Assembly: GCF_000009045.1 (NCBI RefSeq)
Contig: NC_000964.3
Coordinates: 2,160,001-2,192,000, forward strand
DNA: 32,000 nucleotides
Origin: Bacillus subtilis subsp. subtilis str. 168
Lineage (GTDB): Bacteria; Bacillota; Bacilli; Bacillales; Bacillaceae
Direction: 5' to 3'
In this document: positions 1-32,000 of the stretch, one piece after another
How positions within the stretch are numbered: the first letter of the stretch is position 1
How the letters are laid out: the number at the start of each line of letters is the position of its first letter
Position numbers and translations under genes: made by a program
The notes under the pieces: model-generated
Told to the model about the DNA's origin: nothing
Databases searched by the model: none
The model's input: only the letters and a program-made list of their open reading frames with translations

Positions 1-389
1 CGGTAAAAATGAAATCTGAATCCTTTAAAGGCTCCACTGTTGCTTTTTTGTATCCATTCCCTTTAGTTGAAAAGAAGTCATGGGATTTAGTCTTAGTGTT
101 CAAACCATTGATAACAATTGGATTAACATCCTCTTCTTCAAACCAATGATCAAAGCCCAGATTGTTTAAAGCTTTATTTGCGTTGTATCTGATGAATTTC
201 TTTACATCTGGAGCTAATCCAACCTGATCATAGACATCTTCTGTATACTCCAATTCATTTTCGTAAAGTTCCTGCAGTAAGTTTAAAGCCCATGCGTACA
301 GTTCTTTTTGCTTCTGTGGCGTTTGCTTCTTATAAATCTCTTGAGCTAACAATCCTACATATACGCCATGTATCGCTTCGTCTCTAATA
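1..389 (-). CDS. bnrdF: Class Ib ribonucleotide reductase small (beta) subunit NrdF, exon 2; the C-terminal end lies beyond the window edge
   Basis: Minus-strand reading from 389 gives (I)[21 protein letters not shown]...[42 protein letters not shown]. This continues the NrdF sequence that ORF 1191..1778 breaks off at ...SGEIINLII. There is no stop before position 1. Confidence 0.9.
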
Positions 390-1197
390 CCCTTAGTTCA
401 ACCGAGTTCGCTACTTTCGGTTCGTTGCTCTGTCGCAACCGCCTTACGTTACCGTAAGGAGCAGACTATATCATCATCCCTGTAGGATGCCTCCCGTTTC
501 GATTTAAGGGGTTCTCACCCACGCCAATAGCTTGCGCCCTACTCGTTTTGCGGAATTTCGCCGCCTATGCGATAGTCGTTGAACGTTCTATGCGATCCCA
601 TAAAGTCTTCCATCTTCTTTTATGTCGAATTAGACTAACGTAACGAGGATGAAGGCTGTATTTTTCACCAGCTTCAACATTGTTCATTCCAGCAATCAAA
701 TCATAGATTAAATTTGTTGCCTCCATATTAGTGAGCTTTGACATTGAATTACTTTCTCCAGGTTGTCCTGACATTAATCCAATTTTCATTGCATGTAGAG
801 TATTTTCTTTAGGTGTAACTATTTCTAAGTTCCGAACGTGGTTGTTTAGTTTATTTCCATCTATGTGGTTTACAAACATTCCTTTTGGTATATCATAAAT
901 AAAATATTTTGCGACTAACCTATGTACTAAATAGTTCTGTGTTCCTTTTTTCGGATGCGTGTATCCTATCATTTCATAGCCATGTGGAGTAATAAATGTC
1001 TTTCTTGGTTTCTTTAATTTTTTTGATATGATAACTCCCGTTTCCGTTATCCACCAAGGTGCTTCTTCGACTTCTTTCCTTATCATTTTCACCTCCTTTG
1101 GGTTCGCATAGCTTCGCTGCTGATTGTCCTAATAAGGATTTTCCAGCAATTAGAGAGGTTCACATTTGCCGTTGCCGACAAAAGGGACTATTAAATA
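390..1197 (-). mobile_element. Group I self-splicing intron interrupting bnrdF (808 nt by my boundary placement), carrying the yosQ ORF in a peripheral loop
   Basis: Removing 390..1197 joins ...ATC ATT AAC CTG AT|T ATT AGA GAC GAA, which reads EIINLIIRDE, the conserved NrdF metal-ligand motif. The upstream exon ends in U and the intron ends in G, as group I introns do. The intron shares several core sequence blocks with the bnrdE intron. A 7-bp stem (plus-strand TATGCGA 589..595 with TCGCATA 1104..1110) closes the ORF-bearing loop. Confidence 0.85.
565..1086 (-). CDS. yosQ: Intron-encoded HNH-family homing endonuclease
   Basis: The ORF lies entirely inside the bnrdF intron. It has an HNH core (...[11 protein letters not shown]...[24 protein letters not shown]...). 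SD AAAGGAGG sits 5 nt before the ATG at 1086. The ORF-track start at 1092 is a GTG that overlaps the SD. Confidence 0.85.
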
Positions 1198-1778
1198 ATC
1201 AGGTTAATGATCTCTCCACTTTGCATTAACTTTCCTTGTCCATAAAAATAAAGTGGGTAATAAAACCCTGAGTAGAAAAGAAAACTCTCCAGGAACACAG
1301 ATGCAACCATTCCTTTAAATAAAGAAATTTCATCGTTTTTCTTGATTGTTTTATAGACTGAAACAATTGTTCTAGCTTTCTTTTGAAGAAACCTATTGTT
1401 TTTCACCCATTCAAAGACTTCATTGATCTGCTCGGTTGGAGCCAATGTTAGAAAGATGTTGCTGTAAGACTTTGCATGAACAGCATTTTCCATCATGGCC
1501 ATGAAATTTAAAACTGCCTTTCTTTGATGTCCATCTACGTGTTCAGCCACGATCGGCATCCCCGTATTCCCCTGCTCTGTATCAAGAAGCGTAAGTCCGG
1601 CCAGTACCTTCATATAAGTGTCCTGCTCATTTTTTCCGAGGTACTTCCATGTGAGGAGATCGCCGTTTAAAGCAATCTCTTCCGGAAGCCAGAACTGTTT
1701 CACGTTTTGGTTATAGAACATTTGGGTAAAATCGTCTTCATGCTTTGACCAGTTTGCTGCGTCATAAATTTTTGTCAA
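1198..1778 (-). CDS. bnrdF: Class Ib ribonucleotide reductase small subunit NrdF, exon 1
   Basis: TTG start at 1778 with GAAAGGA 9 nt upstream. The N-terminus [35 protein letters not shown]... is typical of NrdF. The reading frame runs into an intron-borne TAA at 1191. Confidence 0.9.
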
Positions 1779-1892
1779 TTAATCATGTCCTTTCAATTGA
1801 AATATTTTTTTCCGAAAAAAATGCAGTGAATTTAAAAGCTGAATTGACAGACTCCTATATTACTGTCAAACATTCGAAAGGAATGAAAGACA

Positions 1893-2111
1893 GTGAATTT
1901 TTTAGATAACCTTATATCTTTGTTAGAGAGTACAGTCATTTCAACTGGATGGTTGTGTGATAGGCTTTTATCATGTTTAATCGAATATATTTTGAAGCTT
2001 ATATTTGGTTTACTTTGTAATGCTCTTATGAGAAAATTTAACAAAATTAAGTGCAAACGACGTCCGGGAGATCCTGTTAATTTTGAACCAAAACGTAAAC
2101 GTACCTATTAA
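1893..2111 (+). CDS. Candidate small hydrophobic protein with a basic tail, antisense to the nrd operon (unverified)
   Basis: A 72-codon open frame in an AT-rich 330-nt spacer. It has a GTG start with only a weak, distant AAAGGAA. The product is LISLLESTVISTGWLCDRLLSCLIEYILKLIFGLLCNALM followed by RKFNKIKCKRRPGDPVNFEPKRKRTY. I recognise no homology. Confidence 0.2.
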   Translation: MNFLDNLISLLESTVISTGWLCDRLLSCLIEYILKLIFGLLCNALMRKFNKIKCKRRPGDPVNFEPKRKRTY

Positions 2112-4642
2112 ACTACACAGGACAAGCATCCCTCTTGGGTCGTATCTTTAGTTCTGGCATAATATAAAGTTTTAATTCCACGATGATGTGCGTAGAGGTC
2201 TATTCTATTTAGGTCTCTCGTCGTCATCGTATCCTTTAAGAACAACGTAAATGAAATCCCTTGGTCGACGTGCTGCTGAATTGTTGCAATAAGATCAACT
2301 ACCTTAAACATATCCATGTCGTATGCTTCCTTATAGAAGAACCAATTCTGAGCCGATAAACCTGGCATCGGATAATATGTCTTACTGTTTCCGTATGTAC
2401 GTTCCTCAATTCTCTCCATAATTGGCATTACACCTGCTGTAGATGATTGAACATATGAGATGCTTCCCGTAGGCGCAATAGCTTGTCTATAGGAATGATA
2501 AAGACCATATTTCATTACATCTTCTTTAAGCTTCATCCAATCTTGAATATTAGGAATATGTTGATCTCCAAATAGCTTTTTAACCTTTTCATACTGAGGG
2601 CTATAATCATTTGTTACGTACTTTTCGAAATACTCGCCTGATTTATAAGTCGAACCATCAAACTTGTAGTATGTCTCCCCTGTTTCTCGTGCAATTTCCA
2701 TAGAACGCTGCAGTGAGTAGAAGTTAACCATCATAAAGTATGTATTTGCAAAATCCTTAGCTTCTTCACTTTCATAAGCAATATTATTTTGAGCTAGAAA
2801 TCCATGGAGGTTCATCTGCCCTAGACCAATTGATCTCATTAATGTATTTGCTCTCGCAACTGCTGGAGCATTTACAATGTTTGTTTTCCTTGTGACAGTT
2901 GTCAGTGAGTCAATTGCTATTCTGACTGTTGAAGCAATTGATTGATTACTCATTACATTTACAATGTTCATTGAGCCAAGATTACATGAGATATCTAAGC
3001 CAATTTCATCCTCTTTATCGTAATCCGTATAAACTGATACTTGTGACGATTGAAGTACCTCTGAACAGTTACCAGTAACAATTCCATTGAAAATCAGAGA
3101 GTGATAGTCTTCTTGTGTTGTATCATAAACATCCTCAACACCATCTTCTTCAATACTAATAATTTCAGCTGTAAAATCATGCTTTGGCTTTCTTGACTTA
3201 GGTTGCAATGTCTCAGTTAACAAATTGAATTTATAAACATCGTATTCTTTCATTTCAACAATACTCATAAACAACTCTCTTGAGTTTCTATCTTGAATAC
3301 TGATTTTGTGTGTTGGTTTTACATTGTAAAGCTTAGAACCACCTTTTCCATCAGGAAGGAGTTCTTGTGAGCGCTTGTTGTTAGAATAAATCGTTGTATA
3401 AACACCCATGTTCAGTAACAGCTTCTGAACGTCCTGAAGGCTCTCATAGTGGATGGATGTTAACTCAATAGTTAATGCTTTGGCTTTATGATTTGCATTT
3501 ACACACCCATCAGTCTGGAATAAACCCGATAAATAAGCTGCTTGCGTTTCCTTATTAGCTTGAAAAATGAATTCTGGGACTCTTGTTTTTGTTTCTTTGT
3601 TCATACCGAACTTCTTCAAGATGTCAAATAAGACAGTACTATTCATGTAGAGCAAATCTTGTTTTTCTGGGTTGGCCATATTAAATGTTGGGAGAAGTGA
3701 TGTATTGTGCTTATAAGCACGATCAACCTTGTGTTTTTGAATAATACGGTGAACTGCATCAGTAACTTTCTGCTCAAGAACTTTTTTATTATCGTATAAA
3801 TAAATCTTGGCAGTTTTTTCAGTAATGGTTCCATCACCAGCTATAATGCCCATAATGTATGCAAGATCGGGTTCATGAATTTTCCCGTATGCTCCTTCAG
3901 CTGATTGGACTAATAATTTATCGCCTGTTTTCAGTTGATTCAATTGGAGCTTTTGAATTTCACCATCTCTTTTCACATAGAATTTGTGCCACTCAGTTGC
4001 CCTAATTTCATATCCTTGCTTCGTTTTGACTTTAAATATTTCCGCATCTTTTTTAGTCAGTTGCATTGGAATTGCATCTACAATTGTGGTACCTTTGCTA
4101 CCAACTGCAAAATCTTTTGTTCTATTATCAATGACCACTTTAAGATCATTCTGCTTTTTATAAAGATCGGCTGCTTTTTCATATCCATTCTCAGTTAAAA
4201 GAAGTGTTTCTCCAGTAACGCACAAATTTGAAAACTTCACTTTTGAAATATGTTCATTTGGATGCACTTTATTTACATTGTCAGCGAACATAATATACGG
4301 ATAGCCAGATTCGCTTCTTAGAATAGCCAATTGCTCCAACAACTTTCGAGCATTTCCCTTTGCTTTTCTAACTCTTGGATTTTCAACAAGCTCATCATAC
4401 ATTTCATTAATGTCTAGCTCATCTAGATACTGCCCATACTCCTTGTATACTGAATGCGGATAGAACATGTAATAATCCTTGTCTTCCCTTGCCAATTCAA
4501 TAAATTTGTCTGGAACAACTACGCCAATAGACAGTGTTTTAACTCGGACATCTTCATCAGCACTTATTTTTTTGGTATCCAGGAAGTCTGTAATGTCTGG
4601 ATGGAATACACTTAGATAAACTGCTCCTGATCCTTGTCTTTG
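2108..4642 (-). CDS. bnrdE: Class Ib ribonucleotide reductase large (alpha) subunit NrdE, exon 2 (includes the in-frame intein)
   Basis: Begins QRQGSGAVYLSVFHPDITDFLDTKK and, after the intein, continues CSEVLQSSQ...; it ends in the redox-active C-terminal CLSCVV. The match to NrdE is strong throughout. Confidence 0.93.
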   Translation of the reverse strand, partial: QRQGSGAVYLSVFHPDITDFLDTKKISADEDVRVKTLSIGVVVPDKFIELAREDKDYYMFYPHSVYKEYGQYLDELDINEMYDELVENPRVRKAKGNARKLLEQLAILRSESGYPYIMFADNVNKVHPNEHISKVKFSNLCVTGETLLLTENGYEKAADLYKKQNDLKVVIDNRTKDFAVGSKGTTIVDAIPMQLTKKDAEIFKVKTKQGYEIRATEWHKFYVKRDGEIQKLQLNQLKTGDKLLVQSAEGAYGKIHEPDLAYIMGIIAGDGTITEKTAKIYLYDNKKVLEQKVTDAVHRIIQKHKVDRAYKHNTSLLPTFNMANPEKQDLLYMNSTVLFDILKKFGMNKETKTRVPEFIFQANKETQAAYLSGLFQTDGCVNANHKAKALTIELTSIHYESLQDVQKLLLNMGVYTTIYSNNKRSQELLPDGKGGSKLYNVKPTHKISIQDRNSRELFMSIVEMKEYDVYKFNLLTETLQPKSRKPKHDFTAEIISIEEDGVEDVYDTTQEDYHSLIFNGIVTGNCSEVLQSSQVSVYTDYDKEDEIGLDISCNLGSMNIVNVMSNQSIASTVRIAIDSLTTVTRKTNIVNAPAVARANTLMRSIGLGQMNLHGFLAQNNIAYESEEAKDFANTYFMMVNFYSLQRSMEIARETGETYYKFDGSTYKSGEYFEKYVTNDYSPQYEKVKKLFGDQHIPNIQDWMKLKEDVMKYGLYHSYRQAIAPTGSISYVQSSTAGVMPIMERIEERTYGNSKTYYPMPGLSAQNWFFYKEAYDMDMFKVVDLIATIQQHVDQGISFTLFLKDTMTTRDLNRIDLYAHHRGIKTLYYARTKDTTQEGCLSCVV
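3068..4222 (-). mobile_element. Intein (385 codons) with a LAGLIDADG homing-endonuclease domain, inserted in bnrdE
   Basis: The host motif SNL|CSEVLQ is split by CVTGETLLL...IFNGIVTGN. The N-terminal residue is Cys, block B is TEWH, the two LAGLIDADG motifs are LAYIMGIIAGDGT and AAYLSGLFQTDGC, the C-terminal residue is Asn and the +1 residue is Cys. Confidence 0.9.
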
Positions 4643-4884
4643 CAGACCATTCAAACGTGTTCGCTAAGCACGTCCCGCCATATGGCTGCTTCATGTTACC
4701 ATGAAGGTTAGACTATATCTTCACCCTCTAAGGGTGCCTCCTGTTTCGACTGCCAATAGCTTGCAGCCTACGCCTTTCGGCTAGTCGTTGCACGTTCAAG
4801 ACTTAGTCTTGCTTCGCTCATGATTGTCCCTGTAGGAGTTCCCATGAATTAAAGAGGTTTTCGATCACCATTGCTGATGAAAGG
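4643..4884 (-). mobile_element. ORF-less group I intron interrupting bnrdE (242 nt by my boundary placement)
   Basis: Removal joins ...GCC GAC CAA ATG GGT|CAA AGA CAA GGA, which reads ADQMGQRQGSG (NrdE consensus). The exon ends in U and the intron ends in G. Core blocks are shared with the bnrdF intron: plus-strand AGACTATATC, GCCTCCyGTTTCGA, GCCAATAGCTTGC, TAGTCGTTGmACGTTC, GCTTCGCT..TGATTGTCC. Confidence 0.85.
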
Positions 4885-5613
4885 GGCCAAATCAACCCAT
4901 TTGGTCGGCATATCTGAAGGCATTATCTAGAAGTTTCATAACACCTACGACACCTTTAGTCGCATTCTCTACGTCTTTAATCGCTTCACCTTTGGCTCTT
5001 AGTTTGTTTAGATTTAATGCTACTCCTCCACCTAGCTTAGAAAGCTGCATGGAAATATCAATAGCACGTGAAATATCATTCAAACTGTCGCCTACTTCAA
5101 GTAAGAAGCAGCTCACCATTTCACCTCTTCGCTTACGTCCAGCATTAAGGAAAGTAGGTGTTGCTGGCTGATACTCTTGTTTCATCATAGTATGTACTTC
5201 CTCAACAGCCTTCTCGTAATCGCCATCAGCGCAATATAAAGCCACAATTGAGACACGATCCTCATACCTTTCCAGGATCTTTGTTTTATCGTTTGTCTTC
5301 AATGCGTAGTCATTGTAGAACTTAAAGGCACTCATAAAAGAAGGGAATCTGAATTTGTAACTGTAAGCAATCTTATAGATTGATTTAATCTGTTCGAATG
5401 TATATTTGCTTAAGAATTCTTCCTCGTAATAATCATTTTTAATCAGATAGTCCAGCTTCTCTTTCAGATCATGGAAAAAGACTGTGTTTTGATTTATGTA
5501 ATCAACAAAGTAACTATGTACGGCCTCCTTATCCTTTTCAAATTGATACTTCCCATCTTTCTGGATCATGATTTCATTATTGAGCTTGATCCAATTTGGT
5601 ATTGTGTTTGTCA
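4885..5613 (-). CDS. bnrdE: Class Ib ribonucleotide reductase large subunit NrdE, exon 1
   Basis: ...IPNWIKLNNEIMIQKDGKYQFEKDKEAVHSYFVDYINQNTVFFH... is a typical NrdE N-terminus. The likely start is the TTG at 5613, 9 nt after AGGAGG. The ORF-track ATG at 5671 would add a non-conserved extension that overlaps nrdI by 95 nt. Confidence 0.88.
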
Positions 5614-5972
5614 ATAAGTTGTACCTCCTGAATGATTTTCTGTAGATCTTGTTTCGTTCCACTAAGTTCAAACTTTAATAACAATGGTGTGTGGAACTTA
5701 GCTGAAAGCTTGTCTCCAGCTAAACCATAGTTATCACCCCAAACCTTGTTACCACTAACAGCAACTCCTCTAATTTTATTTTTATTCTTATTGATAAAAC
5801 TCAAAGTCCTTTCAGGTACTTCCCCAAAGCCTATCGTATATGTAATATGTATGAATTCTTGATTGATGATCGTATCATCAGTTATTTCAATTGCCTCAAC
5901 GTCAAACTCTTGTTGCAGCGCTTTGACAAACCTTTTTACATTTCCTGTTTTACTCTCATATGTAATGATCAC
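5577..5972 (-). CDS. yosM: NrdI flavodoxin-like protein of the class Ib RNR operon (nrdIB)
   Basis: A 131-aa ORF beginning MIITYESKTGNVKRFV..., in the position directly upstream of nrdE. Its GTG start overlaps the yosL stop (TAGTG). Confidence 0.85.
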   Translation of the reverse strand: MIITYESKTGNVKRFVKALQQEFDVEAIEITDDTIINQEFIHITYTIGFGEVPERTLSFINKNKNKIRGVAVSGNKVWGDNYGLAGDKLSAKFHTPLLLKFELSGTKQDLQKIIQEVQLIDKHNTKLDQAQ

Positions 5973-6325
5973 TAATCGTTATAAGCCCCTGTAATTAATT
6001 TTGTAGTCACTGTTTCAGCTTCATTTTCAGCGTAATTGAATGCTTCTGATATCTCACGATTAATGTCGCCCATTTCCATGTAGCCCTGTGCCATACTTTC
6101 ATATAAGGAACTTTTCTTAACTGGAACGTAATCATCTAGATTCTTTTCTAATTCAACAAATTGATTTCCTTGTTGGTCAGTTGCAATAATCTCTCCTTTT
6201 AATACAGGGAAAGATTGCCCATCAGCTAAATGAATATGAGTGTTCTCAGTGGCTACTGTAAAGTTAATAATGTTCTTCTTTTTTACATATGGTTGAGTTG
6301 GATCAATACGTCTAGCTGCCCCCAT
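5972..6325 (-). CDS. yosL: Unknown protein with a MazE/EndoAI-like C-terminal tail
   Basis: ATG at 6325 lies 6 nt after AAGGAGA, so the ORF-track start at 6382 is unlikely. The product is 117 aa. The C-terminus GYMEMGDINREISEAFNYAENEAETVTTKLITG resembles the antitoxin EndoAI. The gene name is assigned by position in the SPbeta gene order, from memory. Confidence 0.75.
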   Translation of the reverse strand: MGAARRIDPTQPYVKKKNIINFTVATENTHIHLADGQSFPVLKGEIIATDQQGNQFVELEKNLDDYVPVKKSSLYESMAQGYMEMGDINREISEAFNYAENEAETVTTKLITGAYND

Positions 6326-6412
6326 TTTACATCTCCTTATTTTTTGTATTTTGAATAAAGCTGTGATTTTATCTAGATTCAAGCAGTACCTATTCGTCCT
6401 CCTTAGGAATTG

Positions 6413-6613
6413 TCACTCTTCTTCGATCGTCCATCCGTTTAATCTTGCGTACTTTAATTTTCTTGAATATCTACGCTTCCACTCGTCCCAGTCCTTCTTC
6501 TCTTGACCTGACGTTAGTGAGCCTCTGTACTGATTTTGTCTTCTTTTCTTGTCTAGCTCTAGTATATCGCCAACCCATCTAGGAACTGACGGCCTATAAT
6601 TACTTTGCGACAT
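6413..6613 (-). CDS. yosK: Small basic Trp-rich protein, function unknown
   Basis: 66 codons, with GGAGGA 7 nt before the ATG. It is co-oriented and tightly packed with its neighbours. Confidence 0.7.
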   Translation of the reverse strand: MSQSNYRPSVPRWVGDILELDKKRRQNQYRGSLTSGQEKKDWDEWKRRYSRKLKYARLNGWTIEEE

Positions 6614-6657
6614 CTATTCGTCCTCCAATTGTTTCTGTATAAATTTCATTGTGTCTT

Positions 6658-6852
6658 CTATTGTTTCGGCCACCCTTCTCCAAGGAGTTTTTTAGCCTCT
6701 TCAACATCTGTGAATCTTTCAATCTTGTGTCTATAATCATCGATCCACCGGTAAACACATACTGCATTTTCTTCAACTTTCATGACGGTGTACTGCTGCA
6801 TAGGATCTTCTAGAAGATGAAGTTTCTGATCTTTATAAAACCCTTGAATCAT
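6658..6852 (-). CDS. yosJ: Small protein, function unknown
   Basis: 64 codons, with AGAGGAGGA 6 nt before the ATG. Confidence 0.7.
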   Translation of the reverse strand: MIQGFYKDQKLHLLEDPMQQYTVMKVEENAVCVYRWIDDYRHKIERFTDVEEAKKLLGEGWPKQ

Positions 6853-6872
6853 ATAATATCCTCCTCTTATTT

Positions 6873-7016
6873 TTATTGAATTTCTCTTACTTCATGCGGT
6901 ACTCCGCTTTCTTCTTGAGCATATACTGCATCATTATGAGCCTCAATTGCATCATCATAAGTATTAACAAGTGATCCCATACAATAAAGTCCATATTTCA
7001 TTTTCATCTTCATCAT
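6873..7016 (-). CDS. yosI: Small protein of about 45 aa, function unknown (below the ORF-track cutoff)
   Basis: Minus-strand ORF (M)MKMKMKYGLYCMGSLVNTYDDAIEAHNDAVYAQEESGVPHEVREIQ ending in TAA at 6873. AGAGGA lies just upstream. Which of the clustered ATGs is used remains uncertain. Confidence 0.5.
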   Translation of the reverse strand: MMKMKMKYGLYCMGSLVNTYDDAIEAHNDAVYAQEESGVPHEVREIQ

Positions 7017-7038
7017 CCTCTTAATTTATTTTTATTCT

Positions 7039-7509
7039 TTAAAGTAAACTGCCATCAATAAGCAATACCATCTCTTCGTCATTAGAAATCTCCTCAAGAA
7101 CCTGTTTAAACGGCATGAGCTCTTTATCTTCTCCTGGCGCCCTTCCATGTTGTATCGCCGCATAAACTTGCCCAACTTCTGTCATTTCATCACTTAACTC
7201 TCCATCATCATCATCTGTAACAGTATCTGTATACAGTTCCATTGCCTTTTCTTTTGTATAAGCCTTAATCAATGCATAATAGGGGTCAAACACTTCAAAA
7301 TACTTCATAATGGGTTTTTCAACTTCCAATTCCTCAACGTAATCGCCTTTAATTTTCACATCATCAACTCCGTTTTCGAGCAAATGATCTACCATATCCT
7401 TGCCTAGTTGTTCTAACGCTGCTCCTTGAACAGATGGACTTTCGTCATTAAATCCTTCATGAGCGTAACAAGTTGCTTTTATTTCAAAAACTGCTGCTTT
7501 AATTCCCAT
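7039..7509 (-). CDS. yosH: Strongly acidic protein, function unknown
   Basis: 156 codons, with AAAGGAG 9 nt before the ATG. It has about 37 Asp/Glu against 13 Lys/Arg, including a DDDDGELSDE run. Confidence 0.75.
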   Translation of the reverse strand: MGIKAAVFEIKATCYAHEGFNDESPSVQGAALEQLGKDMVDHLLENGVDDVKIKGDYVEELEVEKPIMKYFEVFDPYYALIKAYTKEKAMELYTDTVTDDDDGELSDEMTEVGQVYAAIQHGRAPGEDKELMPFKQVLEEISNDEEMVLLIDGSLL

Positions 7510-7569
7510 AGCACAATGCTCCTTTTAATATTTATTTTTTAGATTTAGAATCCACTAATCTCTTTAAAA

Positions 7570-7932
7570 TCATCCTTTTATGGAGAACGAATGAATACCA
7601 GGTACACCCACAACGCTCTGGAATGGATTGAGCACATTAAATTCTATTTCTACCGCCAAATCTCTGTCTGAGTTCATTTGAATTCTTTCGATTTTCACAT
7701 TAACTTCGCTTGTTTCATCTTCTAGACTAGTCATTTTCATTTTATAAGTGCCCTTAGATACACCGCCTAGTTCAACCCATTTATAAACCAATAAATCATT
7801 ACTAATCCTTACTGTGATTTTATCTTCGTTTTCAGTTGCCTCTACATTTTTGTAATGAAGAACCATTCTTGTTTCATTTGGTAAATGTTTATTCAGTGTT
7901 TCTTCATATACGGCAATTTCTTTTAAGATCAT
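7570..7932 (-). CDS. yosG: Protein of unknown function
   Basis: 120 codons, with AAAGGAGAG 6 nt before the ATG. Confidence 0.75.
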   Translation of the reverse strand: MILKEIAVYEETLNKHLPNETRMVLHYKNVEATENEDKITVRISNDLLVYKWVELGGVSKGTYKMKMTSLEDETSEVNVKIERIQMNSDRDLAVEIEFNVLNPFQSVVGVPGIHSFSIKG

Positions 7933-7974
7933 ATCTAACTCTCCTTTTGAAAATTTCGGCTTAAAATAAAACTT

Positions 7975-8100
7975 TTATTTAGACTTATTGTCGTTTTGCA
8001 AAATGGTGTCAGCAGCTAAAGATGTAGCTTTCATTTCGCCGACAATTTTACCAGTTGATTTCTTTTTGAAAATAATCTTTGCAGCATTATCATCACTCAT
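7975..8100 (-). CDS. yosF: Small protein of 41 aa, function unknown (below the ORF-track cutoff)
   Basis: GGAGG lies 8 nt before the ATG at 8100. The product is MSDDNAAKIIFKKKSTGKIVGEMKATSLAADTILQNDNKSK. It fills the gap between flanking genes. Confidence 0.55.
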   Translation of the reverse strand: MSDDNAAKIIFKKKSTGKIVGEMKATSLAADTILQNDNKSK

Positions 8101-8113
8101 CTTGAGTGCCTCC

Positions 8114-8461
8114 TTAGATAAACAATGTGCTAACATATAGAACAATCAATGCGAAAGTTGAATGAAATAAAGACTTACCGGCTTTCTTGAAAATGTTCTC
8201 ATCTTTTTCCTGATCTGACCGTTTTACACCTTTGACAAATACATTGAGTAAAACACCAATAACAAATGCATGAGGTAAAGTGACATGGACATTTTGAATA
8301 TTGTATGTATCAATAAGCAAAGGATTTAACACATGATTCAATCCGTAATAAACAATTAGTGACATAGTCAACGCTTCAACAAAAATAAGTAATCCAACTA
8401 CAATTAACGAACCTGACCCCATAAAGAATCCGCTCCAAATATCTTTTGTATCCTTATTCAA
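8114..8461 (-). CDS. yosE: Integral membrane protein (3-4 predicted hydrophobic helices), function unknown
   Basis: 115 codons with a TTG start after AAGGAGAG. Hydrophobic segments include GSLIVVGLLIFVEALTMSLIVYYGL, AFVIGVLLNVFV and FALIVLYVSTLFI. Confidence 0.75.
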   Translation of the reverse strand: MNKDTKDIWSGFFMGSGSLIVVGLLIFVEALTMSLIVYYGLNHVLNPLLIDTYNIQNVHVTLPHAFVIGVLLNVFVKGVKRSDQEKDENIFKKAGKSLFHSTFALIVLYVSTLFI

Positions 8462-8475
8462 TAAATATCTCTCCT

Positions 8476-8871
8476 TTAGTCTTTTTTAGTTAGCCTCTGC
8501 CACCAGGAAGTTTTTATCTGTCTTTGATTTTGAGTATCATTGTTTTTTGCTTTCTTATTATTGTGTTCTTCGCATTCCTTCAAGCTTTTTTCATCTATAA
8601 TTGTCTTAATAACTCTGTCTGTTTGATATGTCCACTCGTTATGTATGTTTCGCTGCCTGTCAGTCACTATGACATATTCATTAAGTCCAGGGATATAAAC
8701 TTTACCTCCAATTTCTATAGGCTCAATATCTATATAGCCCTCGAAGATTGGTTCAGTACGAGTTACCTTACACACTGGCTGAGTAATCCACCTCTCTGTG
8801 CCTGGGGCACGGTGTGAGTAATACCTTTCTTTCATAACCAATCCTTCAATCGTTGCTTTATGGCGTCCCAC
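8476..8871 (-). CDS. yosD: Protein of unknown function
   Basis: 131 codons, with a GTG start 5 nt after AAGGAGGTG. Confidence 0.72.
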   Translation of the reverse strand: MGRHKATIEGLVMKERYYSHRAPGTERWITQPVCKVTRTEPIFEGYIDIEPIEIGGKVYIPGLNEYVIVTDRQRNIHNEWTYQTDRVIKTIIDEKSLKECEEHNNKKAKNNDTQNQRQIKTSWWQRLTKKD

Positions 8872-8909
8872 TTATTCACCTCCTTATAAGTCTCTTTAAA
8901 AATTGAATT

Positions 8910-9452
8910 TTAATCTAAATGCTCCATTACAATTTTTAGATAATCTTTATAGTCAGTAGCAACCACACTGTCTCCATTAACAAGCTGTTCAGTTTTAACT
9001 CCAAAGAACCACCTGTCACCTATCCATTGACGACCAGTCATGTTGTTTAACCCCAGCTCATCATGAGACCTAAATGGATACACTTCTTCAATTTGCTCAA
9101 TCATAGCTTTTATTTCTTTAAAGTATTTAGATCGTTTTTTGAAAGCATAGAATCCGTCTACTTGATTTTTAACAATGTCATTTTTAAATATTTCATACGC
9201 TTCTGTTCCTTCGTAGACTCCAAAGTACTCAGAGTGATAAAACGAGAAGCCTTCCTTGACTCCATACTTTTCTTCGAATTTATCAAAGAAAGAGTTTATA
9301 TCCTCTTTGCGTTTCTTCTCAGATTTATACCAGTCACTTTCCTGTTTAACTTCGTAAATCGGTGCATCTAAGGTTTGCATACTCTCATCTCCCCTAATAT
9401 TTCTTTCTGCTTGTTTTAATTTGTCGTATACTGCGCTTGCCCGGGAAATCAT
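8910..9452 (-). CDS. yosC: Protein of unknown function
   Basis: 180 codons with an ATG preceded by AAAGGAAA. It is co-oriented with its neighbours. Confidence 0.75.
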   Translation of the reverse strand: MISRASAVYDKLKQAERNIRGDESMQTLDAPIYEVKQESDWYKSEKKRKEDINSFFDKFEEKYGVKEGFSFYHSEYFGVYEGTEAYEIFKNDIVKNQVDGFYAFKKRSKYFKEIKAMIEQIEEVYPFRSHDELGLNNMTGRQWIGDRWFFGVKTEQLVNGDSVVATDYKDYLKIVMEHLD

Positions 9453-9496
9453 TAGTATTTCCTTTGATCATATTTCCCCATCTATATCTTTCCTTT

Positions 9497-9676
9497 TTAT
9501 AGATCCACCAACATCAGACCGTCTAGTCCATATACCTTGTCTCTTTCAGTTAACTTTCCGTTTTTTCTCATTGTCTTCAATGCATTTTCTGCTTGTTTAA
9601 GATTTGAGTAAATATGTGGGTGGTAACCATAGAGATATTTCCCTTCACTCTTTGCAGCAATTACAAACATGTTCAT
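9497..9676 (-). CDS. yosB: Small protein of 59 aa, function unknown (just below the ORF-track cutoff)
   Basis: AAGGAGAG lies 7 nt before the ATG at 9676. The product is MNMFVIAAKSEGKYLYGYHPHIYSNLKQAENALKTMRKNGKLTERDKVYGLDGLMLVDL. Confidence 0.6.
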   Translation of the reverse strand: MNMFVIAAKSEGKYLYGYHPHIYSNLKQAENALKTMRKNGKLTERDKVYGLDGLMLVDL

Positions 9677-9806
9677 TCATCAACTCTCCTTATTCAACTC
9701 TTAAATTTAGACAAAGTCTTCATTTTTTCTTTTTTAGACTGAAATCTATGTCGAATTTTTAACCTTTGCCATACCATATACTATCCTTACTAAAGGAGGT
9801 GGCAAT

Positions 9807-9926
9807 ATGGGATTCTACAGCGGATATTCTGGTGGATACTCTGGCGGCGGATACGGAAGCAGCTTCGTCTTGATCGTTGTGTTATTCATCCTATTGATCA
9901 TTGTTGGTGCTACATTCCTATACTAA
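9807..9926 (+). CDS. yosA: Tiny Gly/Tyr/Ser-rich single-pass membrane protein (YjcZ-like tiny TM family)
   Basis: AAAGGAGGTG lies 5 nt before the ATG. The 39-aa product is MGFYSGYSGGYSGGGYGSSFVLIVVLFILLIIVGATFLY. A hairpin terminator follows. It is one of only two plus-strand genes in the window, the other being yoqW at the right edge. The gene name is assigned by position only. Confidence 0.65.
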   Translation: MGFYSGYSGGYSGGGYGSSFVLIVVLFILLIIVGATFLY

Positions 9927-9973
9927 TCTCAGAGTAAATCCAGAGCCTTTGAATCACCTCCCTGTTCGATAGA

Positions 9974-10006
9974 CGCCATAAAACTTCTTATGGCGTTTTT
10001 TATTTT
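9974..10006 (+). terminator. Rho-independent terminator downstream of the tiny plus-strand gene
   Basis: An 8-bp stem (CGCCATAA 9974..9981 with TTATGGCG 9988..9995) and a 6-nt loop, followed by TTTTTTATTTTT. Confidence 0.7.
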
Positions 10007-10029
10007 TACATTTGTATAAAAGGAATATT

Positions 10030-10242
10030 TTATCCTCTTATTTTGTATTTGATATTTAATCCTAAATGTTCTAATGTCTTCTTAACACTTAAATTGCTGC
10101 ATTCATTTTTCACTTTATCGGAATAACCCTTTGCACAACTTTCACAACAGTTGAAGTCTACATAAGTTTTTTCATCGCTGATCCTAAGACAAATTGTTTT
10201 TCCGCTTATGTACTCCTTACAGATGTCACATATATGATTCAT
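10030..10242 (-). CDS. yorZ: Small Cys-rich (zinc-ribbon-like) protein
   Basis: ATG at 10242 lies 5 nt after AAGGAGAG. The product is MNHICDICKEYISGKTICLRISDEKTYVDFNCCESCAKGY..., with CxxC and CCxxC pairs. Confidence 0.72.
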   Translation of the reverse strand: MNHICDICKEYISGKTICLRISDEKTYVDFNCCESCAKGYSDKVKNECSNLSVKKTLEHLGLNIKYKIRG

Positions 10243-10272
10243 TAACACTCTCCTTCGCCTCAACGTAAATTT

Positions 10273-10301
10273 ATTATATACATATTATTTGTTTTTGTCT
10301 A
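10273..10301 (-). promoter_or_regulatory. Sigma-A-type promoter within a conserved repeated element (copy A), upstream of yorZ
   Basis: Minus strand reads TAGACA, then a 17-nt spacer, then TATAAT. The whole block ATAGACAAAAACAAATAATATGTATATAATAAA is near-identical to copies at 15524..15552 and 26844..26872. Confidence 0.6.
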
Positions 10302-10308
10302 TCGGTTT

Positions 10309-10503
10309 TTAAATAATTTCTTTAATATTTTTCAGCTTTGCAAAAACAGACATTATATCTTTATCACACCGCTCCCAAACACGCTTTTCTTCAGGCCTTA
10401 AAGTGTTTTCTAAATAAACATAAAGCTTATCCAATACTCCTTCAGCAGCATCTATATCATCAATTACAAGATCCCTAACAATATCCTTAATGATACCCTC
10501 TCC
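10309..10503 (-). CDS. yorY: Small protein of unknown function; no canonical start codon (possibly an ATT or ATC start, or read-through)
   Basis: A 64-codon open frame ([64 protein letters not shown]) follows the yorX TAG directly and in the same frame. GGGAGAGGG precedes ATC ATT. The first ATG, GTG or TTG is far downstream. Confidence 0.45.
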
Positions 10504-10731
10504 CTATGAAAATATGGTTATTGCTTTTCCATTGTCATTTTTTATGTATGGGGAATATTTTCGGTCTAGGCAATTCTTCGACTTTCCTTCTCCCAGGCTT
10601 ACATTATAAATATCCCCTACCTCATAAACTTCGTATGCTTGTTCTTTTGCATGTTCAGGTGATAGCGCCTCAATAACTAGAGACGCATTTTCACCTTTGC
10701 TGTCTTTACACCTTACATAATACTTTTTCAA
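10504..10731 (-). CDS. yorX: Small protein of unknown function
   Basis: 75 codons, with a TTG start after AAGGGA. It ends in TAG at 10504..10506. Confidence 0.65.
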   Translation of the reverse strand: MKKYYVRCKDSKGENASLVIEALSPEHAKEQAYEVYEVGDIYNVSLGEGKSKNCLDRKYSPYIKNDNGKAITIFS

Positions 10732-10770
10732 TAAACATCCCTTTATCCTTTCATTTTTTCTCGAAACAAT

Positions 10771-11136
10771 TTAATGAATCAAGCCTTGATATGTATTTGG
10801 TTTAATATTGTGTAGATTGTTTAGGTTAGTTAACCGCTCGATTTCCTTACTCATCGCATAACATTGATCAACATAAAATTTCTTTGGCATAATCACAAAC
10901 TGGCCATCTTTAAATCCTTCCGCACCGGCTTCTTGCATTGCTGCTGGAAAGATATCAATTAGACTACCTTTCTTAAAGCTCTCAATATACTCATCTACTG
11001 AAATAGTGTGCAAAACCTTAGCTAATACTCCATTAGTCTTTTCATCGTTATGTACGTAAATGCTTTGTGTATGTGGTTCAATAACTACAAAATCAAGAGC
11101 GTTTACCAAGTCAATTTTTTCTTGATCAGTTAGCAT
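10771..11136 (-). CDS. yorW: Protein of unknown function
   Basis: ATG at 11136 lies 5 nt after AAAGGAGAG. The ORF-track GTG at 11142 sits inside the SD. The gene overlaps the stop of the upstream gene. Confidence 0.72.
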   Translation of the reverse strand: MLTDQEKIDLVNALDFVVIEPHTQSIYVHNDEKTNGVLAKVLHTISVDEYIESFKKGSLIDIFPAAMQEAGAEGFKDGQFVIMPKKFYVDQCYAMSKEIERLTNLNNLHNIKPNTYQGLIH

Positions 11137-11138
11137 AT

Positions 11139-11357
11139 TCACTCTCCTTTTAAATACGACTTGAAAAACTCACTTAAGTTATCAGCCATAGCTGCAGCAA
11201 CTTCAGAAAAGTATTTATGTCTTTTCTCCTCTGATTTCAAAAACTCAACTGTCGTTTCTGCAATTTCTTTAATCTTGTCTTCTTTGATATTTCCATTCCT
11301 AACACGCTCTTTAATCTCCTCTGTCTCTTTTTTTAGGGACTCTGGGTAACTATCCAA
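11139..11357 (-). CDS. yorV: Small charged, probably helical protein of unknown function
   Basis: The open frame is 11139..11423. The best start is the TTG at 11357, 8 nt after AGAGGAG, which avoids overlap with the mtbP 3' end. The start remains uncertain. Confidence 0.6.
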   Translation of the reverse strand: MDSYPESLKKETEEIKERVRNGNIKEDKIKEIAETTVEFLKSEEKRHKYFSEVAAAMADNLSEFFKSYLKGE

Positions 11358-11400
11358 TCGATCCACTCCTCTTATTTTATATTTGTTTAAAAGACAAATT

Positions 11401-12732
11401 TTATTCAGATTCTTTATTAACATATGTATGTATTAATTCTTGAAATATAGACTCAAGCACACTAACTGTAATTGAATTACCGGCTTGCTTGTATAATTGT
11501 GAGTTACTTATTCCTGCTGCAAAAGCTTTTTCAAAATCTTCGTCATCAAATGCTTGGAGTCTCCAACATTCTAATGGAGAGAGCTTTCTAATTTTATATT
11601 TTGGGTATTCTCCGATTGCTACACCATGTCGATCAATTGTATTAACCGTGAAAGCCGGTTCTCCGTTTTCTTTAAAACGTCTTCCATTCTGTCTTTTCTC
11701 TTCTCTTTCTGGCGTTAACACTGCCCTTACTTCTTTCTGCTTTTCTGCGATTTTAGGTTCTCTGTGACCGCCGCCCATTGTAGTTAATGTCGGTGAAAGT
11801 CCTTCAGGCGAGTAAACTCTTTTGATGGCATCGTGACCTTTTAAATCCACGTGTCCCACCATTAACGGCTCCCTTACTTCTTGTTTTTGTAGCGGTGCGG
11901 TTCCTAGTTGCTCAACAAGTTTCTTCGTCTTTTCTTCATTTAAGTAATACTTCTCATCAACAAAATCCTCAAGAATTTCTCTCAACCTCTTTGTGACAGT
12001 GTCTTGTAAAGGCCATTTAAAATTAAAACTCTTTATATTTATTTCTTGCAATCTCTTTTTACCTTTACTCAGAACATCGTTTCGCTTCTGACCTACAACC
12101 CATTGTTCATTTTCAACCAAATCTTCTCTAATGCCAATTATGTATACCCGTTCACGATTCTGTGGAACATTGAAAAACTTTGAATTAAGTAGCTCTAGGT
12201 CAATCCTATAGCCTATATTGTTCATAGTCTCACTAATTATTCTTAACACTTGTCCATTGCCACTATTAATTAGCCCTTTTACATTTTCTAATATCACAAA
12301 TTTCGGCTTCTTCTCTTCTGCTAACAAAGCTGTTTCAAAAAAGAGCGTTCCCCGTTCATCTTTAGCCTTAGAAACAGCTTCACACTTCGGGCATTTGACT
12401 CCCTTCTTATAATCCTCATAAGTAATTAAATGCTCGTGCGAACAATTGCTACACTTATATTCCATACCATCACGGCCGCCGGCTACTGAAAAAGTGGGAC
12501 AAGGAAATCCACTTGTTAACAAATCAAAATATGGAATATTATCTTTCTTAGCTTTACTTATGTCTCCAACATTCAATGTTTCACTTACATTATGAATTGC
12601 ACAATAAGATTTGATTGCATATTTATCTATTTCACTAAAGCCAATCAGTTCATAATCAACGCCTATGTTTCTTAATGCAGCTTCAAATGCACCAATTCCA
12701 CTAAAAAGGCTCATTACACGTAGTTTACTCAA
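11401..12732 (-). CDS. mtbP: Multispecific cytosine-C5 DNA methyltransferase (M.SPBetaI type; as recalled from the literature it targets GGCC and GCNGC)
   Basis: Motifs present: FSGIGAFE (I), GFPCPTFS (IV), ENVKGL (VI), QNRERVYIIG (VIII) and GNSITV (X). TTG at 12732 lies 7 nt after GGAGG and gives MSKLRVMSLFSGIG..., 443 aa. Confidence 0.93.
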   Translation of the reverse strand: MSKLRVMSLFSGIGAFEAALRNIGVDYELIGFSEIDKYAIKSYCAIHNVSETLNVGDISKAKKDNIPYFDLLTSGFPCPTFSVAGGRDGMEYKCSNCSHEHLITYEDYKKGVKCPKCEAVSKAKDERGTLFFETALLAEEKKPKFVILENVKGLINSGNGQVLRIISETMNNIGYRIDLELLNSKFFNVPQNRERVYIIGIREDLVENEQWVVGQKRNDVLSKGKKRLQEINIKSFNFKWPLQDTVTKRLREILEDFVDEKYYLNEEKTKKLVEQLGTAPLQKQEVREPLMVGHVDLKGHDAIKRVYSPEGLSPTLTTMGGGHREPKIAEKQKEVRAVLTPEREEKRQNGRRFKENGEPAFTVNTIDRHGVAIGEYPKYKIRKLSPLECWRLQAFDDEDFEKAFAAGISNSQLYKQAGNSITVSVLESIFQELIHTYVNKESE

Positions 12733-12780
12733 CAAACAACCTCCATATATTTTATTTTTACTCTAAATAAAATTGATCTT

Positions 12781-12900
12781 TTATTTTAATTTCTTTAGCA
12801 CTTTTTCAAACTCTGTTTTTGCTTCGTTCATAATTTGATATACCTTGTGATGAATTGTTGACTCACAAGAAGCTGACAGTCTTTTAATAAAACGTTCCAC
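12781..12900 (-). CDS. yorT: Small protein of 39 aa, function unknown (below the ORF-track cutoff)
   Basis: AAAGGAGAAAACA precedes the GTG at 12900. The product is MERFIKRLSASCESTIHHKVYQIMNEAKTEFEKVLKKLK, ending in TAA at 12781. Confidence 0.5.
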   Translation of the reverse strand: MERFIKRLSASCESTIHHKVYQIMNEAKTEFEKVLKKLK

Positions 12901-12931
12901 TGTTTTCTCCTTTCTGGATAAATGAGATATT

Positions 12932-13450
12932 TTAAAGTAATTTTCGTTCAATCTCTTCCCAATTCATAACACGAATAAATCTATTTTCATTCCTGTTATG
13001 GGGAGCATCAAATAGTATCTTCATTCCTTCAAATGATTCTAAGTTATGTATTCCATCATCGATCATGATGTCTGCTTTAATTATGTTTTTATTGCCACAA
13101 AGCACAACATTGCTATGAGGAATAAATGGAAAATATTCTGTAAGCCATTCAAGCTTTGCTTTAAGGGAATCTGGATGGTTTGTTGCTGTAGTCACAACAT
13201 ACACTTCATATTTCTTCATCAGCTCTTTTGTCACTCTTTGGCTACCTTCTATAACATTTAGATTTCTGAACAAATCGTAATCTAAATGTCTATAAACATT
13301 ATTGTTGGTATTTGTATATTTTTTTATATCCCAACATAGGATGTCTTTCTCTTTGAGAAAAGGATCATCGTATGTGTTAATGTAAGCTACCCAATCACTT
13401 AGTAAATCAGCTAAGACCTGATCCATGTCAATCGCAATTACTTTTTTCAT
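12932..13450 (-). CDS. yorS: HAD-family 5'(3')-deoxyribonucleotidase
   Basis: MKKVIAIDMDQVLADL carries the DxD nucleophile motif. Size (172 aa) and overall pattern fit deoxyribonucleotidases. Confidence 0.8.
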   Translation of the reverse strand: MKKVIAIDMDQVLADLLSDWVAYINTYDDPFLKEKDILCWDIKKYTNTNNNVYRHLDYDLFRNLNVIEGSQRVTKELMKKYEVYVVTTATNHPDSLKAKLEWLTEYFPFIPHSNVVLCGNKNIIKADIMIDDGIHNLESFEGMKILFDAPHNRNENRFIRVMNWEEIERKLL

Positions 13451-13458
13451 AAATTCCC

Positions 13459-13956
13459 CTATTCCACTAAAAAGATTATGTCTTTAGCAATTTCGTCACT
13501 TGACCATTGTCCAGTATCCCATGAATATGTATGTAATCCCGCATTGCTCATAACTTCTCTGTACAACTCTAAAATTGAATCAATGTCTTTTCCCTCTATA
13601 TACTCATCTCCACGTACCCTCAACCTTTTCTTAATAACGCTTGGATCAGCGTGTAAGTATACAACCTTCGCTTTTGCTTTAATTTTATCCTCAATAAATC
13701 TAAGCTGTCGCTCTGTAAGGATCGAGTAATCTTTGAATTTCTTTGCATATACCAAGTTAGAATAAACAAACCTGTCAATAATCACGTTGTCTTCATCAGC
13801 TAGTTTATTGAAGTGTTCAAATAACTTCTCATTTCCGCTTTTGGCCAACTCAAAGCTTGAACCTTTGATAATTGGATACTTCAGTTCTTTACTTAGCTTT
13901 GCTGCAACTGTTGATTTAAAGCAGCAATCAGGCCCCTCCAAGATAATTAATGTCAT
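13459..13956 (-). CDS. yorR: Thymidylate or deoxynucleoside kinase-like protein with an atypical P-loop
   Basis: LIILEGPDCCFKST occupies the position of the Tmk EGxxGxGKTT motif. A DRFVYSNLVYA (DRY-like) motif and an RLRVRGDEY lid are present. The ATG overlaps the yorQ stop (TAATG). Confidence 0.75.
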   Translation of the reverse strand: MTLIILEGPDCCFKSTVAAKLSKELKYPIIKGSSFELAKSGNEKLFEHFNKLADEDNVIIDRFVYSNLVYAKKFKDYSILTERQLRFIEDKIKAKAKVVYLHADPSVIKKRLRVRGDEYIEGKDIDSILELYREVMSNAGLHTYSWDTGQWSSDEIAKDIIFLVE

Positions 13957-14111
13957 TAATCCTCCACCTTCCTTACTTTATGAAATCCAACAACCTGGTA
14001 AGTGCCATCAGGATACTTTACTTCTATCTGGTTGTATCGATAATCAACTTTCGCAACAGCTCCAATCTCATCTGTAAAATCAACAATTACCTTTTGACCT
14101 TTTTTAAACAT
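13956..14111 (-). CDS. yorQ: Small protein of 51 aa, paralogous to yorN (below the ORF-track cutoff)
   Basis: GGGAGG lies 8 nt before the ATG at 14111. The product is MFKKGQKVIVDFTDEIGAVAKVDYRYNQIEVKYPDGTYQVVGFHKVRKVED. It overlaps yorP by 8 nt and yorR by 1 nt. Confidence 0.6.
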   Translation of the reverse strand: MFKKGQKVIVDFTDEIGAVAKVDYRYNQIEVKYPDGTYQVVGFHKVRKVED

Positions 14112-14319
14112 AAGCTAAACCTCCCTTTAGTGGTGTTAATTCATGTTCTTTAAAGTAAGTAATGTCACCTGTTTCATCGCTAACTGCATAGTCATATGTA
14201 GCTGAATGTAAATGCTCGATAATCTTTCCTTTTCTCCCCACATGATGTGGGCATCCATATCGTGCATTATTGTTAATTTCTACAGCTAGTCCAACAGGAT
14301 AACTCCAGTATTTAGGCAA
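14104..14319 (-). CDS. yorP: Small protein of unknown function
   Basis: The open frame is 14104..14340. The best start is the TTG at 14319, 7 nt after GAGGGGAGGTGG. Confidence 0.65.
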   Translation of the reverse strand: MPKYWSYPVGLAVEINNNARYGCPHHVGRKGKIIEHLHSATYDYAVSDETGDITYFKEHELTPLKGGLAYV

Positions 14320-14351
14320 TTTAATACCACCTCCCCTCAATAAAAAACCTC

Positions 14352-14549
14352 TTAATCTTCTGTTACTATTCTCGAAACCTGTTTTTCATTAAACCCAAGG
14401 GACGACAAGAACCTCTTAAAATCATCTAGCAACAATCTAGGGATTTCCCCTTTATGTTCTTCAATAATCGACGGTTTATAAGTCTTATTTAATCTGGTCA
14501 CCTGTCCATATTCGTCTGTGAATGACATTTCAATTTGAATACACTTCAA
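14352..14549 (-). CDS. yorO: Small protein of unknown function
   Basis: 65 codons, with a TTG start 4 nt after GGGTGAG. Confidence 0.6.
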   Translation of the reverse strand: MKCIQIEMSFTDEYGQVTRLNKTYKPSIIEEHKGEIPRLLLDDFKRFLSSLGFNEKQVSRIVTED

Positions 14550-14584
14550 TTATCTCACCCTATTTTTTATTTTTGTCATGCATT

Positions 14585-14743
14585 TTAACTGCTTGTTGCC
14601 ATAACAACATCATCAAAACGTCTTTCATCATAAGTTCCATCATAATAACAGAGTTCTACTGTTTCTGTTTCAGGATAGATCGCTTCAATAATCCCACGCT
14701 CTCCAGTTGATTTTACCTTAGCCTCTTTATCCAAAATGAACAT
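14585..14743 (-). CDS. yorN: Small protein of 52 aa, paralogous to yorQ (below the ORF-track cutoff)
   Basis: ATG at 14743 is preceded by AGAGAGAGTGAAGAGG. The product is MFILDKEAKVKSTGERGIIEAIYPETETVELCYYDGTYDERRFDDVVMATSS. Confidence 0.55.
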   Translation of the reverse strand: MFILDKEAKVKSTGERGIIEAIYPETETVELCYYDGTYDERRFDDVVMATSS

Positions 14744-14851
14744 CCTCTTCACTCTCTCTATGTAATAGTTTTCCTTGGGATAAATTTCATGTTATGTATT
14801 GCATCGAACGAATTGTTGAAATGTTTATACCTTTCAGTCATTTGGATCGAT

Positions 14852-15511
14852 TTACCAGCTTACTCTTACATTTTTACGACCAAATGCATTTGCTTCTTGC
14901 TCACTGTCCATTAGAATATCAATACGATTGTTTTTAATGTCCCCTCCTGTATCTATTGCATATGCTTGAAAGCTATTTCCTTCATATGAAACTTGCACTA
15001 ATGAATACAAAGGAATTACTTCTGGATCAACAGCAATTATTCTTTTTCCATTGTAATAGGATGTGTTTGATACATCGTAGCCGGTTCTTGTTTTCCCTGT
15101 GCACCCTGTAGAGCAAAACGCAGTATAAGCAGTAGCAACAACTTCATGACTCTTCACTGCCTTTGCATTTGTACTTTTTGAAACTGCTTTATCAAGATTT
15201 CTCTTTGTATTGGTTTTTTGCACTTTTTTTGTTTTTGTATGTTTTGCTGCTTTTTTATTTTCTTCTGTTAGATATGTAATTGTCGCATTAAGATACTTTT
15301 TTCTACTTTCAGCCTGCTTTTCTTCCTCACTCTTTAGCCTAGGAAGGATTCTTGGAACGTCAATTTCGTGAATAAGTTTTTGCCTCACCTCTTTTTTATT
15401 TAAATAAAATGACTTTTTTATTGAGACTTGATTATCTTGATGTGTATACAAGTTTTTAGCGCTATATACGAGCCCTACTCCTAACAAACCAATTGTAGCA
15501 AAAAGTGCCAT
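14852..15511 (-). CDS. yorM: Membrane-anchored 3D-domain (MltA/YocH/YuiC-like) cell-wall-binding or muralytic protein
   Basis: The C-terminal ATAYTAFCSTGCTGKTRTGYDV...AIDTGGDIKNNRIDILM is a 3D domain. The N-terminus has a hydrophobic anchor, ALFATIGLLGVGLVY. The ATG at 15511 has no SD, so the true start may be the ATT at 15568. Confidence 0.8.
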   Translation of the reverse strand: MALFATIGLLGVGLVYSAKNLYTHQDNQVSIKKSFYLNKKEVRQKLIHEIDVPRILPRLKSEEEKQAESRKKYLNATITYLTEENKKAAKHTKTKKVQKTNTKRNLDKAVSKSTNAKAVKSHEVVATAYTAFCSTGCTGKTRTGYDVSNTSYYNGKRIIAVDPEVIPLYSLVQVSYEGNSFQAYAIDTGGDIKNNRIDILMDSEQEANAFGRKNVRVSW

Positions 15512-15523
15512 TTTGTTAATTCT

Positions 15524-15552
15524 ATGATATACATATTTTTTATGTTTGTCTA
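15524..15552 (-). promoter_or_regulatory. Conserved repeated promoter-like element (copy C), between yorL and yorM
   Basis: Minus strand reads TAGACA, then a 17-nt spacer, then TATCAT. The block ATAGACAAACATAAAAAATATGTATATCATAGA matches copies A and B. The -10 hexamer ends only 12 nt before the yorM ATG. Confidence 0.5.
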
Positions 15553-15595
15553 TAAGTTTTTTGAAAATTTTTATCTCTCCTATATCAGTTAAGAT

Positions 15596-18500
15596 TTATA
15601 TTTCTGCCCTTTTAGTTGTCAAACTCATACTTCCTTCATTATCAACAAAATCTATTCTGCAGACTGTGTGATTATATATGCTATCTTTATAGACCTTCGG
15701 AATAAAATTGTTACCTCTTCTGAAACCAGTAAACATGAGCAATGTTCCTCTGGTATACCAAGATTTCTCGATTACCTCTTTCTTTCCGCCACCAATTGAT
15801 CTAGAAATCTGTTTATTGTAATGACTAAAGCTGCCCGACCACTGTTTAACTGTAACCACCCCTGTAGGTGTTAGAAGAGTAATTGCATGTTTGTTTTTAT
15901 CCCTATCTAAAACAGTGCCTATAATCCGTGTAGTCTCATATTCATAGAGAGTTTTCCCTCTCCATTGATAAGGTTTACCTTTGACCGGCTCTGCTGGCAG
16001 TTTATAAAAGTCAGCAATATCATACTTGGCAAAGTTTACACCAGAAAGCTCATGGTCATTATAATAATAGCTCAATGAATCCATTTCCCACTTTCCTAAT
16101 GACCCATCGGCGTATTTTTCCCACTCTTTTATTAATAAACAATCATTCAATTTCTTCAGTGGTTCTTCTGTTGTTATCCAGGACTTTATATTAGACATCT
16201 TGTTATCATATTCTTTTTTAAAAGCTTTTTCAGAAATGACAAGCTGCCCGTTTAACATGTCAACTACACTATCCTCACTGAAATGCTGGTTATAAAACGA
16301 AGCTGATACATCGTCCAATAAAAAAAGTTTATCTTTTGGCGACTTTAATGTTTTGTACACCTTTTTGCTGATGTAATCTTTAAAACGAAAGAATCTCACT
16401 TCTTGTGCAAATTCTGAAGGAACAATGTTGTTTTCAATTAGCATTTTTAAATTAGACAACGTAAGCTTACTTTTTGGTTCTGATATTAAGCTAATAAAGG
16501 CCTTCATGATTTCTTGCCTGTTTCCAAAAGAATCAAAGCAGCCTCCTTTTATTAATTGGATTACTTGTCCTTTCTTAATAATGCCGCTCTTAAACATTCT
16601 TTCAATAAAGTCGTTAAAGTCACTATATGGTCTATTTAGAACTATATGATGAATAACATCGTCTCCAATTCCATTCATTCCTTTAAGTCCAAATAAAATT
16701 GAATTGTTGTTAATATCAGTCCTAAAACCAAAATCAGCCTTATTTATATCTGGGAGGTCTATTTTAATCCCTCTTTGTCTAATGTTTCCGATGGCTGAAG
16801 CAACTTTTCCGTAGTTTGTAGCAGCTGTCTTTTTGTTGTCTTTTGTATCCTCGGTATCTATTCCTCCGCTGTTTACCGTTAAACAAGCAGTATTCCAGTA
16901 TAAAGGATTATATCGATAGTTTAAGTTCAATTCCTGTAATGCAATAATTGAATATGCCAAGGTATGAAGTAAACTAAAACTGTAGCCAAACTGTCTTTTA
17001 AATTGAACATTCCAGACATAATTCAACAGGTTATCAGAAGTGCCAATCTCCTTTCCTTTTTTAAAAAACAATTCTTCCACTTCTTTTAGTACATCTTCTT
17101 TCTTTTTTGCTATGGATTTCCTAAGATAATTTGATTCTTTAATGTCAAAGTTAGCTATATCTTTATCCATAACCATCTGCATAACCACTTCTTGAGTATC
17201 AGCAACACCATAAATGTCCTTAAGGTGCCTCTCCATTACTCTGATTTCCTTTTCGCTTAGACCGTACCGTGTCATTTCTTCATACCATTTATTAAGGTTA
17301 TTTTTGTATTTAACATATGTATCTACAGGCTGTTCTTCACCGTCTGACATAAGCCTCATTAAAGAATTGGTTACTGCTGCTTCAAGTAAGTTCTTAGGTT
17401 TTACTTTGACAACTGATTGATGACCGACTTCAGTTGAGAACTGGAATAAATCCATGATTTCCCCATTACCAGCCATTTCCCATAGCTTATCATCTTCATA
17501 CTCAATTACGTCTGGATGGATGTATTTGTTGTATGTTTCCTTCAAGCTTCCTTGCCATTCAATTTCATTATTCTCGATTAATTGGTCTAATGTTACTCTA
17601 ATCTTATCTAAAGCTTCAATTGTAAGAAGGTCAAACTTTACTGAGCCCATGGCTTCACTGTCACCCATATTAAACTGTGTAATATAAGCTCCTTTAGGAG
17701 TTTTCATCATTGCATTCGACTTTGTATATTCATCGTTAAAGATAATTACTCCGGCTGCATGAGAAGAGCGCTTATTAGTTAACCCTTCAATTTTTAAAGC
17801 TGTTTCTTTAAGATTAGGGTATTGTTCAACCTCCCTAATAAACTCTTTAATTGGCTTCCTGCCAGTTTCTTTGTCACCATAAAAACAATGCTTCAAAGGC
17901 CAGTTAGATCCTCTTTCAAATGGAATCATTCCACTTAAATACTGGGATATATCATTATCGATTCCTAAGCCTCTACATGCTGTCTGAAGCGCTGATTTTG
18001 AACCCTCAGTTCCAAAAGTAGCAATTTGAAGAACACGCTTGTCTCCAAACCTTTCTCTTAGTGCCTTAAGAATTTTTTGTCTTTTTGATCCTTCAGTATC
18101 AATATCGATATCTGGTAGGTCAGGTCTCGATTTATGTATATGTCTCCAATGTGGTAAATCATATTGCATTGGATTAATTTGAGTATTGTCGAGTAGATAA
18201 TTAACTAAGTAACCTGCAGCACTTCCCCTGGCTGCCCCAACTAAACTATCTCCTCCACACTCATCATCCCAAATAATATTAATGATTTCTCTAACTGTTA
18301 TGTAATAAGAAGACATAGACTGATTCAGCTTTTGGCTGATTTCCCAAAGTTCACCCAGTTCAACGTTAATCCTGTTCAATATTTTATGAAAAGCTTCTCT
18401 CGTTAGTTCGCTTGTTTTTAATTTCTCTTCAAATCCGTCCTCAATTAACTTAAGGAGATATCTATCTTGTTCATCTGCTGATTCAGACATCTTTTTTATA

Positions 18501-19513
18501 TATTCATATTGATCATATGCTGGTTTAAATAAATGTCTTAATTTAAAGTTAGGAAGCTCCATCTTAGGGATAATTGGTTCGTGCTCTATAGTATAGTCTT
18601 CAATCATCTCACCAATGAGCATTGTATTTTTTATGGCCTGATCGATGACTTCTTTATCAATGTAGTCCATTCTCTCGTGAATTTCATCAACGTTTTGAAC
18701 GAAACAGGCTTCATAAAAGGAATCAACTTCTCTTTCTCCATCCTTAGCGTTTAAAAAGGCTTGATGAATTGCTCTATCTTCTGGTCTTAGATAGTGAGCA
18801 TCTGTTGTAACAATCATTTGCAAGTCATACCCGTTGGCTATATCTATCAGCTTCTTGTTACAGTAAATCTGTTCTTCACTCAGTGCAGGTTGAAGCTCGA
18901 TAAAAAACTTATCCTTCCCAAAAACCTCTATACACCAAGTTATAAACTCATGAATCTTTAGTTTGTGCTGCTTAATTGACTGAGAATCACCAGTTTCTTC
19001 AAAAGCCTTTATCTTTAACAGGTGAATGTTTACCTCAGACCCCAAGCAAGCTGTGGTAGCAATGATGTGGCCTGGATCTTTACTTAATAGCTCCTCTACA
19101 TCCTTTTTTACTGTCGGCACTCTTTCCATTGTTCCTGTATAAAATGAGTTTTCCCAGGCTTGAGAAGACAGTATTCTTAACTGCTCATGTCCTTTTGGAT
19201 CCATTGCCAACATCAAGAAATGCGGAAATTTTGTCACTCCCGATTTATAGTTATCTCGAACTTCCTCTAAAGAATCGACTAGGTACGCTTCATTGCCCAA
19301 TATCAGTTTAAAATCTTCTGGCATATCCCCCTTCTTTTTCATTTCTCTAACTGTTCGAATAGCATCTAAATGTGCTGAGAGGACTTCATGGTCTGTTATG
19401 GCCAATCCCTTATATTCCATCTTTACTGCAGTTTTGAGCAGTTCTTTAACTGAGTTTGTTGAGTCTAGAAGCCTTATGTTACTCCTATCTGTGTGACAGT
19501 GACATCCTATCAA
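15596..19513 (-). CDS. yorL: DNA polymerase III alpha-subunit-like replicative polymerase with an N-terminal PHP domain
   Basis: 1305 codons. PHP motifs HCHTDRSN and ITDHE are present, together with the polymerase core GARGSAAGYLVNYLL and LPDIDIDTEG. TTG start lies 5 nt after GGGGGAG. Confidence 0.92.
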   Translation of the reverse strand: MIGCHCHTDRSNIRLLDSTNSVKELLKTAVKMEYKGLAITDHEVLSAHLDAIRTVREMKKKGDMPEDFKLILGNEAYLVDSLEEVRDNYKSGVTKFPHFLMLAMDPKGHEQLRILSSQAWENSFYTGTMERVPTVKKDVEELLSKDPGHIIATTACLGSEVNIHLLKIKAFEETGDSQSIKQHKLKIHEFITWCIEVFGKDKFFIELQPALSEEQIYCNKKLIDIANGYDLQMIVTTDAHYLRPEDRAIHQAFLNAKDGEREVDSFYEACFVQNVDEIHERMDYIDKEVIDQAIKNTMLIGEMIEDYTIEHEPIIPKMELPNFKLRHLFKPAYDQYEYIKKMSESADEQDRYLLKLIEDGFEEKLKTSELTREAFHKILNRINVELGELWEISQKLNQSMSSYYITVREIINIIWDDECGGDSLVGAARGSAAGYLVNYLLDNTQINPMQYDLPHWRHIHKSRPDLPDIDIDTEGSKRQKILKALRERFGDKRVLQIATFGTEGSKSALQTACRGLGIDNDISQYLSGMIPFERGSNWPLKHCFYGDKETGRKPIKEFIREVEQYPNLKETALKIEGLTNKRSSHAAGVIIFNDEYTKSNAMMKTPKGAYITQFNMGDSEAMGSVKFDLLTIEALDKIRVTLDQLIENNEIEWQGSLKETYNKYIHPDVIEYEDDKLWEMAGNGEIMDLFQFSTEVGHQSVVKVKPKNLLEAAVTNSLMRLMSDGEEQPVDTYVKYKNNLNKWYEEMTRYGLSEKEIRVMERHLKDIYGVADTQEVVMQMVMDKDIANFDIKESNYLRKSIAKKKEDVLKEVEELFFKKGKEIGTSDNLLNYVWNVQFKRQFGYSFSLLHTLAYSIIALQELNLNYRYNPLYWNTACLTVNSGGIDTEDTKDNKKTAATNYGKVASAIGNIRQRGIKIDLPDINKADFGFRTDINNNSILFGLKGMNGIGDDVIHHIVLNRPYSDFNDFIERMFKSGIIKKGQVIQLIKGGCFDSFGNRQEIMKAFISLISEPKSKLTLSNLKMLIENNIVPSEFAQEVRFFRFKDYISKKVYKTLKSPKDKLFLLDDVSASFYNQHFSEDSVVDMLNGQLVISEKAFKKEYDNKMSNIKSWITTEEPLKKLNDCLLIKEWEKYADGSLGKWEMDSLSYYYNDHELSGVNFAKYDIADFYKLPAEPVKGKPYQWRGKTLYEYETTRIIGTVLDRDKNKHAITLLTPTGVVTVKQWSGSFSHYNKQISRSIGGGKKEVIEKSWYTRGTLLMFTGFRRGNNFIPKVYKDSIYNHTVCRIDFVDNEGSMSLTTKRAEI

Positions 19514-19525
19514 CTTTTCTCCCCC

Positions 19526-21256
19526 TTAAAACACAAGTTCTTTTTGTTTTGTGCGAACCACCTCCAATTCATAAATCTCGATTTGAGGTGTTTTCTTGCC
19601 TTTGTATTCATTTGCCTTTGCTTTGCCAATTACATTAATGACTAACGTTCCATTTGATGCAGTAAGCTGATTAAAGTAATTCTCATCACTTTTAAACCTT
19701 ATGTATTCAATATCGCCATGCTTAAATTTAACAGTTGTCTTATTCTTTTTCCCTAAATGCTCAATTTGTTCGACTTCAATTTCAAGATCCGTTATAGCTA
19801 TTAAGGGTTCTTCAACTTTGTAACCCCAATAGTCTTTGTAACCATCAAGTTGAAGGATAAATTCTTTTCTCAATCGTTTTGCTGGGATCTCAAAATCAAC
19901 ATTCTGAATATCTTCTTCGATATTTATGTCTTTAAATTTTTCATTCAGCACTTTGTTCACCAGGATTAAGTTCTGTCGTTTAATTGCAAAGCCCGCTGCA
20001 TTTGGGTGACCTTCAACAAACTCAAATAATCCAGTATCTATAAGCTCTTTCTTAAAATCCTTTATAAACCCTTTATCATATCCTCGTATAGAGCCACTCA
20101 AGATATCTTTACCTTTTTCGGGATCGTTTCTGGCTAACAAGACCGGCTTTTTATATTCTTCTGCAAGCTGATTGGCCACCAGTCCAGTTAGGCTTTTATC
20201 TAGAATTCCTTCAATGTAAACAATGAGTACTTTATTCGCTGTTAAACTTTTCTCTTCTATTCTATTTTTAATTTCCACTCCAGCTGCATCTACAATCCGT
20301 TTCTGCTTTGCTTTTAGATTTCCTAGAATCCTAACTGTGTCTTCATGTATTGATACAAGCTCAGTTTCACTTTGCCCACGTTTTTTGTAGGGAACCTTTT
20401 CTTTAGAAAGGAGGAATGCTCTCATCATTTGATCTTTTTCTTCACTGCTTCCAACCCTAATGGCAGCGTTAATTAAAGGGTTAATAAAGAACTGTGTATT
20501 CTGTATGCTCTTGTCACCCTTGGTTGAAAACTCTTGCTTCTTAAACAGCTTCTTTAATAATGGATGTTTTATTTTCTTCAAGCCTTCATTCATAAAATAC
20601 CTGGTTTCAAGGTTTCTTGAATCAGCCGAATCAGCAATGTTACCAATAGATACAAGGTCTAAGAATTGTTCGGCTTCATTTTTATTTAGCTTTTCATCAA
20701 TTGCCTGGCAAAATTTATAGGCCATTCCTGCACCTGTCAGAGTTTTATTCGAATAATTAGGCGAAAGTTGATTATTTACTACGATCGCATGTTCAGACAC
20801 TCGTTCACATTCATGGTGATCAATAACAATTATTTCTGTGCCTCTCTTATTAAGAGCCTCATGTTCCTCAAATTGACTTGAACCTGCATCTGGGATTATG
20901 ACTAAGTCAACATCATCAGGAATTGTATCAATAAAAATCCCATGCTCTTTCCCATCTTGAATTCTGTAGTGTATATTAGCTTTCGGACAAATCTTCTTTA
21001 TGTAATTTATAATGATTGAGCTGGATGTGTATCCATCAACATCACTGTCTACCTGAACAAACAATTTATTTTTATTATTTAAATGCCTGATAAGACAATC
21101 TGCAGCTTTATCAATATTATTAAGCTTTGAATAATGAATAACTGAACTTTGATCAACATTAACAAACAACTTTGGATCTTCTATGCCTCTATTTTTTAAG
21201 ATAGTAGCTAAAGGATCGAAATTATAATCATTGTCGCCAATTAGTCTATACTCCAT
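19526..21256 (-). CDS. yorK: DHH/DHHA1 phosphoesterase, RecJ-like single-strand DNA exonuclease
   Basis: Contains DSDVDGYTSS, IIPDAGSS, VIDHHE (the DHH motif) and GHPNAAGF (DHHA1). The ATG overlaps the yorJ stop (TAATG). Confidence 0.85.
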   Translation of the reverse strand: MEYRLIGDNDYNFDPLATILKNRGIEDPKLFVNVDQSSVIHYSKLNNIDKAADCLIRHLNNKNKLFVQVDSDVDGYTSSSIIINYIKKICPKANIHYRIQDGKEHGIFIDTIPDDVDLVIIPDAGSSQFEEHEALNKRGTEIIVIDHHECERVSEHAIVVNNQLSPNYSNKTLTGAGMAYKFCQAIDEKLNKNEAEQFLDLVSIGNIADSADSRNLETRYFMNEGLKKIKHPLLKKLFKKQEFSTKGDKSIQNTQFFINPLINAAIRVGSSEEKDQMMRAFLLSKEKVPYKKRGQSETELVSIHEDTVRILGNLKAKQKRIVDAAGVEIKNRIEEKSLTANKVLIVYIEGILDKSLTGLVANQLAEEYKKPVLLARNDPEKGKDILSGSIRGYDKGFIKDFKKELIDTGLFEFVEGHPNAAGFAIKRQNLILVNKVLNEKFKDINIEEDIQNVDFEIPAKRLRKEFILQLDGYKDYWGYKVEEPLIAITDLEIEVEQIEHLGKKNKTTVKFKHGDIEYIRFKSDENYFNQLTASNGTLVINVIGKAKANEYKGKKTPQIEIYELEVVRTKQKELVF

Positions 21257-22392
21257 TAAATTCCCCCTTCATCTGTGCCAATCTCAATTTTCCTTCTCAT
21301 TAGCTCCTCTAGAGTTTCCTTTCCCTTGTCCGCTGGGCTGTCCTTATAATCCAGTAAGCCTTCATAATCCCACAAAACATATACACGAACATAAGGAGTA
21401 AATTTTGCTGCGAGCTTTAGAATTTTCTTCTGATATTCAACCAGTTTTTCTTGATATTTCTCCTCTGTTTCATGTTCTTTTGGTGGTCGATATTTATCAA
21501 GAGCAATAAAAACTTCTTCAACACCAAGAGACAATAAAATGTCACGGTGAAAATTAGAAATATTACTTGAACAAACAGCACAGGTGAAGTTTGATTCACC
21601 GTAAAAGTCTTGGCATTTTAATACTGATTTTTCTGATTCGAAAATCAATACTTTCTTGAACCTTTCTATCGAATTTTTTGTTTTATGTAATCCATATAGA
21701 TTCATCATTGTTTGATGGTTATATAAGATATTGCCTACTTTTAAAGGCATATATTTATAGCCTGCATCAACTTCTTCTTTAATCATTGAGCGCCTACGTA
21801 TACCAATCAACCTATTATTTAAATCTCGATGAGGAATGGTAATCCCTTCTGTATGAGGTCTAAAATAATACCCAATCTCAAACTCTTTTAATGTCTTGTG
21901 ACTTATTCCCTCACCTAGCCACAATTGGTGAGGATAAGGCACAAATACATCTAGAACCGTTTCATTAAAGCTGGGGAGCTCAATATGTATTTTTTTCTTC
22001 TTTTTGAACTTCCCCATCCATTCCCAGTCATCAATCAAATCATTGTTTATGTATGTCTCTCTATTCCCAAATCCAAATGTTCTTCCTGCTATTTTGGCAA
22101 CATATTCGATAGCCTGATTAAAAGAGATATTAATTCCTTTTTGGCTTTTTGCTCTTATAACAAGTTCGAATACATCAAAATTATCCCCACACTCTGTATA
22201 ACAGTGAAACTGTTTTGCTTCATGATAGTAATACAGCTTATAGCTCCCACCAGAAGCATTGTGACAAACGGTTCTGTAAATTGGATTTCCTTGTTGATCC
22301 CACAGATTGTTCTCGCTACCTAAATCTTTTAAAATCTTATGTATATCCTCAATGGTTAGGCTTTCTTTTACTCTGTCTTTATCATACTTCAA
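21256..22392 (-). CDS. yorJ: DNA primase (CHC2 zinc finger plus Toprim)
   Basis: The zinc finger is CHNASGGSYKLYYYHEAKQFHCYTECGDNFDVFELV. Toprim-like IFESEKSVL and IALDKY motifs follow. Confidence 0.82.
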   Translation of the reverse strand: MKYDKDRVKESLTIEDIHKILKDLGSENNLWDQQGNPIYRTVCHNASGGSYKLYYYHEAKQFHCYTECGDNFDVFELVIRAKSQKGINISFNQAIEYVAKIAGRTFGFGNRETYINNDLIDDWEWMGKFKKKKKIHIELPSFNETVLDVFVPYPHQLWLGEGISHKTLKEFEIGYYFRPHTEGITIPHRDLNNRLIGIRRRSMIKEEVDAGYKYMPLKVGNILYNHQTMMNLYGLHKTKNSIERFKKVLIFESEKSVLKCQDFYGESNFTCAVCSSNISNFHRDILLSLGVEEVFIALDKYRPPKEHETEEKYQEKLVEYQKKILKLAAKFTPYVRVYVLWDYEGLLDYKDSPADKGKETLEELMRRKIEIGTDEGGI

Positions 22393-22407
22393 AGGGCGCT
22401 ACACCCC

Positions 22408-23922
22408 TCATCCTGCTTTTATATTCAATTTCTCAACTGTGATTAGTTCATTGTCAAGATTTGTTGTGAAACAGTCCTTTATCCGCATGTTGCCCATATT
22501 GATATGGGAGAAGACTTTAACTTTGTCATACTCATTTCCCCTATTTTTAAATACATGTGTAACAAAATTTGGCTCTGGATAAAATCCTTCTTTTAAAATT
22601 GGATCAATTGCATCCTTCTCTTTTTTACTTAAAGGAAGAATTATCATTGCAGCATCTGTTTTATCTGCGATGGCCTTACTTCCTCTCAAGTAAGAAGCAT
22701 CTATTACTTGTCCTTTTAACCATGCTTCTTTCCAATCACCATTTAGCTGAGTTGCACTCATCATATAGACATCGTATTTGTTACATAAGCCTTTTAACTT
22801 ATCTGACATAAGTAAAAGAATTTGGTCTTCCCTCAAGTTGACACCGCTTTTTTTGCTCATCTCTGAAAAAATGGTTACTGATGAGTGAATATAATCGAAA
22901 TAAACGTACTCTACATTGTTTTTAATGACGTTCTTTTCAATTGTTCTTTCAATCTCCTGAATATTAAAATCAGGCAGATGTTCGAACCATATGTTAGACT
23001 CTTGAAGAACCTTAGCAGCCTTACGAACAAGTTGTTTTTCTTTTTCATTGATTGTGTTTCTAAGGATTTTTTTCTCTTCTACACTACTAATGTAGGCAAG
23101 TGCTAAACTTTGCAATTCTTCGGCCATCATTTCTGTTGAAATAACTGTAGAACTTTCACTCCATGGGTTTGATACCCATTCCTTCTTTTTAGGATCATAA
23201 AGTTCAGTTGCACTTAAGCGACAAGCGTCAGCGACCATGTTTCTTGTTTTACCGCCACCTGTAATACTTGAGCGCAGATAGAACTTTTTCTTCCGTGATC
23301 CCCGAAAAATTGAAGTAAGCATTTCGCTATTTAATGGAACTCCAATATCCGGCGACTCTTCGAATGAATCCAATAATTCATTAATACCTTCTCCACCCTG
23401 GATTCCCACACTTTCAGATGAAGTTCTGAATTTTTCTTTTATGTCTACAATCTTCATTTCATAAGCTGTCAAAATTTCATCAATCGACTTCTTATCAAAC
23501 TGTTCTTGCATCTTTTCTTGTTCTTTTGGGTCAATCAGAGATTCATCATATATTTCCTTAATATCGAATCCCAAGCCATCCATTTCTCTAAGCAGACTAA
23601 ACTTTTTTAATCTTTTATAGTGGTAATCAAAGTTTTCGACAACTGCCAACTCTTGTATTTTTTCTATATATTCAAGACCCTTATTATCATGGAAAATTTT
23701 ATATTGAATATCGTAATCCTTTAGATATCCATCTATTTCAACGTCATTCAATACTTCAGTTCCTTGATGAAATAGGTTGCTCATGGCAAAAAATAATATT
23801 GAATGAAACCTTGAAGGAAAATCATCCGAAGTTATCTTATATTTATTGCTCTCTGACAAGATTGTGGGATCTTTTAAAATGCTCCCTAAAACTTGAATTA
23901 TTGCCTGTTTGTCTTGTAGCAA
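22408..23922 (-). CDS. yorI: DnaB-like replicative DNA helicase
   Basis: The N-terminus resembles DnaB (QAIIQVLGSILKDPTIL). Walker A is SITGGGKTRN and Walker B-like is VYFDYIH. TTG start lies 5 nt after GGAAGGAGAG. Confidence 0.85.
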   Translation of the reverse strand: MLQDKQAIIQVLGSILKDPTILSESNKYKITSDDFPSRFHSILFFAMSNLFHQGTEVLNDVEIDGYLKDYDIQYKIFHDNKGLEYIEKIQELAVVENFDYHYKRLKKFSLLREMDGLGFDIKEIYDESLIDPKEQEKMQEQFDKKSIDEILTAYEMKIVDIKEKFRTSSESVGIQGGEGINELLDSFEESPDIGVPLNSEMLTSIFRGSRKKKFYLRSSITGGGKTRNMVADACRLSATELYDPKKKEWVSNPWSESSTVISTEMMAEELQSLALAYISSVEEKKILRNTINEKEKQLVRKAAKVLQESNIWFEHLPDFNIQEIERTIEKNVIKNNVEYVYFDYIHSSVTIFSEMSKKSGVNLREDQILLLMSDKLKGLCNKYDVYMMSATQLNGDWKEAWLKGQVIDASYLRGSKAIADKTDAAMIILPLSKKEKDAIDPILKEGFYPEPNFVTHVFKNRGNEYDKVKVFSHINMGNMRIKDCFTTNLDNELITVEKLNIKAG

Positions 23923-23936
23923 ATGGACTCTCCTTC

Positions 23937-24407
23937 CTATAGCATTGAGATATCAACTAGCCCTCTTTTCTTTCTCATTCCTTTTTTTATGACCAAAGTA
24001 ATTTCTTCTCTTTTATGATTCTTTGGATCTTCAGCTGATTTTCGGATGGCTTTTTGTCTAATGTAATGCCGCTTTGCTTCATCATAAACAAATGGAACGA
24101 TTCCAATGCCATCACCTTCTCTGGGTTGATTATCCAAAGTTTCATAAAAGTACCTAAGCGCTAGTTCAATGCCTTTAAGCTTATACCCATATTCCTCTTG
24201 AAACTCTTTAATTTGTTTCAACATCATGCCAGTTGGAGATGTAAGACCATATAAATTGCATATGTATTGAATTAACTCTTTTCTGTGATCTGATTCTTGC
24301 TTCCAGGTATTAAAACACTTTTCATGGTAATATCTTTTTTTATAAGGAATGGCTGAGTCTTTGTCTAACTTGGTCTCGCAATAAGGACATTTAACTTGTC
24401 TCCCCAA
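23937..24407 (-). CDS. yorH: Zinc-ribbon protein; a role as replication organiser or helicase loader is suggested by position only
   Basis: Begins MGRQVKCPYCETKL...YYHEKCF (CxxC...HxxC). TTG start lies 7 nt after AGGAG. It sits immediately upstream of the helicase gene. Confidence 0.7.
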   Translation of the reverse strand: MGRQVKCPYCETKLDKDSAIPYKKRYYHEKCFNTWKQESDHRKELIQYICNLYGLTSPTGMMLKQIKEFQEEYGYKLKGIELALRYFYETLDNQPREGDGIGIVPFVYDEAKRHYIRQKAIRKSAEDPKNHKREEITLVIKKGMRKKRGLVDISML

Positions 24408-24425
24408 ATAATCACTCCTAATAAG

Positions 24426-24447
24426 GAGGAGAGAATAATCTCTCCTC
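24426..24447 (-). other. Intercistronic perfect hairpin (9-bp stem, 4-nt loop) between yorG and yorH
   Basis: GAGGAGAGA at 24426..24434 pairs with TCTCTCCTC at 24439..24447. On the minus-strand RNA it is followed by CCUUAUUAGGAG, which contains the yorH SD. It could be an attenuator, a partial terminator or an RNA-stability element. Confidence 0.45.
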
Positions 24448-24449
24448 TT

Positions 24450-25421
24450 TTATTCTGCTAGAAGGTCTTTTAGATCATCTAGAATTACAGACATGACACC
24501 TACTTGCTTACGGCTGCACTCAGTAACTTTTACACCCTTACCTAAATGTTTCTCTGTAATCTCATTAACTTCTTCTAAACGGCCTTCTTCATTAAGCTTC
24601 ATGCCAATTTCTTTAATTTGATCCATTAATGAGTTGAAATCAAGTTCTTCTGAAGCGTTGTTTTGTTTTTGCTCTTCGTATGTAACAGCAACAATTCCTT
24701 CTGCTTGCTCCTGTCTTTCGACTGCCTCAATAATTGCTTTTTCTAAGTTTTCTGCAGTAAATTCAGGAAGATACGTGTCAATGTAATCAAATCGGCTACG
24801 AGCAAAATGCTCTTCAGTTTCAGCTAACCAAGCACTTGATTTGATTACTTTTCTATCTTCATCAACACCATTAGAACTTAGATAGAGAACAATATCGCTG
24901 TTATCAATTACTGGAGCTAAAACTCGTTTATCCCCCTTCGGATATACTTTGCCTTTTTTGTCTTCAGCAGCATGAGCAATAAAGATAACCGTAAATCCTA
25001 CGCCAATTAATTTATTGATTTCTTCCCATACTTCAGTTTCATACTCTTTCCAAAGGCCAAACCCATCATTACCATCTTTAATCCGTTCTACATCATATTG
25101 CTCGCAGACATATCTAGTCGCATATTTAGCAAAAGCGTCTACTTCATCAACAATGATTGTTTGATACATCTCTTTGGCCTTTTCAGCATTTTTGGTTAAC
25201 TGCTTGTTTACCTTTTTAAAATCAGCCCAACTATTGATAGGCATGAATTGGACACCGGCAATAGCATTTAATCCTTTTTCGAATGGCAGATATAACGGTT
25301 TCTTCATCCGAGTGCTTTGCTTAGTTTTACCTAAGTTGTTAGAACCGTAGATTGTGATAACTTTTCCTTCTAATCCTTTTGCTACTACAGAAACTTGTGG
25401 GTTGAAAATATCGATTGCCAT
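24450..25421 (-). CDS. yorG: P-loop ATPase of the phage Sak4/AAA_24-like (RecA-fold) type
   Basis: Walker A is ITIYGSNNLGKT and Walker B is IIVDEVDAF. The C-terminus is acidic. AAAGGAGAA lies 5 nt before the ATG. Confidence 0.75.
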   Translation of the reverse strand: MAIDIFNPQVSVVAKGLEGKVITIYGSNNLGKTKQSTRMKKPLYLPFEKGLNAIAGVQFMPINSWADFKKVNKQLTKNAEKAKEMYQTIIVDEVDAFAKYATRYVCEQYDVERIKDGNDGFGLWKEYETEVWEEINKLIGVGFTVIFIAHAAEDKKGKVYPKGDKRVLAPVIDNSDIVLYLSSNGVDEDRKVIKSSAWLAETEEHFARSRFDYIDTYLPEFTAENLEKAIIEAVERQEQAEGIVAVTYEEQKQNNASEELDFNSLMDQIKEIGMKLNEEGRLEEVNEITEKHLGKGVKVTECSRKQVGVMSVILDDLKDLLAE

Positions 25422-25450
25422 TTCAGTTCTCCTTTTATTTTGAATTTGTT

Positions 25451-25468
25451 AGGTGAGTCGGAGCTCAC
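25451..25468 (-). other. Short GC-rich intercistronic hairpin between yorF and yorG
   Basis: GGTGAG pairs with CTCACC (6 bp plus one wobble). No U-tract follows on either strand. Confidence 0.3.
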
Positions 25469-25503
25469 CCCAGTTATGTATTAGATTAATGATCTATTTT
25501 ATT

Positions 25504-26430
25504 TTAGAAAGGGAGATCATCATCTGAAATTTCAACCGGCTTTGAAGGCTTGTTATTAGGAGCACTTCCACCAAACCCAGACTTTTTATTGTTTTCTTTA
25601 TTTCCTTCTTTCTTAAGCTCGTCTAGATAAATCTCTCTTTCAGTCAACGCTTTTTTAATTGCATCTGCATTAAAAGCATTCTTACTATCCTCATCATAAG
25701 GATCATTACCACCTGTAATTAGATACTCTCTTCTTGTAATTGAAGTAATTTCTTTCTTATCTTCTCCAAATGCCGCTACTTTGGTTGTTACTTTTTGTTC
25801 TTTATAATTAATGATCTTCCCAAAAACGTTAACGGTAGTTCCCTTTTCATAATTATTTTCAACATATTGTGAGCCTTCTTTTGTGACTACAAATGTAAAA
25901 GGAATTACTTTTCCGTTGTACACAGGAATATAGCCATTTAAATTAACTCTACCTGTTTCTTCCCCTTTTACTTTTTCTTCGGTTACGTTCTTTACAAACA
26001 CCTCAACATCAAATTCTGCTCTGGGATTGAATTCTTCATTAGCATCCAGTCTGTTCACAAAGTTAGCCATTAATTGTGGATATGATTTAAAAATCCCGTG
26101 TGAATAATACTCATTTAAGCTAATTTTACCTTGAGTAATTCTTACTTTGTCAGCTTCATCTCTACCGTGTTTTGCGATTGACTTATACTCGCTTACAATA
26201 GTCTGGTACCCCTTTGCAACTGCATTATCAGTACCATCATCTTTCTTATACTTGGAAAAGCCTTTAACTGTATGTACTTCGTTAGGTGCAACCTCAATGT
26301 CTAATTCAATATTTAGTCCATTTCCATTTTTCCATTCAGTGTGTCGTACTTCAGCTAAAGTTCCTTCAATTGTTACAACGTTTGATGCTTCACGTAATAC
26401 CGTTTTGTTTTCTGTCATATTTTTAATCAT
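25504..26430 (-). CDS. yorF: Divergent single-stranded-DNA-binding-like protein with a canonical SSB C-terminal tip
   Basis: 308 codons ending in ...[22 protein letters not shown]. The start is ambiguous: the ATG at 26430 abuts AGAGG, and the ATG at 26418 lies 11 nt downstream of it. Confidence 0.7.
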
Positions 26431-26439
26431 CCTCTATTT

Positions 26440-26811
26440 TTATTTTTGTTTATTGTGATTTTTCTTTGAATATGTAATTTTTCTAAACTTGCAGTCTTTG
26501 ATTCCAAGTTCTTTACTAAGTTCTATGTACCTTCTTTTTGGGAACTTCCAATCATTTTGGTCAGAAAAGCATCCTGATTTATTTACAATTTCAAATACCT
26601 GCTTTTTTCTGTTAACTTTGATTATCATATTTCCGTAAGCGTACTCTGTGCAAAATAAACGTTTTTTCACTCGCTCAGGATGAGTTTCTTTGACAAGTAG
26701 GACATTCCTTATCATCTTTAACAGTGCCTGATCAGGAGTAATGGTCTTGTTGTCTTTAACGTTTTCTCTGTAATAGTTTAACGCTTTCTCTGTTATCCCA
26801 AGTACCTCCAA
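26440..26811 (-). CDS. yorE: Basic protein of unknown function; first gene after the repeated promoter element
   Basis: 123 codons, with a TTG start 8 nt after AAGGAGG. Confidence 0.72.
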   Translation of the reverse strand: MEVLGITEKALNYYRENVKDNKTITPDQALLKMIRNVLLVKETHPERVKKRLFCTEYAYGNMIIKVNRKKQVFEIVNKSGCFSDQNDWKFPKRRYIELSKELGIKDCKFRKITYSKKNHNKQK

Positions 26812-26843
26812 GTAATTCGCCTCCTTCCCTTTAACTCGATTTT

Positions 26844-26872
26844 ATTATATACATATTTTTTATCTTTGTCTA
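26844..26872 (-). promoter_or_regulatory. Sigma-A-type promoter within a conserved repeated element (copy B), upstream of yorE
   Basis: Minus strand reads TAGACA, then a 17-nt spacer, then TATAAT. The block is GTAGACAAAGATAAAAAATATGTATATAATAAAA. It lies in a 174-nt AT-rich intergenic region. Confidence 0.65.
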
Positions 26873-26956
26873 CATGTTTTATAAACTTTTATATTTTTTA
26901 TTTTTGTATTTCATTTGCGCTCTTTTTAATTCGAATAAAATTATCATTTTATTTAA

Positions 26957-26981
26957 ATTTAAAAGCCCCAATAAGGGACTC
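26957..26981 (-). terminator. Small rho-independent terminator downstream of yorD
   Basis: The minus-strand RNA folds as AGUCCC-UUAUU-GGGGCU (6 bp including one G-U pair), followed by UUUUAAAUUU. Confidence 0.45.
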
Positions 26982-26984
26982 TTG

Positions 26985-27299
26985 TTAGTTTGTTCCTTCA
27001 ACCTTACTCGTTAAGTAAGCTACTTGTTTTTCTAAATCAGCAACTCTTTCTTCGAGAGTTTTTGGCTTAGGTGCATTTTTCTTCTCTTCAAGCTCAATTG
27101 CTGCTTTTTCAATTTCCTCTAATGTAGGAATAGGTTCACTTTTTCTCCAGGCAGTAAAGATATGTCTTCCGTTGTCATTTACAAATTCCCAATCATAAGA
27201 TTCGTCTGAACGAGGGAACATATACATTAAAACTTCCGGAAGAATTGATCCATGGATATTCCAAATTTCTGATACGTCTTGTCCAACTTTAAACTCCAC
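26985..27299 (-). CDS. yorD: XkdW-like phage protein (function unknown)
   Basis: GTG start lies 8 nt after GAGGAG. ...FVNDNGRHIFTAWRKSEPIPTLEEIEKAAIELEEKK... resembles PBSX XkdW as I recall it. Confidence 0.7.
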   Translation of the reverse strand: MEFKVGQDVSEIWNIHGSILPEVLMYMFPRSDESYDWEFVNDNGRHIFTAWRKSEPIPTLEEIEKAAIELEEKKNAPKPKTLEERVADLEKQVAYLTSKVEGTN

Positions 27300-27332
27300 A
27301 AAAACATCTCCTCAATTATCAATTTCTTCTAT

Positions 27333-27379
27333 ATTCTATCATATTTTCATTATATAGGTAAAGAGTTTGCTATTTTCAA
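27333..27379 (-). promoter_or_regulatory. Candidate sigma-A promoter(s) for yorD
   Basis: Two overlapping minus-strand candidates: TTTACC, 18 nt, TAGAAT (27362..27333) and TTGAAA, 17 nt, TATATA (27379..27351). Confidence 0.35.
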
Positions 27380-27756
27380 ACAAGCTCACTCCACAACCAC
27401 ATATCCATTGTTTGCAATGAAAAGCCATCAGGCAGCTGCTTCATTTTCACATTTACATTGTATCTTCTGCCTGTTGTTTTATGTACAATAGCCAGTTCTT
27501 CTCCATTAAAGAATCGCACAATGGCCTCATCAAATGCAATTGGCTGATTAACCACATAACCTTCCTTTAAAGCTCTAATAAACAAATAGGGATCATTTTT
27601 ATACAGCTCATAAAGAATGTTCGCATATTGCTCGTTCTTGTCTCTAAGTAGTTCAAAATTAATCAACGGTATGTATAAGTCTTTGTCTGATAAATTTAAT
27701 TTGTTTCTAAAGTATTTAATTGCTTCATCTTGCTCTTTAGAAATGATGTTTGACAT
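27376..27756 (-). CDS. yorC: Protein of unknown function
   Basis: 126 codons, with AAAGGGG 8 nt before the ATG. Confidence 0.72.
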   Translation of the reverse strand: MSNIISKEQDEAIKYFRNKLNLSDKDLYIPLINFELLRDKNEQYANILYELYKNDPYLFIRALKEGYVVNQPIAFDEAIVRFFNGEELAIVHKTTGRRYNVNVKMKQLPDGFSLQTMDMWLWSELV

Positions 27757-27787
27757 TCAGTTAACCCCTTTATTCGTATGATAACTA

Positions 27788-27808
27788 GGCTAATCTTAGA
27801 GACTAGCC
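27788..27808 (-). other. Intercistronic stem-loop between yorB and yorC
   Basis: GGCTAATCT, loop TAG, AGACTAGCC: 9 bp with one mismatch. No U-tract follows. Confidence 0.3.
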
Positions 27809-27818
27809 CAGCATTGCC

Positions 27819-28115
27819 TTATAAATATTCTACTAGACCATCGTCTTTAGCCCCTTCTGCTATTAGACTATAGGCAGCCAGAAGATACTCTTTGATTTTC
27901 TCTTTAGTTTCTTCCCCGAATGCATCAAAACCAATTTTAACATCGCTTGAGTAATTAATTTTCCTATTCCCTACTTGAACTACATTTTCCTTTTTAATTT
28001 GAGCAATAAAATAAGCATTTGCTAGGTTCTTTCCTAAATACTCCTCTGTTAATGGATCATAATCATCGAAAACCTCATACCGTATTTCTCCGATTCTAAG
28101 CTTCTGCTCACTCAT
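27819..28115 (-). CDS. yorB: Protein of unknown function
   Basis: 98 codons, with AGGGGATGAGAG just before the ATG. Confidence 0.72.
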   Translation of the reverse strand: MSEQKLRIGEIRYEVFDDYDPLTEEYLGKNLANAYFIAQIKKENVVQVGNRKINYSSDVKIGFDAFGEETKEKIKEYLLAAYSLIAEGAKDDGLVEYL

Positions 28116-28138
28116 ACTCTCATCCCCTGTTTTGAAAT

Positions 28139-28167
28139 TTTTGGTACTACTAAATTATATACCAAAA
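28139..28167. promoter_or_regulatory. Inverted repeat TTTTGGTA-N13-TACCAAAA overlapping a TATAAT box upstream of yorB (candidate operator and promoter)
   Basis: The 8-bp arms are perfect (28139..28146 and 28160..28167). The minus-strand TATAAT (28154..28159) lies in the spacer, and a TTGTTC -35-like hexamer lies 18 nt upstream of it. Confidence 0.4.
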
Positions 28168-28203
28168 CCCATAAAGGGAACAAGTGTTCTCGTTAAGAAT
28201 TTT

Positions 28204-29964
28204 TTATTTATAATCGATTACTGTATCATCTAAGGCTAATCTAGGTGTGCCGCTGTCGTATGTATTATGTATTAAAGTTGTACTGGAAGCATTAAACGTT
28301 GCAAATGGATGCGAAAGCACTCTTGCACCAATACCTTGAACATCATTCCTTATTAATCGAACCTTTTTTGTCCCGTTTAAATATATTCCATAGCCTTGAT
28401 CTGAATCTCTGTTAAACATAATTTCATTTCCTCTAACCATATGCTCAGAACCGCCTATTAAGTGGATCGCAATGATTGCTTTGCAATTATAGATCTGGTT
28501 ATCACTTATTCTGATATTGTACATATCAGCTGCCCCCATAATTGCAACATTTCTTGGTTCAAATATCTCATTCCTTGTTAGGAAGACTTCTGAATCTTTA
28601 TCCCAATATATCCCGTAACCTTTTCCACTCAATAAGAAATCGTTTAGCTTAATTCTGACTGCCTGAGATCTCTCACAATATAGACCTCCGTAAAGATTGG
28701 AGAACGTATTATTTAAGAATTTAACGTCATTCGAATCCATCACTTTAATTGCATATGCTGAAGTTGTACCTTTCCCTTTATTATTGCTTACTTTAATATC
28801 TGATGAATTTCTCACCTGGATCTGAATACAATCGCTGTCCTGTATTCTGTTGTTTGAAATGGAAACATCTTCGGCCATATGTGTTGCTATTGCACAATTT
28901 GAAGCGTTCTTTACGGTATTATTATCAATCGATACCCCTTTCCCTCTAATCATCATGCCTATTTTAAACCCTTGAATATTGTTATCAGTTATTTGAATTC
29001 TGTTGCCAGTCTCAGTGCTCGAAACACCTACAGAGTCTATTCCGTACTCTTTAGACCCCCCTTCATTTATTATCTTGTTACCCTTAATACTCACATCTGT
29101 ACTGTAGCCATATGAAATAACATTGTCACAGTAGTTATCTTTGATGGAAACTTTACCGCTTGTATGAGCAGTAACCGAACCACGACCATTTTTTCTAAAC
29201 CTGCAATCCGATATCGTTAACTCATAAGGATGATCATACTTTCTTCCGTTTTCTCCGTAGCCCTCTAAATCAATACCTAGTTGAGGGCCAATTGTATCTC
29301 CTCCAGCTTCCTCTATATCACAGTCTTCAACCAATAATCCTTCACAACCGTTAGTAGCTAAATTGTTCCGTCTCCCTCTTTTTAGTTCGCATTTTCTTAC
29401 GGTAACACTTTTGGAAGGCGTATAAACCATCCCTGGGTAATTCATCATTCCGTGAGCTGCAATCCAAATGTTGTCTCCAATACAATCTGAGATTTGTACA
29501 TTTTCAATCAAAACATTTTTGCTTCCATGAACATGTATTCCAAATCCCCATTCATGTGTTTTTCTATCGGTATCAATTAGAGAATAATCATGTTGATACC
29601 GGTCACCTATAATACGACCTCCTCTAATTATTACGTTCTCTGCAAGCCCAATATAAAAACAAGAATAGCCCTGATACCCATTAGGGTTAACTTGAAACAC
29701 TGCTTCTGGATCCAAAAGGAGCTCCATATTTGATGGGATTTTAATTCCCCCACCAATTTCAGGATTTCGTTGATTTAATGTATTTACTGAATCAATAATA
29801 AAATTCCCTTTTGGAACTTCAACAATAGGAAAGTTGTTCTCTGATGCATATATAAGAGCTTCATTAAATCCTTTAGTTGTTTCAATTGGATTCGAGTTAA
29901 ATGCATTTATTCCCCACTGATCAAAGTCAACATAGTATCGTATGGATTTATTCAACAATGTCAT
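28204..29964 (-). CDS. yorA: Right-handed parallel beta-helix (pectate-lyase-fold) protein; putative polysaccharide or capsule depolymerase or tailspike-like protein
   Basis: About 586 aa with periodic beta-helix repeats (...NVLIENVQISDCIGDNIWI..., ...LLVEDCDIEE..., ...SISNNRIQDSD..., ...ISDNQIYNC...). The ATG at 29964 overlaps the yoqZ stop (ATGA), so the ORF-track start at 29985 is unlikely. Confidence 0.8.
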   Translation of the reverse strand: MTLLNKSIRYYVDFDQWGINAFNSNPIETTKGFNEALIYASENNFPIVEVPKGNFIIDSVNTLNQRNPEIGGGIKIPSNMELLLDPEAVFQVNPNGYQGYSCFYIGLAENVIIRGGRIIGDRYQHDYSLIDTDRKTHEWGFGIHVHGSKNVLIENVQISDCIGDNIWIAAHGMMNYPGMVYTPSKSVTVRKCELKRGRRNNLATNGCEGLLVEDCDIEEAGGDTIGPQLGIDLEGYGENGRKYDHPYELTISDCRFRKNGRGSVTAHTSGKVSIKDNYCDNVISYGYSTDVSIKGNKIINEGGSKEYGIDSVGVSSTETGNRIQITDNNIQGFKIGMMIRGKGVSIDNNTVKNASNCAIATHMAEDVSISNNRIQDSDCIQIQVRNSSDIKVSNNKGKGTTSAYAIKVMDSNDVKFLNNTFSNLYGGLYCERSQAVRIKLNDFLLSGKGYGIYWDKDSEVFLTRNEIFEPRNVAIMGAADMYNIRISDNQIYNCKAIIAIHLIGGSEHMVRGNEIMFNRDSDQGYGIYLNGTKKVRLIRNDVQGIGARVLSHPFATFNASSTTLIHNTYDSGTPRLALDDTVIDYK

Positions 29965-30785
29965 GGTGCTACACCAGCCATACAATACACATTTTCATTA
30001 ATGAATTTAGTTAGAACAGCAATATAGTCATAAAAAACTTGATTCTGCGTTCCATTGCGTCCAGCCAGTGTAAAAGTATTAAACATTTCTCTTCGTTGTT
30101 CAGTGCTTATTTCAAGTTGAATACTCATACCAGTGCTATTTTTATTAGCAATGTTCTGCTCATTTGTGCCTGCTAAACGGGAATCTTCAGACAGTAATTC
30201 TGCAGAAAAGCCTGCATCGGTAAGTAATGATGTGATCTTTGCTGCTTTTTCTCTGTCTGTCCCACCAACTAAAGTGTGTTTCTTACTTGATGCATACCCA
30301 TGAATTGAGATTGTTAAATCATGCTTACTCAATAAATCTAAAGCTTGAGGTTCATCGAAATTCGTACTTGTAATATGCAACTCAGAAGCTCCTGGTATCC
30401 TTAAACCTTCAAATAGATAGGCAGAGTAAGACTTACTTAATTCTCTTGCAAGCTCACTAGTCCCTCCTTCAATACCTCCACCATGGGGTGCCAGAATAAG
30501 CACTCTCCTGTCAACATCGGTAGTTAGAATGTTATAGCTCAAAGGTGACTCATTTTCTTTCAACTCTTCAAAATTACTATACTTATCTGCAGCTAGAACT
30601 GAATTGGGATTAAACAATGCAAACAATGAAGTAACTAGGATTGGAAAAGACTTCTTGTCTGTGATATACTTATATAGCTTCGTAACCTTGCGAAGTGTGC
30701 GGTAGAGAAGGACTGGCCCGCCAAAGCTTGCCTTCTCTGCCCCCTTAACTCTTTTTTCTACTATTCTGTTTTTAAACTTTAACAA
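29961..30785 (-). CDS. yoqZ: Secreted poly-gamma-glutamate hydrolase (PghP family)
   Basis: A signal-peptide-like segment FPILVTSLFALFNPNSVLAADK is followed by ILAPHGGGIEGGTSELA and SIHGY, which are characteristic of phage PghP-type zinc peptidases. TTG start lies 7 nt after AAGGAGAG. Confidence 0.82.
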   Translation of the reverse strand: MLKFKNRIVEKRVKGAEKASFGGPVLLYRTLRKVTKLYKYITDKKSFPILVTSLFALFNPNSVLAADKYSNFEELKENESPLSYNILTTDVDRRVLILAPHGGGIEGGTSELARELSKSYSAYLFEGLRIPGASELHITSTNFDEPQALDLLSKHDLTISIHGYASSKKHTLVGGTDREKAAKITSLLTDAGFSAELLSEDSRLAGTNEQNIANKNSTGMSIQLEISTEQRREMFNTFTLAGRNGTQNQVFYDYIAVLTKFINENVYCMAGVAP

Positions 30786-30883
30786 TCAACAACTCTCCTT
30801 AAATAGGTTTATTTTTATTTTTTACTTTCATCTTATAAGCAATCACATTAGTACCACCCCCTTCTCCGAATAAAAAATTACTT

Positions 30884-31279
30884 TTATGCAGACTCAATAC
30901 TGATGCCAGTATCTTTTAACAATTCAATTTGTTCCGATGGAATATCCGATTTCACCATACTCCACCCGACTAAGGTCATTCCGTAATAAAGATCGGTTAG
31001 TTCAACTTCATCATTCAACTCACCTTTTAATCGAATCATTCGATCTTTATATTTTTCATGACCAACAATATCAAAGCTCTGATTATAAATTGCATATGTT
31101 TTACCGTTTGCTTCGTTGTCTTGATATGGGGTATAGACTGCCCTGCCGTCAGACAAGCTCGGATCAGTTTTCAACCATTCATATACCTCTTCATCAGATT
31201 GAGCAAGCAAATATGTAAAGATACCCCGCTCACTTCCCTTGGGTGCAAAGTGCTCTAACATAATTTCATATAAGTTCAT
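30884..31279 (-). CDS. yoqY: Protein of unknown function
   Basis: 131 codons, with GGGAGG 8 nt before the ATG. Confidence 0.72.
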   Translation of the reverse strand: MNLYEIMLEHFAPKGSERGIFTYLLAQSDEEVYEWLKTDPSLSDGRAVYTPYQDNEANGKTYAIYNQSFDIVGHEKYKDRMIRLKGELNDEVELTDLYYGMTLVGWSMVKSDIPSEQIELLKDTGISIESA

Positions 31280-31333
31280 TTCAATTACCTCCCTGGATTC
31301 TGGTTAAAATATCGTTTTTATCTAGATTTCTGT

Positions 31334-31555
31334 TTACTTATTTCTTCTAATTTTATTTTTATCCAACAAATCAATAATGTAAGTTTCAAACATGTCATCC
31401 CAATAAGGATCTGTTCTCGCTATGTATTTCTTTGTTCTTCCGTTCTCCTCAATCTTAAAGGTTTGCCCCTTTTGAATATCGGTGAACTTTTTCTTTCTCC
31501 ATATTCCCCTAATCAACACATCAACTTCTTTAACCTCAACTGTTTGCTGCGGCAT
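31334..31555 (-). CDS. yoqX: Small basic protein of unknown function
   Basis: ATG at 31555 lies 6 nt after AAAGGAGG and gives [13 protein letters not shown]... The longer ORF-track start at 31597 lacks an SD and would overlap the yoqW promoter. Confidence 0.68.
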
Positions 31556-31569
31556 CACATTCCTCCTTT

Positions 31570-31598
31570 TTGATTTTCGTGTATCAAGCCTGTACAAT
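31570..31598 (+). promoter_or_regulatory. Sigma-A-type promoter for yoqW
   Basis: TTGATT (31570..31575), a 17-nt spacer, then TACAAT (31593..31598), ending 27 nt before the yoqW ATG. Confidence 0.55.
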
Positions 31599-31625
31599 AT
31601 TCAAAAACCCTAAAGGATGATGAAC

Positions 31626-32000
31626 ATGTGTGGCAGGTTCACTTTATTTTCTGAGTTTGATGACATCATTGAGCAATTCAATATAGATCAATTCTTACCT
31701 GAAGGTGAATATCACCCTAGCTATAATGTCGCTCCTTCACAAAACATCCTGACAATCATCAACGATGGATCCAATAACCGTCTGGGCAAACTTAGATGGG
31801 GTCTTATCCCTCCATGGGCTAAAGACGAAAAGATCGGCTATAAAATGATTAATGCCCGTGCTGAAACATTGTCCGAGAAACCCAGCTTTCGAAAGCCGCT
31901 CGTAAGCAAACGTTGTATCATACCGGCTGACAGTTTTTATGAATGGAAACGCCTTGATCCAAAGACTAAGATTCCTATGCGGATTAAACTTAAATCGTCC
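31626..32000 (+). CDS. yoqW: SRAP/YedK-family (SOS response-associated peptidase) abasic-site processing protein; 3' end lies beyond the window
   Basis: MCGRFTLFSEF... carries the catalytic Cys2. ...YNVAPSQNILTI...LRWGLIPPWAKD...MINARAETL...IIPADSFYEW are SRAP hallmark motifs. The frame is open to the window end. Confidence 0.9.
   Translation, partial: MCGRFTLFSEFDDIIEQFNIDQFLPEGEYHPSYNVAPSQNILTIINDGSNNRLGKLRWGLIPPWAKDEKIGYKMINARAETLSEKPSFRKPLVSKRCIIPADSFYEWKRLDPKTKIPMRIKLKSS

Follow-up and report, generated by a model that had tools for sequence, protein, structure and literature searches.

A MazE-like C-terminal tail in the Bacillus phage SPβ protein YosL and its proposed role in blocking host MazF

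YosL of Bacillus phage SPβ is almost certainly a two-part protein, the tail of which is homologous to the host antitoxin MazE and blocks the host toxin MazF, thereby sparing lytic development. The role of YosL as a phage MazF-blocking antitoxin is already known from 2023 preprints and from papers of 2023–2024. The first-pass annotation of this DNA had arrived at the same idea, a phage orphan antitoxin tail that keeps host EndoA/MazF inactive, and this idea has been demonstrated experimentally; the rescue of toxicity, the binding to MazF and the mazF-dependent phenotype of a yosL deletion that it proposed for verification are likewise all published (PMC10769878; bioRxiv 10.1101/2023.04.27.537455). 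It was mistaken only in supposing that the function of YosL had not been described, since the descriptions date from 2023–2024. The MazF-blocking steps of the mechanism proposed below rest on three papers, with which our sequence tests agree, and the present analysis adds only homology statistics, conservation figures and an examination of the N-terminal domain.

The window (the whole stretch of DNA analysed, 32 kb) is covered over its full length by the SPBc2 annotation, from yoqW to bnrdF, and the 1.6 kb around yosL are 100% identical, on the opposite strand, to Bacillus phage SPβ (SPBc2, NC_001884 / AF020713). The open reading frame, its translation and the SPBc2 annotation agree on a yosL coding sequence at 5972..6325 on the minus strand, corresponding to SPBc2 120122-120475 (NP_046711.1) and encoding 117 amino acids followed by a TAG stop codon. 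It starts with the ATG at 6325 and stops with the TAG at 5974-5972. A longer, TTG-initiated frame also appears at this locus in the list of open reading frames; however, the annotated ATG is preceded at a distance of 8 nt by the Shine-Dalgarno sequence AAGGAGA, which supports the 117-aa product over the longer frame. The protein family phrog_21769 matches YosL over its entire length (residues 1-117, E 4e-61), and this homology across the full sequence places YosL in the YosL family of SPβ-like phages. We found 23 homologues, in the Bacillus subtilis group.

According to the SPBc2 annotation, yosL is located directly upstream of nrdI-nrdE-nrdF in a lytic replication and nucleotide-metabolism operon, an arrangement common to related phages. 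Its immediate downstream neighbour is nrdI (bnrdI; 5577..5972, minus strand), identified by annotation and by a Pfam match to Flavodoxin_NdrI (E 7.9e-34). The upstream neighbour yosK (6413..6613, minus strand; 66 aa) is not a toxin gene; its product belongs to phrog_35028, of unknown function, and gave only a sub-threshold Pfam match to DUF1642. Annotation, Pfam and tblastn thus bear out the earlier statement that yosL is flanked by nrdI and a 66-aa reading frame, with no MazF/PemK-like frame adjacent. The 32-kb annotation table lists no toxin gene, and no MazF-like translation was found in the 32 kb by tblastn (best E 6.8, with a hand-entered MazF query sequence). A toxin hidden within the window was therefore rejected on the basis of the annotation, the Pfam results for the flanking reading frames and tblastn. 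A scan for promoters and terminators around yosL yielded sites no more numerous than in shuffled sequences.

At 5964-5974 on the minus strand, the TAG stop codon of yosL has one base in common with a possible GTG start codon of nrdI (TAGTG), and translational coupling of nrdI with yosL is possible. In the SPBc2 record the start of bnrdI is placed 6 nt further on, at a codon that reads as ATT. Further downstream, both an intein and an intron interrupt the phage nrdE (2108-5671, minus strand), and nrdF carries an intron bearing the HNH endonuclease gene yosQ (1-1800, minus strand); these are known features that are annotated in SPBc2.

The likeness to MazE is confined to the C-terminal end of the protein. 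Positions 5975-6100 on the minus strand translate to ESMAQGYMEMGDINREISEAFNYAENEAETVTTKLITGAYND, the last 42 residues of the 117-aa YosL, exactly as the first-pass annotation had quoted them. The EndoAI segment that it had given for comparison is also correct and corresponds to residues 56-93 of PDB 4ME7 chain E, DLMRRGYMEMAKINLNISSEAHFAECEAETTVERLVSG. Against this segment, YosL residues 76-113, the MazE/EndoAI-like MazF-binding tail (5987..6100, minus strand), which also aligns to AimX (8ANV_C), can be aligned without gaps, with 18 of 38 residues identical (47%), in line with the earlier estimate of roughly half of the positions. Identities include M78 and the blocks GYMEM, IN, IS, AE, EAET, L and G. 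With the exception of M78 these had been listed before; the EA of the 'IS-EA' block does not hold, as it needs a shift by one residue.

A phmmer search of YosL against 177,635 PDB sequences returned two significant matches, both to the tail: one to EndoAI (4ME7 chain E, residues 56-93; E 2.3e-4) and one, covering YosL 71-112, to AimX of phage φ3T (8ANV chain C, 'Arbitrium putative lysogeny regulator'; E 1.9e-5). The YosL-family profile, built from an alignment of 15 homologues with identities down to 52%, all from the Bacillus subtilis group, matched EndoAI 47-93 with an E value of 1.3e-8, the significant alignment to the true MazE C-terminal segment on which the earlier proposal depended. The Smith-Waterman score of the tail against EndoAI was 89, whereas 20,000 composition-preserving shuffles of the EndoAI segment averaged 22.9 (sd 4.1) and peaked at 51, so that none attained 89. 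Judged by these sequence comparisons, the likeness of the tail to EndoAI is one of real homology and not of composition.

Conservation within the family agrees with the published function described below. The core contact motif M78-x-x-G-Y82-M-E84-M85 (6071..6094, minus strand), defined by conservation and by published contact residues, contains four positions, M78, Y82, E84 and M85, that are invariant in 15/15 aligned homologues down to 52% identity. In a divergent YosL clade the tail retains 61-76% identity, compared with 40-46% for the N-terminal domain. The AlphaFold2 monomer model, computed from the family alignment, places one long helix at residues 73-114 with low confidence (pLDDT about 50), as would be expected if this segment folded upon binding to a partner.

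The functional evidence comes from published work. Starting from AimX of φ3T, Zamora-Caballero et al. (Nat Microbiol 2024) used BLASTp to find a C-terminal region common to MazE and YosL, and identified AimX M14, Y18, E20 and M21 as contact residues common to MazE and YosL (PMC10769878). The YosL proteins of φ3T and SPβ bound MazF in vitro, as seen for the purified SPβ protein in biolayer interferometry (BLI), and did so more tightly than MazE or AimX; YosL did not bind phi3T_93; a φ3T ΔaimX ΔyosL mutant was severely defective and recovered when mazF was deleted from donor and recipient (PMC10769878). [quoted passage not shown] For φ3T, deletion of yosL alone had little or no phenotype (PMC10769878; bioRxiv 10.1101/2023.04.27.537455). 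In independent work, Kohm et al. (NAR 2023) obtained null mutations of yosL that suppressed the heat-induced lysis of SPβ c2, and found yosL essential for lytic induction; they saw the YosL protein only after induction, observed no toxicity when yosL was expressed under xylose control, and suggested that YosL is instead a regulator (PMC10516654).

Based on these findings and on the homology of the tail, we propose the following multistep mechanism, in which (i) the roughly 40 C-terminal residues of YosL, homologous to the C-terminal helix with which host MazE (EndoAI/YdcD) binds MazF, would probably be disordered in YosL alone; (ii) upon contact with MazF (EndoA/NdoA) the tail would fold into a helix in the dimer-interface groove, as the MazE tail does; (iii) the tail in the groove would block the endoribonuclease activity of MazF; and (iv) the host MazEF system could then no longer halt lytic development. 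The exact binding geometry of YosL and MazF, and the role of the N-terminal domain, we infer. YosL is the sole MazF blocker of SPβ, because SPβ is without the AimX peptide; that SPβ encodes YosL only had already been stated by Guler et al. (bioRxiv 10.1101/2023.04.27.537455). Consistent with this, tblastn with the AimX helix detected two loci in φ3T (KY030782; aimX and yosL) and one in SPBc2 (NC_001884; yosL). A single MazE/AimX-tail locus in SPβ versus two in φ3T fits the observation that yosL is essential for SPβ lysis and redundant in φ3T.

The N-terminal domain (residues 1-70; 6116..6325, minus strand) is predicted by AlphaFold2 to be a small six-stranded β-domain unrelated to the ribbon-helix-helix domain of MazE. 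The strands lie at residues 12-15, 18-24, 29-32, 38-41, 46-49 and 55-58 (pLDDT 81-89), and 19 positions of the domain are invariant among the aligned homologues. EndoAI residues 1-46, which form the ribbon-helix-helix domain, were never entered by the YosL profile alignment. This agrees, as do the six strands, with the earlier remark that the N-terminal ~75 residues do not resemble that domain. Pfam and NCBIfam scans of YosL returned sub-threshold noise (PBP-Tp47_a, NleE) or nothing, and no ribbon-helix-helix match.

Foldseek searches with the YosL model gave nothing at E <= 0.001 in the PDB or in BFVD. The best PDB match was the C-terminal Tudor domain of UvrD (6YHZ, E 0.27), with Mfd also among the matches, which indicates a weak Tudor- or SH3-like resemblance; with this E value, the UvrD Tudor domain was not accepted as a fold assignment. 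In BFVD the matches, to phage proteins without characterisation and to 'PGDYG' proteins, were good locally but statistically weak; those to the 'PGDYG' proteins (rmsd 2.0 Å over 52 columns, E 0.1-0.25) serve as no more than a lead. Searched exhaustively with HMMER, the N-terminal domain recovered YosL relatives, the variant P0028 and the repeat proteins P0025-P0027, and nothing else. The repeat proteins were rejected as artefacts, being many-stretch matches on low-complexity tandem repeats. P0028 is a metagenomic protein of 107 aa (L004 617-940, Logan SRR29980909) that matches residues 2-62 with 48% identity (E 3.2e-4); its tail, judged by eye, appears unrelated to MazE, the protein gave a sub-threshold match to PF14083 PGDYG (E 0.055), and the 1.2-kb contig that encodes it offers no useful context. 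The occurrence of this domain with another tail hints that it can combine with other tails as a modular carrier. It is conceivable, but we think it quite unlikely, that YosL is thus one of a larger set of anti-toxin or anti-defence proteins that exchange their tails, and that the domain may itself act on a second target in the host. Such a target, if it exists, would account for the MazF-independent toxicity of overexpressed full-length YosL, which has been traced to the N-terminal part (bioRxiv 10.1101/2023.04.27.537455).

This toxicity is also a reason to ask whether the main task of YosL is carried out by the β-domain on a second host or phage target, with the blocking of MazF as an accessory function. 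Overexpression of full-length YosL is toxic even without MazF, Y82A leaves the toxicity intact, and removal of the N-terminal part ends it (bioRxiv 10.1101/2023.04.27.537455), which argues that the blocking of MazF is not the only activity of YosL. The domain is moreover well folded in the model, has its own set of invariant positions and, in P0028, is paired with what by eye is an unrelated tail. However, the defects of SPβ ΔyosL and φ3T ΔaimX ΔyosL are relieved by deletion of mazF or mazEF (PMC10769878; bioRxiv 10.1101/2023.04.27.537455), the tail is better conserved than the N-terminal domain, the C-terminal part alone neutralises MazF, and the domain has neither a target nor a significant fold match in the PDB and BFVD. 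We therefore consider it unlikely that MazF blocking is the accessory function.

[quoted passage not shown] We find this very improbable. The predicted domain has no counterpart in the Pfam and NCBIfam results, and AlphaFold2 yields six β-strands followed by one long helix instead of a β-α-α arrangement. The homology to EndoAI is limited to its residues 47-93, short of the ribbon-helix-helix region, and Kohm et al. themselves mention the MazF-antitoxin explanation as the newer proposal (PMC10516654). We reject the Arc-type description on the basis of the profile alignment and the AlphaFold2 model; the label probably arose because the tail is homologous to MazE. As to the tail itself, its shortness (38 residues), its richness in E, A and N and its escape from every Pfam model could suggest that two acidic helical segments match here by chance or composition. 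Yet the E values from both single sequence and profile, the shuffles and the experimentally shown binding of MazF (PMC10769878; bioRxiv 10.1101/2023.04.27.537455) leave practically no room for coincidence. Of the explanations considered, a MazE-homologous tail that blocks host MazF is the one we retain.

Phage antitoxins that imitate the toxin-binding tail of the host's own antitoxin reveal how toxin-antitoxin defence is disarmed by phages, and in φ3T such antitoxins even wire this defence into the lysis-lysogeny decision. With the function of YosL established, the finding of the tail raises no new question. [quoted passage not shown]

Proteins with tails resembling those of MazE and AimX are also encoded by large phages of Bacillus, from the B. 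cereus/anthracis group as well as the B. subtilis group, among them vB_BanS-Thrax3, PBC2, Kirov, FADO, PJN02 and Nate. The Thrax3 protein UUV46563.1 (134 aa, L002 1758-2162), annotated as 'antitoxin', is encoded in a replication module, with a primase on one side and a RecJ-like exonuclease on the other; no toxin gene is adjacent, and outside the tail it has no BLASTP similarity to YosL.

The protein described here is the same as the published YosL of φ3T/SPβ, without difference (PMC10769878; bioRxiv 10.1101/2023.04.27.537455). Its likeness to B. subtilis MazE/EndoAI/YdcD (4ME7_E) lies in the homologous C-terminal MazF-binding helix (47% over 38 residues), in the M, Y, E and M contacts and in the common target MazF. 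In contrast to MazE, YosL lacks the ribbon-helix-helix domain for DNA binding and dimerisation and has no cognate MazF/PemK toxin gene in its operon; it is encoded by a phage, expressed only in the lytic cycle and reported to bind MazF more tightly. AimX of φ3T (phi3T_91, 8ANV_C) is the closer parallel, as a phage-encoded mimic of the MazE tail that blocks MazF and is redundant with YosL in φ3T; YosL M78, Y82, E84 and M85 are equivalent to AimX M14, Y18, E20 and M21. AimX differs in being a 51-aa peptide without an N-terminal domain and in binding phi3T_93. It is under arbitrium control (AimR antitermination); yosL is located far from the aim locus, which lies outside the window. T4 Dmd, a phage antitoxin against host RnlA and LsoA, acts on another toxin family and is not derived from the tail of a cognate antitoxin. 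It is an analogue of YosL in logic only, in that an orphan antitoxin of a phage neutralises a toxin RNase of the host and lets lytic growth proceed. YosL is thus MazE-like toward MazF without being a MazE-family antitoxin in every respect, and is best classed among the phage MazE-tail mimics, beside AimX.
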